Part shown: piece by piece, positions 1 to 64,000 of the stretch | How the letters are laid out: each line of letters begins with the position of its first letter | How positions within the stretch are numbered: the stretch's first letter is position 1 | Assembly: GCA_963813815.1 (NCBI GenBank) | Contig: CAWFAD010000016.1 | Span: forward strand, 384,001 to 448,000 | Direction: 5' to 3' | Length of the DNA stretch: 64,000 nt | Source of the DNA: an uncultured bacterium | GTDB taxonomy: Bacteria > Krumholzibacteriota > Krumholzibacteriia > Krumholzibacteriales > Krumholzibacteriaceae | Translations under genes and position numbers: made by a program | Notes under the pieces: model-generated | Database searches by the model: none | Told to the model about the DNA's origin: nothing | Seen by the model: the letters and a program-made list of their open reading frames with translations, nothing else

Positions 1-1552
1 CGGCATGGTCGTCGCCTCGTGTTCGCCGAAGCTCCACCTCACGACCTTCCGCAACGCGGCGAAGCGCGGCGGGCTCAATCCCTTCCAGTACGTTCAGGTC
101 AACATCCGCGAGCAGTGCTCGTGGGCGCATTCGGACGACAAGGCGGGAGCCACCTGCAAGGCGGTCGGCCTCGTCCGCGGGGGAATCGAGAAGGCGCTTC
201 GCCAGGAGGCGCTCGAGCCGATCCGCGTCACGTCCGTAAAATCGGTGCTCGTCGTCGGCGCGGGTGTCGCCGGGATGCGCGCCGCGATCGAGAGCGCCGA
301 TCTCGGGGTCGAGGTGATTCTCATCGAGCGGCAATCCGAGACCGGCGGCGTCGTCGGAGCGCTCGGGGAGATGTATCCCTCGGGGAAGCGGGGCGCCGAT
401 ATCGCCGCCGCGCTGCGCGACGAGATGCGCTCGAGGCCGAACATCACGCTCTTCACGAACGCCGAGCTCGCCGGGAAAAGCGGGCATATCGGAGATTTCG
501 ACGTCGCGATCCGCGTTCGCCCCTCCGCGGGCGGAGAAGAAACGATCAACGCCAACGTGGGCGCCATCATCGTGGCGACCGGCTTCGACGAGTACCGGCC
601 GGCGGCGGGGGAGTACGAATTCGGGCACGAGTCCGTCGTGACGCTCGGAGAGTTCGAGCGGATGATTCGCGACGGCGGGGGCGAGCTGCGGCGCGGCGGC
701 CGGGAAATCGGAACCGTCGCGTTCATCTATTGCGTCGGAAGCCGTCAGGGCGGCGAGGCGGAGAGCGCCAACCGTTACTGCTCGCGGTACTGCTGCAACG
801 CGGCGATTCACGCCTCCCTCCTGGCCCAGCGGCGTTTTCCCGGGCTGCGGGCGTTTCACCTCTACCGCGACGTGCGGACGTACGGCAAGTTCGAGCTCCT
901 CTACGAGGAGGCATCGAAGGCCGGCGCGGTGTTCCTGCGTTTCGACGGCTCCGAGCCGCCGGCCGTCCGCCCCGAGGGCGGCGGTCTTCTCCTGAGCGTG
1001 AAGGATCTCCTCACCGGGGGGGAGGAGATCGAGATCCCCGTCGATCTCGTCGTGCTCGCCACGGGGATGGTCCCGCGCGCGAACGACGCGCTCACGACCA
1101 CGCTCAAGCTGCCGACGGGCTCGGATCGTTTCTACAACGAGATACACGCCAAGCTCCGCCCGGTGGAGACCGTGATCGACGGCGTGTACATCGCCGGGTG
1201 CTGCCAGGGGCCGCGCAACGCTTCCGAGAGCGTCGCGGCCGCGCTTTCGGCCGTGTCGAAGGCGGCCTCTCTCCTCGTCAAGGGGTACGTCGACCTGCAA
1301 CCCTTCATCGCGTACGTGATGGAGGATCGCTGCGTCTGGTGCGGCGAATGCGAAAAGGCGTGCCCCTACGGCGCGATCGAGAAGGTCCCCTACGGCGACA
1401 AGGACGCGGCCCGCGTCGTGGACGTGCTCTGCAAGGGGTGCGGCGCGTGCGTGCCCGTGTGTCCGACGAACGCGGCCCAGCTCAAGGGATCGAGCGACGA
1501 CCAGATCACGGCGATGATCGATGCGTTCGCGCGGGAGGCGAAGGGTGCCTAA
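1..1552 (+). CDS. hdrA: Heterodisulfide reductase subunit A-like flavoprotein (HdrA/QmoB family), 5' truncated by window edge
   Basis: VVASCSP, NIREQCSWAH, FAD motif VLVVGAGVAG, YCVGSR...YCSRYCC cluster, AGCCQGP, C-terminal 2x[4Fe-4S] (CVWCGECEKACP, CKGCGACVPVCP). Confidence 0.9.
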   Translation, partial: GMVVASCSPKLHLTTFRNAAKRGGLNPFQYVQVNIREQCSWAHSDDKAGATCKAVGLVRGGIEKALRQEALEPIRVTSVKSVLVVGAGVAGMRAAIESADLGVEVILIERQSETGGVVGALGEMYPSGKRGADIAAALRDEMRSRPNITLFTNAELAGKSGHIGDFDVAIRVRPSAGGEETINANVGAIIVATGFDEYRPAAGEYEFGHESVVTLGEFERMIRDGGGELRRGGREIGTVAFIYCVGSRQGGEAESANRYCSRYCCNAAIHASLLAQRRFPGLRAFHLYRDVRTYGKFELLYEEASKAGAVFLRFDGSEPPAVRPEGGGLLLSVKDLLTGGEEIEIPVDLVVLATGMVPRANDALTTTLKLPTGSDRFYNEIHAKLRPVETVIDGVYIAGCCQGPRNASESVAAALSAVSKAASLLVKGYVDLQPFIAYVMEDRCVWCGECEKACPYGAIEKVPYGDKDAARVVDVLCKGCGACVPVCPTNAAQLKGSSDDQITAMIDAFAREAKGA

Positions 1553-1823
1553 GAGCTTCGAGGAACGGTATCCGGAGAGCGCGGCCGTGAAGGGCGAGCG
1601 CCGGCAGATCGCGCGCGCGGAGCACGGCATGCGCCGGCGCGTGCTCGCGCTGCTCCGCGGAGGGGCGAAGACCGTGCCCGAGGTCGCGTCCGCCCTCGGC
1701 ATATCCGCGTACGAGGCGCACTGGTGGATGATGGGATACGTGCGCTACGGGTTCGTCCGCGCGACCGAGGAAGTCACGGAAGAGGGCTACTACAAATACG
1801 CGATCGTCGAAGGGAAAGAGTAG
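1545..1823 (+). CDS. Small winged-helix-like protein in hdrA operon
   Basis: GTG start overlapping the hdrA stop, SD GGGAGG; RRRVLALLRGGAKTVPEVASALGI resembles an HTH; abuts next gene (TAG-ATG). Confidence 0.7.
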   Translation: MPKSFEERYPESAAVKGERRQIARAEHGMRRRVLALLRGGAKTVPEVASALGISAYEAHWWMMGYVRYGFVRATEEVTEEGYYKYAIVEGKE

Positions 1824-2903
1824 ATGGAACGGGTCAAGCCCACCTTCATCGACGACGTGCGCGCGCTCGGCGCGGCCGATCTCAGCGCCTGCTACAGCTG
1901 CGGCACGTGCAGCGCCGTCTGTCCGCTCTCGAAGGACGAGACGTCCTTCCCGCGGAAGATGATCCGCTACGCGATGCTCGGGCTCGAGGGGAGGATCCTC
2001 TCCTCCGCGGAGCCCTGGCTCTGCTATTACTGCGGCGAGTGCAGCAAGACCTGCCCGCGCGAGGCCGATCCGGGCGGACTCATGATGGCGCTCCGCCGCT
2101 ACTCGATTCGGCGGTACTCGATCGGGAGGATCGCGGATGCCTTTTACTCGGCGTTCGCGTCGGGGATCGCGTGGATCGCGCTCACCGCGATCGCGATCGC
2201 GCTCATCCTCGTCTTTCACGATCCGAACATGAACCGCGACGAGGTGGAGTTTCTCTCGTTCATCTCGCTCGACGACATTCACGTCGCCGGCATCGCGATC
2301 GTCGCCTTCATCGGCGCGGCGTTTCTCGCGAACATCTGGATCATGTACCGGGCGATGAAGGCCGGGGGACGCGGCGGGGCGTTCTCGATCGACAACCTCC
2401 GGAAAACGACGCGGGGGGCCGTCCGGGAGATCGTGCTTCAGGAGCGCTTCGGCGAATGCGAGGACAACCGGTTCAGGCGGTGGGCCCACCTGCTCGTCTC
2501 GGGGGGATTCATGGGGATGTTCCTCGCCACCTGCATCATCGCGGCGATCGACTTCGAGTGGATACCGCTTCCGCGGTGGGTGTCGCTCGCCGTCGGCTCC
2601 GTTTCGGGCGCGGCGACGCTCGTCGGGCTGGCGTACTACGCGCGGCTGCGCTTCGCTCGAAAGACCGAATACGCGAAACGCTCGCACCAGAGCGATTGGG
2701 TCTTTCTCGTCCTGCTCGCGGTCTCCGTCGCGAGCGGCTACGTCATGCTCGCGTTCCGGTTTCTGAACATGCCGGCGGCGGCGTACTGGTCGTTCGCCGT
2801 GCATCTCGTCGCCGTGTTCGACCTGCTCATGTCGGTGCCGTTCACGAAATTCGCGCACGTGGTCTACCGGCCGGCGGCCCTCTGGCTCGCCGGCGTGAAA
2901 TAG
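1824..2903 (+). CDS. qmoC: QmoC-like protein: HdrC-type 4Fe-4S dicluster fused to a cytochrome b-type membrane domain
   Basis: CYSCGTCSAVCP and CYYCGECSKTCP; several TM helices with His in RWAHLL, AVHLV, FTKFAH. Confidence 0.75.
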   Translation: MERVKPTFIDDVRALGAADLSACYSCGTCSAVCPLSKDETSFPRKMIRYAMLGLEGRILSSAEPWLCYYCGECSKTCPREADPGGLMMALRRYSIRRYSIGRIADAFYSAFASGIAWIALTAIAIALILVFHDPNMNRDEVEFLSFISLDDIHVAGIAIVAFIGAAFLANIWIMYRAMKAGGRGGAFSIDNLRKTTRGAVREIVLQERFGECEDNRFRRWAHLLVSGGFMGMFLATCIIAAIDFEWIPLPRWVSLAVGSVSGAATLVGLAYYARLRFARKTEYAKRSHQSDWVFLVLLAVSVASGYVMLAFRFLNMPAAAYWSFAVHLVAVFDLLMSVPFTKFAHVVYRPAALWLAGVK

Positions 2904-2969
2904 TCCCTTCCGGAACGCCGGGCGCCGCCGCGCGCGGCCGGCCCGGGCCTCGGCTCCAAGGAGGATGCG

Positions 2970-3449
2970 ATGAGCGACGGTGCTCAGGAAAAAGCCAGTA
3001 TCATCGTCATGAGCGGCGATCTCGACAAGGTCATGGGGGCGTTCATCATCGCCAACGGCGCCGCCGCGTTCGACATGAAGGTCACGATGTTCTTCACCTT
3101 CTGGGGGCTCAAGGCGATTCAGAAGGGGAATCTCACCGGCAAGAGCCTCATGGGGAGGATGCTCGGCCTCATGAACCGCGGCGGGGTGGAGGCGATCGGC
3201 CCCTCGCGCCTCAACATGGGGGGCATGGGCCGCTGGATGTTCAAGAAGATGATGAAGGAGAAGAAGGTCACCCCCCTCGCGACGCTCGTCAGCCAGGCGA
3301 GGGAGCAGGGGGTGCGGCTCGTGGCCTGCGAGATGAGCTGCAACGTCATGGAGATCGGCAAGAAGGATTTCATCGAGGGCGTGGAGATGGGAGGGGTGGC
3401 GACGTTCATCGCCGAGGCGTCGGAGTCGAAATTCTCGCTCTTCATTTAG
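2970..3449 (+). CDS. DsrE/DsrF/DrsH-like (DsrE2) sulfur-relay protein
   Basis: SGDLDK, MFFTFWGL, LVACEMS, GGVATF, ends SLFI; SD AAGGAGG. Confidence 0.85.
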   Translation: MSDGAQEKASIIVMSGDLDKVMGAFIIANGAAAFDMKVTMFFTFWGLKAIQKGNLTGKSLMGRMLGLMNRGGVEAIGPSRLNMGGMGRWMFKKMMKEKKVTPLATLVSQAREQGVRLVACEMSCNVMEIGKKDFIEGVEMGGVATFIAEASESKFSLFI

Positions 3450-3628
3450 GGGGTTGCCGATCCTCCGCCGCGCCGGTATACTGATACCGGCACGGCGATT
3501 CAACTCCACCAGTAACACGCGGAGTCCGGCCCCGCCGAATTCCTTTGTGGTTGCGGTCGGGCCGCCGAGCGGCGAAGCATCGTGCGGCGCCCCGTCCGTC
3601 CGATCAATGAAGAATAGAGGAAAGGCGT

Positions 3629-5863
3629 ATGAGGCGGGTTCTCCTCTATATGCTGCCGGTTCTCGTGATTGTGACGGCCGGGCTCGCCGTGCTCGGCGTC
3701 CTTCAGGTACGCTCGGTGCGCGAGCATTTTATGGAAGACCTCGCTCGCAAGGCGCGCACCGTCGCCGAGAGCACCGCGTTCGCCGCCTCCGATCTGCTGT
3801 CCCGCGGCGATTCGGCCGCCGCCAGCCGCCTCGTCGAGGGATTCCAGCGGCGCGAGCAGCTCCAGGGGTGCGTGATCTTCGACCGGCGGGGGCGGATCTT
3901 CGCGATCACGGAGCGCGTGTCCGCGTGGGGAAGCGAAAGCAAGCCCTATATCCGGACCGCCCTCGATACGGGTGTTCCCCGCAGCGGGCTCGAGCGTTAC
4001 GGCACTCTGTCTCTCTACAGCTACGTGCTCCCCATCGAGAACGCGGCGGGCGAGGTCATCGGCGCCGTCGAGGTGGTGTACGACACGGCGTACCTCTTCG
4101 ATACGCTCGCGGGGCTCTGGCGCCGCATCAGCATCGTTCTCATCTCCCTCCTTTCGGTCATCGTGGTCATATCTCTCATCTTCGAACGGCAGACGTACGT
4201 TCTGCCGCTCCGGCGCCTCACGACGTGGTTCAATAGGTTCCAGCGCGGCGAGCTCGACCGGCTGACTCCGTTCAGGGCGCGCGGCGAGCTCGCCAATCTC
4301 GTGAGGGAGGTCGAGCAAGTGGCGCTCAGCCTCCGCGTGGCGCGCCGGACGGTTTCGGGCGAGGCGCAGGAGCGCATTCGAAACGAGGAGCGCTGGACGG
4401 AGGGAAGGCTCCGCGATCTCGTGCTCGCGCGCCTCGGCGAGAATATGCTCTTCGTCGTTTCGAACCGGGAGCCGTACGAGCACGTTTTCGACGAGGCGAG
4501 CGGCGGAGCGCGATGCGTGCGTCCCGCGAGCGGCGTCGTCACCGCGATCGACCCGATCCTGCGAGCATGCGGCGGCACGTGGATCGCTCACGGCAGCGGC
4601 AGCGCCGACCGAAAATTCGTCAACTCGCGGAGCAAGCTCGTCGTTCCCCCCGGCGACGACCGGTACATTCTCAAGCGCGTTTGGCTCACCAAGGAGGAAG
4701 AAGCGGGATATTACTACGGCTTCTCGAACGAGGGGCTCTGGCCGCTCTGCCACGTCACCCATACGCGGCCCGTGTTCCGCGAGAGCGACTGGCGGATGTA
4801 CCGGCGGGCGAACGAGAAGTTCGCCGACGCCGTGATCGAGGAGCTGCCGTCGCGGGCGCCGTTCGTATTCATTCAGGATTACCATTTCACGCTCCTGCCG
4901 CGCCTCATCAAGGAGCGGCGCCCCGACGCCACGGTGGCGCTCTTCTGGCATATTCCGTGGCCGAACCCGGAAGCGTTCGCGATTTGTCCGTATCAGCACG
5001 AAATTCTCGACGGCATGCTCGGCTGCGATCTCATCGGGTTTCATGTGCAGTATCACTGCAACAACTTTCTCGATACCGCGAACCGTCTCGTCGAGTGCCG
5101 CGTCGACACCGAGCGGTTCAGTGTCGTGCGAGCGCAGAAGGAAACCTTCGTGCGTTCCTTTCCGATCAGCGTGGCGCCGCCCGCCGCGGGGGACGCCGAC
5201 CCGGCGATCGCTTCCGAGATCGCCCGGATCCGTCGCGAATTCTCGCTCGAGGGGCGGATCGTGGCGATCGGCGTCGACCGCATCGACTACACAAAGGGGA
5301 TCAAGGAGCGATTCCTCGCGGTCGATCGTTTTCTCGAGAAGTGGCCGGAATACCGGAAGAGGTTCGTGTTCGTCCAGATCGGCGCTCCGAGCCGGACCCA
5401 TATCAAGAGCTATCACGATCTCTCCGCCGAGATCGACGAGCTCGTCCAGAATATCAACTGGAAATACTCCGAGGATTCCTGGGCTCCCATCATCTACCAT
5501 CGGCGGCAGTTCACGCCGGAGGAAATCAGGCCGTACTACGCTCTCGCCGATCTCTGCGTCGTGAGCTCGCTCCACGACGGCATGAACCTTGTCGCCAAGG
5601 AGTTCGTCACCGTCGCGGGGGACCGCCCGGCCATGCTCGTCTTGAGCCGGTTTACTGGGGCGGCGCGGGAGCTCACCGACGCCGTGCTCGTCAATCCGTA
5701 CTCCATCGAGGAATTCGCCGGAGCGATCCGCTTGGCGATCGAGATGCCGGACGCCGAGAAGCGCAAACGGCTCGAAAGCATGCGCTCGATCATCACCGAC
5801 AACAACGTCTACCGCTGGGCCGCGAACATCATCACGGAGCTGACGTCGCTCAAGAGGGAGTGA
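3629..5863 (+). CDS. otsA: Trehalose-6-phosphate synthase (GT20) with N-terminal TM-extracytoplasmic-TM-HAMP-like extension
   Basis: VVSNREP, YYYGFSNEGLWPLCH, QDYH, FWHIPWP, GVDRIDYTKG, DGMNLVAKE; first ~260 aa have two TM helices and a HAMP-like linker. Confidence 0.9.
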   Translation: MRRVLLYMLPVLVIVTAGLAVLGVLQVRSVREHFMEDLARKARTVAESTAFAASDLLSRGDSAAASRLVEGFQRREQLQGCVIFDRRGRIFAITERVSAWGSESKPYIRTALDTGVPRSGLERYGTLSLYSYVLPIENAAGEVIGAVEVVYDTAYLFDTLAGLWRRISIVLISLLSVIVVISLIFERQTYVLPLRRLTTWFNRFQRGELDRLTPFRARGELANLVREVEQVALSLRVARRTVSGEAQERIRNEERWTEGRLRDLVLARLGENMLFVVSNREPYEHVFDEASGGARCVRPASGVVTAIDPILRACGGTWIAHGSGSADRKFVNSRSKLVVPPGDDRYILKRVWLTKEEEAGYYYGFSNEGLWPLCHVTHTRPVFRESDWRMYRRANEKFADAVIEELPSRAPFVFIQDYHFTLLPRLIKERRPDATVALFWHIPWPNPEAFAICPYQHEILDGMLGCDLIGFHVQYHCNNFLDTANRLVECRVDTERFSVVRAQKETFVRSFPISVAPPAAGDADPAIASEIARIRREFSLEGRIVAIGVDRIDYTKGIKERFLAVDRFLEKWPEYRKRFVFVQIGAPSRTHIKSYHDLSAEIDELVQNINWKYSEDSWAPIIYHRRQFTPEEIRPYYALADLCVVSSLHDGMNLVAKEFVTVAGDRPAMLVLSRFTGAARELTDAVLVNPYSIEEFAGAIRLAIEMPDAEKRKRLESMRSIITDNNVYRWAANIITELTSLKRE

Positions 5864-5915
5864 CCTCGGCCCGCTCTGGCCCCGGGCCGTCGCACCGGCG
5901 ACCGAAGGCAGCGAC

Positions 5916-6713
5916 ATGAGACACCTATTCGACGATTGGGAACCGGTTCTCGCGCGCATGGCCGGCTCGCACGTGCTCCTCCTTCTCGATTTCGACGGCA
6001 CGCTGGCGCCCATCGCGCCGACGCCCGGCGAGGCCGCGCTCCCGGCGCCGACGCGCTCCGTGCTCGAACGTCTGGTGCGGAGCCCCCGGTGCACCGTCGT
6101 CGTCGTGAGCGGCCGCGCGCTCGACGACATCCGCGCCAAGATCGGACTCGACGGCGTCGTGTACGTGGGCAGCCACGGGCTCGAATCCGACGGGTTTCCC
6201 CCGTACGAACCGACGGCGTCGTTCCGGGAGACGCTCGCTCGCGCGAGGAGCGAGCTCGGGGCGCGCCTCGCCGGCGTGCCGGGCGTGATCTTCGAGGACA
6301 AGAAGGTTTCGCTCGCCGTTCATTACCGGCGCGTCGAGCCGCGAGAGATCGCCCGCGTCGAAAGCGCCGTTCGCGGCGCGGTCGCGGCGCTCGATCACGG
6401 GGAACTGCTGGAAGTCTCCCCCGGAAAGATGGTGTTCGAGTTGCGGCCGCGTCTCGGCTGGAACAAAGGGACGGCCGTCGATCTCGTCGTTCGCGCCGAG
6501 GAACGCCGCCGCGGCGGCTGTGTATTTCCCATCTACGTCGGGGACGATGCCACCGACGAGGACGGATTCCGCGCGCTGGAGGGGCGGGGACTCGCCGTGC
6601 TCGTCGGGGAGAGACCGGAGTCGAACGCAACGCATTTTGTCTCTGATACGGAGGAGGTGGCGCGGATGCTCCGCGAGATCGTCGGACGCTGCGGAGAGCC
6701 GCCCGGCTCATGA
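5916..6713 (+). CDS. otsB: Trehalose-6-phosphate phosphatase (HAD)
   Basis: LDFDGTL, VSGR, GSHGLE, GKMVFELRP, NKG, YVGDDATDEDGF. Confidence 0.93.
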   Translation: MRHLFDDWEPVLARMAGSHVLLLLDFDGTLAPIAPTPGEAALPAPTRSVLERLVRSPRCTVVVVSGRALDDIRAKIGLDGVVYVGSHGLESDGFPPYEPTASFRETLARARSELGARLAGVPGVIFEDKKVSLAVHYRRVEPREIARVESAVRGAVAALDHGELLEVSPGKMVFELRPRLGWNKGTAVDLVVRAEERRRGGCVFPIYVGDDATDEDGFRALEGRGLAVLVGERPESNATHFVSDTEEVARMLREIVGRCGEPPGS

Positions 6714-7378
6714 GCGAGATGCGCGCGCAGAATCCCTTTCGCTTTCATACGCGGCTCCACCTCTCCGAGCTCACGGGGCTCAAGGCGGCCACGATCGCGC
6801 AGCTCCTCGCGCAGGTGCGCTCGGCGCCCGGTTCGAGCATCTACCATCACACGCACCGGTATCTCCAGCAGCACCAATACCTCTCCCCGGAGCCGCCGAA
6901 CGACTTTGCCCACTGGGTGACGTACGAGCTCGGAGACGAGGAGCTCGGCGAGCGGCTCGCTAGCATCGATACCGTCGGCTTTTCGACTATCCGGTCGCTC
7001 CGCGACCGGATCGCGGAGGTTCTCGAGGCGTATCTCGAGGAGAAGCCATCGGCGAAACGGAGGTTTTCCGCCGAGGGCCGCGAATTTCATTTCATAAAAT
7101 CGGTCAGCTTTGTGATCGCGACGAAGCACGTCGCCTGGGACCTCGCCCAGTTCGCCGATGAGCTCGGGAAGGTCACGGTCGACTCCATCTACTATCACAT
7201 GTTCGAGGCGCGTCTCCGCCTCGAGCGGGGCCGGAACGATTTTTCTTTGTGGCTCGAGACTTCGCTCGGCGAACGCAGGATCGCCGAGGAGATCTCGAGG
7301 CTGGATCCTTACACGCGGACACTCGATAATCTCCGGGCCACGATCATCCGGATCGTGGAGAAGCGGATCGGACGGTGA
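6710..7378 (+). CDS. DUF5752-like protein with internal duplication
   Basis: Two similar halves (SIYHH...NDFAHWV...LG and SIYYH...NDFSLWL...LG); lies between otsB and treT. Confidence 0.75.
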   Translation: MSEMRAQNPFRFHTRLHLSELTGLKAATIAQLLAQVRSAPGSSIYHHTHRYLQQHQYLSPEPPNDFAHWVTYELGDEELGERLASIDTVGFSTIRSLRDRIAEVLEAYLEEKPSAKRRFSAEGREFHFIKSVSFVIATKHVAWDLAQFADELGKVTVDSIYYHMFEARLRLERGRNDFSLWLETSLGERRIAEEISRLDPYTRTLDNLRATIIRIVEKRIGR

Positions 7379-7379
7379 T

Positions 7380-8591
7380 ATGACGGATATCAACGACTAC
7401 ATTCCGATCGTCGGGCAATCGATCGTCGACGACCTGCGGCTGCTCGCCGAGCGCCTGCAGGGGAAGGTGGTTCAGCACGTCAATTCGACGGCGGTCGGCG
7501 GCGGGGTCGCCGAAATCCTCACCAGGATGGTGCCGCTGCTGCGCGATCTCGGCGTCGACACGCGGTGGGATCTCATCAAGGGCGGAGAGCAGTTCTTCGC
7601 CGTCACGAAAAAGTTTCACAACGCGCTGCACGGGCGCGGCGAGGAGATATCGCGCGCCGACTTCGACGTATTTCTCGACGCGAGCGAGGCCAATATCCGC
7701 GAGGTCGATATTCACGGGGACATCGTCTTCATTCACGACCCGCAACCGATCGCTCTCGTCAATCGCGCGGCCGGCAACAAATGGATTTGGCGCTGCCACG
7801 TCGACGTGTCGAATCCGGACCGGAGGGTGTGGAAGTTCCTCCGCAAGTTCATGGTGTGCTACGACGCGGCGGTCTTCTCGGCGCCCAGCTTTTCACAAGT
7901 GCTTCCGATCCGGCAGTTTCTCATCGCTCCCTCGATCGATCCGCTGAGCGACAAGAACCGGGAGCTTTCCGAGGAGACGATCGCCGCGGTTCTCGAAAAA
8001 TACGGCATTCCGAGGGACAAGCCCATCGTCACGCAGATATCTCGGTTCGACCGTCTCAAGGATCCGATCGGCGTGATACGGGCCCACGCGCAGGTCAGGC
8101 GGTACATCGACTGCCGCCTCGTGCTCGCGGGAGGCACGGCGGAGGACGATCCGGAGGGCATGCAGGTGCTGGAGGAAGCGCGCGAGGAGGCGCGCGGGGA
8201 TCCCGATGTCCATATCCTGCTGCTGCCGCAGAACGATATCGAGGTAAACGCGCTGCAGCGCGCCTCGTCCGTCATCGTCCAGAAATCGCTCAAGGAAGGA
8301 TTCGGGCTGACGGTGTCGGAGGCCCTCTGGAAGGGGAAGCCGGTCGTCGCCTCGAACGTCGGCGGTATTCCGCTGCAGGTCACGCACAAATACTCGGGTC
8401 TCCTGTGCCATTCGATCGAGGGGGCGGCGTTCGCGATCAAGCAGCTCCTTTCGAGCCCCGAGTACGCCCGCAGACTCGGCGAGAACGGCCGCGAACACGT
8501 CCGCAACAATTTTCTCCTGACGCGCCACCTTCGCGATTATCTACTCGTCTTCCTGTCCTTGTACCACGAGGGGGACATCGTCGCCCTCTAG
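7380..8591 (+). CDS. treT: Trehalose synthase / glycosyltransferase TreT (GT4)
   Basis: HVNSTAVGGGVAEIL, IHDPQP, WRCHVD, QISRFDRLKDP, QKSLKEGFGLTVSEALWK; ATG at 7380. Confidence 0.9.
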   Translation: MTDINDYIPIVGQSIVDDLRLLAERLQGKVVQHVNSTAVGGGVAEILTRMVPLLRDLGVDTRWDLIKGGEQFFAVTKKFHNALHGRGEEISRADFDVFLDASEANIREVDIHGDIVFIHDPQPIALVNRAAGNKWIWRCHVDVSNPDRRVWKFLRKFMVCYDAAVFSAPSFSQVLPIRQFLIAPSIDPLSDKNRELSEETIAAVLEKYGIPRDKPIVTQISRFDRLKDPIGVIRAHAQVRRYIDCRLVLAGGTAEDDPEGMQVLEEAREEARGDPDVHILLLPQNDIEVNALQRASSVIVQKSLKEGFGLTVSEALWKGKPVVASNVGGIPLQVTHKYSGLLCHSIEGAAFAIKQLLSSPEYARRLGENGREHVRNNFLLTRHLRDYLLVFLSLYHEGDIVAL

Positions 8592-8705
8592 CTCGGCGCC
8601 GGGCAGGAGGGGGTATCCCGGGGCGCGCCGCATGCTGTATAATGACCTGGACGGAGACGGCTCGCTCCCGGCCGGGTTTTCATTCGAAGGATCCGTCGAA
8701 CGCTC

Positions 8706-9869
8706 ATGAAACCGCTGTACTGGATCTCGCTCGTCCTCATCCTCTATACCTACGCGGGGTATCCGCTCGCGCTCTACCTCTGGGCGCGGTTGCGGCCGCG
8801 GCCCGTTCGAAAGGACCGCTCCGCCGCCGAGCCGCTCGTGACGGTCGTCGTCGCCGCGAGGAACGAGGAGAGCGTCATCGGGAAACGCATCGAGAACCTC
8901 CTCGCGCAGGGCTACCCGCCGCGGAAGCTCGAGATCGTCGTCGTCTCGGACGGATCGAGCGACGGGACGGATCGGATCGTTGCGGCGCTGGCCGAGCGGG
9001 AGGGGGCGACGATTCGGAAGGGCGCGGAACTCCTGCCGCGGATCCGCCTCGTGAAGATCCCCGAGGGCCGGGGGAAGCCGAACGCCCTCAACGCCGGCGT
9101 CGGGATCGCCCGGGGGGAAATCGTCGTTTTCACCGACGCGCGGCAGGAGTTCGAGGCGAACGCCGTGCGCGAGCTCGTGGCGAACTTCGCCGATCCCTCG
9201 GTCGGCAGCGTGAGCGGGGAGCTCGCCTTCCGCGGGCGGGAAGGGGCGGGCGTCGAGACGGAGATGGGGCTCTACTGGACGATCGAGAAATGGATCCGCA
9301 GGACCGAGGGGCTCGTTCATTCGGTCGCCGGGGCCACGGGGGCGATCTACGCGATACGGCGGGGGCTCTACGAGACCGTTCCGGAGGAGACGCTCCTCGA
9401 CGACGTCTACGTGCCGATGAAGATCGTCTGCCGCGGCTACCGGAACGCTTTCGACGAGCGCGCGATCGCGCGCGACGTTTTCTCGAAGAACCTGCCGGAG
9501 GAGAAGCGGCGCAAGATCCGGACGCTGCTCGGGAACTACCAGCTTCTGCGCCTCATGCCGGAGCTGTCCTCGCCGGCGGGCAATCCGATTTTCATCCAGT
9601 TCTTCTCGCACAAGGTGGCGAGGCTCTTCGTGCCGCTGTTCTTTATCGCGCTCCTCGTCGCGTCGGCCCTCGCCACGGGCGCGATCTACCGGCTGACCCT
9701 GTGGGGCGTCGTCGCGCTCGCGCTGCTCGCCGCCTGCCGGCGGCAGGTCGCGCGTCTGCCGGTCGTCGGAAAGCTCGGAGCGGCGGCGAGCACCTTTTTC
9801 ACGCTCAACTACTTCGCGCTCCTCGCGTTCTTTTACCTGTTCAGGCCGGGGAAGAGGCGGATCTGGTAG
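8706..9869 (+). CDS. Family 2 glycosyltransferase (membrane, polysaccharide synthesis)
   Basis: VVAARNEE, SDGSSD, GKPNALN, FTDAR, GATGAIYAIRR, LLDD; N- and C-terminal TM helices. Confidence 0.88.
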   Translation: MKPLYWISLVLILYTYAGYPLALYLWARLRPRPVRKDRSAAEPLVTVVVAARNEESVIGKRIENLLAQGYPPRKLEIVVVSDGSSDGTDRIVAALAEREGATIRKGAELLPRIRLVKIPEGRGKPNALNAGVGIARGEIVVFTDARQEFEANAVRELVANFADPSVGSVSGELAFRGREGAGVETEMGLYWTIEKWIRRTEGLVHSVAGATGAIYAIRRGLYETVPEETLLDDVYVPMKIVCRGYRNAFDERAIARDVFSKNLPEEKRRKIRTLLGNYQLLRLMPELSSPAGNPIFIQFFSHKVARLFVPLFFIALLVASALATGAIYRLTLWGVVALALLAACRRQVARLPVVGKLGAAASTFFTLNYFALLAFFYLFRPGKRRIW

Positions 9870-10146
9870 GAGGGGCGAGGAAGACGATCGTCGCGCCCCA
9901 GCCTCCCTCGTCCTCGGCCGCCTGCGCGAAGGAGATCACCCCGTCGGCTCTCGAGAGCGCCGCGCGCACCGTCTCCCGCAGGGCCCCCGTGCCCTTTCCG
10001 TGGATGATGCGCACCCTGAGGATTCCCTTCCCCCGGCAGAGGGAGAGATAGTCGGGCACGAGGCTTTTCACGTCCCCGGGATCGAAAGCGTGGAGATCGA
10101 GGATGCCGTCGATCGGAAGCTCGACGGGCCCTTGTCCATCCGTCAT
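9841..10146 (-). CDS. Stand-alone Smr/MutS-related domain protein
   Basis: LDLH, RIIHGKGTGALR, GGWGATIV. Confidence 0.88.
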   Translation of the reverse strand: MTDGQGPVELPIDGILDLHAFDPGDVKSLVPDYLSLCRGKGILRVRIIHGKGTGALRETVRAALSRADGVISFAQAAEDEGGWGATIVFLAPPTRSASSPA

Positions 10147-10341
10147 AGAACGCTCCTTACTCCCCCTCGGGGGCGCCGCCGCCGCGATTATTCATCTGGA
10201 CTTTCGCCTTTTCCAGTGATAATTTTCGCTTCTGCGGGGGGCGCGAACCGCCCCCCGAAAAAGGCATGCTCGCAGCGGGACGCCGGTCGCCTTTGCTGGC
10301 GTCTCATTTTTCTTTCAACCCCGAATGGAGGGATCGAAGGT

Positions 10342-11373
10342 ATGAGATCGTTCACGCTCATGATCGCCTGCTTGCTCGCGGTCGCACTCGTAACGGCGGG
10401 CGCGGGCTGTTCGAAGAAGGGCGGAAAGGGTGGCGACGCCGACAGCATCGCCGCGGCGGAAGCGGCGGCGAAGAACATCCTCGTGCGGGTAAACGGCAAG
10501 GACATCTCCCAGCTCGAAGTGGAGCGTCAGCAGGACATGCTCCTCCAGCAGCTCCGCGGCTTCGCCGATTCGGCCCAGGTAGTCTCCATGATGCCGACGA
10601 TCAAACAGCAGGCGCTCGACAACGCCATCAACCGCATTCTCCTCGAGGACGCGGTGAAGACGCTCGGCATCAAGGCCGACAAGGCGATGGTCGACTCCCG
10701 GATCGAGGCCTACCGCAAGAACTTCGTTTCGGAAGAGGCCTACAACGCCGATCTCGCCAAGAGAAACATGAGCGCCGACAAGCTCTACGGAGAGATCGAG
10801 ATCGCGATACAGGCGGAGGAGCTCTTCAAGATACGCACCGCGAGGATCGCGCCCGCGACCGACAAGGAGATCCGCAAGTTCTACGACGATAACGCCGAAC
10901 GTTTCCAGCAGGCCGAGCGGGTTCGCGCGAGCCACATCCTCATCAAGGTGGACAAGACCGATACGGACGAGGTGAAGGCGGAAAAGCGGAAGAAGATCGA
11001 GGGCATCCTCGCCTCCGTCAAGAAGGGCGCCGATTTCGCCGAGGAGGCGCGGAAGAGCTCCGAATGCCCGAGCAAGGAAAACGGCGGCGACCTCGGATTC
11101 TTCGAGCGCGGCAGCATGGTGCCCGAGTTCGAAACCGCGGCGTTCGCGCTCAAGACGGGGCAGATGAGCGGCGTCGTCGAGACGCAGTTCGGCTACCACA
11201 TCATCAAGGTCACCGAGCACGCGAAGCCGGCCGCGACGCCGTTCAACGAGACGAAGCAGCAGATCTCGACGTATCTCATCCAGCAGAAGAGAAACGACGC
11301 GATCGGCGCGTATTTCGACAGCCTCAAGACGGTTTCGAAGATCGAGTATCTCGATTCGACCCTCGTGAAGTAG
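10342..11373 (+). CDS. PpiC/parvulin-type peptidyl-prolyl isomerase lipoprotein (PrsA/SurA-like)
   Basis: Lipobox-like AGC, VRASHILI, GGDLGFF, MVPEFE, TQFGYHIIKV. Confidence 0.9.
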   Translation: MRSFTLMIACLLAVALVTAGAGCSKKGGKGGDADSIAAAEAAAKNILVRVNGKDISQLEVERQQDMLLQQLRGFADSAQVVSMMPTIKQQALDNAINRILLEDAVKTLGIKADKAMVDSRIEAYRKNFVSEEAYNADLAKRNMSADKLYGEIEIAIQAEELFKIRTARIAPATDKEIRKFYDDNAERFQQAERVRASHILIKVDKTDTDEVKAEKRKKIEGILASVKKGADFAEEARKSSECPSKENGGDLGFFERGSMVPEFETAAFALKTGQMSGVVETQFGYHIIKVTEHAKPAATPFNETKQQISTYLIQQKRNDAIGAYFDSLKTVSKIEYLDSTLVK

Positions 11374-11459
11374 GAGGGGACCGGACCGGATCCGGCCGCG
11401 GAAGCGATGCAGGGGCGTCTCGCGAGGGGCGCCCCTGCCGTTTTCCGGCCGCGGAACCG

Positions 11460-11795
11460 CTACCGGAGGTATTTTTCGGGGGGCCTGCGCTCGGGCACGT
11501 AGGCGCGCTCGATCGTTCCCGCGTTCCACTCGCGCGATACGTAGAGGTTGCAGTAGCAGCTCCCGTACTCCTTCACGTCCGGCTCGCGGTACACGCAGGG
11601 GCAGAGGATGTCGCGATCCCAGTCGCGATCCCCCGAGGCGAGGCGGCAGGGGCAAGCCATGTATCCGTAGCGCCGCTTGTTCACGATGAGCGCCTCGATG
11701 AGCTCGAGGGTGCGCCCGCGATCCTCGTTGAACGGATATCCCTTGGCCTCCTGCGCCCGCCGCAGCCGCTCGAAGAGCTCTTCCGCTTCCGTCAT
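11460..11795 (-). CDS. ftrB: Ferredoxin:thioredoxin reductase catalytic subunit-like protein
   Basis: CPCR, CPC and CYC motifs; ATG overlaps the glutaredoxin stop. Confidence 0.88.
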   Translation of the reverse strand: MTEAEELFERLRRAQEAKGYPFNEDRGRTLELIEALIVNKRRYGYMACPCRLASGDRDWDRDILCPCVYREPDVKEYGSCYCNLYVSREWNAGTIERAYVPERRPPEKYLR

Positions 11796-12049
11796 AGCGG
11801 GCCCAGCGCTTCCTTGATCTTGTCCTCGCGGTTTCCCACGATCACCGTGCCGTCGATGACGATCGTCGGGAACGACACGGCCGGATTGAGGGCCCGGACC
11901 TCGGCGAGCACGGCGTCTCTCTCCGGCTTCGGTACGAGATCGACGTCGGTGTACTCGTACTCCACGCCGAGATCGTTGAGGAGCTTCTTCGCCGCCCTGC
12001 AATGGCTGCACGTGCTGAGCGTGTAGAGCTTCACGCGCTTGTGCTGCAA
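11792..12049 (-). CDS. Glutaredoxin/NrdH-like redoxin
   Basis: LYTLSTCSHC, SFPTIVID; TTG start behind GGAGG (ATG at 12067 is an alternative). Confidence 0.85.
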   Translation of the reverse strand: MQHKRVKLYTLSTCSHCRAAKKLLNDLGVEYEYTDVDLVPKPERDAVLAEVRALNPAVSFPTIVIDGTVIVGNREDKIKEALGPL

Positions 12050-12253
12050 CTCGGTTCCTCCTTGCATCGCGCCCGTGACGAACGTTTACCTCGAAAGGCT
12101 AATCCCCCGGCCGCCGCCGCGCAACGACTTCTTTCGCCTCGTCCGCGGATCTGCCCGGAACGCCCGGGGGAGGGGGCGGCCTCCCCCGCGGGAGGCCGCC
12201 GGCGACACTTTTCGCTCGTTCGTTTCGTGCCCCGCGCCGTATAATCTCGGCCC

Positions 12254-13795
12254 ATGGAACGGTGCTCCGGAATTCTGCTGCATATTACATCGCTTCCCTC
12301 GGCGCATCCCGTGGGCGATCTCGGCCCGGCCGCCTTCGAGTTCGCCGATTTTCTCGCGAGCGCCCGCCAGCGCGTATGGCAGGTGCTGCCGCTCGGTCTC
12401 ACGGACGGCGCTCACGGCAACTCGCCCTACAGCAGCGTCTCCGCCTTCGCGGGAAACACGCTCCTCGTGAGCCCCGAGGTTCTCGTCGAGGACGGTCTTC
12501 TGCGCCCGGGCGACACGCCGCGGCCGGTCGAGGCGGGCGGACGCTGCGACTACGCCGCCGCCGCCGCGGAGAAGCGGGAGCTTTTCGACCGCGCCTTCGA
12601 CCGCTTCCGGGAGACCGGCTGGATGCGGCCGGAGTTCGAGGAGTTCGCCTCGCGCAACGCGCACTGGCTCGACGACTACGCGCTGTTCATCGCGCTCAAG
12701 CGGCGCTTCCACGGCGTCGTCTGGAACCGGTGGCCGGAGGAGCTGCGAAACCGACGGGAGGAGGCGCTCCGCGCGGCGCGCGAGCGCCACGCTGACGAAA
12801 TCGAGCGGGAGAAGCTCGCGCAGTTTCTCTTTTTCCGTCAGTGGGCGGCGCTCAAGGCTCATTGCAACGGGGCGGGGGTGCGGCTGCTGGGGGACATTCC
12901 GATCTACGTGAACTACGACAGCGCGGACGTCTGGCGCGAGGGAGGCATATTCAAGCTCGACGCGTCGAAGGAGCCGCGGTTCGTCGCGGGGGTGCCGCCG
13001 GATTATTTCAGCGAGACGGGGCAACTCTGGGGAAATCCCGTCTACGACTGGGACGCTCTCCGGACGACCCGGTACCACTGGTGGATGCAGCGGTTCGAGC
13101 ATAACCTCGGGCTGTTCGATATCGTTCGCGTCGATCACTTCCGCGGATTCGTCGGGTACTGGGAGGTTCCGGCGGGGGAGCGGACGGCGATCAAGGGCCG
13201 CTGGGTGAAGGCGCCGGCGGACGACTTCTTCGACGCGCTTCTCCGGCGTTTCCCGGCGCTGCCGATCGTCGCCGAGGATCTCGGCGTCATCACTCCCGAC
13301 GTAAAGGAGGTCATGGCGCGGTTCGGGATCCCCGGGATGAGGGTGCTGCTCTTCGCCTTCGGCGAGGACAATCCGGCCCATCCCTACCTCCCCCACAACT
13401 ACGTCGCGAACTGCTTCGCGTACACGGGCACCCACGACAACAACACGGCGCGGGGGTGGTTCGAGGCCGAGGCGCTCCCGGAGGAGCGCGCGAGGCTCGC
13501 CCGGTATTTCAAGGCCGGCTTCAACGCGGAGAACGTCCATATCGGGCTCATGCGTTTTCTCCTGATGTCGGTCGCCGACACCGTCATCCTGCCGATGCAG
13601 GACGTCCTCGGGCTCGGCGCCGAGGCGCGCATGAACTGTCCCGCCGTTCCGCACGGCAACTGGGAGTGGCGCCTCGCCCCCCGGCAGGTTCATCCGCGCG
13701 TGGCCTACGCCCTCGCGGCCATGACGGAGACCTACGGGCGCGCGGAAACCGCGCCGGCCCCCGGGAAGACGCCCGCGAAACCTCACGGTTCCTAG
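12254..13795 (+). CDS. malQ: 4-alpha-glucanotransferase (amylomaltase, GH77)
   Basis: GILLHITSLP, WQVLPL, GDIPIYV, GVPPDYFSETGQLWGNP, RVDHFRG, AEDLG, YTGTHDN. Confidence 0.95.
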   Translation: MERCSGILLHITSLPSAHPVGDLGPAAFEFADFLASARQRVWQVLPLGLTDGAHGNSPYSSVSAFAGNTLLVSPEVLVEDGLLRPGDTPRPVEAGGRCDYAAAAAEKRELFDRAFDRFRETGWMRPEFEEFASRNAHWLDDYALFIALKRRFHGVVWNRWPEELRNRREEALRAARERHADEIEREKLAQFLFFRQWAALKAHCNGAGVRLLGDIPIYVNYDSADVWREGGIFKLDASKEPRFVAGVPPDYFSETGQLWGNPVYDWDALRTTRYHWWMQRFEHNLGLFDIVRVDHFRGFVGYWEVPAGERTAIKGRWVKAPADDFFDALLRRFPALPIVAEDLGVITPDVKEVMARFGIPGMRVLLFAFGEDNPAHPYLPHNYVANCFAYTGTHDNNTARGWFEAEALPEERARLARYFKAGFNAENVHIGLMRFLLMSVADTVILPMQDVLGLGAEARMNCPAVPHGNWEWRLAPRQVHPRVAYALAAMTETYGRAETAPAPGKTPAKPHGS

Positions 13796-13814
13796 CCGGC
13801 GCGGGGGCGGAGGC

Positions 13815-15030
13815 ATGCACACGGACGCAGTCGTTCTCGCCGTTTTCATCTTCGTATACCTCGGGATGATTCTCGGGAGAATCCCGGGCCTCGCCCTCGA
13901 CCGGACCGGCGTCACCCTCCTCGGCGCGATCGCTCTCGTGACCCTCGGCCGCGTCACGGTGCCGGAGCTCTCGACCGTCATCGACGTGCCGACGATCGCG
14001 CTCCTCTTCGGGCTCATGGTGGTCTCGGCCCAGTTCCGCCTCGGCGGCTTCTACTCGCACGTCGTCCGGCGCATAGCGGCCATCGAGACCGGCCCGGCCG
14101 CCCTGCTCGGGATCCTCGTCGCCGTCACGGGGGCGCTCTCGGCGATCCTCGCGAACGACATCGTCTGCCTCGCCGTCGCGCCGGTGCTCGTCGAGGGATG
14201 CGCGCGGCGCGAGCTGAACCCCCGGCCGTATCTCCTCGCTCTCGCCGCGGCGGCCAACGTCGGCTCGGCGGCCACGCTCATCGGCAACCCGCAGAACATG
14301 CTTATCGGCCAGGTTCTCGGGCTCTCCTTCAGCCGTTACCTCCTCGACGCGGGAATTCCCTCGCTCCTGGGGCTCGGCGTGGTCTGGGCCGTGATCGCCC
14401 GCCGCTACCGGAGATCGTGGCGTGCGTCGACGCCGATCCCGGCGATCGGGGAGCAACGGTTCGACCGGCGGCAGACGTGGAAGGGGGCCGTCATTCTCGC
14501 CTTTCTCATGGCCGCGTTTCTCGCGGGAGCGTGGCCCCGGGAGATCCTGGCGCTCGCCGCCGCGGGAGTGCTCCTCTGCTCGCGCAGGATGCGGTCGCGG
14601 GACATGCTCGAGCTCGTCGATTGGCAGCTCCTCGTTCTCTTCATGGCGCTCTTCGTCGTGAACCACGCCTTCGAGGTCTCGGGCGGCATGGCGGCGGCCG
14701 CGGAGCGCCTTTCCGCCGCCGGGGTCGATCTCTCGCGCCCGGCGACGCTCTTCGGCGCGAGCGTGCTCCTCTCGAACCTCGTGTCGAACGTCCCGGCCGC
14801 GATGCTGCTCGTCCCCTTCGCCTCGCATCCACTCGCGGGTCCGGTGCTCGCCCTCGCCACCACGCTCGCGGGCAATCTCCTCGTCGTCGGCTCCATTGCA
14901 AATATCATCGTGATCGGCCAGGCGGAACGGCTTGGCGTGAGGATCGGCTGGCGGGAGCACGCCCGGGTCGGCGTGCCCGTGACGATCCTGACGCTCGCGC
15001 GTCGCGGCCGCCTGGCTCGCGCTGCGCTGA
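13815..15030 (+). CDS. ArsB/NhaD/SLC13-family anion permease; +1 frameshift near 15000 (as sequenced the ORF runs to 15296)
   Basis: ILANDIVC, ANVGSAATLIGNPQN, SNLVSNVPA, TLAGNL..GSIANII; removing one base near 15000 gives a hydrophobic end TLAVAAAWLALR-TGA(15030). Confidence 0.85.
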
Positions 15031-15616
15031 GGGCGAAAAGCCCGGCGCGAAGCCACGAATCGCCTATCCGCCGGCATGAGCGGTTCGTCCTCGCGACCCG
15101 CCGAGGCGCGGCGGCGGCGCGCCCTTTCCCGCGCCGGGTGGTCTCCGGGGGCCTTCGCCGGTCCGTTCGACGAGACTGGTCTCAAAATTGCACCAGTCGA
15201 TACGGGGCCGTGCGCCTGGACCGGGAAGCCGGCGGCGCCGGGAGAGAGCCGGGAAGAAAAATAACGCGAAAAGAAAAATATAGTTTGCTTGCATGAGCAA
15301 GCGTTGTGTATATATTGCAACTTGAAAAAAGGAACGGCGCGCCGAGCGGCGAGCAACGATGCGCACTGAAGGCGGAGGAGGAGGCGATCACCCCGCCGAT
15401 GACGCCGCGAGCGCCTTCCGGTTCATTGAGGAGGAATTGTCATGAAGATGAAGTTTCCACATATAGCATTCGGACGTCTCGTGAAGCCTCTATCGAGGCA
15501 TGTCGGCGTCCGGCGCATGAGGACGGGCTTTGCGCCCCGTATATCGTTCGATGTGACCAACGATTTTCCGAGTCGCGTGCGGCCCGTGAGCCGCGACCTG
15601 ATGGAGGGATTGTTCG

Positions 15617-16957
<1,341 letters not shown>

Positions 16958-16963
16958 CCGCCC

Positions 16964-17971
16964 ATGAGGATCGGGCTCACCTACGATCTCAGGGCGGAGT
17001 ACCTCGCCATGGGATACGGCGAGGAGGAGACGGCCGAGTTCGACCGCGAGGAAACGATCGCCGAGCTCGAGAAGGCGATCCGGGCGTGCGGCCACTCGAC
17101 CGATCGAATCGGCCACGCCCGGAGTCTCGTCTCCCGGCTCGCCGGCGGGGATCGCTGGGACCTCGTTTTCAACATCGCCGAAGGGCTTCGCGGCGCCGGC
17201 CGGGAGGCGCAGGTGCCCGCGATCCTCGACGTTTTCGGGATTCCCTACACCTTCTCCGACCCGGTCGTCATGGGGCTCACCCTGCACAAGGGTCTCACGA
17301 AGAGCGTGATCCGCGATGCCGGCATACCGACTCCCGGTTTCGGCGTCGTCGCGCGGGAGGAGGACGCCGAAGCGATCGGCTTCCCGCCGCCCTACTTCGC
17401 GAAGCCCGTCGCGGAGGGAACGAGCAAGGGAATCGCGGCGGATTCGGTCGTGAGCGACCGCCGGGAGCTCGCGCCGCTCTGCCGGCGGCTCCTCGCGGAG
17501 TTCCGCCAGCCCGTGCTCATCGAGACCTTTCTCCCGGGGCGCGAGTTCACGGTCGGCGTCCTCGGCACGGGAGGAGAGGCGGAGGCCATCGGAACCCTCG
17601 AGATGGGGCTTCGCCCGGGCGCCGAGAGCGGAGTCTACTCGTACGTGAACAAGGAGCGTTGCGAGGAGCTCGTGGAATACATCCTCGTGCGCCCGGAGGG
17701 GGACCGCGCGGTGAGCGAGGCGGAGCGTCTCGCGCTCGAGGTGTGGCGAGTGCTCGGCTGCCGCGACGCGGGGAGGGTCGACTTCCGCTGCGACGCGGAG
17801 GGCCGTCCCCAGTTTCTCGAGGTGAATCCGCTGGCGGGTCTCCACCCGACGCATTCCGATCTTCCCATATTGTGCTCGAAGCTCGAAATCCCCTACGTGC
17901 GGCTCATCGAGCGGATCATCCTCTCGGCGTGCGCCCGTATCGAACGACCTTCCACCACCGCCTCTTCCTAG
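16964..17971 (+). CDS. ATP-grasp ligase, D-Ala-D-Ala-ligase-like (1)
   Basis: FNIAEG, KPVAEGTSKGI, ETFLPGREFTVG, GRVDFR, FLEVNPLAGL. Confidence 0.85.
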   Translation: MRIGLTYDLRAEYLAMGYGEEETAEFDREETIAELEKAIRACGHSTDRIGHARSLVSRLAGGDRWDLVFNIAEGLRGAGREAQVPAILDVFGIPYTFSDPVVMGLTLHKGLTKSVIRDAGIPTPGFGVVAREEDAEAIGFPPPYFAKPVAEGTSKGIAADSVVSDRRELAPLCRRLLAEFRQPVLIETFLPGREFTVGVLGTGGEAEAIGTLEMGLRPGAESGVYSYVNKERCEELVEYILVRPEGDRAVSEAERLALEVWRVLGCRDAGRVDFRCDAEGRPQFLEVNPLAGLHPTHSDLPILCSKLEIPYVRLIERIILSACARIERPSTTASS

Positions 17972-17977
17972 AGGATC

Positions 17978-19033
17978 ATGCGCGTCGCAATTCTTTACAA
18001 CGCGGTCAGCGAGAACGCCAAAACGGACGAGCTCGACGTTCTCGAGCAGCTCGAGGCGATCTACGCCGTCCTCGGCCGGCTCGGGGCGGCGGTCGAGCGC
18101 GTTCCGTGCACCCTCGACCTCAAAACGATCGCGCTCGCCCTCGATCGCTTCAAGCCCGATGCCGTGTTCAACCTCGTCGAGTGCCTCGAGGGGTACGGGA
18201 GGCTCATCCACGTCGTCCCGGCGATGCTCGACGCGCTGGGAGTGCCGTACACCGGCTGCTCCGCCGAGGCGCTCTACCTCACCTCGAACAAGACGCTGGC
18301 CAAGGAGCGGATGAGGGCCGCGGGAATTCCGACGCCGGATTGGGCGGGTCCGTGGCCTCGCGGCGGCGTCGCTTCCCTCGTGAAGAAGCGGAGCTCCGCG
18401 CGGCGGCGGTCGCGTCACATCGTCAAGGCGGTCTGGGAGCACGCATCCTTCGGGATGGACGACGACGTCATCGTCGACGGCGCCGACGAGGCGGGGCTTC
18501 TGGCCCGCATGGAGGAGCTCGCGCCGCGGCTTCGCGGCGAATGTTTCGCTGAGGCGTTCGTCGAGGGGCGGGAGTTCAACGTCTCGATCGTTTCGACGGC
18601 GGACGGTCCCCGCGTGTTTCCCCTCGCGGAGATCCTGTTCCTCCATTTTCCGAAGGGCAAGCCTCGGATCGTGAATTACAAGGCGAAGTGGGAGGAAGAC
18701 GCGATCGAATACCGGGGCACGCCGCGCACGTTCGATTTCAAGCAGGAGGACGGGGAGCTGCTCGCGGAGCTCGTCCGGATAGCGCGCGAGGCGTGGGACC
18801 TTTTCGGCCTGCGGGGGTACGCGCGCGTGGACTATCGCGTCGACAAGAAAAACCGTCCCTACATTCTCGAGGTGAACGCGAACCCCTGTATCTCTCCCGA
18901 TTCGGGGTTCATAGCGGCGGCGCAGCAGGGCGGATTCGGCTACGACACCCTCATCGGGATGATTCTCGACGACGCGCTGCGCCGCGCGCGGAAGCCGGCC
19001 GCCGGCAGGCAGGAGGGGGCGCGAGGTGGGTGA
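17978..19033 (+). CDS. ATP-grasp ligase, D-Ala-D-Ala-ligase-like (2)
   Basis: FNLVEC, EHASFG, EAFVEGREFNV, YARVDYR, ILEVNANP. Confidence 0.85.
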   Translation: MRVAILYNAVSENAKTDELDVLEQLEAIYAVLGRLGAAVERVPCTLDLKTIALALDRFKPDAVFNLVECLEGYGRLIHVVPAMLDALGVPYTGCSAEALYLTSNKTLAKERMRAAGIPTPDWAGPWPRGGVASLVKKRSSARRRSRHIVKAVWEHASFGMDDDVIVDGADEAGLLARMEELAPRLRGECFAEAFVEGREFNVSIVSTADGPRVFPLAEILFLHFPKGKPRIVNYKAKWEEDAIEYRGTPRTFDFKQEDGELLAELVRIAREAWDLFGLRGYARVDYRVDKKNRPYILEVNANPCISPDSGFIAAAQQGGFGYDTLIGMILDDALRRARKPAAGRQEGARGG

Positions 19034-19538
19034 CGGATCGCGGAAACGGGAACCCTGCGACGTGACGTTCCGGTACGACGTGCGGCAGGAGGATCTCGAG
19101 ACGGTCCGGGACATCGTCGAGGCGACGGGATACTTCGCCGCGAACGAGATTCCGGTGGCGGTCGAGCTCGTTCAGGATCACATCGTCAAGGGAGCGGCCG
19201 ACAGCGGCTACTATTTCGTGTTCGCGGAGATCGACGGCCGCGCGGTCGGCTATGCCTGCTACGGGCCGATCGCCTGCACGATCTCGAGCTTCAACGTGTA
19301 CTGGCTCGCCGTGCTCCCCGATTTTCAGGGGCGCGGCATCGGAAAGACGCTCATGCGGGAGACGGAGCGGCTGATCCGCGCCGCCGGGGGCGCCAGATCG
19401 TACATCGACACTTCCTACAAGGCGCAGTACGAGGACACGCGCGCCTTCTACGAGTCGTTCGGTTACTCTCTCGGGGCTCATCTGCCGGATTATTACGGAC
19501 CGGGCGACGACAAGGTCATTTACGTCAAATCGTTCTGA
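19026..19538 (+). CDS. GNAT family N-acetyltransferase
   Basis: YWLAVLPDFQGRGIGKTL (acetyl-CoA motif A), RAFYESFGY; start overlaps the upstream stop. Confidence 0.88.
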   Translation: MGDGSRKREPCDVTFRYDVRQEDLETVRDIVEATGYFAANEIPVAVELVQDHIVKGAADSGYYFVFAEIDGRAVGYACYGPIACTISSFNVYWLAVLPDFQGRGIGKTLMRETERLIRAAGGARSYIDTSYKAQYEDTRAFYESFGYSLGAHLPDYYGPGDDKVIYVKSF

Positions 19539-20752
19539 TCGCGCGCCCCGAGGGCGGCGAGCAGCGTCGTGGCGTAGGCGCCCCGCGGCAGCGTGAAGCG
19601 CAGGCTCCGCTTGAGCCGCTGGCCCGCGGGCGCCGTCTCGTCCGGCTCCGGAGGTCCGACGGAGAACGCCGCCGCCTCGGCGAAGAGCCTCCGGGGGATT
19701 TCGTCGAATCGCGGCGAGCGGAGACCGGGAACGCGCAGATCAGCGAGAGAGATCCCCTCGTCCTCGAGCGCGCCCCGGGCGGCGCCGGCCCAAGGGGCTT
19801 CGAGCGCCGTCCCCGGGGAGAGGAGGGGAACGACGAGCGAGCGGGTCTCCTCGCTGACGCGCCCCGTTTCCGGAAAAACGAGCTCTCCCCATCGATGCGG
19901 CGCCGCGACGAAGGGAGGCGGGCAGAGATCGCGGACCAGCCGCCGGACCGCGGCGTTCCAGAGAAACGACTGGTACGCCTCGGCCACGATGCGCCGGACG
20001 AACGCGGGGAGGGCGAGAAAACCCGCCCGGCAATCGCCGCTCGAGTTGGCGAGCGCCTCGACGACGCGGCGTTCGGGACCGTCGGGGAGCTCGTTCCGGA
20101 GGGCGTTCCAGTCGCCCCATGACGCCGCGATCTTCCGGGCCGCCGTCTTGCGGAGCCGCTCGGTCTTTCGGTCGGGGGTCGCCACGACGAGACGGAGCGC
20201 CCCCTCGAAATCCCCGTCGATGAGACGGCGCGCCGCGAAGCCGCGGCCGTGGCGCGCGGAACCGAAGCGCTGCTCCCCGAAGTAGTTGACGAAGCCGAGG
20301 ACCCGGCCCCCCCGCGAGGGGAGGGAAAGAAATCGCCTCGCCTCGTCCATGCGCCGGCACTCGCGCCGCGTGAGATCGCGCACGGTGATGAGGAAGCGGT
20401 TCCCGGCGATCCCCGACGCCGCGAGACGTTCGGGGAGACTGCCGATGAGCTCGAGCGCGATGCCGGGGGCCGCGAGTTTCTCCCGGAGGGCGGCGGGTCC
20501 CCTCCCCGCGGCGTCGATCGTGACGTACTGGACCGTCAGCGCATGCCGGTCCTTGAGCCCCCCGAATCCGATGCTCCGGCGGGGGACGCGGAGGGCGGCC
20601 GCGATCCGCTCGATCGCCTCGTCGGTTCCGAGTCCACGCTTCACGAGACGATAGAGCGCGTGGCGCTCGCCCGGCGGCGAAACGGCGCGGGCGATCTCCG
20701 GAGAGAGGATCTCCTCGACCCTGAAATCATCCTGCGAGCGCTTGATCTTCAT
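19520..20752 (-). CDS. truD: tRNA pseudouridine(13) synthase
   Basis: DDFRVEE, GLKDRHA (catalytic Asp), GNRF, NYFGEQRFG, AYQSFLWN, FTLPRGAYAT. Confidence 0.92.
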   Translation of the reverse strand: MKIKRSQDDFRVEEILSPEIARAVSPPGERHALYRLVKRGLGTDEAIERIAAALRVPRRSIGFGGLKDRHALTVQYVTIDAAGRGPAALREKLAAPGIALELIGSLPERLAASGIAGNRFLITVRDLTRRECRRMDEARRFLSLPSRGGRVLGFVNYFGEQRFGSARHGRGFAARRLIDGDFEGALRLVVATPDRKTERLRKTAARKIAASWGDWNALRNELPDGPERRVVEALANSSGDCRAGFLALPAFVRRIVAEAYQSFLWNAAVRRLVRDLCPPPFVAAPHRWGELVFPETGRVSEETRSLVVPLLSPGTALEAPWAGAARGALEDEGISLADLRVPGLRSPRFDEIPRRLFAEAAAFSVGPPEPDETAPAGQRLKRSLRFTLPRGAYATTLLAALGARDQNDLT

Positions 20753-20779
20753 CGGTGTTCGCGGGGCGGCCAGAGCCGG

Positions 20780-21346
20780 TTAAGAGCTCCCCCCCTCGAA
20801 GCGCCTCACTTCTTCCTGTATGTACGCTATGAAGGCCGAGCGGTCGCCGGTGAGGTCCCAGACGCGGGACAGATTCTTCCAGTCGGCCCCTTTGCCGTCG
20901 ACGACCCTCGCGAGCACGACCGATTGGGCCGAGAGCCCGTAGCTCTCGACGAAGCGCTCGTTCCCGGCTTCGTCGACGTTCACGACGCGCCAGAGGAGAG
21001 TTCCTTTCCGAATCTCCGCTCCGAAGCCGTTCATGATCGCCTCGCCCGTGTACTGCTCGATCCTGCGGCAGGTCGCGCAGCGCGGCATTCCATGAAAGTA
21101 GTAGACAACGACGGCGTTCCCCGCCTCGGCGGCAACGGAGTCGATGGCGGCGGTCCGGGGAGCGGGCGTCTGGAGGCCGGTGTCGGGGGCGGCCTCCGCC
21201 GGAGCCGCCTGAACGGACGCGGCGGAGTCCACGCTCGCGGTGTCGGAAGAGGATGTTCGCCTGCGCGCCTCGTCCGCGGCGAAGTAGGCGGCGCTCGCCA
21301 GAAGAAAGGCGACGAGGAGGATGATGACGACGAGCTTCGGTTTCAT
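20780..21346 (-). CDS. Membrane-anchored thioredoxin-fold CxxC protein (ArsF-like family)
   Basis: N-terminal TM; YYFHGMPRCATC, VNVDE, WKNL..VW; SD AAGGAG. Confidence 0.7.
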   Translation of the reverse strand: MKPKLVVIILLVAFLLASAAYFAADEARRRTSSSDTASVDSAASVQAAPAEAAPDTGLQTPAPRTAAIDSVAAEAGNAVVVYYFHGMPRCATCRRIEQYTGEAIMNGFGAEIRKGTLLWRVVNVDEAGNERFVESYGLSAQSVVLARVVDGKGADWKNLSRVWDLTGDRSAFIAYIQEEVRRFEGGSS

Positions 21347-21531
21347 GGGATCGCGCTCCTTTGCTTCCGGCGCCCCTTTGTCCGGGAATAACGACGACGA
21401 TTCCACCAGGGCGCGCAGGATGCAGTATACGCTCGAGCCCCGCTTCCCGTCTCGCACGATTTCCGCGTTTCCCGCCGCGGAGGCGATCCGGAGGCGGGCG
21501 CTGCCGCAAGCGTCCTCCCGGCGAATTCGTC

Positions 21532-21574
21532 TTGACGCGGGGTTGGGGGATGGCTATTATCAGTAACAGTTACT
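21532..21574 (+). promoter_or_regulatory. Sigma70 promoter with overlapping 6-1-6 palindromic operator upstream of fur/perR
   Basis: TTGACG (21532-37), 17 nt, TATTAT (21555-60); AGTAAC-A-GTTACT at 21562-21574. Confidence 0.7.
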
Positions 21575-21583
21575 ATTATTAAT

Positions 21584-21994
21584 ATGAACGATCGCGTACG
21601 CATACGGCGCTCGAAGCAGCGCGAGATCATCCTCGAGGAGCTCGTGAAGCTCGGAAGCCATCCGAGCGCCGGCGAGCTCTACGATCGCGTGCGAAAGCGC
21701 CTTCCCCGCGTCAGCCTCGGCACCGTGTACCGGAACCTCGAGATCTTCGCCCGCGAGGGCCTCGTGAAGCGCCTCGAGCTCGACGGAGAGCGCGTGCGGT
21801 ACGACGGAGAGCGCGGGGATCATTGCCACATCAAGTGCCTGCGCTGCGGAAGGATCGAGGATCTGCCGGCGTCCGCCCCCCCGGACGGGCGCGACCGGGC
21901 TATCGTGCGCCGGAGCGGGTATCGCCTCGTCGAGCGGTGCGTTCAGTACCTCGGCGTCTGCCCGGCGTGCCGGAAGAAAGAGCGGGTGAGCTGA
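21584..21994 (+). CDS. Fur-family transcriptional regulator (PerR-like)
   Basis: QREIIL, HPSA, SLGTVYRNL, HCHIKCLRCG, CPAC. Confidence 0.92.
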   Translation: MNDRVRIRRSKQREIILEELVKLGSHPSAGELYDRVRKRLPRVSLGTVYRNLEIFAREGLVKRLELDGERVRYDGERGDHCHIKCLRCGRIEDLPASAPPDGRDRAIVRRSGYRLVERCVQYLGVCPACRKKERVS

Positions 21995-21995
21995 C

Positions 21996-22808
21996 GTGGC
22001 GCCTCTCCGGAAGATTCGGCCGAGGAGCGGACGGCTCGACCCGCGGGGGCTCGAGCGGCTGTACCGGCGATACAACAGGCGTTCGTGGAGGTCGAGCGAT
22101 CCGGTCGAATTCGCCCACCGCTACTCCGATCCGCGGGACCGCGAGGTCGCGGCGATCGTCGCCTCCTCCCTTGCGTTCGGCGGGGTCGCGCAGATACGGG
22201 CGAGCGCCGCCCGCGCCCTCGAGCCGCTCGGGGCCTCCCCGGCCGCGCTTCTCGCCGACGCCTCTCCGGCGCGGCTCGCCGCCCTGTACCGCGGGTTCCG
22301 GCACCGGTGGATAACGGGGGACGACCTCGCGGGGCTCCTCGGGGGGGTGCGGGGCGCCATGGCGGCCCACGGCTCCCTCGGCGGGCTCTTCGCGGGGTCC
22401 ATCGAGGATCGGGACGCCGACGCCGTTCTTCCGTCGGAGAGATTCGTGGATGAGATCCGCCGCCGCGGCGGCCCCTTCCGCGCGTGCCTCCTCCCGTCAC
22501 CCCGGGACGGCAGCGCCTGCAAGAGGCTCTTTCTCTTTCTCCGGTGGATGGTTCGCCGCGACGAGATCGACACGGGGCTCTGGGGAGACGTGCCGCCGTC
22601 CATGCTTCTCGTGCCGCTCGATACGCACCTGCATCGCGCCGCGCTGCGCCTCGGGCTCACCCGGCGCGCCGCCGCGGATCTCCGAACCGCGCTCGAGGTG
22701 ACCGGGGGTTTCCGCCGGATCGCCCCGGACGACCCGGCGAAGTACGATTTCGCGCTGGCCCACGCGGGTATGGGCGGCGCGGCCCGAAAGGAGAGGCGCC
22801 ATGGTTGA
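21996..22808 (+). CDS. TIGR02757/DUF2400-like protein
   Basis: DPVEF, DREVAA..ASSLAFG, SACKRLFLFLRWMVR, PLDTH, DDPAKYDFAL. Confidence 0.85.
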   Translation: MAPLRKIRPRSGRLDPRGLERLYRRYNRRSWRSSDPVEFAHRYSDPRDREVAAIVASSLAFGGVAQIRASAARALEPLGASPAALLADASPARLAALYRGFRHRWITGDDLAGLLGGVRGAMAAHGSLGGLFAGSIEDRDADAVLPSERFVDEIRRRGGPFRACLLPSPRDGSACKRLFLFLRWMVRRDEIDTGLWGDVPPSMLLVPLDTHLHRAALRLGLTRRAAADLRTALEVTGGFRRIAPDDPAKYDFALAHAGMGGAARKERRHG

Positions 22809-24069
22809 TTTCGCGCTCCGGTTCGCGCTTTCGATTTGGGAGACGCTTCGCGAGATGTCGCCGTATCTCCTCTTCGGATTCTTCGTGGCCGGTCTGCTCT
22901 CGGTGCTCGTCAAACCCGAGGTCGTCGAGCGCCACCTCGGCGGGAGGGGCTTCTGGCAGGTCGTGAAGGCCGCCGTCTTCGGCGTGCCGCTCCCGCTGTG
23001 CTCCTGCGGCGTCATTCCGGTCGCGGCGTCCCTGCGGCGCCACGGGGCCGGAGCGGGCGCCACGACGTCATTCCTCATATCGACGCCGCAAACCGGGGTC
23101 GACAGCATCATGGTGACGTATTCCCTGCTCGGGCCCGTGTTCGCGGTCTTCCGGCCGGCGGTCGCGTTCCTGAGCGGGCTTCTCGGCGGCACGCTCGTGA
23201 ACCTGTTCGGACACGAAAAGGGCGCGGTCGAAGCGGCGCCCCCGGCGTGCACCGCCGAATGCTGCAGCGGCGCCGAGAATCACCGCGGCTCGATGGCGCG
23301 GGCGCTGCGGTACGGGTTCGTCACGCTTCCGCGCGACCTCAACAAGGCGCTCCTCGCCGGCATCGTCGTCGCGGGGGCGATCGCGGCCGTCGTTCCGGAC
23401 GATTATCTCGCCGGGGTGCTCGGGGGCGGCATCGCGTCGATGCTCATCATGATGGCGGTCGGCATCCCCGTGTACGTGTGCGCGACGGCGTCGGTCCCGA
23501 TCGCCGCGGCGCTCATCGCAAAGGGCGTCTCGCCGGGGGCGGCGCTCGTGTTTCTCATGACGGGCCCCGCGACGAACGCCGCGACCATCATGACGGTATG
23601 GAGGATCATGGGGAAGCGGATCGCGGCGATCTATCTCGCCTCCGTGGCCGCATCCGCCGTTGCGGCGGGCCTCGTCCTCGACGCCGTTTTCACCGCGCGC
23701 GGCGGCCACGCCATGGCGCACGCGCACTGGATGCTTCCCGGCTGGGCCGGGACGGCCGCCGCGATCGTTCTCCTCGGGGTCCTTGCCGCCGCGTTCTTCG
23801 CGCCCTCGCGGGTCGGCGCGGTCCCGAAAGGCCCCGGGGACTCGGAGACGATCCGCATCGCCGTCGGGGGGATGACGTGCAACCACTGCGCGGGGGCCGT
23901 CCGGCGCGCCCTCGAGGAATCTCCGGGCGTCTCGTCCGCCGCGGTCGATCTCAAGACCGGCGAGGCCGTCGTCGCGGGGAGAGCCCTCGACGAGGCGGCG
24001 CTCGCCAAGGCCGTCGAATCGCTCGGCTATCGAGTTCTGCGGATCGTCCGGACGGACGATTTGAAATAG
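22801..24069 (+). CDS. ArsP/SO_0444-family permease with C-terminal heavy-metal-associated domain
   Basis: PLPLCSCGVIP, FLISTPQ, VYVCATASVP, GPATN; His-rich linker; GMTCNHC. Confidence 0.88.
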   Translation: MVDFALRFALSIWETLREMSPYLLFGFFVAGLLSVLVKPEVVERHLGGRGFWQVVKAAVFGVPLPLCSCGVIPVAASLRRHGAGAGATTSFLISTPQTGVDSIMVTYSLLGPVFAVFRPAVAFLSGLLGGTLVNLFGHEKGAVEAAPPACTAECCSGAENHRGSMARALRYGFVTLPRDLNKALLAGIVVAGAIAAVVPDDYLAGVLGGGIASMLIMMAVGIPVYVCATASVPIAAALIAKGVSPGAALVFLMTGPATNAATIMTVWRIMGKRIAAIYLASVAASAVAAGLVLDAVFTARGGHAMAHAHWMLPGWAGTAAAIVLLGVLAAAFFAPSRVGAVPKGPGDSETIRIAVGGMTCNHCAGAVRRALEESPGVSSAAVDLKTGEAVVAGRALDEAALAKAVESLGYRVLRIVRTDDLK

Positions 24070-24120
24070 ATCCTCGATTCGTGTTATGACGTTGGAACCA
24101 TGAAACGGGAGGTGCCGGAA

Positions 24121-24693
24121 ATGTCGATCAAGGGAACGAAGACCGAGAAGAACATCCTCACCGCCTTCGCCGGGGAGTCGCAGGCGCGGAACCGCTACAC
24201 CTATTTCGCGAGCCAGGCGAAGAAGGAGGGGTACGAGCAGATCGCGGCCATATTCGAGGAGACCGCGAACCAGGAAAAGGAGCACGCCAAGCGCCTCTTC
24301 AAGCTCCTCGAGGGGGGTGAGGTCGAAATCACCGCCGCCTTTCCGGCGGGGATCATCTGCACGACGGCCGAGAACCTCGCGGAGGCGGCGGGTGGCGAGC
24401 ACCACGAATGGTCCGAGATGTATCCGGCCTTCGCGAAAACGGCCCGCGCGGAGGGGCACGCGAACGCGGCGGCGATCTTCGAGGCGATCGCCGTCGCCGA
24501 GAAGCATCACGAGAAGCGCTACCTGGCCCTCAAGGGGAATATCGAGCAGGGGAAGGTCTTTAAGCGCCCGGAAAAGGCCGTCTGGCGCTGCCGCAACTGC
24601 GGGTACGTCCACGAGGGGAAGGAAGCCCCCGAGATATGTTCCGCCTGCGCCCATCCGCGCGCGTATTTCGAGCTCCTCGGCGAGAATTACTGA
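24121..24693 (+). CDS. rbr: Rubrerythrin
   Basis: AFAGESQARNRY, EKEHAK, AEKHHE, C-terminal CRNCG...CSAC; SD GGGAGG. Confidence 0.95.
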   Translation: MSIKGTKTEKNILTAFAGESQARNRYTYFASQAKKEGYEQIAAIFEETANQEKEHAKRLFKLLEGGEVEITAAFPAGIICTTAENLAEAAGGEHHEWSEMYPAFAKTARAEGHANAAAIFEAIAVAEKHHEKRYLALKGNIEQGKVFKRPEKAVWRCRNCGYVHEGKEAPEICSACAHPRAYFELLGENY

Positions 24694-24772
24694 GGGCGCG
24701 CGAGGGATTCAAACGTGCGCGCCGATTCGGGTGTATACTAGCATGGACGGCATCGAAAGGAGGTAAGGCGCG

Positions 24773-25150
24773 ATGGCGCAAAAGCTCGAAATCTACAAGT
24801 GCAACATATGCGGCAACATCGTGGAAGTGCTCCACGGGGGAGCGGGCGAGCTCGTCTGCTGCGGCGAGCCGATGAAACTCCTCAAGGAGAACACGACCGA
24901 CGCGTCGAAGGAGAAGCACGTCCCCGTGATCGAAAAGATCGAGGGCGGCTACAAGGTGAAGGTGGGATCGACGCCTCATCCGATGGAGGAGAAGCACTGG
25001 ATCGAATGGATCGAGCTCCTCGCCGACGGGGCCGCGTACCGGAAGTTTCTCGAGCCGGGACAGACGCCGGAGGCGGTGTTCATCATCAAGGCGTCGAAGG
25101 TCTCCGCGCGCGAATACTGCAATATCCACAGCCTCTGGAAGGGAGAGTGA
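24773..25150 (+). CDS. dfx: Desulfoferrodoxin (2Fe superoxide reductase)
   Basis: [27 protein letters not shown]. Confidence 0.95.
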
Positions 25151-25156
25151 TCGCAC

Positions 25157-25654
25157 GTGATCGGCAAGAAAATGATCGCCGCCCTGAACGAGCAGATCAA
25201 CCATGAGCTGTACTCTTCGTATCTCTATTTGTCGATGGCGGCGTATTTCCACTCGATCAACCTCGACGGGTTCGCCCGCTGGATGCGCGTGCAGGCGAAG
25301 GAGGAGGACCTCCACGCGATGAAGCTCTTCGATCACCTCCGCGATCGCGGAGCGCGCGTCGTGCTCGAGCAGATCGACAAGCCCAAGACCGTCTGGAAGT
25401 CCCCGCTCGACGCCTTCGCGGCCGCGCACGAGCACGAAAAGTTCATCACGAGCAAGATCAACGGGCTCTACCAGCTCGCCGAGAAGGAAAGCGATTATCC
25501 GGCGAAGGTGCTCCTCGACTGGTTCGTCAACGAGCAGGTCGAGGAAGAGGCCTCCTCTTCGGGCGTCGTGAAGATGCTCGAGCGGATCAAGGATTCGGGC
25601 AGCGGGATCATCATGCTCGACCGCGAGCTCGGCAAACGGGAGTTTCACGGGTGA
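25157..25654 (+). CDS. ftnA: Non-heme ferritin
   Basis: EQINHELYSSYLYLSM, EEDLHA, HEKFIT, WFVNEQVEEE. Confidence 0.93.
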   Translation: MIGKKMIAALNEQINHELYSSYLYLSMAAYFHSINLDGFARWMRVQAKEEDLHAMKLFDHLRDRGARVVLEQIDKPKTVWKSPLDAFAAAHEHEKFITSKINGLYQLAEKESDYPAKVLLDWFVNEQVEEEASSSGVVKMLERIKDSGSGIIMLDRELGKREFHG

Positions 25655-25724
25655 GAGAACCGGGCGAGGGACGGGCCCCGGCCCGATCCGCGGCGGGGCC
25701 TCCCGCCGTCCGACTGGAAGTGCC

Positions 25725-27410
25725 GTGCGTGCGATGAACATCCTCGTCGGGGGCGAGGCCGGTCAGGGACTCGCGACCGTCGGCCAGCTTCTCTCCCGGG
25801 CGCTCGTTCGAAGCGGCTATTCGATCGTCGTCACCCAGAGCTACGAATCGCGCATCAGGGGCGGACACAACACGTTCGCCGTGCGGGTCGCCGCGGGCGT
25901 GGTCGAGGCGCCGTCGGAGACGGTCGATGTCCTCGTCGCGCTCGACGACGCGACGGTTCTCCGCCACATGCCCGAGCTCGCCGCCGGAGGGCTCGTCGTC
26001 GCCGACGAATCTTTCTGCGACGCGGACGAGCGGTGTCTCCGCGTTCCCTTCGACGCGTTGGCCCCCAAACAGCACGAAAACACCGCCGCGCTCGGCGTGG
26101 CGTGCGCGGTGCTCGGCCTCGACCGGGAGGCCGCCGCGGGAGTTCTCGACGAGTCGTTCGGCGCGAAGCATCCCGAGGCCGCGGGGGAAAACCGCCGCGC
26201 GTTCGAGAAGGCGTTCGACTGGTGCGCCGCCGTTCCCACGGCGCGGCGGCCGCTGCCGCCCGCGGCCCGCGGCCCGCGCCGCCTCGTTCTGAGCGGGAAC
26301 GAGGCGATCGCCCTCGGGGCAGTTTCGGCCGGGCTCAGGTTCGCGGCGTTCTATCCGATGACCCCCTCCACCACGATTCCGCTCACTCTCATCGGCATGG
26401 CGGAGCGGATGGGGCTCGTCGTCGAGCAGGCTGAGGACGAGATCGCGGCGATCAACATGGCGATCGGCGCCTCCTTCGCCGGCGCCCCCTCGCTCGTCGC
26501 CACGTCCGGAGGCGGTTTCGCTCTCATGGTCGAGGGCGTGAGTCTCGCCGCCATGACCGAAACCCCCGTCGTGATCGTCGTCGGCCAGCGTCCGGGACCC
26601 GCGACGGGGCTTCCGACGAGGACGGAGCAGGCGGATCTCGAGTTCGTGATCCACGCGGGGCACGGAGAGTTTCCGCGGGCCGTGTTCGCTCCGGGCGACG
26701 TCGAAGAGTGCTTTCATCTCACGCGGCGGGCGTTCTTCCTCGCGGAGCGGCACCAGGCCCCCGTTTTCGTTCTCACCGATCAGTTTCTCGCGGACAGCTA
26801 TCGCGCCACGGCGCCGTTCGACGTCGAGACGCTCGATTGGGTGAGACCGGGCTCGGACCCCGCGGCCGCTCCTGATCCGTACCGGCGCCACGCCGTCACG
26901 GAGAGCGGCGTGTCGCCGCGCCTCATCCCGGGCGCGAGGGGCCGGCTCGTCGTGACCGACAGCGACGAGCACACGGAGGACGGGCATCTCACCGAGGATC
27001 TCGGCGTTAGGAAGGGGATGGTTGAAAAGAGGCTCCGCAAGCTCGCGGGGATCCGCGCGGAGACGATCCCTCCCGCGTACGAGGGGAGCGAGCGTCCCGA
27101 GCTTCTGCTCCTCTCATGGGGCTCGACGCTCGGCGCGGTGCGCGAGGCGGCCGCGGCGCTCCGGGAGAAGGGAATGGACGCCGCCACGCTCCATTTCAGC
27201 CAGGTCTGGCCGCTCGTGCCGGAGCATTTCGCCGGCCGTCTCGACAGGGCGGGGCTCGTCGTCTCCGTCGAGGGGAACGCGACCGGTCAGCTCGCGAGGC
27301 TCATCCGGCGCGAGACCGGGTTCGAGGTCGCCGAGCGGGTAGCCCGCTACGACGGTCTCCCGCTGACGCCGGAGTATATCCTGCGCGAGCTCGGCGGAGA
27401 GGAGGCGTGA
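25725..27410 (+). CDS. korA: 2-oxoacid:ferredoxin oxidoreductase alpha subunit (gamma-alpha fusion)
   Basis: GGEAGQG, SRIRGGHN, GNEA, YPMTP, QAEDEIAA, TSGGGF, RPGPATGLPT. Confidence 0.92.
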   Translation: MRAMNILVGGEAGQGLATVGQLLSRALVRSGYSIVVTQSYESRIRGGHNTFAVRVAAGVVEAPSETVDVLVALDDATVLRHMPELAAGGLVVADESFCDADERCLRVPFDALAPKQHENTAALGVACAVLGLDREAAAGVLDESFGAKHPEAAGENRRAFEKAFDWCAAVPTARRPLPPAARGPRRLVLSGNEAIALGAVSAGLRFAAFYPMTPSTTIPLTLIGMAERMGLVVEQAEDEIAAINMAIGASFAGAPSLVATSGGGFALMVEGVSLAAMTETPVVIVVGQRPGPATGLPTRTEQADLEFVIHAGHGEFPRAVFAPGDVEECFHLTRRAFFLAERHQAPVFVLTDQFLADSYRATAPFDVETLDWVRPGSDPAAAPDPYRRHAVTESGVSPRLIPGARGRLVVTDSDEHTEDGHLTEDLGVRKGMVEKRLRKLAGIRAETIPPAYEGSERPELLLLSWGSTLGAVREAAAALREKGMDAATLHFSQVWPLVPEHFAGRLDRAGLVVSVEGNATGQLARLIRRETGFEVAERVARYDGLPLTPEYILRELGGEEA

Positions 27411-28279
27411 TGGCGACGGTCGAGGATTACGGCGAATACGAAACCGCCTGGTGTCCCGGCTGCGGCAATTTTTCGCTCCTCGACGGAGTGAAGCGCGCCC
27501 TCGCCGCCTCGGGGCTCGAGCCGCACCGCGTGCTCTTCGTCTGCGGCATCGGGCAGGCCGCAAAGGCGCCGCACTACCTCGATGCGAACGTTTTCAACGG
27601 GCTCCATGGACGCGCGCTCCCCGCGGCGACGGGCGCGAAGCTCGCGATGACGGATCTCGCCGTGATCGTCGAGAGCGGCGACGGCTGCATATACGGCGAG
27701 GGGGGCAACCATCTTTTGGCCGCGATCCGCCGCAACGTCGACCTCACGGCGATCGTTCACGACAACCAGATCTACGGGCTCACGAAAGGGCAGGCGAGCC
27801 CGACCTCGGATGAGGGCATGAAGACGAAGGCACAGCCCGGGGGAGTGGCGCTCGAGCGCTTCAATCCCGTCGCGGTCGCCGTCGCCATGAAGGCCGGGTT
27901 CGTGGCCCGGAGCTTCACGGGCGCGGTCGGCCATCTGGCCGAAATGATACGCCTCGGCGTCGCGCACCGCGGATTCGCGCTCATCGACGTGCTGCAGCCG
28001 TGCGTCTCGTTCAACCGAGTGAACAGCTTCGCCTGGTACAAGAAGCGCTGCGTCGAGCTCCCCGCCGAATACGATCCCTCCGACTGGACCGTCGCCATGC
28101 GAACCGCGATGGAATGGGGAGACAGGATCCCCATCGGCGTGATATACAGGAACGAGCGGGCGCCCTTCGAAAGCCTCGTTCCGGCGCTCGCGCGGGGGCC
28201 GCTCGCGGGGCGGTCCGTCGATCGGGCCGCGCTCGCGGCCGAGATGAACCGCATCGGAGGAATGCGCGGCGATGATTGA
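27410..28279 (+). CDS. korB: 2-oxoacid:ferredoxin oxidoreductase beta subunit
   Basis: WCPGCG, HGRALP, TPP motif GDG...DN, YGLTKGQ, LQPC; TGATG overlap with korA. Confidence 0.92.
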   Translation: MATVEDYGEYETAWCPGCGNFSLLDGVKRALAASGLEPHRVLFVCGIGQAAKAPHYLDANVFNGLHGRALPAATGAKLAMTDLAVIVESGDGCIYGEGGNHLLAAIRRNVDLTAIVHDNQIYGLTKGQASPTSDEGMKTKAQPGGVALERFNPVAVAVAMKAGFVARSFTGAVGHLAEMIRLGVAHRGFALIDVLQPCVSFNRVNSFAWYKKRCVELPAEYDPSDWTVAMRTAMEWGDRIPIGVIYRNERAPFESLVPALARGPLAGRSVDRAALAAEMNRIGGMRGDD

Positions 28280-29084
28280 CGCCCTTTCGCGTCTCGATCC
28301 CATGACGCAAACGCTCATCGCGACCTCGTTCACGTGGGGGATGACCGCCCTCGGCGCCGCGGCGGTTTTCATTTTAAAAGGGTTCAGCAACAAGGTGCTC
28401 GACATGATGCTCGGCTTCGCGGCCGGCGTCATGATCTCGGCGAGCTTCTGGTCGCTCCTCGCGCCGGCCGTGCGGCTCTGCATGGACCGGTCGCTTCCCT
28501 GCTGGCTCCCGCCCTCGATCGGCTTCGTGCTCGGAGCGGCCGCCCTCCGTCTGATCGATTTTCTGCTTCCGCACCTGCATGGCGGGCTCACGCTGGACAA
28601 GGCGGAGGGGGTTCACACGACCTGGCGGCGGAGCACGCTTCTCATTCTCGCCATCACGCTGCACAACATTCCGGAAGGTCTCGCCATCGGCGTCGTCTTC
28701 GGGGTGGCGGGCTCGGGGCTCGGGTACGCCACGGTCGCCGCGGGCGTCGCGCTCACCATCGGGCTCGGGCTGCAGAACCTCCCCGAGGGTCTCGCCGTGT
28801 CGATGCCGCTCCGGCGCGACGGGATGTCGAGGCGGCGGAGCTTCTGGTACGGCCAGCTCTCCGCGATCGTCGAGCCGATCGCCGGCGTGGCCGGAGTTCT
28901 CGCCGTCTCCGCCTCGCAGGCGCTCATGCCGTACGCTCTCGGTTTCGCGGCCGGAGCCATGATCTACGTCGTGGTGGAGGAAGTCATTCCGGAATCGCAA
29001 ATGGGGAACAATTCGGATATCGCGACCATCGGAACCATCTTCGGATTCGTTCTCATGATGATCCTCGATGTCGCCCTTTCTTAG
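28272..29084 (+). CDS. zupT: ZIP family metal transporter (ZupT/GufA)
   Basis: GFAAGVM, HNIPEGLAIG, QNLPEG, FAAGAMIYVVVEEVIPE. Confidence 0.92.
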   Translation: MIDALSRLDPMTQTLIATSFTWGMTALGAAAVFILKGFSNKVLDMMLGFAAGVMISASFWSLLAPAVRLCMDRSLPCWLPPSIGFVLGAAALRLIDFLLPHLHGGLTLDKAEGVHTTWRRSTLLILAITLHNIPEGLAIGVVFGVAGSGLGYATVAAGVALTIGLGLQNLPEGLAVSMPLRRDGMSRRRSFWYGQLSAIVEPIAGVAGVLAVSASQALMPYALGFAAGAMIYVVVEEVIPESQMGNNSDIATIGTIFGFVLMMILDVALS

Positions 29085-29131
29085 ACCGCCCAACCGACAT
29101 TTTAACAACCTGTTAACTCGTTTTTTATTAT

Positions 29132-29161
29132 TTGACAAAATGCCTAATTAGGAATTATAAT
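29132..29161 (+). promoter_or_regulatory. Consensus sigma70 promoter with palindrome in the spacer
   Basis: TTGACA (29132-37), 18 nt, TATAAT (29156-61); CCTAATTAGG at 29143-52; AT-rich intergenic region. Confidence 0.75.
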
Positions 29162-29233
29162 GATTAAAATCCAATACATGATTGTATATGGTTCTATGAG
29201 ATGTTCACTTCATTTAAACCAAGGAGGTCAATC

Positions 29234-29941
29234 GTGAAGCTATCGGCAATCGGGATGGGGGTACTGGCGGTCGTATTTTTGGCCGCGAGCGCATCGGCCA
29301 TATGTCTCAACTCGCCCAAGGACGGCATCTACACGACGACGAACGGCTCCATGATCGGCGGCCGCTCGTCGGAGGCGTGGTGCAGCGGAGTCGGTCCGGG
29401 CCAGCCCGGCAACACCGAGTCCGCCGCCTCATGGAACGGGTCGACGCTCGGCGGTCAGTGGAAGATCTGGGGAATGGCGATCGATGAGAACGGCGCGGTC
29501 GAGACCGCCCGCTGGTTCGACGCGTACGGCAACGGCTGGATCGATTACACGACGAACTACGTCGGCGGCGAGTTCTGGCTCGACGGCGACCATCTGTGGG
29601 GGACCGGCGCGGGCGATTTCAGCGGCACGGTGACGTACTTCAACGTTTCGGCCCGCGTGAGCTACTTCGGGGGGCAGCCCGTCGGCGTCACCTCGAACAT
29701 TTTCATGAGGGGTTCCTTCGCGGATTGCACGCACTGCGCGATCGAGTACGCGATTTCGAACGCGATGCTCGTCTGGCGGACCGGGTACGCGACGGCCATG
29801 CCGGCGAATTACCCCGCCTTCGAATGCGGCGCCGCCGCGGGCGAGCTTTTCGACGTGTGCTGCGCCACCGCGAAGATCTATTGCCAGCCCGTCGCAACGG
29901 AATCGAGCACGTGGGGGGGAATCAAGGCTCTCTACCGGTAA
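29234..29941 (+). CDS. Secreted Cys-rich hypothetical protein with C-terminal TWGGIKALYR tail
   Basis: SD AAGGAGG then GTG; signal peptide ending ASA; 8 Cys; own promoter and terminator. Confidence 0.85.
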   Translation: MKLSAIGMGVLAVVFLAASASAICLNSPKDGIYTTTNGSMIGGRSSEAWCSGVGPGQPGNTESAASWNGSTLGGQWKIWGMAIDENGAVETARWFDAYGNGWIDYTTNYVGGEFWLDGDHLWGTGAGDFSGTVTYFNVSARVSYFGGQPVGVTSNIFMRGSFADCTHCAIEYAISNAMLVWRTGYATAMPANYPAFECGAAAGELFDVCCATAKIYCQPVATESSTWGGIKALYR

Positions 29942-29966
29942 ATCCGGGGGTAGGCCAAGGTGCTGG

Positions 29967-29999
29967 GGGGCCGGCGCGCGTCGCCGGCCCCTTTTTTTT
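29967..29999 (+). terminator. Intrinsic terminator
   Basis: GGGGCCGGCG/CGCCGGCCCC stem followed by T8. Confidence 0.85.
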
Positions 30000-30160
30000 G
30001 CCTCGGGAAGGCTTGCGCGACGGGGATTCTCGATGACCCCGGAAAAAATCGGTTGTACTCGCCCGGTAACCCTCTATAATTCTCCTGCTTCAAAGCCGAA
30101 AGACGCGGGTTTGGTCCGCCGCGGGTCCCATCCGCGGGAAACCCCGGAGGGAGGTTTTTC

Positions 30161-31525
30161 GTGCGAAGACTTCCGCTTGCCATGACCGCCGTGGCGCTCG
30201 TCGCGCTCGCCGCGATCCCCCCGATCGTCGCGCAGGTGCGCAAGGGCGGCGACGAGGCGCTCGGCCTCTACCGGTACGAGAGCTTCGAGCGTCCGGTCAC
30301 CTGCCGCCAGTGCCACGCCGATATCTACGAGCAATGGGCCCAGTCGATGATGGCGCAGGCGTACACGCATCATTGGGACGAGATAGAGTACTTCGAGCTC
30401 GCCCTGCCCCACGCCGGCAAGGATCCGAAGGTCGCGGGGGTGCGGGAGGGCTGCAACGGCTGCCACGCCCCGGTGTCATTCCTCGCCGGAGACGTGCCGC
30501 CGCCGCGCCCCTCGGCGGGGAGCCGCGCCAACGAGGCGGTGTCGTGCGATCTCTGCCACGTGATCGCGGAACGGACCGGCGACCCGTCGTTCAATTTCAA
30601 CTACGTCGTCGAGCCGGGACGCGTGAAACGCGGGAACCGCGACGGCGTCAAGAGTCCCTACCACGAGACGGTCCGGAACGATTTCACGAGGAGCGCGGAG
30701 TACTGCGGCACCTGCCACAACGAGCAGTCGCCGTACGGCGTATGGGTCAAGGCGACGCAGCTCGAGTGGAAGGAAGGCCCGTACGCGAAAGAGGGCGTTC
30801 CCTGCCACGTGTGCCACATGCCGCGCGCGCCGGGGCGCAGCGCGGTGACCGCGAGGGAGGAGCATCCGGACATCGCGCAGCACCTCTTCCACGGGGCGCA
30901 CGATCCGGGCAAGGTGCGCGGGGCGATCGAGCTCCGCATGCACCCGAGCGATCGGGAGATCGAGCCGGGAGACAGGATCGTCGTCACCGTGCAGGCCTTC
31001 AACGGCAAATGCGGCCACAAGGTGCCCTCGGGCTCCGCGGAGGAGCGCCAGCTGTGGCTCCGCGTGACCGCGGTCGACGCGGCGGGGAACGTGTACCATC
31101 TGCCCGTCGATCGCAAGGGCTTCGAGGGCGAGGCGGCGACGATCACGAGCAACGAGCTCGCCTACCAAGACATGGGGCTCATGATGGACGTTCCGGATTT
31201 TCCGGGGCTTCCGCGCGACTCGCTCCCCGAGGGGGATCGCATCTTCTGCCTGCCGTACTTCGATTCGCAGGGGCGCCGCACGATCGCGCAGTGGAACACC
31301 GCTTCGCAGGGGCCCGATTACCGCATCGGCCCGCGCGAGACGAAGATCGAGACGTACACGTGGACCGTTCCCGAGAGCGCCGCGATCGGAACGATGGTCG
31401 TGCGCGCCGAGATGAGCTACCGGCGCCTCGTGAAGTCGGTGGCGGACTATCTCAAGGTTCCCGCCGACGAAACCGAGATCATACGGGTCAACGACGCGCG
31501 GACGACGTTCGAGGTAGTCGACTGA
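30161..31525 (+). CDS. Periplasmic multiheme c-type cytochrome (5 CxxCH)
   Basis: Signal peptide; CRQCH, CNGCH, CDLCH, CGTCH, CHVCH; beta-rich C-terminal domain with GHKVPSG. Confidence 0.9.
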   Translation: MRRLPLAMTAVALVALAAIPPIVAQVRKGGDEALGLYRYESFERPVTCRQCHADIYEQWAQSMMAQAYTHHWDEIEYFELALPHAGKDPKVAGVREGCNGCHAPVSFLAGDVPPPRPSAGSRANEAVSCDLCHVIAERTGDPSFNFNYVVEPGRVKRGNRDGVKSPYHETVRNDFTRSAEYCGTCHNEQSPYGVWVKATQLEWKEGPYAKEGVPCHVCHMPRAPGRSAVTAREEHPDIAQHLFHGAHDPGKVRGAIELRMHPSDREIEPGDRIVVTVQAFNGKCGHKVPSGSAEERQLWLRVTAVDAAGNVYHLPVDRKGFEGEAATITSNELAYQDMGLMMDVPDFPGLPRDSLPEGDRIFCLPYFDSQGRRTIAQWNTASQGPDYRIGPRETKIETYTWTVPESAAIGTMVVRAEMSYRRLVKSVADYLKVPADETEIIRVNDARTTFEVVD

Positions 31526-31578
31526 TCCGCGGCGCGGGAGGGCGCCGCGGCGCAATCCCGGGAACGAAGGGGGAGACG

Positions 31579-32793
31579 ATGCTGATTCGAATGAACCTCT
31601 GGAAACGGGCGCTCGTCGCCGCCTCCGTCGCGGCGGCGACGATCCCGCTCGCGGCCGGCGAGTGCGGGGCCATCCCCGCGTTCGCCCGCAAGTACCGCAT
31701 GTCGTGCACGACGTGCCATGCGCCCGCGCCTCGTCTCAAGGCGTACGGAGAGGATTTCGCCGGGAACGGCTTCCGCCTCGAGGGGAAGGAGCCGACGCGC
31801 TACTACTTCGAGACCGGAGACAGCCTCCTGACGCTGGCGCGCGATCTCCCGGTCGCGATCCGCGTGGACGCCTACGCGACGTATACGTCCCGGGACGGGG
31901 CCGATCAGGCGGACCTCAAAACTCCGTACGGCATCAAGCTCATGGCCGGCGGAAACGTCGCGAAGAACATCTTCTATTACTTCTATTTCTTCATGTCTGA
32001 GCGGGGGGAGGTCGCCGGAATCGAGGACGCCTTCATCGGCTTCAACGATCTCTTCGGCGTCGATCTCGATCTCATGGTCGGCCAGTTTCAGGTCTCCGAT
32101 CCGCTCTTCAAACGCGAGCTCCGGCTCACGCTCGAGGATTACGAGATCTACCGGACCCGCGTCGGGGCCGCGCAGACCAACCTCACGTATGACCGCGGCC
32201 TCATGGCGGGCTACGCGACGCCGTTCGGAACGGATATTCTCGCGGAGATCGTGAACGGAAGCGGCATCGGAGCGTCGGACGAGTTCTTCGACGACGACGA
32301 CTGGAAGAACGTGTTCGTGCGCGTCTCGCATGCGGCGGGCCCCGCGCGCGTCGGCGCCTTCGGGTATCTCTGCAACGCGCACCTCCTCTCCGGTGCGGAG
32401 TATATCTCGAACGAGCACCGCTACTGGGGCGTGGACGCCACGATCGACGCCGGCTCGCGCCTGCAGATCAACGGGCAGTATCTCGAGCGCACGGACGACA
32501 ATCCGTACTTTCTTTCGACCGGCGCGGGTGGCACGAAGCTGCGGGGAGGGTTCGTCGAGGCGATCTGGGCCGTGCGGGGAGAGCTCGGGCGCACCTTCGT
32601 CACGTTCCTCTACAACGGCGTCGATTCCGACGTCGACGAGGTGTACGCCGGAGAGTCGCCGCTCGACTACCGCTCCGAGGCGCTCAATGTTTCGTATCTT
32701 TTGCGGAGGAATTTTCGTATCAGTACCGAGCTCCGGTATCGCGAAATCGAGGAAGAGTGGAACGTAGCGGCCGGTTTCACGGCCGCCTATTGA
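31579..32793 (+). CDS. Outer-membrane beta-barrel protein with N-terminal CxxCH
   Basis: Signal peptide, IPAFARKYRMSCTTCH, alternating amphipathic strands, terminal aromatic residue (FTAAY). Confidence 0.8.
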   Translation: MLIRMNLWKRALVAASVAAATIPLAAGECGAIPAFARKYRMSCTTCHAPAPRLKAYGEDFAGNGFRLEGKEPTRYYFETGDSLLTLARDLPVAIRVDAYATYTSRDGADQADLKTPYGIKLMAGGNVAKNIFYYFYFFMSERGEVAGIEDAFIGFNDLFGVDLDLMVGQFQVSDPLFKRELRLTLEDYEIYRTRVGAAQTNLTYDRGLMAGYATPFGTDILAEIVNGSGIGASDEFFDDDDWKNVFVRVSHAAGPARVGAFGYLCNAHLLSGAEYISNEHRYWGVDATIDAGSRLQINGQYLERTDDNPYFLSTGAGGTKLRGGFVEAIWAVRGELGRTFVTFLYNGVDSDVDEVYAGESPLDYRSEALNVSYLLRRNFRISTELRYREIEEEWNVAAGFTAAY

Positions 32794-32846
32794 TTCGATA
32801 CGCCGTTTGTCCGCCGACGAAACGTCATTCGAAGGGAGGGCCATTC

Positions 32847-33332
32847 ATGGCCGGCATTTTGCAGCCCGCCGAAATCATCGAAATCGGGATCGAAAAGGAG
32901 AAAAAGCGCCGCGACTTCTATGCGATGTGCGCGGAGCGGTTCAAGGGGCGGCGCGATCTCTACGACCTCTTCAAGAAGCTCTACGAGTGGGAAGTGGAGC
33001 ATGTCCGCCGCTTCACCGAAATCCGCGACACGGTCTCGAAGGCGCAGTACGCCGAGTCGTACTCCGGCGAGACCGAGGCCTACATGAGCGCGCTCGTGCA
33101 GAGCGATCTCTACGCGGAGCTCACCGCGGCGAAGTTCGCCGAGGAGATCAAAACGCCCGCGGACGCCGTCGAGAAGGGCATCGGCTTCGAAAAGGACGCG
33201 ATCCTCTTTTTCGGCGGGCTCGCGCCTTTCGTGGATCAGAAGAGCCGCGAAATCGTGCAGACGCTCGTCAAGGAGGAGCAGCAGCACATGTTGTTTCTCT
33301 TCAACATGAAAAAGGAGCTCGCGGGCAAGTAA
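32847..33332 (+). CDS. Ferritin-like (rubrerythrin-family) diiron protein
   Basis: EK...FY, EVEH, EKDA, EEQQH pattern; SD GGGAGG. Confidence 0.8.
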   Translation: MAGILQPAEIIEIGIEKEKKRRDFYAMCAERFKGRRDLYDLFKKLYEWEVEHVRRFTEIRDTVSKAQYAESYSGETEAYMSALVQSDLYAELTAAKFAEEIKTPADAVEKGIGFEKDAILFFGGLAPFVDQKSREIVQTLVKEEQQHMLFLFNMKKELAGK

Positions 33333-33384
33333 GGCCGCGGACCGTCCGCCGCCGTTCGCAGCCGCGGCAAGGGAGGCGTTCGAA

Positions 33385-35115
33385 ATGAGAGGGTTCTGGC
33401 AGAGCTTTTTCGCGACGATTCTCGCGATCGTCGTCGTCGCGCTCGTCGCGGCCGGCATCGTCGTCTCAAAGAGCGATTCGAAGAAAAAGATCGAGGATCA
33501 TTCCTGGCTCGTCGTCGATCTCTACGGCTCGATCGGCGAGTACGACCCCCCGGCGGGCCTTCTCGGCGCCGTCGGCGGCGGGGGAGAGACGCTGCAGCGG
33601 ATTCTCGGCAACCTCGAGAAGGCCGCGGTCGACGAACGGATCGACGGCGTCATCATAAAGCTCTCCTCATCGAACTCGGCGGGGTTCGGTATGCTCGAGG
33701 AGATGCGCGGGGCCGTGAAGAAGACCCGCGGAGCCGGCAAGAAGGTCTACTGCTGGTCGGACAGCATGGATCGAAACGCCTTTTTTCTCGCCTCGGCCTG
33801 CGACTCAATCTGGCTCGCTCCCCCGGCGTACGTCCAGTTCACCGGGATTGGGTCGGGAAGCATGCACGTCAAGGGCGCGCTCGAAAAGCTCGGCATCAAG
33901 CCGAACGTGCACCAGATCAAGGAGTACAAGGCCGCGGCCGAGATGCTGACCCGCTCCGACATGTCCCCCGAGGCGCGCGAGAACGACGAATGGCTTCTCG
34001 AGGAGCTCTGGGCCATGTTCGTGAAGGCGGCCGGCGAGGACCGCGGCCTCACCGAGGAGAAAATCGTCGAGATCATGAATCTCGCGGTCATGACCGCGGA
34101 CGAGGCGAAGGAGGCGGGTCTCGCCGACGGAGTCATGTACTGGAACGAGATCGAGCGGAAGCTCGCGCCGAAGGAGGGGGAGGATCTTCGCACGGTTTCC
34201 CAGTCCGCCTACGCCGATGTGAAGCCGGAGAAGCTCGGTCTCAAGGGCAAGAAGAAGATCGCCGTCGTGCACGCGCACGGCATGATCGGGGGGCGGAAGA
34301 GCACGATCGATCCGCTGTTCGGCGCCATGATGGGGCATGAGAGCGTCATCGCCGATCTGCGCGCGGCGGCGAAGGACGAGAACGTCGCCGCGATCGTGTT
34401 CCGCGTCGACAGCCGCGGCGGGGAAGGGCTCGCGAGCGATCTCATCGGGCACGAGGTCTCGGTCATCGCGGAGGACAAGCCGATCGTCGCGAGCATGGTC
34501 GACGCGGCGGCCTCGGGCGGATACTACATCAGCTACCAGGCCACGAAGATCGTCGCCGATCCGATGACGATCACGGGCTCGATCGGATCGATCAGCGCGA
34601 AGTTCAACATGAAGGGATTCTACGACAAGATCGGCGTGACGCAGGACTTCGCCACGAAAGGCCCCATGGCGCTCCTCATGTCGGATTACCGCGATTTCAC
34701 CCCCGAGGAGCGGGCGCGTTTCGAGCAGAACCATTGGGACGGCTTCAACGCATGGCTTTCCGACGTCGCGAAACGCCGGGGAATGACCTTCGAGGAGGCC
34801 CAGCAGCTCGCGTACGGCCGCGTCTGGTCCGGGCGGCAGGCCAAGGAGAACGGCCTCGTCGACGAGCTCGGCGGGCTCGATCGCGCGATCGAGATCGCGA
34901 GGGATCTCGCGAAGATCCCGGCCGATGAGAAGGTTACGGTCGTGCACTACCCGAAGAAAAAGGGTTTTCTCGAGATTCTCATGGCCGACGGAGGGGGGCT
35001 CGCCGCCGCGGCCCGCTACGCGGTTCACCGGTTCATCCGCGAGGACCTCGACGAGGCGCGGCGCAGACTGGACGGCGGCGTCTGGTACCTCATGGACGGC
35101 GAGGTGGCGCGGTAG
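33385..35115 (+). CDS. sppA: Signal peptide peptidase SppA (two-domain form)
   Basis: RVDSRGG, AASGGYYI, TITGSIG, GRVWSG, GLVDELGG. Confidence 0.92.
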   Translation: MRGFWQSFFATILAIVVVALVAAGIVVSKSDSKKKIEDHSWLVVDLYGSIGEYDPPAGLLGAVGGGGETLQRILGNLEKAAVDERIDGVIIKLSSSNSAGFGMLEEMRGAVKKTRGAGKKVYCWSDSMDRNAFFLASACDSIWLAPPAYVQFTGIGSGSMHVKGALEKLGIKPNVHQIKEYKAAAEMLTRSDMSPEARENDEWLLEELWAMFVKAAGEDRGLTEEKIVEIMNLAVMTADEAKEAGLADGVMYWNEIERKLAPKEGEDLRTVSQSAYADVKPEKLGLKGKKKIAVVHAHGMIGGRKSTIDPLFGAMMGHESVIADLRAAAKDENVAAIVFRVDSRGGEGLASDLIGHEVSVIAEDKPIVASMVDAAASGGYYISYQATKIVADPMTITGSIGSISAKFNMKGFYDKIGVTQDFATKGPMALLMSDYRDFTPEERARFEQNHWDGFNAWLSDVAKRRGMTFEEAQQLAYGRVWSGRQAKENGLVDELGGLDRAIEIARDLAKIPADEKVTVVHYPKKKGFLEILMADGGGLAAAARYAVHRFIREDLDEARRRLDGGVWYLMDGEVAR

Positions 35116-35143
35116 CCCGGCGCCGCCCGTCGAGAGGGCTTCC

Positions 35144-36847
35144 ATGAAAGCGAAGAGGATCGCGATGCTCGCTCTGTGCGCCGCTCTGCTGCCGGAATCG
35201 GCGGGAGGATTCGACCGGCCGGCCGGCGGGATGTTCGCGTCTCGCTCCGAGGTGGTCGCCCGGCGCGGCATGGTGTGCGCCGCGCAGCCGCTCGCCGTGC
35301 AGATCGGGATCGATATTCTCAAGGCCGGCGGGAACGCCGTCGACGCCGCGATCGCCGTGAACGCCGCTCTCGGTCTCATGGAGCCGGTCTCGTGCGGGGT
35401 GGGGGGAGATCTCTTCGCCATCGTCTGGGACGCGAAGAGCGGAAAGCTTTACGGGCTCAACGCGAGCGGGCGCGCCCCGTACCTTCTCACGATAGAGGAG
35501 GCGCGCGGGCGGGGCGCTTCGTCGATGCCATATACCGGAGTGCTCCCTCAGACCGTGCCCGGCTGTGTCGACGGTTGGTTCGAGCTCCACGCGAAATTCG
35601 GGAAGCTTCCGATGAAGGATATCCTCGCGCCGGCGATCCGGTACGCGGAAGAAGGGTTCCCGGTGACCGAGGTCATCGCGCACTACTGGGAGATCGGCGG
35701 CCGGCGGCTGCGGGAAGAGCCGAACTTCGCGGCGACCTATCTGCCCGGCGGTCGCGCGCCGCGGACGGGGGAGATTTTCCGAAACCCCGATCTCGCCCGC
35801 ACCTACCGGCTGCTCGCGGCGAAGGGACGCGACGCGTTCTACCGCGGGGATATCGCGGAGACGATCGACGCCTTCGAGCGGAGAATCGGCGGATACATCA
35901 GGCTCCGGGATCTCGAGGATCACTCGTCGACCTGGGTGGAGCCCGTGAGCGCGGGCTACCGCGGCTACGACGTCTGGGAGCTTCCCCCGAACGGGCAGGG
36001 GATCGCCGCCCTCCAGATGCTCAACGTCCTCGAGGCCTACGATCTCGCCGGGCTCGGCTTCGGGAGCGCCGAGGCGCTCCATCTCATGATCGAAGCGAAA
36101 AAGCTCGCCTTCGAGGACGCCGCCCGCTACTACGCCGATCCGGATTTCGTGAAGGTGCCGGTGGCGGAGCTCGTCTCGAAGGAGTACGCGGCGCGCCGCC
36201 GCGAGCTCATCTCGATGGACCGCGCGCTCCGCGAGATTCCGCCCGGCGACATCCGTCTCGATACGAGCGAGACGACCTATCTCGCCGTCGCCGACGGGGA
36301 CCGGAACTTCGTCTCCCTCATCCAGAGCAACTACGCGGGCTTCGGCTCGGGCCCCGTGCCGGACGGGCTCGGGTTCTGCCTGCAGGATCGCGGGGCGCTC
36401 TTCAACCTCGATCCCGCGCACCCGAACGCGCTCGCGCCGCACAAGAGGCCGTTTCACACGATCATACCGGCGATGGTCACGAAGGACGGGAAGCCGATCT
36501 TCGCCTTCGGCGTCATGGGAGGCTCGATGCAGCCCCAGGGGCACGTGCAGATCCTCTGCAACATCGTCGACTTCGGGATGGGCATCCAGGAGGCGGGCGA
36601 CGCGCCGCGCTTCAACCATTCGGGCTCGTCCGAGCCGACCGGCGAGATCATGTGGGGAGGGGGCGAGGTGGCGCTCGAGAGCGGTTTCGCCCCGGAAACG
36701 ATTCGGGCGCTTCTCGAGCGGGGCCACCGGATCGTGAGTGACACCGGCGGCTTCGGCGGCTATCAGGGTATCTGGTGGGACCGCGAGCGGGACGTCCTCA
36801 TCGGAGGGAGCGAGAGCCGCAAGGACGGCTGCGCCATGGGGTACTGA
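35144..36847 (+). CDS. ggt: Gamma-glutamyltransferase
   Basis: GGNAVDAA, GVGGDLF, TVPG, ETTY (nucleophile Thr), RPFHTIIP, GVMGG.MQPQGH, RKDG. Confidence 0.93.
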   Translation: MKAKRIAMLALCAALLPESAGGFDRPAGGMFASRSEVVARRGMVCAAQPLAVQIGIDILKAGGNAVDAAIAVNAALGLMEPVSCGVGGDLFAIVWDAKSGKLYGLNASGRAPYLLTIEEARGRGASSMPYTGVLPQTVPGCVDGWFELHAKFGKLPMKDILAPAIRYAEEGFPVTEVIAHYWEIGGRRLREEPNFAATYLPGGRAPRTGEIFRNPDLARTYRLLAAKGRDAFYRGDIAETIDAFERRIGGYIRLRDLEDHSSTWVEPVSAGYRGYDVWELPPNGQGIAALQMLNVLEAYDLAGLGFGSAEALHLMIEAKKLAFEDAARYYADPDFVKVPVAELVSKEYAARRRELISMDRALREIPPGDIRLDTSETTYLAVADGDRNFVSLIQSNYAGFGSGPVPDGLGFCLQDRGALFNLDPAHPNALAPHKRPFHTIIPAMVTKDGKPIFAFGVMGGSMQPQGHVQILCNIVDFGMGIQEAGDAPRFNHSGSSEPTGEIMWGGGEVALESGFAPETIRALLERGHRIVSDTGGFGGYQGIWWDRERDVLIGGSESRKDGCAMGY

Positions 36848-36972
36848 GACCCGGGCGGTTTCGCGGGGCGATTTTTTTGAACGGGTGGGGATGCGGGGGT
36901 GTATTTTCGATTGAAGTCGTCGAAAACGGTGGCGTACAGTGGTGCCCGGTTCATGAAACAGGGAGGTTCGAA

Positions 36973-37119
36973 ATGAAGAAGGTCGTGCTCTGCAGCGGAA
37001 GCAAGTGCTGCCCCGAGGCCCTCATCGACGGCAACGCCGTCACGATCACGGACGACGACGGCGGCAAGGTCACGTTGACTCGGGAGCAGGTCAAGATTCT
37101 CTTCGAGAACATGGAATAG
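36973..37119 (+). CDS. 48-aa Cys-rich hypothetical protein
   Basis: SD GGGAGG then ATG; MKKVVLCSGSKCCPEAL...; followed by a terminator. Confidence 0.75.
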   Translation: MKKVVLCSGSKCCPEALIDGNAVTITDDDGGKVTLTREQVKILFENME

Positions 37120-37141
37120 CGAGGAGCGGGTTTACCGTTCG

Positions 37142-37178
37142 AAAGGCGCTCCGGATGGATTCCGGAGCGCCTTTTTTT
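37142..37178. terminator. Intrinsic terminator, probably bidirectional
   Basis: AAAGGCGCTCCGGA/TCCGGAGCGCCTTT stem plus T tract, between convergent genes. Confidence 0.85.
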
Positions 37179-37202
37179 GCGCGGACGCCGCGATCGGCCC
37201 GC

Positions 37203-38915
37203 CTATTCGAGATTGAGCGCCCGCTCGTCCCAGTCCCCCGGAAACTCGATCGTGTAGGCGACGCGGATCTCGATCTTCGCCTTCGGTGAAGGCTCGAGAT
37301 TCCACGTGACGATGCCGTTCTCGAGCTCTTCCGACGGACGGGGCTCGAGATCGACGTTCGCCACCTTCACTTCCTTGAGCGTCGAGACGGGGATGCGGTC
37401 CTGCAGCTTCACCGCGAGCGCTTCCTTCTTGAAGCTCTCGAGAGCGATGAGGTAGTGGTAGCGTATCCTCTTCGTCGCGGCGCCTTCCTTGGAGAGGTAC
37501 TCTTTCTTTTCGAGCTTCTGAGAGATCTTGAAATCCTGATCGACACCGAAGGAGACGGGGAACTCCTGCCCGGTCGCGACGCCGGAGAGCGCTTCCTTTC
37601 CCACGAAGGTCGACTGCCTCGCGGCCCCTGCGCCCGTTTCGATGTAGACGTCCGCCGCGCCGGGAAGGAGCGGAACGTCGAGGGTGTTCGCGATCGATCC
37701 CCGCACGAAGACGTTCTGCGAGAGACGGGGAGCCGCGTAGCGCGAGAGCGCGCCCGCGAGCGAGCCCTCGAGAATGAGCGCGCGCTTCGGATCGGCTCCG
37801 CTCGGGAGGTCGAGCCTCCTCGGGATCGAAAAGGTCGCGGCGAAGGCGGTCGACTCGATCTCGGCGCCGGGACGCTCCGCCTCGACGATTCCGGATTTGA
37901 GCGCCACGGCCTCGGCGATCTCCTGTTCCGCGCGGGCGTCGCCCGCGACCTTCGTCGAGCTGATCACCGGCCTCGGGCGGGGCATGCGGCGCGTGATGTA
38001 GTACGGCTGGATTTCGGGCGGCGCCGCGCCGATCTGCGGCCGCGCCGTCGAGAGCGCGACGGCCACTCCGTTCCAATCCTCGCCGGTGCTCTGGCGGATG
38101 CGGGCGTTGTACCCGAGCGCGATCTTTTCCTCGGCCGGCCGGTAGCGGATCGTGTACTCGGGGGCCCACGTCGCGCCGGAGACGTTGTAGACGAGAGCGA
38201 CGTCGAGCGAGCCGGCGGTTGCGGCCTCGATATCGATGACGACGCGCTTCGACCAGTCACCTTGCGTCTGCATGTCCCGGATCTGCTTCTCGACCCACGC
38301 GATCTCCTCGTCGAGCTTCGCCGCCCGCTTGCCGTGGGCGTCGATCCGCTCGTTCGTCTTCACGCGCTCGGCGGAGATGAACTCGATGACGCTCTTCCAG
38401 TCGGACACGCGGAAAATCTCGGAGGCGAGCTTCGAGGAGCCCTTTTCGAAGGGAAACTTCGCCAGGTTGTCGAGGTAGAGGAGCGAGCCTCGAAATCCCT
38501 CGAGCTCGATCCGGAGCGTGTCGTGCCGGCCGGCGAGCCTCTCGAGCTTGTCCTTGAGCTCGCGATAGCGGGGCGATTCGGCCAGTAGCCCCTGCAGCGC
38601 GACGACGTCGATGCCCATGATACGTGCCTCGGCCGTTCCCGATCCCTCGACCCGCAGCGACGCGTCGTCGAACCGCTGCGGCAGGTCGTCGCACACGAGC
38701 TTCCAGAGGCCGGCCCGAAGCTCGATTCTGCCGCTCCGCGTGATCTGCGCCCGGTCGGCGTACACCGTCGCGGAGACGATCTTCGTCGCGAGCGAAAGAT
38801 CCTTCGCCTCCGCCGGCGCGGCGCCTCCGGCGGCCGGGACGGCGCATGCGAGCAGGACGCCGATGAGCGCTCCGAGCGCCGCTGCCCGCGGGAGCCCGTT
38901 TCGTGTCCTTTTCAT
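37203..38915 (-). CDS. DUF4140/DUF4139 (MuiA-like) exported protein
   Basis: Signal peptide; ATVYADRAQITR, coiled coil, YNVSGATWAPEY, QSTGEDW...LSTARP, QDRIPVS. Confidence 0.85.
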   Translation of the reverse strand: MKRTRNGLPRAAALGALIGVLLACAVPAAGGAAPAEAKDLSLATKIVSATVYADRAQITRSGRIELRAGLWKLVCDDLPQRFDDASLRVEGSGTAEARIMGIDVVALQGLLAESPRYRELKDKLERLAGRHDTLRIELEGFRGSLLYLDNLAKFPFEKGSSKLASEIFRVSDWKSVIEFISAERVKTNERIDAHGKRAAKLDEEIAWVEKQIRDMQTQGDWSKRVVIDIEAATAGSLDVALVYNVSGATWAPEYTIRYRPAEEKIALGYNARIRQSTGEDWNGVAVALSTARPQIGAAPPEIQPYYITRRMPRPRPVISSTKVAGDARAEQEIAEAVALKSGIVEAERPGAEIESTAFAATFSIPRRLDLPSGADPKRALILEGSLAGALSRYAAPRLSQNVFVRGSIANTLDVPLLPGAADVYIETGAGAARQSTFVGKEALSGVATGQEFPVSFGVDQDFKISQKLEKKEYLSKEGAATKRIRYHYLIALESFKKEALAVKLQDRIPVSTLKEVKVANVDLEPRPSEELENGIVTWNLEPSPKAKIEIRVAYTIEFPGDWDERALNLE

Positions 38916-38965
38916 GGCCAGCTCCTCCTTGTCGGTTCGAACGGTCGAATCCCGCGCCGCGGACT

Positions 38966-40060
38966 CTAGCGGACGACGATCAACGCGCCCCCCGCTATCC
39001 GGGCGACGAGGACCGGCGGGAGCCATTCGCGCTCGGCGTAGGTGTAGGTGCCCGCCACGCCGTTATAGTCTCCCAGCTTCTTGAGCGCGTTGACGAGGCT
39101 CGATTCTTCGTATCGCCTCGAACGATCAGCCTTCGCGAGAATCATCATGGCGTCGTACGCGACGACGACGTTCAGCGTCGGCTCGGCGTTGAACCGCTCC
39201 CGGTAGCGATCCGCGAGCGGAAGCGCTCGGGCGAGCTCGACGGCCGGCACGGCGACGTAGCACCCCTCGAGCGCCCCGGCGGCGGCCTCGATGACGGCCG
39301 GCGAGGCGAACTCGCGCGGGCCGCACACCGGACCTCCGTAGCCGAGCTTTCGAACGGCCGCGAGCACCCGCGCCGCGACGTGGCCGCGCCCGTAGATGAA
39401 GATCGCCTCGGGCTTCTGCGAAAGCACGGCGGCGGCCGAGCTCCTCGGATCGGCGCCGCCCGCGTCGAACGGCTCCGAGGCGGCGAGGGCGAGGCCGCTC
39501 GCGGGAACGTCGTTCTTCATGGCCTGCGCGACGAGCTTGCCCGGCGGATCGTCGGCGTAGAGAATCGCCACGCTCTTCACGTCGAGGGAGCGGGCGAGAA
39601 ACGCGAACGTCGTTCGCGCGAGGTGCATCGGCGAGGGGGAGGAGCGGAAAACGTCCCGCAGCATCGTGACGACGAACGGATGATCGCAGTTCGCGAAGAG
39701 CGGAATGAAGTCCCGCTCCGCCCTGGGGCCCACGGAGAGCGAGGCCGCGTCCGAGGCGGTCACGACCGCGGAGACTTTGTCGCGCGTGAGCTGTTTCTCG
39801 AATGAGGCGCCCGCGCGGGCGGCGTCGCTGCCATCGTCGGCGACGAGCTCGTAGAGCACGTTCTCTCCCGCCGCGTTCAGCTCCTCGATCGCGAGCGTCA
39901 TGCCGTGGAGGCACTGGTTCCCGATCTCGGCGCCTTCCCCCGAGAGGGGGACGATGGCGCCGATCTTCACGATCTCCTGTTTTTTGCCGCAGCACGGCAG
40001 GCACGCCATCGCGAGGGCGAGCGCCGCGGCGGCGATGCGCCCGGAAACGCAACGTTCCAT
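38966..40060 (-). CDS. Branched-chain amino acid-type (LivJ-like) substrate-binding lipoprotein
   Basis: Lipoprotein signal; KIGAIVPLSG, AIEELNAAG, AYDAM, GVAGTYTY. Confidence 0.8.
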   Translation of the reverse strand: MERCVSGRIAAAALALAMACLPCCGKKQEIVKIGAIVPLSGEGAEIGNQCLHGMTLAIEELNAAGENVLYELVADDGSDAARAGASFEKQLTRDKVSAVVTASDAASLSVGPRAERDFIPLFANCDHPFVVTMLRDVFRSSPSPMHLARTTFAFLARSLDVKSVAILYADDPPGKLVAQAMKNDVPASGLALAASEPFDAGGADPRSSAAAVLSQKPEAIFIYGRGHVAARVLAAVRKLGYGGPVCGPREFASPAVIEAAAGALEGCYVAVPAVELARALPLADRYRERFNAEPTLNVVVAYDAMMILAKADRSRRYEESSLVNALKKLGDYNGVAGTYTYAEREWLPPVLVARIAGGALIVVR

Positions 40061-40176
40061 TCGAGAACCTCCTCGTGGTGTTCGACTCCTGTCATACCAC
40101 CCCGTGAAAGGGGTTGTAAAGGGGGGTTTTTCGATGCATATTGTTGCTGCTCGATTCGACGAAAGGGGAGCATTTT

Positions 40177-41361
40177 ATGCGCGACGCGCGGCGACACCAT
40201 ATCGATACCCAGTGCGTGCACGCGGGATTCGAACCCGACGGCTCGGGGGCCGTCGTCACGCCGATTTATCAAACCTCGACCTTCTCCTTCCGCGACGCCG
40301 ATCATGGCGCGGATCTCTTCGACGGGAAACGGGAAGGGTACATATATACGCGGCTCGGCAATCCCACGATCCGCGCCTGCGAGCGAGCCGTCGCCGCCCT
40401 CGAGGGCGGGCACGACGGCATCGCCTGCGCGAGCGGCATGGCGGCGATCCACACGGTGTTCGCCGCGCTGCTCCGGGCGGGCGATCACGCCGTTTGCTCG
40501 GCGGTCGTCTACGGTCCCACGCAAACGCTGCTCGCCGGCGTCATGTCGCGCTTCGGGATCGAATCGTCCTTCGTCGACACCGCCGACCTCGACGCCGTCC
40601 GGCGCGCCATGCGCCCGAGCACGAGGCTCGTGTTCGTCGAAACGCCGGGGAACCCCGTTCTCGCCGTGAGCGATCTCGCGGCGATCGCCGAGATCGCCCG
40701 CGCCGGCGGCGCGAAGCTCGCCGTCGACAACACCTTTTCGAGCCCCATTCTCCAGCGCCCCATCGAGTTCGGCGCCGACGTGGTCGTTCATTCGATGACC
40801 AAGTATCTGAACGGCCACGCGGACGTCGTCGCCGGGATGGTCGTCACGAGCTCGGCCGAGGATCACGCGCCGATGCGGAAGATGTTCAACCAGATCGGCG
40901 GGTGCATCGATCCGTTCGGAGCTTTTCTCGTCTCCCGGGGCCTCAAAACGCTCGCGCTGCGCATGGAGCGCCATTGCGCGAGCGCCGAGCGAGTCGCCCG
41001 TTTCCTCGAGGGACATCCGAAGGTCTCGAGGGTCAACTATCCCTGGCTTCCGTCGCACCCGCAGTTCGAGCTCGCCAGGCGCCAGATGGGGGGCGGCGGC
41101 GGGGTCGTGAGCTTCGAGCTCGCCGGGGGCATCGAGGCGGGAAAGACCCTCATGAACTCGGTTCGCCTCTGCACGCTCGCCGTGAGCCTCGGGGGCGTCG
41201 AAACGCTCATCGAGCACCCGGCGTCCATGACGCACGCTTCCATGGGGGCCGCCGCGCGCGCGGGAGCGGGCATTCCCGAGGGGCTCGTGCGCGTCGCCGT
41301 CGGCATCGAGCACGCGGACGAGATCATCGCCGATCTCGATCAGGGGCTCGCGAAGGCATGA
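40177..41361 (+). CDS. PLP-dependent Cys/Met trans-sulfuration enzyme (methionine gamma-lyase / cystathionine lyase family)
   Basis: PIYQTSTF, YTRLGNPT, SGMAA, ETPGNP, DNTF, HSMTKYLNGH, SLGGVETLIEHPASMTH. Confidence 0.92.
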   Translation: MRDARRHHIDTQCVHAGFEPDGSGAVVTPIYQTSTFSFRDADHGADLFDGKREGYIYTRLGNPTIRACERAVAALEGGHDGIACASGMAAIHTVFAALLRAGDHAVCSAVVYGPTQTLLAGVMSRFGIESSFVDTADLDAVRRAMRPSTRLVFVETPGNPVLAVSDLAAIAEIARAGGAKLAVDNTFSSPILQRPIEFGADVVVHSMTKYLNGHADVVAGMVVTSSAEDHAPMRKMFNQIGGCIDPFGAFLVSRGLKTLALRMERHCASAERVARFLEGHPKVSRVNYPWLPSHPQFELARRQMGGGGGVVSFELAGGIEAGKTLMNSVRLCTLAVSLGGVETLIEHPASMTHASMGAAARAGAGIPEGLVRVAVGIEHADEIIADLDQGLAKA

Positions 41362-41981
41362 TGAGCTGGGGCGAATACGCGAAGATCGTCGTCGGTCTCA
41401 TCGTGATCACCGATCCGCTCGGCGCGATTCCGCTCTTCGTCAGCCTGACGGTCGGCCAGCAGGAGCAGGAGCGGAAGCGCACGGCGGACATCGCCTGCTT
41501 TTCGGTCGCCATCATTCTCATCGTCTCGTGCTTCGTGGGGGAGTGGATCCTCAAGATCTTCGGTATTAGCATCGCTTCTTTCAGGATCGGCGGCGGGATA
41601 CTCCTGCTCCTCCTCTCCATCGCCATGATGCAGGCCAAGGTGATCGCCGCGAAGCAAACGGAGAAGGAGGCCGAGGAGGCGACGGGGAAGGAGCACGTCG
41701 CCGTCGTGCCGCTCGCCATTCCGCTCATCGCCGGCCCCGGAGCGATCAGTCTCGCCATCATCTACGGGGAAAAGGTGACGGGGGTCGTCAACTCGATGTT
41801 TCTCGTTGCGAGCTGCGTTCTCGTCGCGGCGGTCATGTGGGTGGCGCTTCGTCTCTCCATGAGGATTTCCCGCGTGCTCGGCCAGACCGGCATCAACATA
41901 GCGACCCGCATCATGGGGCTCATTCTGGCCGCTCTCGCGATCGAGTTCATCGCGAGCGGCTACAAGGTGCTCTTCCGGTAG
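41358..41981 (+). CDS. marC: MarC family membrane protein
   Basis: DPLGAIPLF, FRIGGGILL, VVPLAIPLIAGPGAI, RIMGLIL; ATGA overlap. Confidence 0.9.
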   Translation: MMSWGEYAKIVVGLIVITDPLGAIPLFVSLTVGQQEQERKRTADIACFSVAIILIVSCFVGEWILKIFGISIASFRIGGGILLLLLSIAMMQAKVIAAKQTEKEAEEATGKEHVAVVPLAIPLIAGPGAISLAIIYGEKVTGVVNSMFLVASCVLVAAVMWVALRLSMRISRVLGQTGINIATRIMGLILAALAIEFIASGYKVLFR

Positions 41982-42084
41982 CTCCGCGCGAGCTCCCCGC
42001 CCGGAGCTCGGAGAATCCCTCGAAGCGAAGAAAATAGTTCCTTTGCGATAATAATTCCACCTAATTGGAGTGTACTAGTAGATG

Positions 42085-42106
42085 GGGCGGTCGGTCCGCC
42101 CTTTTT
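42085..42106 (+). terminator. Probable intrinsic terminator after marC
   Basis: GGGCGG/CCGCCC stem followed by T5. Confidence 0.55.
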
Positions 42107-42110
42107 GGGG

Positions 42111-42140
42111 TTGACAGCGATATGTAACTTGTTATAGAAT
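42111..42140 (+). promoter_or_regulatory. Sigma70 promoter for the S8 peptidase
   Basis: TTGACA (42111-16), 18 nt, TAGAAT (42135-40). Confidence 0.6.
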
Positions 42141-42208
42141 AAAGAAATGGCATGTCGAGCGGAGGGCGGAATCCCTCGGATTCCCGCCCGGCGATCGGAG
42201 GGCTCTCG

Positions 42209-45200
42209 ATGAGGAAGATAGGTGCTTTAGTTTTAGCTTCGGCGCTCGTTCTGGCGGCGCGGGGGACGGGCCTCGGGGCGGAGAAGCCGAGGCTCGAGGC
42301 GCTCTCGAGGGAGCTCGCGACCGGATACGACGCGGCCCGCGCCGAGGCCTATAGTCTCGCGGCGGAGCACGGGTGGCCGGTCAGCGGCTATGGAGAAAAC
42401 GGCAGCTACTTCGAGCTTCAGAAGCTCGTGAACGGGATGCCGCGTTTCTATACGACGCACAACTCGAATGCCGCGATCTCGACGAGAACCGCTCTCGTGA
42501 ACGCCGCGATCGGCGGCGGAAGCGGCTTCGTCCTTCGTTTGTGGGACGGAGGAAAGCCCCGGACGACTCACCGCGAGTTCGGCGGTCGCGTCATCTGGGC
42601 GGATCCCCTCGCGAGCACGATCGCCGGGCACGCGACGCATGTGGCCGGCACGATGCTCGCGAGCGGCGTGAGACCGGAGGCGAAGGGGATGTCCCCCGCC
42701 TCGACGATCCGGGCGTTCGAGTGGACCAACGACGCCTCGGAGATGGCGAGCGAGGCCGCGGCGGGGGCGAACGTCTCGAACCATTCCTACGGATACATCG
42801 CCGGCTGGTACTACAACACGACGAACAGCTACTGGTACTGGTACGGCGATACGGCGGTGAGCGAAGTCGAGGATTACGGCTTCGGCTACTACGACTCGGA
42901 CGCGCGGGCGTACGATCAGATCGCCGTGTCGGCCCCGAACTACCTCATGGTCGTTTCCGCCTCGAACGATCGCGACGACGCTGGGCCGGCGGCCGGCACG
43001 AAGCATTACTACTGGGACGCCCGTTACGACGCCTGGCGCTTCAGCACGAAAACGAGAAACCCCGACGGGACGCCGCTCGGCTACGACTGCATCCCGTTCG
43101 GCTTTCAGATATCGAAGAACAGCCTCACGATCGGCGCCGTGGACGACGTTCTCTCGTACACCGGCCCCGCTTCCGTGACGCTCGCGGCCTTCAGCAGCAC
43201 GGGGCCCTGCGACGACGGCAGAATCAAGCCGGACGTCGTGGGGAACGGCGTCTCGCTTCTTTCGTCCTATTCGACGACCGATTCCTCGTACGCCAGCGCG
43301 AGCGGCACGTCGATGTCCTCCCCGAACGTGAGCGGCTCGCTCGGCCTCGTCGCGGACTACTACCGGGACACGCACGGCGGCGCGCCGATGCGTTCGTCGA
43401 CGCTCAAGGCGCTCGCGATTCATACGGCGCTCGAGGCGGGTCCCGCCGACGGGCCCGATTACCAGTTCGGCTGGGGGCTTCTCGACGCGTACGGGCTCTA
43501 CCAGCTTCTCGAGCAGGATTACCTGAACGATGCCGCCGGGTTCGTCGAGGAGCTCGCGCTCGGAAGCGGGCAAACGATCGAATACTATTACCGGGTCGCC
43601 GGGTCGCCCGATGAGCTCAGGGTCACGATCTGCTGGACGGATCCGGCGGGCACGCCCGCGTCCGCGGCGATCGATCCTTCGACGAGGATGCTCGTGAACG
43701 ATCTCGATCTGCGCGTCGTCAAGGGGGGCATGACCTCTCTCCCGTGGCATCTCGACCGGACCAATCCGTCGAGCGCCGCGACGAGGGCCGACAACGACGC
43801 CGATAACGTCGAGCAGGTCGTGCTCGACGCTCCGGCCGACGGCGTGTACGCGATCAGGGTAAGCCACAAGGGCTCGCTCTCCGGCGGGTCGCAGAGCTTC
43901 GCGCTCGTCGTTTCCGGCGCCGAAAAGAACCACGCGTGGCACGTATACGACGACGGCTCAGGCGACGCGCCGACGATAGCGGCGGCGGTCTCTCTGGCCG
44001 CCGACGGCGATTCGATCTACGTTCACGGGGGCGTGCATCACGAGGCGGGCATTTCGATCGCCAAGGCGCTCGTCATCGCCGGTCCGGACGGCGCCGCGCT
44101 CACGACGATCGACGGAAGCGGTCTCGGAGCCGGCATTTTCACCTTCCCGTCCTCGACGAAGACCATCCGGGTGAGCGGGCTCGCGCTGAAGAACGGCTCG
44201 TCCGCGGGCATGGGCGGCGGAATGTCGATCCAGAACTCGAACGTGACCGTGCTCGATTGCGCGTTCGAAGGGTGCGAGGCGGCCGTCTCCGGCGGCGGCC
44301 TCGCCGTGAGCGACGCATCTCCCTCGATCGTGCGATGCGCCTTCGTCGGCAACACGGCCGCGGGCGATGGGGGCGGCCTCTTTCTCTCCTCCTCCAGCGC
44401 CGTCGTCGATTCCTGCGTGTTCTACGGTAACGGCGCGATCGCGGGGTCCGGCGGCGGCGTGGCGGCCGCCTCTTCCGCGCCCGAGCTTCGCAACTGCACC
44501 ATCTCTTACAACTACTCGTCCGCGGGCGGCCACGGCGGCAACGTGTACGTGGGGAACGGCTCAGACCCGTCGCTCGCGCGATGCATCGTTTCCCACAGCT
44601 CGGCGGGCGAGGGAATATTCGGCGAAACGTCCGCCGTCGGCGCCTCTCTCGCGTGCTGCGACGTTTTCGGAAACGCCGGCGGCGATTACGGAGGCACGGT
44701 GGCGGACGCGACGGGGCTCGACGGCAACATCTCGGCCGATCCCCTGTTCTGCGACGCGACCGCTGCGCCCCCCGAGCTCACGATCGCCGCTCTCTCGCCC
44801 TGCGCGGCGGGCGCGAGCCCCTGCGGAGGGCTCATCGGAGCCCTGCCCGTCGCCTGCGTGCGGGGTCCCGATCTCGTCGTCGCGGGCGTTCTCTGGAGCG
44901 ACGCGCGGCCGGCGTTCGGCGACAGCGTCTCGGCGGCGGTGACGGTGAGGAATCCGGGCACGCTCCCCGCGGAGCGTTTCTACGTGGAGTATTACGCTTC
45001 GAGCGATTCCCTGCCGATCGACGGGACGCCCGGCGACCAGCGGCTCTTCGTCGACAGCCTCGCCGCCGGGGATTCGCTCGTGTGGATCACCGGCTGGGAG
45101 AAGGCTTCCGTATTCGAACCATGGACCTCGTGGTTCCGCGTCGATAACGGGGATTCCGTCCCCGAGACGAACGAGGCGGACAACGGGAGCGGCCCGCACG

Positions 45201-46768
45201 AGATCCTCTGGCGTTTCGCCGAGGAGGAGGGTTGGCCCGCCGCGATCGGGTTCGGCTTCCACACGTCGCCCGCGATAGCGAACCTCGACGACGACGCGCT
45301 CACGCTCGAGGTGGTCATCGGCGCCGACGACGGCGCGGTGCACGTTCTCACGGTCGACGGCACGGAGCTCGCCGGCTGGCCCGCGCCGGTGGGGGATACG
45401 CTCTACTCGTCTCCCGCCGTCGCCGACATCACCGGCGATTACGGCCGCGAGGTCGTGATAGGCGGGAGCGACGGCAAGATATACGCCTTCGACCGTCAGG
45501 GCGCGAAGCTCTGGGAGTACGACGCGGGGAGCCCCATCCGCACGACGCCGGCCCTCGCCGATCTCGACGGGGACGGAAAGTGCGAGGTGATCTGCGGCGC
45601 CGGCGCGAATCTCGTCGCGCTCGAGGGAGACGGCGGCGCGTACGGCGGATCGTGGCCCGTCACGACGGCGTCCGGCGCGTTCACCTCCCCGGCCGTCGGG
45701 GACGTGGACGGCGACGGCGCGCTCGAGATCGCGGCGATCGTTCGAGAATCGCCGGACACGCTCTCCTCGCGGGTTCACCTCCTCAACGCGGACGGCACCT
45801 CGTACGGCGCCCCGTGGCCGGTGACGGTCGATACGATCATAGCGGCCGATCCGGCGATGGGAAACGTCATCGACCCCTCCTCGGATCTCGAGATCGTGGC
45901 GGGAGGCCTCGACGGCCGCGTGCTCGTCTGGAAGACCGACGGGACGCTCTGGGCATCGCCGCCGAAGGCGCCCGGGGCGATCGAATCGTCGCCGGCGCTC
46001 GCGAATCTGGACGCCGATTCCAATCTCGAGATCGTCGTCGCGTCGGCCGCGGATTCGCTGGCGGCCGTGACGGCGGTCGATCACACGGGTTCCCTGCTGC
46101 CCGGCTGGCCGCGGACATGGGCCGCGGCGGGAGCGTTCGTTCCCTCTCCCGTCGTCATCGGCGCCCGGGTGGAGTCGATTCTCGGCGACGGCCTGCAGGC
46201 CCTGCTGTCCTTCGCGGGGGACGGCGCGGCGCCCTATGGATTTCCGATCGACCTCGCGGGCGACGTGCCCGTTTCGGTCGCCGCGGACGATCTCGACGGC
46301 GACGGCGCGATCGAGCTCGTGGCGGCGGCGGGATCGCCGGTGAATCTCGTGTACTGCTTCGAGCTTCCGGTCGAGCATTACTCGAAGGACAATCTGCCGT
46401 GGCCGGTGTTTCGCCACGACCGCGCGAGAACGGGGTGCTTCGAGGCGATCGTTCCGACGCCGGTCGATGGCGGCCCCGGCGCGGAGCCGTCCGTCACGGC
46501 CATCGGTTCCATTTACCCCAACCCCTTCAATCCCACCACGCGGATCGCCTTCACCGTGGCGAAGCGGACCTGGGTGGAGATCGCGGTCTACGACGTCGCC
46601 GGGCGCAGGATCGCCTCCCTCCTCGGCAAGGTAATGGAGCCGGGCCGCTACGAGGCGTCCTGGAACGGCCGCACCCTCTCGGGGGCGATCGCGGCGTCGG
46701 GCGTCTACGTGTGCAGGCTTCAGGCCGGAGGGCTCGTCGAGACGCGCAAGCTCGTGCTTCTCAGATGA
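42209..46768 (+). CDS. Secreted S8 subtilase with beta-helix, CARDB-like, FG-GAP repeats and FlgD-Ig/T9SS-like C-terminal domain
   Basis: Triad WDGG / HATHVAGT / SGTSMSSP; KPDVVG; GGG-containing beta-helix repeats; PDLVV..ETNEADN; DLDGDG repeats; YPNPFNP...KLVLLR. Confidence 0.9.
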   Translation: MRKIGALVLASALVLAARGTGLGAEKPRLEALSRELATGYDAARAEAYSLAAEHGWPVSGYGENGSYFELQKLVNGMPRFYTTHNSNAAISTRTALVNAAIGGGSGFVLRLWDGGKPRTTHREFGGRVIWADPLASTIAGHATHVAGTMLASGVRPEAKGMSPASTIRAFEWTNDASEMASEAAAGANVSNHSYGYIAGWYYNTTNSYWYWYGDTAVSEVEDYGFGYYDSDARAYDQIAVSAPNYLMVVSASNDRDDAGPAAGTKHYYWDARYDAWRFSTKTRNPDGTPLGYDCIPFGFQISKNSLTIGAVDDVLSYTGPASVTLAAFSSTGPCDDGRIKPDVVGNGVSLLSSYSTTDSSYASASGTSMSSPNVSGSLGLVADYYRDTHGGAPMRSSTLKALAIHTALEAGPADGPDYQFGWGLLDAYGLYQLLEQDYLNDAAGFVEELALGSGQTIEYYYRVAGSPDELRVTICWTDPAGTPASAAIDPSTRMLVNDLDLRVVKGGMTSLPWHLDRTNPSSAATRADNDADNVEQVVLDAPADGVYAIRVSHKGSLSGGSQSFALVVSGAEKNHAWHVYDDGSGDAPTIAAAVSLAADGDSIYVHGGVHHEAGISIAKALVIAGPDGAALTTIDGSGLGAGIFTFPSSTKTIRVSGLALKNGSSAGMGGGMSIQNSNVTVLDCAFEGCEAAVSGGGLAVSDASPSIVRCAFVGNTAAGDGGGLFLSSSSAVVDSCVFYGNGAIAGSGGGVAAASSAPELRNCTISYNYSSAGGHGGNVYVGNGSDPSLARCIVSHSSAGEGIFGETSAVGASLACCDVFGNAGGDYGGTVADATGLDGNISADPLFCDATAAPPELTIAALSPCAAGASPCGGLIGALPVACVRGPDLVVAGVLWSDARPAFGDSVSAAVTVRNPGTLPAERFYVEYYASSDSLPIDGTPGDQRLFVDSLAAGDSLVWITGWEKASVFEPWTSWFRVDNGDSVPETNEADNGSGPHEILWRFAEEEGWPAAIGFGFHTSPAIANLDDDALTLEVVIGADDGAVHVLTVDGTELAGWPAPVGDTLYSSPAVADITGDYGREVVIGGSDGKIYAFDRQGAKLWEYDAGSPIRTTPALADLDGDGKCEVICGAGANLVALEGDGGAYGGSWPVTTASGAFTSPAVGDVDGDGALEIAAIVRESPDTLSSRVHLLNADGTSYGAPWPVTVDTIIAADPAMGNVIDPSSDLEIVAGGLDGRVLVWKTDGTLWASPPKAPGAIESSPALANLDADSNLEIVVASAADSLAAVTAVDHTGSLLPGWPRTWAAAGAFVPSPVVIGARVESILGDGLQALLSFAGDGAAPYGFPIDLAGDVPVSVAADDLDGDGAIELVAAAGSPVNLVYCFELPVEHYSKDNLPWPVFRHDRARTGCFEAIVPTPVDGGPGAEPSVTAIGSIYPNPFNPTTRIAFTVAKRTWVEIAVYDVAGRRIASLLGKVMEPGRYEASWNGRTLSGAIAASGVYVCRLQAGGLVETRKLVLLR

Positions 46769-46790
46769 CGCCCGGCTGAACGGGCGCATG

Positions 46791-46830
46791 AAAAAACGGG
46801 GGCCGCCGAGAGGCGACCCCCGTTTCGTTT
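46791..46830. terminator. Bidirectional terminator
   Basis: A6, CGGGGGCCGCC/GGCGACCCCCG stem, then TTTCGTTTT, between convergent genes. Confidence 0.7.
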
Positions 46831-46849
46831 TCGTCGCGGCGGATTGCGG

Positions 46850-47428
46850 CTATCCGGTCTTCGCCGCTCTCTCCTTGAGCCGCCCGTGGAGCTCTTCGTG
46901 CAGAAACTGGGCGTAGAGCTCGGTGAGATGCCTCTTCGTGATGCGGCGCAGCGTCACGGACATGCCGGGGACGGAGAATCTCAAGGTCTTCTGGGCCATC
47001 TCGCGGGAGGGATCCTCGACCGAGAAGGTCTGATTATAGGTTCCCTCGAGCCACATCTTGAGCCAGTCGAGGTTCGTGAGGCTCGTATCGCGGAAGTAAA
47101 CGATGACCTCCATGAGACGCCCGTCGAGAAAAGCGCAGCGCACGCGCTCGACCTCGCGGCGCGGTTCGATCGTCGAGGAAAGGTCGTACAGCTCGCCCCG
47201 GTATCCGAGCGGCGGATCGGGCGCGCGCGTGACGCGTATGGACGTTCCGGCCCGCTCGAACACCTCCTCCTTCGTTTCCCCGAGGTAGAATCCGTACACG
47301 GCCTCGGGGAGCCTGAGATCCGCTCCCTCGTCTTTCTTCGAGCACGAGGCCGCGGAGAGAATCGCGATGCAGAGGAGCGCGGCGGAAAAGAAGCGCCGCG
47401 GCGTCGAGATCCGGTCACGTTTCTGCAC
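46850..47428 (-). CDS. Hypothetical lipoprotein
   Basis: Lipobox-like AASC followed by SKK; SD AAAGGAG; overlaps the MFS stop. Confidence 0.7.
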   Translation of the reverse strand: MQKRDRISTPRRFFSAALLCIAILSAASCSKKDEGADLRLPEAVYGFYLGETKEEVFERAGTSIRVTRAPDPPLGYRGELYDLSSTIEPRREVERVRCAFLDGRLMEVIVYFRDTSLTNLDWLKMWLEGTYNQTFSVEDPSREMAQKTLRFSVPGMSVTLRRITKRHLTELYAQFLHEELHGRLKERAAKTG

Positions 47429-48728
47429 GATTGGTCTCGCTCCTTTCGGGCGACAGGAAACGGTCGTAGACGATGAGCCCGACGATCGTCAAGGCGCCGA
47501 TCGCCGCGAAGATTCCCCAAAAGAGCCGGGGCTGCCCGGCCTCCTTGGCGATTTTCTGATAGAGAAACGCCCCGAGGTTGTTGCCGATGAGGCTTCCGAT
47601 GATGCCATAGAGAAAGGAATATCCCATGTACACGGCCACCTTGTCGCGCGGGGCGATCTGTCCGACGTAGCTGAAGTACTTGGGATGGCAGGTCATCTCC
47701 CCGATCGAAAAAACGATCATCCCCGCCACGATCGCGCGAGCGTCGCCCGAGAGGGCGAAGATCACGAAGCCGGCCGTGCCGATCGTGATGCCGGCGATCA
47801 TCGTGGGCAGCGCCCGGAGGTTCTTCACGATACGGCTCACGAACACCTGCAGGAGGATGATGGTGCCGGCATTGATGCTCGTCACGTAGGCGACGTCGAA
47901 CCGGAGCTCGGCGTCGCTGCCGAAGAACCTCGCCGCCGCCGTGAGGGCTCGATCCGCCGGCGTCATGTCGACGAAGTCGATGACGTACCAGAGCACCGTC
48001 TGGAACATCTGGAAGTAGAGGAGCCAGAAGCCCGAGTACACGACGATCATGAGCACGAAACGCCAGTTGCCCAGCACGAGCCCGGCGTCGCTGAATACCT
48101 GGCCGAGCCCTTTCGAGCTCGCCGGGCGCTCCGGCTCCCGATAGGCGACGGCGGTGAGGACGAGCATGAGAGCGCACCAGACCGCCGAGGCGAAGAAGAC
48201 GTACGACCAGTCGAACCCGCGCAGGTAGCTCACGAGAATGGGGGAGAGGAACGCGCCGAGGTTGATCATCCAGTAGTAGATGCCGAAGCCGAGCGAGCGG
48301 TTCCCGTCGGTCGTCGTTCGCGTGATCGTTCCCGAGAGTATCGATTTGAACACGCCGCTTCCGGCGGCCACGAGGAGCAGCGAGAGGAACACGACGCCGT
48401 ATCCCGACACGTGCCCCATCGCGAAGTAGCCGGCCGCGAGGAGCGAGAAGGCGATCATGAGGAATCGCCGGTAGCCGTACCGCTCGGCGAGCGCGCCGCC
48501 GACGATCGGCATGACGTACGTGAACGTCATGACGATCGACTGCAGGAATCCGACCGTCGTTTCACCGAAACCGAGGCCCCCCTCGGCCGCGCTCGCGCGC
48601 AGGTAGACGGCGAGCACCGAGGCCATGCCGTAGTAGGCGCCTCGCTCGAAGAGCTCCATCACGTTCGCCACCCAGAAGGTGCGCGGGAAGGAGCTCTTCG
48701 AGCCGGTGATTCCGGCGCCGTCGGACAC
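47415..48728 (-). CDS. MFS transporter, proton-dependent oligopeptide (POT)-like
   Basis: ELFERGAYYG (ExxERxxYY-like), GGALAERYG, YYWMINLGA, SIGEM; about 12 TM helices. Confidence 0.88.
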   Translation of the reverse strand: MSDGAGITGSKSSFPRTFWVANVMELFERGAYYGMASVLAVYLRASAAEGGLGFGETTVGFLQSIVMTFTYVMPIVGGALAERYGYRRFLMIAFSLLAAGYFAMGHVSGYGVVFLSLLLVAAGSGVFKSILSGTITRTTTDGNRSLGFGIYYWMINLGAFLSPILVSYLRGFDWSYVFFASAVWCALMLVLTAVAYREPERPASSKGLGQVFSDAGLVLGNWRFVLMIVVYSGFWLLYFQMFQTVLWYVIDFVDMTPADRALTAAARFFGSDAELRFDVAYVTSINAGTIILLQVFVSRIVKNLRALPTMIAGITIGTAGFVIFALSGDARAIVAGMIVFSIGEMTCHPKYFSYVGQIAPRDKVAVYMGYSFLYGIIGSLIGNNLGAFLYQKIAKEAGQPRLFWGIFAAIGALTIVGLIVYDRFLSPERSETNRAET

Positions 48729-48909
48729 GATTCCACCTTTCGCGAATACGGTCGAGGCCGCTCCACGGCCGCGGAGCGGCCCGGGCGCGCCCATGAACGA
48801 CGCTACAGTAGCAAAAGGAGAGCGCCGGTCGCCAGATTATTTTGGGGGACGACGGGAGTTTGCGCGCGGCGCGCCGGGCGCGCTTTCGCGCGGCCCGTCC
48901 GGCGGCGCG

Positions 48910-49263
48910 TCACGAGCAGGTGAACTTCATTCTGAACGATCCGATCTCGATCGTGTCGCCGCTGCGGAGCTTGCGCTGGTGCACTCCCTTGCCGTTGAGG
49001 GATACTCCGCCCGTGCTCCCGAGATCCTCGATGACGTAGCCGTCGTCGGTTCTCACGATGGCCGCGTGCTCGTCCGAGACGAGGAAATCGTCCAGGCAAA
49101 CGTCGCACCGGATATTCCTGCCGAGGGTCGTTTTCCTCTTTTTGAGCGCGATCTCGAGGCCGGCGAACCAGCTGTTGACGATCGTGAGGCGTGCATTTTT
49201 ATGCTCGCCCTTCGCCTCCGCCAGATCGACGCCGGAACCGCGTTGTGCCTTTTTCGAAACCAC
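48910..49263 (-). CDS. Stand-alone FHA domain protein
   Basis: TTLGR, VSDEHA, IEDLGST, LRSGDTIEIG; GTG start behind AAGGAAGG. Confidence 0.85.
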   Translation of the reverse strand: MVSKKAQRGSGVDLAEAKGEHKNARLTIVNSWFAGLEIALKKRKTTLGRNIRCDVCLDDFLVSDEHAAIVRTDDGYVIEDLGSTGGVSLNGKGVHQRKLRSGDTIEIGSFRMKFTCS

Positions 49264-49397
49264 GTTAGCGCACCTTCCTTGCACGGAGAATGGCCGCTTG
49301 AGCCACGTATCTCGTTCCAAAACGCGCCATTACGCAAGGATCGTACCATTTGCGGCGCCGGCGCGGTTTTGCGGGAGGGGGAGGACCGGAAAGGGCG

Positions 49398-50585
49398 CTA
49401 TTCGACGCCGTCGAAAACCGCTTCGTCGCGGCGTTCCGTGGGCACGAAGCTGATGCGCGCCTCGCCGAATCGGAAGGGGCGGCGGACCGTGAGAATGCTG
49501 TCCATCGAGCCCTCGATCGCCGTCTCTCCGAGCGGGTCTCCGGGAGCGACGTCGAGCGTCCAACCGGCGAACGCGTAGGTGCCGTAGAGCTCCGTGTACA
49601 GACAGCCCGCGAGCAGGCTCGAGAGAAGACAGAACATATTGTTGGAGCTCAACAGCCCGTTCTCATTGGTGCAGACGCTCCACGTGCGGCCGCGCGAGGG
49701 CAGCAGGTATCCGGGGCTATGATTTTCGAGGAGCCGGAAGAGCCCGTCCCGGTCGGTCCCGTACCACGGGTTGTTCGGGTAGAGCTCGTAGAAAATGCCG
49801 TTCAGGATCCCCGCCGTCTCCGCGTCCTCCTGGGGCGGGCGTCCGTTGCCGATCTGGATGAAATCGTCGCCGAGCCGCGCGCGTATGGCGCGGACGTACT
49901 CCTTTTGCCATTCGTAGAACAGCGCGCGCTCTTCCGCGTCGTCCTCGTGGCGGACGCCGTCCTCGTCGAAGTCGATCTCCCCGGCCATGGTCTCGCGCAC
50001 GAGCGGGTTGAGGTAGGCGTCGTACATGAAGTAGTCGTGCATGATCCCGTCGATGGCGCCGTTCGTCCGCTCCTGATACGCCGCGATGAGCTCGACCATC
50101 GTGTCGATGAGCGCCGTGTTCGGCTCGCCGTTCACGATCGGATCGAGCATGATGAGCCCGGGCCAGATGAGAACGGTGTCCTGCTCCGTCGTCCACGCCC
50201 AGTGTCCGCTCACCGCGTTGTAGTAATCGAGAACATAGGGGAGGACCTCCCTGAGGTAGGTCGTATCCGGGTAGAGGGCGAAAACGCTCATCATGCTCCG
50301 GTAGCCGATGATCAGGATGTCGGGGTTGAGGGCGTGGAGCTCGCCGAGCACTGCCTGCGATTCGGGGGAGAAGCACCGCTCCATGGGGAAGAAGATCATC
50401 TCGGCTTGCGCGGCCTGCCGGATCGTCGATTCGTCCCACTCGGCGAACGAGCTCCAGTGAACGACCGCTTTCTCGGGATACGCGGCGCCGGGCGCCGCCG
50501 CCGGCGGGTCGGGGGCCTCGTTCGGCGCGCAGGCCGCGAGCAGGGCGAGCGCGAGGGCCGAGAAGATGCGGAAACGATGATGCAT
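49398..50585 (-). CDS. Lipoprotein, putative glycoside hydrolase-like catalytic domain
   Basis: Lipobox LAAC; NPDILIIGY, DGIMHD, QIGNG, NGIFYE resemble a TIM-barrel GH (inference). Confidence 0.6.
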   Translation of the reverse strand: MHHRFRIFSALALALLAACAPNEAPDPPAAAPGAAYPEKAVVHWSSFAEWDESTIRQAAQAEMIFFPMERCFSPESQAVLGELHALNPDILIIGYRSMMSVFALYPDTTYLREVLPYVLDYYNAVSGHWAWTTEQDTVLIWPGLIMLDPIVNGEPNTALIDTMVELIAAYQERTNGAIDGIMHDYFMYDAYLNPLVRETMAGEIDFDEDGVRHEDDAEERALFYEWQKEYVRAIRARLGDDFIQIGNGRPPQEDAETAGILNGIFYELYPNNPWYGTDRDGLFRLLENHSPGYLLPSRGRTWSVCTNENGLLSSNNMFCLLSSLLAGCLYTELYGTYAFAGWTLDVAPGDPLGETAIEGSMDSILTVRRPFRFGEARISFVPTERRDEAVFDGVE

Positions 50586-50716
50586 AACGCCCGGCAGTCT
50601 TGCGTTGTCGTCGGGTCCCGGCCGCTCTGCCCGGCGGAACGATGGGAAACGACGCGGGAACGCGGGAAACAACCGGCAACCGGGAGGCCCCGGGCCGGCG
50701 CGCCCCCTGATGCACG

Positions 50717-50732
50717 TGCAGGAACGGTGCCC
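50717..50732 (-). promoter_or_regulatory. Candidate sigma54 -24/-12 promoter
   Basis: Minus strand GGGCACCGTTCCTGCA (GG-N10-GC) in the intergenic gap. Confidence 0.45.
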
Positions 50733-50795
50733 CTCCCGCGCGGATGGACGTCGACGGCCTGCTCCTTCCGGCGCCGCCGGAAGCGGAGATCAGCC

Positions 50796-51530
50796 TCAAC
50801 CGCCCCGCAGGTAGACGATCCGGAAGCGCGGACGCAGGCCGGGGATGGACGATTCGCGCAGGTGCGCCACGGCGAAGCGCTCCGAGAGAGGGGCGGCGAT
50901 CTTCAGCAGAACGCCGCTATTCGAGGCTGGGGCGGCGAGCCAGTCGCTCGCGAGCGCCGCGGGAATCGCGAACGCGACGACGGTGTCGCCGCTGATCCTC
51001 GCGCCGTCGAGCGGCTCGCCGTCGATGTCTCCTCCCTCCGTGCCCCACGACTCGGAGCCGTCGACCGTGAGCCACGAAACGCCGCCCGCGATTCCGTCGA
51101 AGCCCTCGATCCAGGGTCCGGAGGAGACCGGCGGGATGACCCGGTGCACCTCGATCGTGATCGACTCCGCGGGAGCGTCGTCGAACGCGATCGAGAGGCT
51201 CGAGGAGAGAACCGCGCCGCAGTCGGTGATCGAGGAGAGATCCACCTTGATGACGAGGCGCCGCTCGTAGAGCCCGCCGGCGAGGGGAACCGCGCCGACC
51301 GTGTCGAGGGGCACGTTTCCGTAGCACCGGTTCCTGAAGTCGCTCGTCGGTCCGTCCTTGAGAAACGCGTCCCGCGTGCCGTTGTACGAGGCGTCGGGGG
51401 AGACGCCGTCCTGGAAAACGACGATCGCCGTGTCGCCCGAGCCGGGAGCGTACACGACGTCGTTGTCCGCGCAGCCGGCGAGCGCCGCGACGGCGAGCGG
51501 CAGGGCGAGAAATGCCGCGCGGCGCGTCAT
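50796..51530 (-). CDS. DNRLRE-domain-like lipoprotein
   Basis: Lipobox LAGC; FQDGVSP..YNGTRDAFL, RRLVIKVDLS, NSGVLLK, RPRFRIVY. Confidence 0.7.
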   Translation of the reverse strand: MTRRAAFLALPLAVAALAGCADNDVVYAPGSGDTAIVVFQDGVSPDASYNGTRDAFLKDGPTSDFRNRCYGNVPLDTVGAVPLAGGLYERRLVIKVDLSSITDCGAVLSSSLSIAFDDAPAESITIEVHRVIPPVSSGPWIEGFDGIAGGVSWLTVDGSESWGTEGGDIDGEPLDGARISGDTVVAFAIPAALASDWLAAPASNSGVLLKIAAPLSERFAVAHLRESSIPGLRPRFRIVYLRGG

Positions 51531-51534
51531 GGAG

Positions 51535-52956
51535 CTACCTCTCCTTCGGAGAGCGGAAACTCTCGGGGTCGACGGCGTGCTTTTTCATGAGATCGTGGAG
51601 CGTGGGGCGGCTCACCTCGAGGCTCTCCGCGGCGGCCGACACGTTTCCCCGGGATCGCAGAAGCGCCGCGATGATGAGACGCCGCTCGAGATCGTCGCGC
51701 GCCTCCTTGAGCGAGGTCGGTTCGATGGGGGCGGAGGAAGCCGCCGCTCGTCCGCCGCGCCCCTCCGCGGAACCTTCGGGCTCCGGCAGGTCGAGGTCCT
51801 CCGGGTTGATGAGCTTCCCCGTCGCCATGATGACGGCGCGCTTCACGCGGTTTTCGAGCTCGCGGACGTTCCCCGGCCAGGGGTAGCGCCCGAGCGTGAT
51901 CTGGGCGCTCTCGCCGAATCCCCTCACGTTTCTCGAGTATTCCCGGTTGTAGAGGTGGAGGAACCGGGTCGCGAGCAGCAGGATGTCCTCGGCCCGCTCG
52001 CGGAGCGGCGGCAGCGCCACGTTCACGGTATTGATGCGATAGAACAGATCCTCGCGGAACGTGCCGTCGGCGAGCATCGAGGCGAGCTCGCGATTCGTCG
52101 CCGCTATGATCCGGACGTCGAGCTTCGTGGGCTCCCGGGCGCCGATGCGCTCGATGACGCGGTCCTGCAGAAATCGCAGTATCTTCACCTGGAGCGGCGG
52201 CGTGAGCTCGGCGATCTCGTCGAGAAAGATCGTGCCGCCGTCGGCCGTCTCGAATTTGCCCGGACGCGTTTCGAAGGCGCCGGTGAAGCTTCCTCGCTCG
52301 TGGCCGAAAAGCTCGCTCTCGAGAAGGTTCTCCGGTATGGCGCCGCAGTTGATGGGCACGAACGGGGCTTCGCGCCGCGGGCTCCGGCTGTGGATGGCCC
52401 GCGCGACGAGCTCCTTGCCCGTCCCGCTTTCCCCCGTGATGAGGATCGAGACGTCCGTCGCCGCGACCCGCTTGACCGTCTCGAACACGTCGAGCATCGG
52501 CTTCGAGATCGCGACGATCCCCTCGAACTCGTGCTTGTCGCTCTCCTTCCGCTTCAGCGAGAGCACCTCGGTCTCGATGGCGTAGAGATACGCCGCGCGG
52601 CGGAGGATGAGGCGCAGCTCGTCGCTCGGGATCGTTTTCGAGCAGAAATCGTAGGCCCCCTTCTCGATCGCCTTGAGCGCGTTCTCCCGCTCGTCGTGGC
52701 CGGTGAGGACGATCACCTTGATACTCGGATTGATGAGGAGGGCTTTCTCGAGGATGTCGAGCCCGGCGACGTTCCACGGCTCGCCGGTGAGGGAGAGATC
52801 GAGCAGCATGAGTCCGGGTTTCCGCGTCTTGACCGCGGCGATCGCCTCGGCGGCGTCGGCCGCGGTGACGATGCTGAAGTCGTTCTTGAACGCCCACTCG
52901 AGCTGTTTGCGGATCGCTTCCTCGTCGTCGACGATGAGCAGTGTCTTGGACGGCAT
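51535..52956 (-). CDS. prsR: Sigma54-dependent response regulator, PEP-CTERM-associated PrsR
   Basis: Receiver domain (IVDD, LLDLSL), GESGTGKE, SFTGA, WPGNVRELEN, Fis-type HTH; adjacent to prsK and exosortase. Confidence 0.88.
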   Translation of the reverse strand: MPSKTLLIVDDEEAIRKQLEWAFKNDFSIVTAADAAEAIAAVKTRKPGLMLLDLSLTGEPWNVAGLDILEKALLINPSIKVIVLTGHDERENALKAIEKGAYDFCSKTIPSDELRLILRRAAYLYAIETEVLSLKRKESDKHEFEGIVAISKPMLDVFETVKRVAATDVSILITGESGTGKELVARAIHSRSPRREAPFVPINCGAIPENLLESELFGHERGSFTGAFETRPGKFETADGGTIFLDEIAELTPPLQVKILRFLQDRVIERIGAREPTKLDVRIIAATNRELASMLADGTFREDLFYRINTVNVALPPLRERAEDILLLATRFLHLYNREYSRNVRGFGESAQITLGRYPWPGNVRELENRVKRAVIMATGKLINPEDLDLPEPEGSAEGRGGRAAASSAPIEPTSLKEARDDLERRLIIAALLRSRGNVSAAAESLEVSRPTLHDLMKKHAVDPESFRSPKER

Positions 52957-52959
52957 CGA

Positions 52960-55066
52960 ATATCCAGCTCCTCGCCGCCGGCAGAGCGGGCAGCGTGACG
53001 GTCACGGTCGCTCCGGCGGCCGGCGCGCTCTCGATCGAGACGTTCCCGCCGTGCGCCTCGACGAGCGATTTGCAGAGAACGAGCCCGACGCCGAGGCCCT
53101 TCTTCTTCGTGCTGTGAAACGGATGAAAGAGGTGCTCCTTCAGGTAGTCGGGATCGAATCCCGGCCCCGAGTCCTTCACGGTGATGCGGGCCCAAGAGTC
53201 GTCGATCGCGGTCGACGGAGACGCCGATCGTCCCGCCCGGTTCCGCCGCTTCGACGGCGTTGAGCATCAGATTCTCGATGATACGGGTGATCGCCGGCGT
53301 CGTCGGCGCTGGCCCGGACGCCCGACTCCACCGCCGGCTCGACGCGCGAGGCCTTTCTGCGCAGCGAACGGCTCCAGATCGCCCGCCGCGCGTTCCACGA
53401 GCGAGGATAGGTCGATCTCCGTTTTCGCGATCGTCGACGGCAGCTTGCGGACGGTGAGGGAGGTGATGAGGCTCTGCATCTTCTCGACGGAACGCTGGAT
53501 CGTTTCGAGCGCGTCGCTCTGGAACTCGGGGTTTCCGATGTTGACGCGGGCGTTCTCGGCGATGAGCGAGAGCATTCCGACCGTGTTCTTGAGGTCGTGA
53601 ATGACGAAGGAGGAGAACCGGTTGAACGACTCCATCTGGCGCGATTCGATGATGCGCTCCTCCATGATCATCTTGTCGAGCGCGAGCTTCGCCCGGTAGG
53701 CGACGATCGAGAGAAAATCTTCGTCCTCGTCCGTGAAGGATCGGCCGAACTCCATCTCGCCGAGCGCGATGATGCCGCGCGTGTCGACGCCCTGCCCGAG
53801 CCTCGCCGCGAGGCGAATCCACGACCAGTCGTCCCCTCCCGCGGCTTCTCCGCCGGAAGCGCCGCGCGGTCTCTCGAGGGGCCGCTTGAGCACGATGACC
53901 GGCCGTTCGGCCGTGCGCCGCAGCAGCTCCTCGACGAGCTCCGGGTCGATCTCTTCTCTCGCGAAACCGTAGAATCCCGCCTTGCCGGCGCCGGCATTCA
54001 CCCAAAAGAGACCGCGCCGCACGGCCATCGTGTCGCAGATCGAGCTCGTGACATTCGAAAGGAACTCCTCGATCGACGCGCCCGTTTCCATGATCTCCGC
54101 GTAGCGCCGCCATTCCTTGCGGTAGTTGTACCGCTGAAGGTAGAAGCTCTCGTTGAAAAAGGTGCGGAAGCGGCGTTTTGCCTTGCCCGAGATCAGGAGG
54201 GCGAGCAGCAGGAAGACGCCGAAAATGCCGAGAACGGTGACGAGATAGCGGTCGTACGGAAGACCGAGGATGCGCGCGAAGAGCGTTATGAGGCCGAGGG
54301 AGAGGAGATAGAGCGCCGAAACCGTGACGCTCACCAGCGAGGGTTGTCCGCCCCTCGGCGCCGCGATTCTGAGATCGAAGAGCGGGTAGCGCAGCGACGC
54401 GTAGAGAAACGACGCGCAGAGCGCGATGACGCCGCACGAATGGATGGCGATGCCGTCGTGATCGATGGTCGCGATCGCGAGCACGGAGCTCATGACGGCG
54501 ACGTTGATCACGGAAACGGTGAGAATGCCGAGGAAGGGATACTTGAGGGTGACCTTGTCGGCGACCGACGCCGCGCGGTACGCGTTTTCGAAGAGATGCA
54601 GGAAGAGGATGTTGGCGAGGATCAAATACGCGGCCGCCGCTTTGCCGGCGGGAGTGAAGGTGAGCCCCCAGAACGCGCCGTCGTCGGTGAAATGGACGAG
54701 CGCCACGAAGAGTCTGGCCGGAAGGACGGCGACCGCGGCCGCGATCAACGCGGTGAACGCCGCGATCCACGGCATCCGCCGGACGAGGATATCCCCCGGA
54801 TTCCGGCGCGCGAAGGAGCCGAAAAAGGGAATCGCGAGCGCGGGAAAAAAGACGAGCAGCGCGAGCGCCGTTCTTCCGTGGGCGAGCGCCCGGGCGGGAT
54901 CGCGCGAGAGAAGCATGAGAAGGATCGATGCGTGGGACGCGGCGAGGACCGCCGCCGCGAGAACGAAGAGGCGCCGCCGCGGGCTCCCGTGCGCTCGCAG
55001 GTGGAAGGCGATCACCGCCGCGAGCAGCGCGAGCGAGGCCAGCGTGAGCAGCGCCGGGAGGTTCAC
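52960..55066 (-). CDS. prsK: Membrane histidine kinase PrsK-like; HATPase domain split by several frameshifts, 3' end approximate
   Basis: Multi-TM N-terminus, RYNYRKEW, GAF-like region, H-box FVIHDLKN; N-box ENLMLNAVEA and G-boxes KDSGPG/GLGVGL lie in two other frames. Confidence 0.8.
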
Positions 55067-56578
55067 CGCCGGCCTCCCCGGAGACGCTCCAGCTCGTCAC
55101 CGGCGACGCGCGCGAGCTCGGTGCCGGGGTATTTCGCGACGCAGGCCTCGAGGATGCGCGCGGCGCCTTCGGCGTCCGCGAGCTCGCGCTCGTGAATCGA
55201 GGCGGCCCGCAGGTAATTCTCCCGGAACGGCGAATAGTCCGGATAGCGGTCGGGGAGCTTGACGAGCAGCTCGGCGGCCTCGCGCCAGCGCTTCCGCTCG
55301 GCGAGGGTGCGAACGACGTATTCCTCGGCCATGATGCGGGTGCTCTGCCGCCGCTGTTCGCCGGCGAGCTTTTCGTAGTGGGCGAGCGCCCGGTCGTACG
55401 CCGCCGTCGCCGCGTCGGGTTCCCCCTTCGAGACGTACGCGCGGGCGACGCGGAGCGGCGCCTCGAAGCCGCGGAGCGTTTCGGGGTAATCCGCGTAGAT
55501 CGCCTTGTAGCGCAGCGACGCCTCTTCCCAGCGCCCCTCGCGCTCGTCCATCTGGGCGAGCTGCCAGGACGCCTCGACCGCCTCTCCCGGCCGGCCGGAG
55601 TAGGAGTCGATTACCCGCTCGTAGAGAGCGCGCGCGCCGCCGGGGCGCCCGGCGCCGCGATCGATGAGCGCGGCTGCGAGCAGCGCCGCCGGCGCTTCGC
55701 GTTCCCGCGGATATCGCTCGGCGATCGAGACGAACGTCGCGCGGGCTTCCGCCGGGCGGCCGAGCCCGTTCTCCTGTATCGTGGCCTCGATGAACAGAAC
55801 GGAGGAGACGTCCCGGGGCTCCGGGTACCGCTCCCGAAGCTCCCGTGCCAGAGCGAGCCCGCGGGTCCAACTCTTGCGCTGCAGGTGGACGGTCAAAAGG
55901 TTGAATCTCGCTTCCTTGAGAATCCGCGGATCCTTTTCGATGGCGATGACGCGCGAGTACACGTTCTCCGCCTCGCGATACCAGCGCGCGGCCTCGTCCG
56001 CTCGTCCCGCGCGAGTGGCGAGATCGGCCAGCTTGAGCGGAGTCACGAGGTAGCGCGGGTTCATGCGCGCCGTGGCGGCGGCGAGTCGACGGGGAGAAAC
56101 TCGCGGGGAATCGCTCGTAGAATCCGGCGGCAGCGCCGCTTTCGCCGAGCTCCTCCGAGATGACGCCCGCCGAGTAGAGGGCGTTCGCGCGCGCGGCGGG
56201 GAGCGCTCGCGAGCTCGATCGCCTTCTCGAAATCGCTCCGCGATTCCCGGAGCAACCGCGCGCGGAACTCGAGCTCGGCGAGCTCCATCTGCGCGGTGAC
56301 GACGATCTCCTCGATCTCCCTCGAGCAGCCGGCGGAGCCGCGTACTCGCGCACGATGCCGCGGTAGGCGTCGGCGGCTCCGGCCAGAAACTCGGGCCGCA
56401 TGCCGCCTTCGGCGAGGTTTTCTCTGAGAGAGCGCGCCTTGAAGAGCCTCTTTTCCGCGGCGTAGCGTTCGTCGCCGCTCCGCGAGCCGCAGGCGCCGAG
56501 CAGCACGAGCGCCGCGAGAGCGCAGGCGGCTGCCGGCGCGCTCCGCGCGCGCGGTCTCCGTCCGTCAGCGTGCGTCAT
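55063..56578 (-). CDS. Tetratricopeptide-repeat lipoprotein, frameshifted at about 56060-56340
   Basis: Lipobox LGAC; TPR helices ending in YP; coding sense switches among ORFs 55097-56578, 56061-56288 and 55063-56064. Confidence 0.7.
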
Positions 56579-57402
56579 TTTTTTTCCTCTTTCAGGCGCG
56601 TGGCGAGAAAGTAGATCGTGAGTCCTCCCACGAGGAGGTACCCGCTCGCGAATTCCACGAGCTCTCCGGCGATCCGCACGTGCACGAGAAACTCGGGGGA
56701 AATCCGGAACGCGATCGTCCGGGGATCGAGGGTGAGGAGCATCGTCGGCAGCGCGACGACGAACGGCACGGCGACGAGCGTGATGGATTCGGCGAAATGC
56801 CGCGCCGCGAAACCGGCGCTCCTTCTCGTCGCATCGATCGCGGAACGTCCCTCGAGAACGATGAACGGAATGGCGTACAGGAAAAGCGCCTGCACGGCGA
56901 TGCTCAGGGCTATGCCGATCGCGAGCCTTCCGGCGTCCGGGATTCCCGGCAGGCGGGCGAGGAGAGAGGCGGGATACCGGAACGCCGCGAAAAGAGCCGC
57001 CGAGGCGATTCCCGTCGCCGCGGCAAGGTGAAAGTAGCGCGCCCGCGCCGTCAGGCGACCGCCCGCACGGCGGGGCGTTCGCCCGTCTCGCGAGCGCGAC
57101 GAGGAGAACGGTCGCGGCCTGCAGGACGAGAGAGCGAGTATCTCGAGCGGGATGTCGAGCCGCCCGAGAACGATCGGCATGACGATGAGCCGGTCGGGGT
57201 AGTGCGAGAGCGCCTCGGCGCTCGATCCGGGCAGCAGGATTTTCCAGAAGGCGTCCGCGGGCCCGGACCGTCCGTAAGCGTAGAGGACGATGAGGGAGAG
57301 CTTGAGAAGGAAATAGAGCGCGAGCGGGCCCGCGACGAAGCCGTGGCGGAGGAGGCCGATCGCGGCGCCGAACGCCTTCAGGACACGCGCTATTGCGGTC
57401 AC
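56575..57402 (-). CDS. Hypothetical integral membrane protein (compensating frameshifts near 57050-57135)
   Basis: GTG start overlapping the epsI stop; several TM helices; one helix (LVLQAATVLLVALA) lies in an alternate frame. Confidence 0.6.
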   Translation of the reverse strand: MTAIARVLKAFGAAIGLLRHGFVAGPLALYFLLKLSLIVLYAYGRSGPADAFWKILLPGSSAEALSHYPDRLIVMPIVLGRLDIPLEILALSSCRPRPFSSSRSRDGRTPRRAGGRLTARARYFHLAAATGIASAALFAAFRYPASLLARLPGIPDAGRLAIGIALSIAVQALFLYAIPFIVLEGRSAIDATRRSAGFAARHFAESITLVAVPFVVALPTMLLTLDPRTIAFRISPEFLVHVRIAGELVEFASGYLLVGGLTIYFLATRLKEEKK

Positions 57403-58097
57403 GATCCTTCTCTCCCCCGGCGCGGCTCCGAGGACGGTGTTCCGCCGCCGATGCGGGCCGGCGTTATATCGATGTGAGGAGCGATCTCCCCGGCGAAGCG
57501 GACGAGCGCCCGCTCGGTCTCTTCGATGTTCCCGTTCGCCCCGATCTCCGTCGAAAAACGGACGAAGACGGTCGCCCGCGGCCGCCCGAGAAGCGAGCTC
57601 TTCATCTGACTCCATTTGAGCGCGAACTCGTCCGCGAGGACGCCGTCCGCCGCAAGATACCAGTATAGAACAAATTGCCGCTCGACGCCATTCGAGATGA
57701 GGAGCCTTCCGGCCCTCCAAGCGGCCCCTCCTGCGGCGACCGGGGACCTTCCCTCCTCGAGGATGTTCCAGCCCGATCCCGGGTAGCAGTGTTTGGGCGA
57801 ATGAATCTGGGAGTTCTCATGGGGCGCGGCGAAATACCCGATGAAGAGCCGTATCGGCGGCTCGCCGGCGCGGCGGTACGTGCGGACGAGCGTCGCGTCG
57901 GCTCCGAGAACGTCGAGCGTGTTTTCGTCGAGCGCCTCGTCGTCGGCCGCGTAGCCGGCGATCTCGGGGGGGATGCGCTCGAGCGCCGGGGGCGGCGGCG
58001 CCTCGACGCGGCGATAGCGCATCGTGAAGGTGTACGCGATGAGCGCCGCGAGTAGGGCGATTATCGCCGCGTACGCTGTTTTCTTCCCTGCAACCAT
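57399..58097 (-). CDS. epsI: EpsI family exosortase-associated protein
   Basis: N-terminal TM; LFIGYF, IHSPKHCYPGSGW, VLYWY, FVRFS. Confidence 0.88.
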   Translation of the reverse strand: MVAGKKTAYAAIIALLAALIAYTFTMRYRRVEAPPPPALERIPPEIAGYAADDEALDENTLDVLGADATLVRTYRRAGEPPIRLFIGYFAAPHENSQIHSPKHCYPGSGWNILEEGRSPVAAGGAAWRAGRLLISNGVERQFVLYWYLAADGVLADEFALKWSQMKSSLLGRPRATVFVRFSTEIGANGNIEETERALVRFAGEIAPHIDITPARIGGGTPSSEPRRGREGS

Positions 58098-58936
58098 GCG
58101 AGCGCGCTCCAGACGACGAGCAGCATGACGAAACCCGTGCCGAACACGATGAGCCCCGAGACTTCGTGAAGGACTCCGTCCGCGAAGGCCGGCCCGGCCA
58201 CGCGGGCTCCGACCGCGGTGAGCGCGAGCCGGATCGCATTGGCGGCGATCGCTATGGGGACGGAGGAAACGGCGAGAATCGCGCGGGCGCCCGCTGCGAG
58301 CCTCGATGCGGCGCAGAGAACGAGCGCGAGCGTCACGAGCGTCATGAGGGAGCGCAGCCCGCTGCACGCCGCGACCACCTCGAACGTATAGTCGGGGAGA
58401 ACGAGGATGTTGCCGCGGCGGATGACCTCGAACCCGATGCCGTGCAGCGCCCCGGCGGCGAGCTTCGCGCTCAGTATCTGCATCGGAAATGTGACCCGGT
58501 AATAGATGATGTAGGGGAGAGGGATCATCAGAAAGAGAAAGAGGAGCGGAAAGGCGAGGGCGCGGACGAACGCCGCGCCCCGCAGCAGAAGCAGAATCCC
58601 GATGAGCATGAGCGGGAGCGAGAGGCGCGCCGCGAAGAGCTCCGAGGCGGCCGTTCCCGCGACGAGAAGCGCGGCCGCGAGGGCGAGAATCATTGCTCCC
58701 GCCGCCGGGGCGCCCTCCCCGGCCGCCGAGCGGAGGATATCGCGTCTTCGCCAAAGGAAGTAGGCCGAGACGAACGGCACCGCGAGCCCGTGCTGGTAGT
58801 TCGGGTCGAGAACGAGCTGCCTCGCGAGCGGAACGAGCACGGGAAGGTAGAGCGCGACAAAAAGCGCCGCCACAACGAACGCCGCGGCGCCCGGCTTCGC
58901 GGGCGGCCCGGCCATCTCTCTCGCTGCTCCGCGCAT
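58061..58936 (-). CDS. xrt: Exosortase (EpsH family)
   Basis: YQHG, FLFLMIPLP, VVAACSGLRSL (Cys), NAIR (Arg), LHE (His); multiple TM helices. Confidence 0.92.
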   Translation of the reverse strand: MRGAAREMAGPPAKPGAAAFVVAALFVALYLPVLVPLARQLVLDPNYQHGLAVPFVSAYFLWRRRDILRSAAGEGAPAAGAMILALAAALLVAGTAASELFAARLSLPLMLIGILLLLRGAAFVRALAFPLLFLFLMIPLPYIIYYRVTFPMQILSAKLAAGALHGIGFEVIRRGNILVLPDYTFEVVAACSGLRSLMTLVTLALVLCAASRLAAGARAILAVSSVPIAIAANAIRLALTAVGARVAGPAFADGVLHEVSGLIVFGTGFVMLLVVWSALAWLQGRKQRTRR

Positions 58937-59016
58937 GGCGTACCCTCCTCCCCGCCTATTTCTAAACCGCCTGCGCCCATCATACAAGCGAAATGGGGCT
59001 TTGCTGAAGGAACGGC

Positions 59017-59053
59017 AAAAAAAAGAGCGGACGCTGCAGCAAGCGCCCGCTCT
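59017..59053 (-). terminator. Intrinsic terminator of the PEP-CTERM gene
   Basis: Minus strand GAGCGGGCGC/GCGTCCGCTC stem followed by T8. Confidence 0.8.
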
Positions 59054-59080
59054 CGCACCAGAATATGGAGAAGGAGTTTC

Positions 59081-59791
59081 TTACTCCTTTTTCCTCCTCA
59101 GTATGGGGACCATGCCGAGGAGTCCGAGACCGAGAAGGCTCAACGTGCCCGGCTCGGGGACCGCGCCGTAGTAGGAAGCGTCGCGCGAGTAGGCGTTCAC
59201 GTACGTCTCGCCGTTCGCGTCGATCCCCACCGCGTCGAAGTGAACCCAATCATAACCGCTCACGATGACGTTGACAAGGATTTCGTCGCCCCACCCGGGG
59301 GTATTGATCGTGCCGTGCGCGTAGTTCAGCGCGTTTACCTGATCGTTGTCGACGCGGCCGAGCTCATAGAACTTGAAGGCTCCCGCGTCGCCGGCCGGCG
59401 AATGGTACTGCAGGGACGGGTTCGCCTGAATGGCGCTCGGAACCGCCGCGCCATACACGTCGAAGCTCAGTATCTCTATGCCGTTGATGTAAATGTTTCC
59501 GCTCTGCCCCTCGGGCGTCGCGATCATGAGCCAGGTGTCGAGATACTCGTAAACCGGCTCGCCCCTGAAGGTGAGAGATCCCCCGCCTTCGCCGCTCGCC
59601 GGATTCCAGTACCCCACTACCTTGAGATCGAAGGTCGAGTTGTGCGTGACCCAGGTCGCATACTCCCGCTGATAAATATGGTAGTAGTCCGAGCCCGTAA
59701 TGTAGGTCTGAAGCCTCGGCACCGATCCCGCGGATACGGCGAGGAGCATTGCGATCGTCATTGTAACTGTCAGTTTAGCAATCGGTTTCAT
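59081..59791 (-). CDS. PEP-CTERM sorting-domain protein (body resembles choice-of-anchor N)
   Basis: Signal peptide; C-terminal VPEPGTLSLLGLGLLGMVPILRRKKE; LQTYI..., WVHFDA, YSRDA. Confidence 0.92.
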   Translation of the reverse strand: MKPIAKLTVTMTIAMLLAVSAGSVPRLQTYITGSDYYHIYQREYATWVTHNSTFDLKVVGYWNPASGEGGGSLTFRGEPVYEYLDTWLMIATPEGQSGNIYINGIEILSFDVYGAAVPSAIQANPSLQYHSPAGDAGAFKFYELGRVDNDQVNALNYAHGTINTPGWGDEILVNVIVSGYDWVHFDAVGIDANGETYVNAYSRDASYYGAVPEPGTLSLLGLGLLGMVPILRRKKE

Positions 59792-59861
59792 TCTAAGGCC
59801 CCTTCTGGATGTCGACTTTCGTTATAATTGCCCTCCAAAATGTCTTTTCACCGGTAATGAT

Positions 59862-59877
59862 TGCAAGCGCCGTACCC
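59862..59877 (-). promoter_or_regulatory. Sigma54 -24/-12 promoter of the PEP-CTERM gene
   Basis: Minus strand GGGTACGGCGCTTGCA (GG-N10-GC, TTGCA). Confidence 0.75.
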
Positions 59878-59959
59878 TTTCATGACCAAAGCTTATGTTA
59901 TTAAAATACAAAAGGTTGCCTCAACTAAAATCAAGGGCGATATTCCCCAAATTTAAAAT

Positions 59960-59976
59960 TGTAAAAAATTCCGACA
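59960..59976 (-). promoter_or_regulatory. PEP-CTERM box / putative PrsR enhancer
   Basis: Minus strand TGTCGGAATTTTTTACA (TGT-N11-ACA ending TTTACA), about 83 nt upstream of the -24 element. Confidence 0.7.
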
Positions 59977-60131
59977 CTTCAACGAACTGTGAAGCCGGTG
60001 GCCGGCAATCGATCGCGCTCTTGCGCCTTGGCGCATATTGACGCTCATTTCTAGGTAGATTGCACTATATTCATCGATGTGGCCCATATACCCAGAATCG
60101 CATGAACTATAATTTGACAACATTATTATAG

Positions 60132-60160
60132 TTGAAATTCCAATTTGGATTTGTTATAAT
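60132..60160 (+). promoter_or_regulatory. Sigma70 promoter with extended -10
   Basis: TTGAAA (60132-37), 17 nt, TATAAT (60155-60) preceded by TGn; spacer contains TCCAA-T-TTGGA. Confidence 0.75.
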
Positions 60161-60349
60161 TCGGAACAAATAGCAGGTAATAATCGTTGAAGTAGAAGCG
60201 GCGCGGGTTCAACGACAAGGGGGGGGCGTTGGACAAGGAGGTAAATAGCGGGCATGACCAATCGAGTTTTCGCCTCTTTGAATCGGCATTGTTTGAGCTG
60301 CATGTTGTAATCGGCTCCCTATCATGAGCCGAGGCCGAAAGGAGTAGTC

Positions 60350-60910
60350 ATGAAAGCTGCGACTATCGTTCTCTTGATTCTTCTCGCGCCGGTCGCTTTG
60401 TTCGCGGCGCCGACGATCGGGGTCTACGCAAACAACTCGACGAGCCTCATGATGTTCGGGCCCCCTCCGTACTCGACGTTCACCGGCTACGTTTTCGGCG
60501 TGGGGCTCAATTGCTTCACGAACGCCGTCGAGTTCGCCGTCCAGCTTCCCGAGGGAATCGTCATGACCGGATGGTCGATCCCGTACGAGAACTCCCTCAC
60601 GCTCGGCGATCCTCTGGCGGGCCTCGCGGTCACGTACTGGCCGCCTCTCAGCACCTTCGATCCGGGCTATAACCTGCTCGCGCAGATTCAGCTCATGGCG
60701 CTGCCGACCGGCGCGTGCCTGTACTACGGCGGCACGAGCCCCTTCAACGCTCCCCTGCGGATCGTGAATCATCCCGGCAGCGGAGCTCTTCGCCAGTCGT
60801 GCTGGCCGGATAACAACCTCGTCAACCTGACCGGGCTCGTCTCGATCATCTGTCCCGAGGAGATCGCGACGGAGGAAACGAGCTGGGGCGCGATCAAGTC
60901 CCTGTTCTAG
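60350..60910 (+). CDS. Secreted hypothetical protein with C-terminal SWGAIKSLF tail
   Basis: SD AAAGGAG; signal peptide; 4 Cys; followed by a hairpin. Confidence 0.85.
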   Translation: MKAATIVLLILLAPVALFAAPTIGVYANNSTSLMMFGPPPYSTFTGYVFGVGLNCFTNAVEFAVQLPEGIVMTGWSIPYENSLTLGDPLAGLAVTYWPPLSTFDPGYNLLAQIQLMALPTGACLYYGGTSPFNAPLRIVNHPGSGALRQSCWPDNNLVNLTGLVSIICPEEIATEETSWGAIKSLF

Positions 60911-60937
60911 ATTTCGGAGATATCTTTCGCAACGGCG

Positions 60938-60968
60938 CGGGCCGGATGCTCATCGAGCATCCGGCCCG
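60938..60968. terminator. Perfect 14-bp hairpin between convergent genes
   Basis: CGGGCCGGATGCTC-ATC-GAGCATCCGGCCCG; weak U tract. Confidence 0.65.
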
Positions 60969-60982
60969 TTCGCGTTTGGGGG

Positions 60983-61552
60983 CTAAAACTTGATGGGGCG
61001 GGCGGCCCGGAAGGCGGGACGCGACGCGCCGCCCATGCGGGCGCTCTGGCTCAGGCGCCCGAAAGATTTGAGCGCCGGGCGGACGGCGCCTTTCGTCGTA
61101 TGGAACGATTTGGTCCAGTGCAGAGACGAGCTCAGGGAGCGCATCCGGGCGGAAATCTGGCTCAGCCCGGCCTCCGCGGGGGAGGAGAGCATCGGCAAGC
61201 CACGGGTCGGCGTTCCGCGCTCGCGGGTGTTGAGAGACAGGCGCTCGACGCCCGACGCCATCGTGTGCATGAGGCCCGAGGAAGAGCAGAAATCGATGGA
61301 GGACCGTGTCTTCGACCTCGCCGGTTGGATGGCGATCCGTCCTGCGGTCTGAACCTCTGTCGCCCGGCGGCTCTCGGCGCGCGCTCTTTCTCCGTGGGGG
61401 CCGGTCGCGCTTTGCCATTGCGCGTCGCACTCGGCTCCCCGGGCGATGGCCCAGGAGACGAAATCGGCTCGATCGGGCGGGGCCGCGCACGCGGCGTCCG
61501 TGATCTGCGCGGCGAAGAAAAACGCCGCGGCTGCGATGAAAATACTGCGCAT
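60983..61552 (-). CDS. Hypothetical protein with signal-peptide-like N-terminus
   Basis: MRSIFIAAAAFFFAAQ, weak SD, fills an intergenic gap; the rest is Ser/Arg-rich with no recognisable motif. Confidence 0.4.
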   Translation of the reverse strand: MRSIFIAAAAFFFAAQITDAACAAPPDRADFVSWAIARGAECDAQWQSATGPHGERARAESRRATEVQTAGRIAIQPARSKTRSSIDFCSSSGLMHTMASGVERLSLNTRERGTPTRGLPMLSSPAEAGLSQISARMRSLSSSLHWTKSFHTTKGAVRPALKSFGRLSQSARMGGASRPAFRAARPIKF

Positions 61553-61700
61553 CGTTCTACCTTCTATTGAAAAAGATGACGTGAAAAGGCGGATTTAGAC
61601 TGTCGAAAACACTGCGCGGAGAGAAGAAGAGCAAACGAGAAATCCTTGCTACGGTTTAATTGTAGCATGGACGGGGTGGATATGTCAATATGGTGAAACG

Positions 61701-62825
61701 ATGGCGAACGAGCAAACGGCCCATACGCGAGCCCTTCTCATCGGTCCCTTTCCTCCTCCCGTCGGCGGAGATACCGTCCTCACCGCCAACCTGTCGCGGA
61801 GCGATTTCTGGCGAGAGCAGGGAATTGTCCTCGACCTCTTGAACACGAGTGCCGGGGACCGGGTGAGACTGCCCGACGAACGCCTTTCGCCGGGGGACGT
61901 CCTCCGGGGCGCGCGGGTTGTGCTGCGCGCCGCATCGAGGATCGGTCGCCGCGACGTCGTCCTGCTGTGGTGCAACAATCGTTTCGCCGTCACGGCCGGA
62001 CTCGGCGTCATGCTCTGCAGCCGGCTCGGTCGGCGCCCGATTCTCGTCAAGGTGTTCGGAGGCTACCTCGCGGAGCGGATCGCGAGGCTTCCGTACCTCT
62101 GGCGCCGCGCCGCCGTGGCGCTCCTCGGCGGCGCCGAGTGCGTTTTCGCCGAGACGGAGCTCCTCGCCCGCGAGCTCGTCGAGGAGGCGCGGCTCCCCGC
62201 GGATCGCGTAGCGCTCCTCCCCAACTGTCTTCCCCCGGGCGTCGTCGCGCGGGCGCGGTCCGGCCGGAGCTTCACGGGCGCATGCGTTTTCTTCGGGCAG
62301 ATGAAGCGCGAGAAGGGGATATTCGATATCGTCGAGGCCCTCGCGGGGCGGGAGGATTCGACGTGCGATTTTTACGGCCCTCTCGTCGAGCGCGACCGGG
62401 CCGCCTTCCTCGACGCGATCTCAGGGTGCCGGAACCTGCGCTATCGAGGGGTCGCCGAGCCGGGCACGGTGAGCGCCGTGGCCGCCGGATACGACGTTCT
62501 CCTGCTTCCGACGTACCATCCGAGCGAGGGGCATCCGGCGGTCATCCTCGAGGCGTACGCCGCGGGTTTGCCCGTCGTCGCGACGAGGTGGCGGGCGATT
62601 CCGGAGATCGTGCCGGAGGGGAAAACGGGGCTGCTCATCTCCGTCCGTTCTCCGGGAGAAATTCTCGGAGCCCTCGATGCGCTCCGCGCGGATCCCGGCC
62701 GTTACGACGCGATGTGCCGCGCCGCTTCCGAGCTCGTGAAATCGTTTTCGGAAAGCGAGGTCGTCGGAAGGATTCTCGCGCCGCGCGTCGCCGCCGCCGT
62801 CCGCCGGAAGCGGGCTATACGCTGA
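61701..62825 (+). CDS. Family 4 glycosyltransferase
   Basis: GPFPPPVGG, FFGQMKREKG, LLPTYHPSEGHPAVILEA, GLPVVAT. Confidence 0.88.
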   Translation: MANEQTAHTRALLIGPFPPPVGGDTVLTANLSRSDFWREQGIVLDLLNTSAGDRVRLPDERLSPGDVLRGARVVLRAASRIGRRDVVLLWCNNRFAVTAGLGVMLCSRLGRRPILVKVFGGYLAERIARLPYLWRRAAVALLGGAECVFAETELLARELVEEARLPADRVALLPNCLPPGVVARARSGRSFTGACVFFGQMKREKGIFDIVEALAGREDSTCDFYGPLVERDRAAFLDAISGCRNLRYRGVAEPGTVSAVAAGYDVLLLPTYHPSEGHPAVILEAYAAGLPVVATRWRAIPEIVPEGKTGLLISVRSPGEILGALDALRADPGRYDAMCRAASELVKSFSESEVVGRILAPRVAAAVRRKRAIR

Positions 62826-64000
62826 ACCATTTGCTGATCTTGATCATGAAGGTGTCGTCTCCGGCCGTCGAGAGAAGGCGATCGAAGTCGCGGCCGACCT
62901 CAAACTCCCCCCGCTCCTCCTCGAAGTCCGAAGCGCCGCGCGACCAGACGAGATAGAGCGCCGAACCCGGGCTCCATTCCCAGCGAAAAACGAAATTCGA
63001 GCGCATCTCCTTGAAGTTGAAATCGGGGCTCTCTGCCTCGGCGAGGTAGTCGTACGGAGCGAAGCGGCTCGCGTACTCGTCCGCCCGCGGGGAGACGACC
63101 TCGCGGAAGCGGCTGTAGCGCCCGGCCGCGATGAACGGCATTCCGTAGAACTGGAGGCTCATCTCGGGAGTGACCGTGTAGTTGAACCGCGTCGTCACGC
63201 TCGCGACGTCCATGTCGAGACGTGCTACGACGTAGCGGCCGTCGATCTCGTCGACGTACTGCGCGTCGTTCCCGCGAGCCGAATATGCCGCGCCGATGCT
63301 CATCTCGAAGCGGCCGGAGGGGCGGATGGTCACGTACGGCCCGACGGAGTATCCGCCGAACCCCTCGTCGTTTCGGTCGTATCCGCCGTCGAGCCCGGCC
63401 ATGAACGCCTTGCGATTGTCCGTGTACGCGCCGAACCACGAGTTCCAGCCGCCGGGCACGAGCGCGAGCGGACCTCCGCGGGTCAGGCTCACGGTCAAGT
63501 GCTCCTGCGAGCGCTCGATGCCCGCGTACCCTCCCCAGTTGTTCGTAAGGCTGAACGAGCCGTTCATGTTGCCGGCGAAGCCGACCATGTCGCCGCCGTA
63601 GCTGTATGCGCGCCAGAGGTTCCAATTGAGACTCACGTTTCTCAACGCCTTCCACGGCTGGGGGAGGTGGTAGCCGGCCCAGGCGACGCCGAGCGCCTCG
63701 TCCGCTTCCTGCATGTAGCCGAGATCGTTCACCTCGAAGCCGGGGGAGCGCGACATGAAACCGAGAAGAAAGTTCCAGCGCTTGCCCCCGCAGCGCCCGC
63801 CGTCGATGACGGTCGCGTATCCGCCGAGGGAGGTCCGCGAGGGGTCGTACTCGACGTAGTCGGCGTCGGGACGCTGAAAGTAGCGCGCGGAGGAGGTTTG
63901 GGCCTCCGCGATCGCCTCGGCGCTTCCCTCGATCCAGCTCCCGAGGACGCGCCCGTTCACCGCGTACTCTTCGTCGTGCCACCGGTGCGAGAAGTCGACG
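62815..64000 (-). CDS. Outer-membrane protein, DUF5916-like; 5' end beyond the window
   Basis: SPGFEVNDLGY, TRGGP, RSNFVFRWEWSPGSALYLVWS, MIKISKWF at the C-terminus. Confidence 0.75.
   Translation of the reverse strand, partial: VDFSHRWHDEEYAVNGRVLGSWIEGSAEAIAEAQTSSARYFQRPDADYVEYDPSRTSLGGYATVIDGGRCGGKRWNFLLGFMSRSPGFEVNDLGYMQEADEALGVAWAGYHLPQPWKALRNVSLNWNLWRAYSYGGDMVGFAGNMNGSFSLTNNWGGYAGIERSQEHLTVSLTRGGPLALVPGGWNSWFGAYTDNRKAFMAGLDGGYDRNDEGFGGYSVGPYVTIRPSGRFEMSIGAAYSARGNDAQYVDEIDGRYVVARLDMDVASVTTRFNYTVTPEMSLQFYGMPFIAAGRYSRFREVVSPRADEYASRFAPYDYLAEAESPDFNFKEMRSNFVFRWEWSPGSALYLVWSRGASDFEEERGEFEVGRDFDRLLSTAGDDTFMIKISKWFSV

Follow-up and report, generated by a model that had tools for sequence, protein, structure and literature searches.

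A conserved C-terminal tail on small Sec-exported proteins of Krumholzibacteriota and neighbouring phyla, a candidate envelope address tag

The window analysed here, a stretch of 64,000 nucleotides, contains two genes for small exported proteins, T19 and T20, that end in the same short C-terminal tail (Table 1). T19 terminates in YCQPVATESSTWGGIKALYR and T20 in ICPEEIATEETSWGAIKSLF, each followed directly by a stop codon, with positions 29888-29941 corresponding to the last 17 codons of T19 plus its stop. Both ORF ends matched the tail HMM at distance 0, which bears out the initial annotation, where a tail shared by two otherwise dissimilar proteins had been proposed. The dissimilarity was also borne out, as BLASTP found no similarity between T19 and T20 once signal peptide and tail had been removed, and the Sec signal peptides and several cysteines ascribed to both proteins were recovered (eight Cys in T19, four in T20).

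Table 1. Features of the two tail loci, in window coordinates
Feature	Position	Strand	Details
Promoter-like site (sigma-70-type) upstream of T19	29132..29161	+	TTGACA-18-TATAAT, 12/12; consensus match only
T19, family B tail protein	29201..29941	+	246-aa ORF counted from first ATG
T19 Sec signal peptide (..AASASA / ICLN)	29234..29299	+	Read from sequence; basic n-region, hydrophobic core, ASA cleavage motif
T19 beta-sandwich domain	29324..29881	+	Residues 42-227 of 246-aa ORF; AlphaFold2
T19 tail: Cys, linker QPVATESST, helix WGGIKALY(R)	29882..29938	+	HMM match, distance 0 from stop
Terminator-like hairpin after T19	29965..29993	+	12-pair stem, 10 GC pairs, then TTTTTT
PEP-CTERM protein adjoining T20	59081..59791	-	PF07589, 27.4 bits vs cut-off 20.7
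Promoter-like site upstream of T20	60132..60160	+	TTGAAA-17-TATAAT, 11/12, extended TG; consensus match only
T20, family A (cohesin-like) tail protein	60350..60910	+	ORF, 186 aa
T20 Sec signal peptide (..PVALFA / APTIGVY)	60350..60406	+	Read from sequence; modelled helix 2-17
T20 cohesin-like beta-sandwich	60413..60850	+	Residues 22-167; AlphaFold2 + Foldseek
T20 tail: ICPEEIATEE linker, helix TSWGAIKSLF	60851..60907	+	HMM match, distance 0 from stop

The true start of T19 is probably the GTG at 29234, judging from its alignment, which gives a protein of 235 aa as in its homologues; the 103 T19 homologues are about 235 aa long, and their alignment shows M12 to be nearly invariant. T19 was grouped in family B together with T04 and T21. 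T19 matched no family in Pfam or NCBIfam (0 at E<=1). In its AlphaFold2 model (82 sequences), the signal peptide forms an N-terminal helix, the beta-sandwich has a mean pLDDT of 91.8, and the tail appears as coil (residues 228-237) and then helix (238-245), with a block pLDDT of 61-62; a Foldseek search of this fold against the PDB gave no match at E<=0.001. T20, grouped in family A with seven other proteins, also matched no Pfam or NCBIfam family (0 at E<=1), and a terminator scan after the gene found none. Its model (AlphaFold2, 66 sequences) contains a beta-sandwich with a pLDDT of 91.4, followed by a tail of coil (residues 168-175) and helix (176-185) with a block pLDDT of 59-67. Foldseek returned 92 matches for T20 at E<=0.001, the best of which are cohesin modules (2vo8, TM 0.70; 2jh2, TM 0.73). 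An exosortase and a genuine PEP-CTERM protein adjoin T20 in the window, and such an exosortase neighbourhood is present at only one tail locus.

The tail is about 17-20 residues long, with the consensus [C]-x-[VI]-[AG]-[TV]-[ED]-x-[ST]-[ST]-W-G-x-[IV]-K-x-[LM]-[YF]-(R). The Cys usually closes the folded domain ahead of the linker; the linker, [VI]-[AG]-[TV]-[ED]-x-[ST]-[ST], is conserved and is coil in the T19 and T20 models; and the W-G-x-[IV]-K-x-[LM]-[YF]-R segment is short, basic and amphipathic, forming a helix of 8-10 residues in the models (moment of 1.2-1.6 at 100 degrees vs 0.45-0.87 at 170 degrees). In both AlphaFold models, a confident beta-sandwich is followed by a linker of low confidence and then by a short amphipathic helix; the linker is predicted to be flexible and the end helix not to pack on the folded domain, in two different folds alike. 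The initial annotation had described the tail as a short amphipathic segment and not a transmembrane helix; this description stands, with the helix modelled on a linker and no hydrophobic span after the motif in the sequences. Residues after the core differ widely (F, YR, FTE, YSE, MMD, INE and others), and 0-8 variable residues may come after the motif. In the family alignments, the tail appears as the most conserved part of each family, the invariant columns including W170, G171, A172 and K174 in family A and W179, G180 and K183 in the T20 alignment.

Could such a helix suffice by itself? It might serve as an in-plane membrane or LPS anchor that binds lipid or glycolipid without machinery, as the helices at the C-termini of E. 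coli PBP5 and PBP6 do. The amphipathicity of the helix and its interfacial residues (W, Y/F, K and R) fit this idea, Sec export alone would suffice, tandem copies of the tail would raise affinity, and a clade-wide change to the more basic WGKIKxR[YF]R could track a change in envelope lipids. We nevertheless consider it quite unlikely, given that the helix is so short, that W, G and K are invariant, and that unrelated families and phyla share the non-helical linker [VI]-[AG]-T-E-x-S-[ST], a stricter conservation than we would expect of lipid-binding helices; the synteny with a C25 peptidase described below would also be left unexplained. Far less probable still is a tag for degradation or regulation, through which a C-terminal-processing protease of the periplasm, or a protease or sensor with a PDZ domain, would control the turnover of these proteins. 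The tail is indeed C-terminal and partly hydrophobic, and an M3-like peptidase gene lies downstream of the T16-T12-T11 array, but the highly variable last residues argue against PDZ or Prc-type recognition of the C-terminus itself, the tail is kept in nearly all homologues across long divergence, and the annotated tail genes have no S41 or PDZ gene next to them.

To count tails genome-wide, the tail HMM was searched against the 45,268 six-frame stop-to-stop segments of the 2.53-Mb genome; the gene finder missed 7 of the tail ORFs, and all tail counts therefore rest on six-frame scans. At E<=0.01 the search yielded 22 tail ORFs, every one of which ends 0-3 residues before a stop codon. Twenty-one of these ORFs are intact, and all 21 carry a Sec signal peptide by eye; a crude signal-peptide rule recovered 20 of the 21, as against 337 of 2,091 proteins (16%) genome-wide. 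The tail proteins are small (135-327 aa, median 193 aa) and fall into nine families unrelated by BLAST, which include a cohesin-like fold (the largest family), a beta-helix and a haem-c-type protein. Thus, the possibilities that the initial annotation had named as fatal to its proposal, namely that the motif is rare, confined to one homologous family or common on cytoplasmic proteins, are contradicted by these counts and by its presence in all 201 sampled genomes of the phylum and in 361 cluster representatives (library-wide E<=0.001). The tail is modular across families and restricted to exported proteins, and it marks about 1% of genes in every sampled genome of this candidate phylum.

The match between T19 and T20 is far beyond chance, and selection on the tail acts at the peptide level. 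Where two tails have the same amino acid, the codons differ in 889 of 1,755 pairwise comparisons (51%), and mean nucleotide identity across the 48-nt core of the tail is 61%, so that the tail is no DNA repeat; only the T02/T13 and T06/T07 tails are near-identical in DNA, and both pairs are recent paralogues. An origin of the shared end by chance, as a DNA-level repeat or as a gene-conversion tract without protein function is consequently next to impossible in our estimation, being refuted by the 22 stop-adjacent, frame-specific matches, the codon differences and the presence of the tail in every sampled genome.

The tail also occurs in neighbouring phyla, and each lineage has its own consensus that is common to unrelated families. 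Position +3 is I in 20 of the 22 tails of this genome and V in 12 of 20 tails in genome G093; in an Eisenbacteria-labelled clade, position +2 is K in 10 of 12 tails (vs 0/22 in this genome) and position +6 is R in 7 of 12 (vs L in 17/22). On these residue frequencies the tail evolves in concert within a lineage, and a lineage-specific consensus spanning unrelated families speaks for a single shared reader. Of the 121 genomes of a second phylum, 99 were matched by the tail HMM. C25 domains occur in all 121, usually three per genome, whether or not the tail HMM was positive, and C25 gene number does not track tail detection; however, four HMM-negative genomes carry full-length orthologues of the C25 paralogue discussed below together with diverged tails, so the negatives are HMM misses and the tail/C25 profile of this phylum says nothing either way. 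Genomes G202, G204 and G205 have few tails, located on short contigs that could be misbinned; a search of these loci for a cassette of cargo plus machinery revealed no obvious machinery alongside them, nor was a full-length orthologue of the C25 paralogue found in any of the three genomes. An ESM Atlas search with the tail alone gave scores of 0.76-0.81, a lead only. The tail is uncatalogued in Pfam and NCBIfam and widespread on small secreted proteins of several little-studied phyla, and literature searches for the motif and for sorting signals of these phyla found no description of it.

The initial annotation saw in the tail a secretion, anchoring or assembly tag, and we infer a function of this kind. 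In our reading, to which we give about an even chance, the tail would be a modular C-terminal address tag that is read in trans by a common envelope factor and thereby retains or attaches exported proteins. Its bearers would be small, Sec-exported, Cys-containing, single-domain proteins of unrelated folds; after Sec export, one common factor per organism would read the tag in trans and hold or attach the tagged proteins at the cell envelope or surface, along a route parallel to, and exclusive of, the Ig-like type-A CTD of large T9SS cargo. The leading candidate for this factor is g0816 (C9:14539-18585), a conserved PorU-paralogue C25 cysteine peptidase; in the manner of the PorU sortase, it would recognise the helix and cleave within the linker. 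With 163 bits against a cut-off of 420, it is distinct from the canonical PorU. G880-H881 and G916-C917-H918 are invariant in 26 of its orthologues, and orthologues are present in 194 of the 201 phylum genomes, including all 125 of high quality. In 24 of its 30 loci, the C25 paralogue is closely preceded by tail genes of the same strand, the remaining six being cut by contig ends, and the same arrangement recurs in genome G201. The existence of the tag, its confinement to C-termini and its synteny with the C25 paralogue are observations. The proposal adds four putative steps to them: the tag would direct localisation, a protein would read it, the C25 enzyme would be that protein, and the tag would be cleaved. 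We hold the assignment of g0816 as reader tentatively, as possible and no better than that. In most lineages, the tail genes beside it belong to one family, the cohesin-like, and a partnership with that family, not tail reading, may account for the synteny. The paralogue bears its own type-A CTD and should therefore sit outside the cell; the tail proteins are without a known signal for crossing the outer membrane.

Some cluster representatives carry tandem tails (four, three and two copies), and four proteins of about 400 aa have an internal tail followed by a second unit, both unusual features for a signal with a single cleavage; 3-8 residues separate the last core motif from the C-terminus in each of the best 150 of the 361 representatives. 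Non-covalent docking accounts for tandem tails no less well than a C25 reader does. The tail could accordingly remain uncleaved, its helix plugging into a receptor and tethering many small proteins to a single scaffold in the way that dockerins bind cohesins or PTS1 binds the TPR receptor PEX5; possible receptors are the family A cohesin-like modules, the 1,216-aa TPR protein g0312 or a PorV-like barrel. We judge this docking possible but somewhat doubtful. It is favoured by the two to four tandem tails and the internal tails, since repeats suggest avidity, by the 0-8 extra residues after the motif, on account of which a free C-terminal carboxylate is not what is read, by the short helix on a flexible linker in both models, and by the cohesin-like fold of the largest tail family. 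In addition, 13 of the 30 loci orthologous to that of the TPR protein have a family-B-type tail gene at most 1.5 kb upstream of it, and concerted tail drift fits co-evolution with any single receptor. On the other hand, TPR proteins are abundant in the genome, synteny with g0312 holds in only about half of the loci, and the neighbour of the cohesin-like genes has no Pfam match, even at E<=5.

Returning to the address tag with a C25 reader, a more specific form of it would make the tail the signal of a second, CTD-free surface-attachment branch related to type IX secretion, in which a PorU-paralogue cysteine transpeptidase would recognise a linear tag of about 17 residues in place of an Ig-like domain. 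We regard this form as unlikely; under it, the enzyme would fix dozens of small proteins to the surface of Krumholzibacteriota-, Eisenbacteria- and Latescibacteria-type cells, and the cohesin-like modules among these proteins could form a cellulosome-like scaffold. If the PorU paralogue is the reader, sortase-type attachment in the FCB group would extend beyond the Ig-like CTD. New envelope machinery has repeatedly been discovered by way of C-terminal sorting signals, as with sortases, exosortases and the T9SS. With a curated tail model, annotators could flag a whole class of proteins of the envelope or surface, including cohesin-like modules, small cytochromes and beta-helix proteins, in uncultured bacteria from sediment and groundwater, and the tag also offers a handle on the missing reader, with peptides as bait and lineage variants as a co-evolution signal.

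Among known sorting signals, the type-A CTD (TIGR04183 / PF18962, FlgD_ig-like) comes closest in context, being C-terminal on Sec-exported proteins of the FCB group and present in the same genomes. The CTD, an Ig-like domain, spans about 70-100 residues, whereas the tail consists of about 17-20 residues in a linker and short helix. No CTD match was found on the tails of 18 other tail proteins at E<=0.5 (Pfam, NCBIfam), and derivation of the tail as a CTD fragment was rejected by hhalign against the 23 CTDs of this genome (probability 0.1%). The two signals are mutually exclusive, with no ORF of this genome carrying both, and the CTD ORFs are large (median 861 aa stop-to-stop vs 193 aa for tail proteins). 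Interchange between tail and FlgD-type CTD, which the initial annotation had suggested looking for, was seen once, in a 494-aa family A paralogue (C8:~100,730-102,145) with a family A domain, extra sequence and a type-A CTD in the tail's place; within the 63 family A and 103 family B homologues searched (length window 0.55-1.75x), no exchange of anchor was found. The tail or a variant ending is kept in 63/63 T20 homologues and the tail in 101/103 T19 homologues, so interchange with other anchors is rare.

As regards the T9SS itself, tail genes have a PorU paralogue as their conserved neighbour, and export through SprA and cleavage are putative. The genome encodes PorU (543.5 bits vs the cut-off of 420), SprA and a PorV-like barrel, and SprA scored above cut-off in 5/5 other tail-bearing genomes, which were reached through other loci, their kinship to this genome not being given. 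PorU2 (NF052324) had no match above cut-off in this genome, and the one paper found to use the name 'PorU2' does not deal with this tail. Identification of g0312 as PorW/SprE (NF052312) was rejected, as only generic TPR matches were obtained. As a precedent, PorU is described as cutting off a C-terminal signal and exchanging it for A-LPS (Introduction of PMC12365241).

The tail resembles the PEP-CTERM, LPXTG, GlyGly-CTERM and MYXO-CTERM signals in being a short, lineage-specific signature at the extreme C-terminus of unrelated exported proteins. Signals of the PEP-CTERM/LPXTG type combine a motif, a transmembrane helix and a basic cluster and are read by a membrane enzyme; the tail, in contrast, lacks a hydrophobic span and gives no match to HMMs of this kind. 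The PEP-CTERM models (TIGR02595, PF07589) did not match T19 or T20 and matched the protein adjoining T20 as a positive control, and none of the LPXTG elements (motif, hydrophobic span, basic tail) was present in the 22 tails read directly. The distinction from PEP-CTERM, LPXTG and the FlgD CTD drawn in the initial annotation is upheld. An outer-membrane beta-signal, the last strand of a transmembrane beta-barrel with an aromatic residue at its very end, does not describe the tail, which forms a helix behind a soluble sandwich in the models, is followed by 0-8 variable residues and stands on Cys-rich proteins; neither does a type 1 secretion signal, as all 21 intact tail proteins carry a Sec signal peptide by eye. 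The PBP5 and PBP6 anchors likewise follow a Sec-exported soluble domain with a C-terminal amphipathic helix and lack a transmembrane segment, but the tail helix is about half as long and has invariant residues and a conserved linker. Dockerin identity was rejected for g0819 and for an ORF of G201 (0 Pfam families at E<=5), and the dockerin model (PF00404) had no Pfam match on any tail protein. The hosts here are Gram-negative FCB bacteria, the tag is not LPXTG, and no dockerin is found among the neighbours at E<=5; in these respects the system differs from cohesin-dockerin assemblies, whose anchoring scaffoldins family A, including T20, resembles in being cohesin-like and ending in a putative anchoring tag.

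The two proteins of the window that end in the shared C-terminal tail, T19 and T20, had been described as unrelated to each other and as carrying Sec signal peptides, and both points hold: each has a Sec-type signal peptide, no BLASTP similarity is left between them once signal peptide and tail are removed, and searches of Pfam and NCBIfam at E≤1 gave no match for either. T20 has a promoter-like site (11/12 consensus match), and no terminator for it was found in the scan. T19 has homologues of about 235 aa whose first residue corresponds to residue 12 of the ORF, which makes GTG at 29234 the likelier start codon. The tail is present in 63/63 homologues of T20, and the tail or a close variant in 101/103 homologues of T19, the remaining two being truncated or frameshifted. 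Directly 3' of T19, a 447-aa multihaem cytochrome (matching Cytochrome_C7 and C554, with an MtrC/MtrF-like domain match below cut-off) is followed by a 400-aa signal-peptide protein that ends in ..AAGFTAAY, matches no family and could be an outer-membrane partner.

Coordinates of the features discussed (plain numbers are window positions; C and L denote contigs and loci of the window's genome)
Feature	Location	Strand	Description
T19	29201..29941	+	ORF; end ...YCQPVATESSTWGGIKALYR*
T19 promoter-like site	29132-29161	+	sigma-70-type; perfect consensus match
T19 terminator-like site	29965-29993	+	terminator-like hairpin
Cytochrome and 400-aa protein	30182-32790	+	directly 3' of T19
Exosortase EpsH gene	58064..58915	-	PF09721, E=2.7e-64; beside T20
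PEP-CTERM 'choice-of-anchor N' protein	59081..59791	-	NF038141 67.7 bits, PF07589 27.4 bits; beside T20
T20	60350..60910	+	ORF; end ...ICPEEIATEETSWGAIKSLF*
T07	C9:18776-18973	-	3' piece of frameshifted T06 copy
T07 region	L005 (C9) 4776-5196	-	both pieces
g0816	C9:14539-18585		1,349 aa; Peptidase_C25 E=3.8e-61; own FlgD_ig CTD; next to T06/T07
g0312	L004:6811-10458 (C7:100811-104458)		1,216-aa TPR protein
Metallopeptidase gene	L002:6498-8195 (C10:120498-122195)		566 aa, M2/M3-like
494-aa protein	C8:~100,730-102,145		outside window
PorU	C13:399-3701		543.5 bits, cut-off 420
PorV-like barrel			adjoins PorU; 126 bits, under its cut-off of 250
SprA	C7:73801-77997		

The AlphaFold2 model of T19 (82 sequences; pLDDT 91.8) has a beta-sandwich at residues 42–227, followed by the tail as a coil (228–237) and a helix (238–245), with block pLDDT 61–62 over the tail, and a Foldseek search with this fold returned no PDB match at E≤0.001. 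In the model of T20 (66 sequences; pLDDT 91.4), a sandwich (22–167) precedes the tail, which is a coil (168–175) and a helix (176–185) with block pLDDT 59–67 over both, and the best of 92 PDB hits at E≤0.001 are cohesin modules (2vo8, TM 0.70; 2jh2, TM 0.73). Thus the two folds differ in the models, and each carries the same tail, a linker and a short helix detached from it. The helix has a moment of 1.2–1.6 at 100 degrees as against 0.45–0.87 at 170 degrees, in agreement with the initial annotation of the tail as a short amphipathic segment.

Throughout the window's genome (2,531,083 bases, 16 contigs; the window is C16:384001-448000), a regular expression applied to 19,550 stop-to-stop ORFs (≥60 aa) retrieved 21 tails, and an HMM built from 14 of these found 22 at E≤0.01 among 45,268 six-frame segments (≥20 aa); in this six-frame scan every tail lies 0–3 residues before a stop, and no internal match was seen. 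All ORFs except T07 are intact (21/22), and each intact one has an N-terminal signal peptide. A crude signal-peptide rule was positive in 20/21 of them, compared with 337/2,091 proteins from our own rough gene calls (the sole miss, T15, has a signal peptide obvious by eye), and the suspected association of tail and signal peptide is thereby borne out. The frameshifted T07, split into an N-terminal ORF of about 130 aa and a tail-bearing piece of 65 aa, sits between T06 and a C25 peptidase gene. By BLASTP, the 22 ORFs form nine unrelated families—that is, family A (T03, T05, T06, T11, T12, T16, T17 and T20, plus the fragment T07), family B (T04, T19 and T21), T02 with T13, T08 with T10 and T15, and five singletons—and the motif is not confined to one family. 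Known domains occur only in T01 (Temptin_C/dihaem-like) and T02/T13 (beta-helix, NosD-like). A metallopeptidase gene follows the tandem family A array T16-T12-T11. The tail consensus is [C]-x-[VI]-[AG]-[TV]-[ED]-x-[ST]-[ST]-W-G-x-[IV]-K-x-[LM]-[YF]-(R), with W, G and K invariant in the alignment. At residue-identical tail positions, 889/1,755 pairwise codon comparisons differ, and the mean nucleotide identity of the tail core is 61%, which shows that it is the peptide, not a DNA repeat, that is under selection.

Nor is the tail rare in the phylum: a 22-column profile of the same alignment matches 201/201 sampled genomes at E≤0.01 (1–41 matches per genome) and 125/125 high-quality ones. In species-representative genomes, at least 127 stretches match a degenerate nucleotide pattern encoding ..[DE]-x-[ST]-[ST]-W-G-x-I-K-x-L-[YF]-R-stop; among the matches listed, all records are uncultured-genome bins with unreliable submitter labels, namely Eisenbacteria, Krumholzibacteria, Latescibacteria or just 'bacterium', and further Zixibacteria (1), Gemmatimonadota (2 bins), Melioribacteraceae (1) and Fibrobacteraceae (1). 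The 'Fibrobacteraceae' bin and one 'Latescibacterota' bin have the same match coordinates as G014 and G108, which belong to the window's own phylum. Among 1.84 billion cluster representatives, a 30-column profile retrieved 361 proteins at a library-wide E≤0.001; in all of the best 150 of these the last tail core lies 3–8 residues from the end, and those that look complete have a median of 189 aa. Several paralogous proteins ending in ..GSSWGAIKSLFR (largest ORF, 679 aa) are encoded on two short, possibly misbinned contigs of a Gemmatimonadaceae-labelled bin (G204 C86 and C15, 9.6 and 3.5 kb; loci L141 and L142), where one neighbouring copy reads beyond the motif (..VSWGAIKHRSP).

Genomes negative with the tail HMM (G228, G231, G237 and G317) still carry 12 tails, found by DNA pattern and fetched ORFs, on at least five BLAST-unrelated families and with the common consensus P-V-x-T-T-T-W-G-K-I-K-x-R-[YF]-R. 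Counting from the W of WG, K occurs at +2 in 10/12 of these tails versus 0/22 in the window's genome, and R at +6 in 7/12 versus L in 17/22. Among the 20 best tails of G093, from another family of the window's phylum, 12 have V at +3 and 7 have N at −5, and the window's genome has I at +3 in 20/22 and T at −5 in 15/22. By these counts, unrelated proteins of one genome thus have their lineage's own version of the tag in common, as would result from a single shared reader or a single shared target. In the Eisenbacteria-labelled clade, one of two adjacent paralogues with the variant tail (L211 and L212, G228:C39) contains the haem-c motif CxxCH, in the form CVTCH; together with T01, it shows small cytochromes to be a recurrent kind of tail protein.

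The C25 peptidase g0816 is a PorU paralogue and not the canonical PorU, since its 163 bits with the PorU model fall short of the cut-off of 420; among PDB entries it is closest in sequence to P. gingivalis PorU (6za2, E=1e-13), and all of 26 orthologues share G880-H881 and G916-C917-H918. At E≤1e-20, a threshold at which the canonical PorU of the window's genome is not matched, orthologues occur in 194/201 phylum genomes and 125/125 high-quality ones. Within the 30 best loci, 24 have one or two tail ORFs on the same strand ≤1.5 kb upstream of the orthologue, and in the other six the upstream flank is interrupted by a contig end; G201, reached from another record, is arranged likewise. This synteny is real, and because the neighbouring tail genes are of the cohesin-like family in most lineages, it may reflect a partnership with that family. 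Several results speak against the C25 model in its simple form. The phylum of the Eisenbacteria-labelled G207 has tail HMM matches in 99/121 genomes and C25 domains in 121/121, usually three each, in tail-HMM-positive and -negative genomes alike (both tallies take in the unpublished genome G224), four tail-HMM-negative genomes have full-length orthologues (E 1e-45 to 1e-74), and no full-length orthologue was found in G202, G204 and G205, which have one or two tail HMM matches each on short contigs. Moreover, its own CTD implies that g0816 is located outside the cell, and we know of no signal by which tail proteins would cross the outer membrane. The PorU paralogue is put forward only tentatively as the best candidate reader of the tail, and we consider this assignment doubtful.

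A second neighbour, the TPR protein g0312 (YbgF-, BamD- and weakly PorW-like repeats), directly follows T03 and T04. In 13/30 loci of its orthologues, from several genera, there is a tail gene ≤1.5 kb upstream, usually one of the family B type, and three further loci are interrupted by contig ends. Identity with PorW was rejected by NF052312. In-frame stops were reported in two orthologues, one TGA in L184 (G032) and one TAA in L207 (G064).

Tandem tails were seen among the best 150 of the 361 representatives, with four copies in one protein, three in another and two in a third, and in four proteins, each about 400 aa long, two units of domain plus tail seem to be joined, with the first tail internal (P0195, P0271, P0180, P0205, P0210, P0216 and P0297 are representatives of these kinds). 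Since 0–8 residues of any kind may follow the motif, the element that is read is not the free C-terminus itself. Compared with a classical once-only signal, a docking helix, as posited by the main rival reading of non-covalent docking, is the better fit to tandem and internal copies and the variable end, and so is cutting at every tail. As a C-terminal tag of exported proteins the tail is real, and it is modular and strongly selected; literature searches, as far as they reach, found no publication on it. Most likely it is an envelope retention or attachment tag, which would direct retention or attachment at the envelope via one proposed reader per lineage.

A type IX secretion system is encoded in the window's genome (PorU, SprA and a PorV-like barrel), along with 23 (regular expression) to 29 (model match) proteins with an FlgD-like type-A CTD. 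The tail had been described as distinct from this domain, and it is: no profile similarity was detected (hhalign probability 0.1%), no ORF of the genome carries both, and type-A CTD ORFs are large (median 861 aa), whereas tail proteins have 135–327 aa (median 193). The suggested interchange of the two is seen in a single case, a protein of 494 aa: behind its signal peptide and its cohesin-like family A domain, where T06 has the tail, come some 200 more residues and then a type-A CTD. The tail has no Pfam or NCBIfam model, and, having no transmembrane span, it also differs from PEP-CTERM, as first described. An exosortase/PEP-CTERM neighbourhood occurs at one tail locus only, that of T20; with an EpsH exosortase gene and a PEP-CTERM protein beside T20, this organism therefore has at least three C-terminal sorting systems, namely PEP-CTERM, the type-A CTD and the tail.
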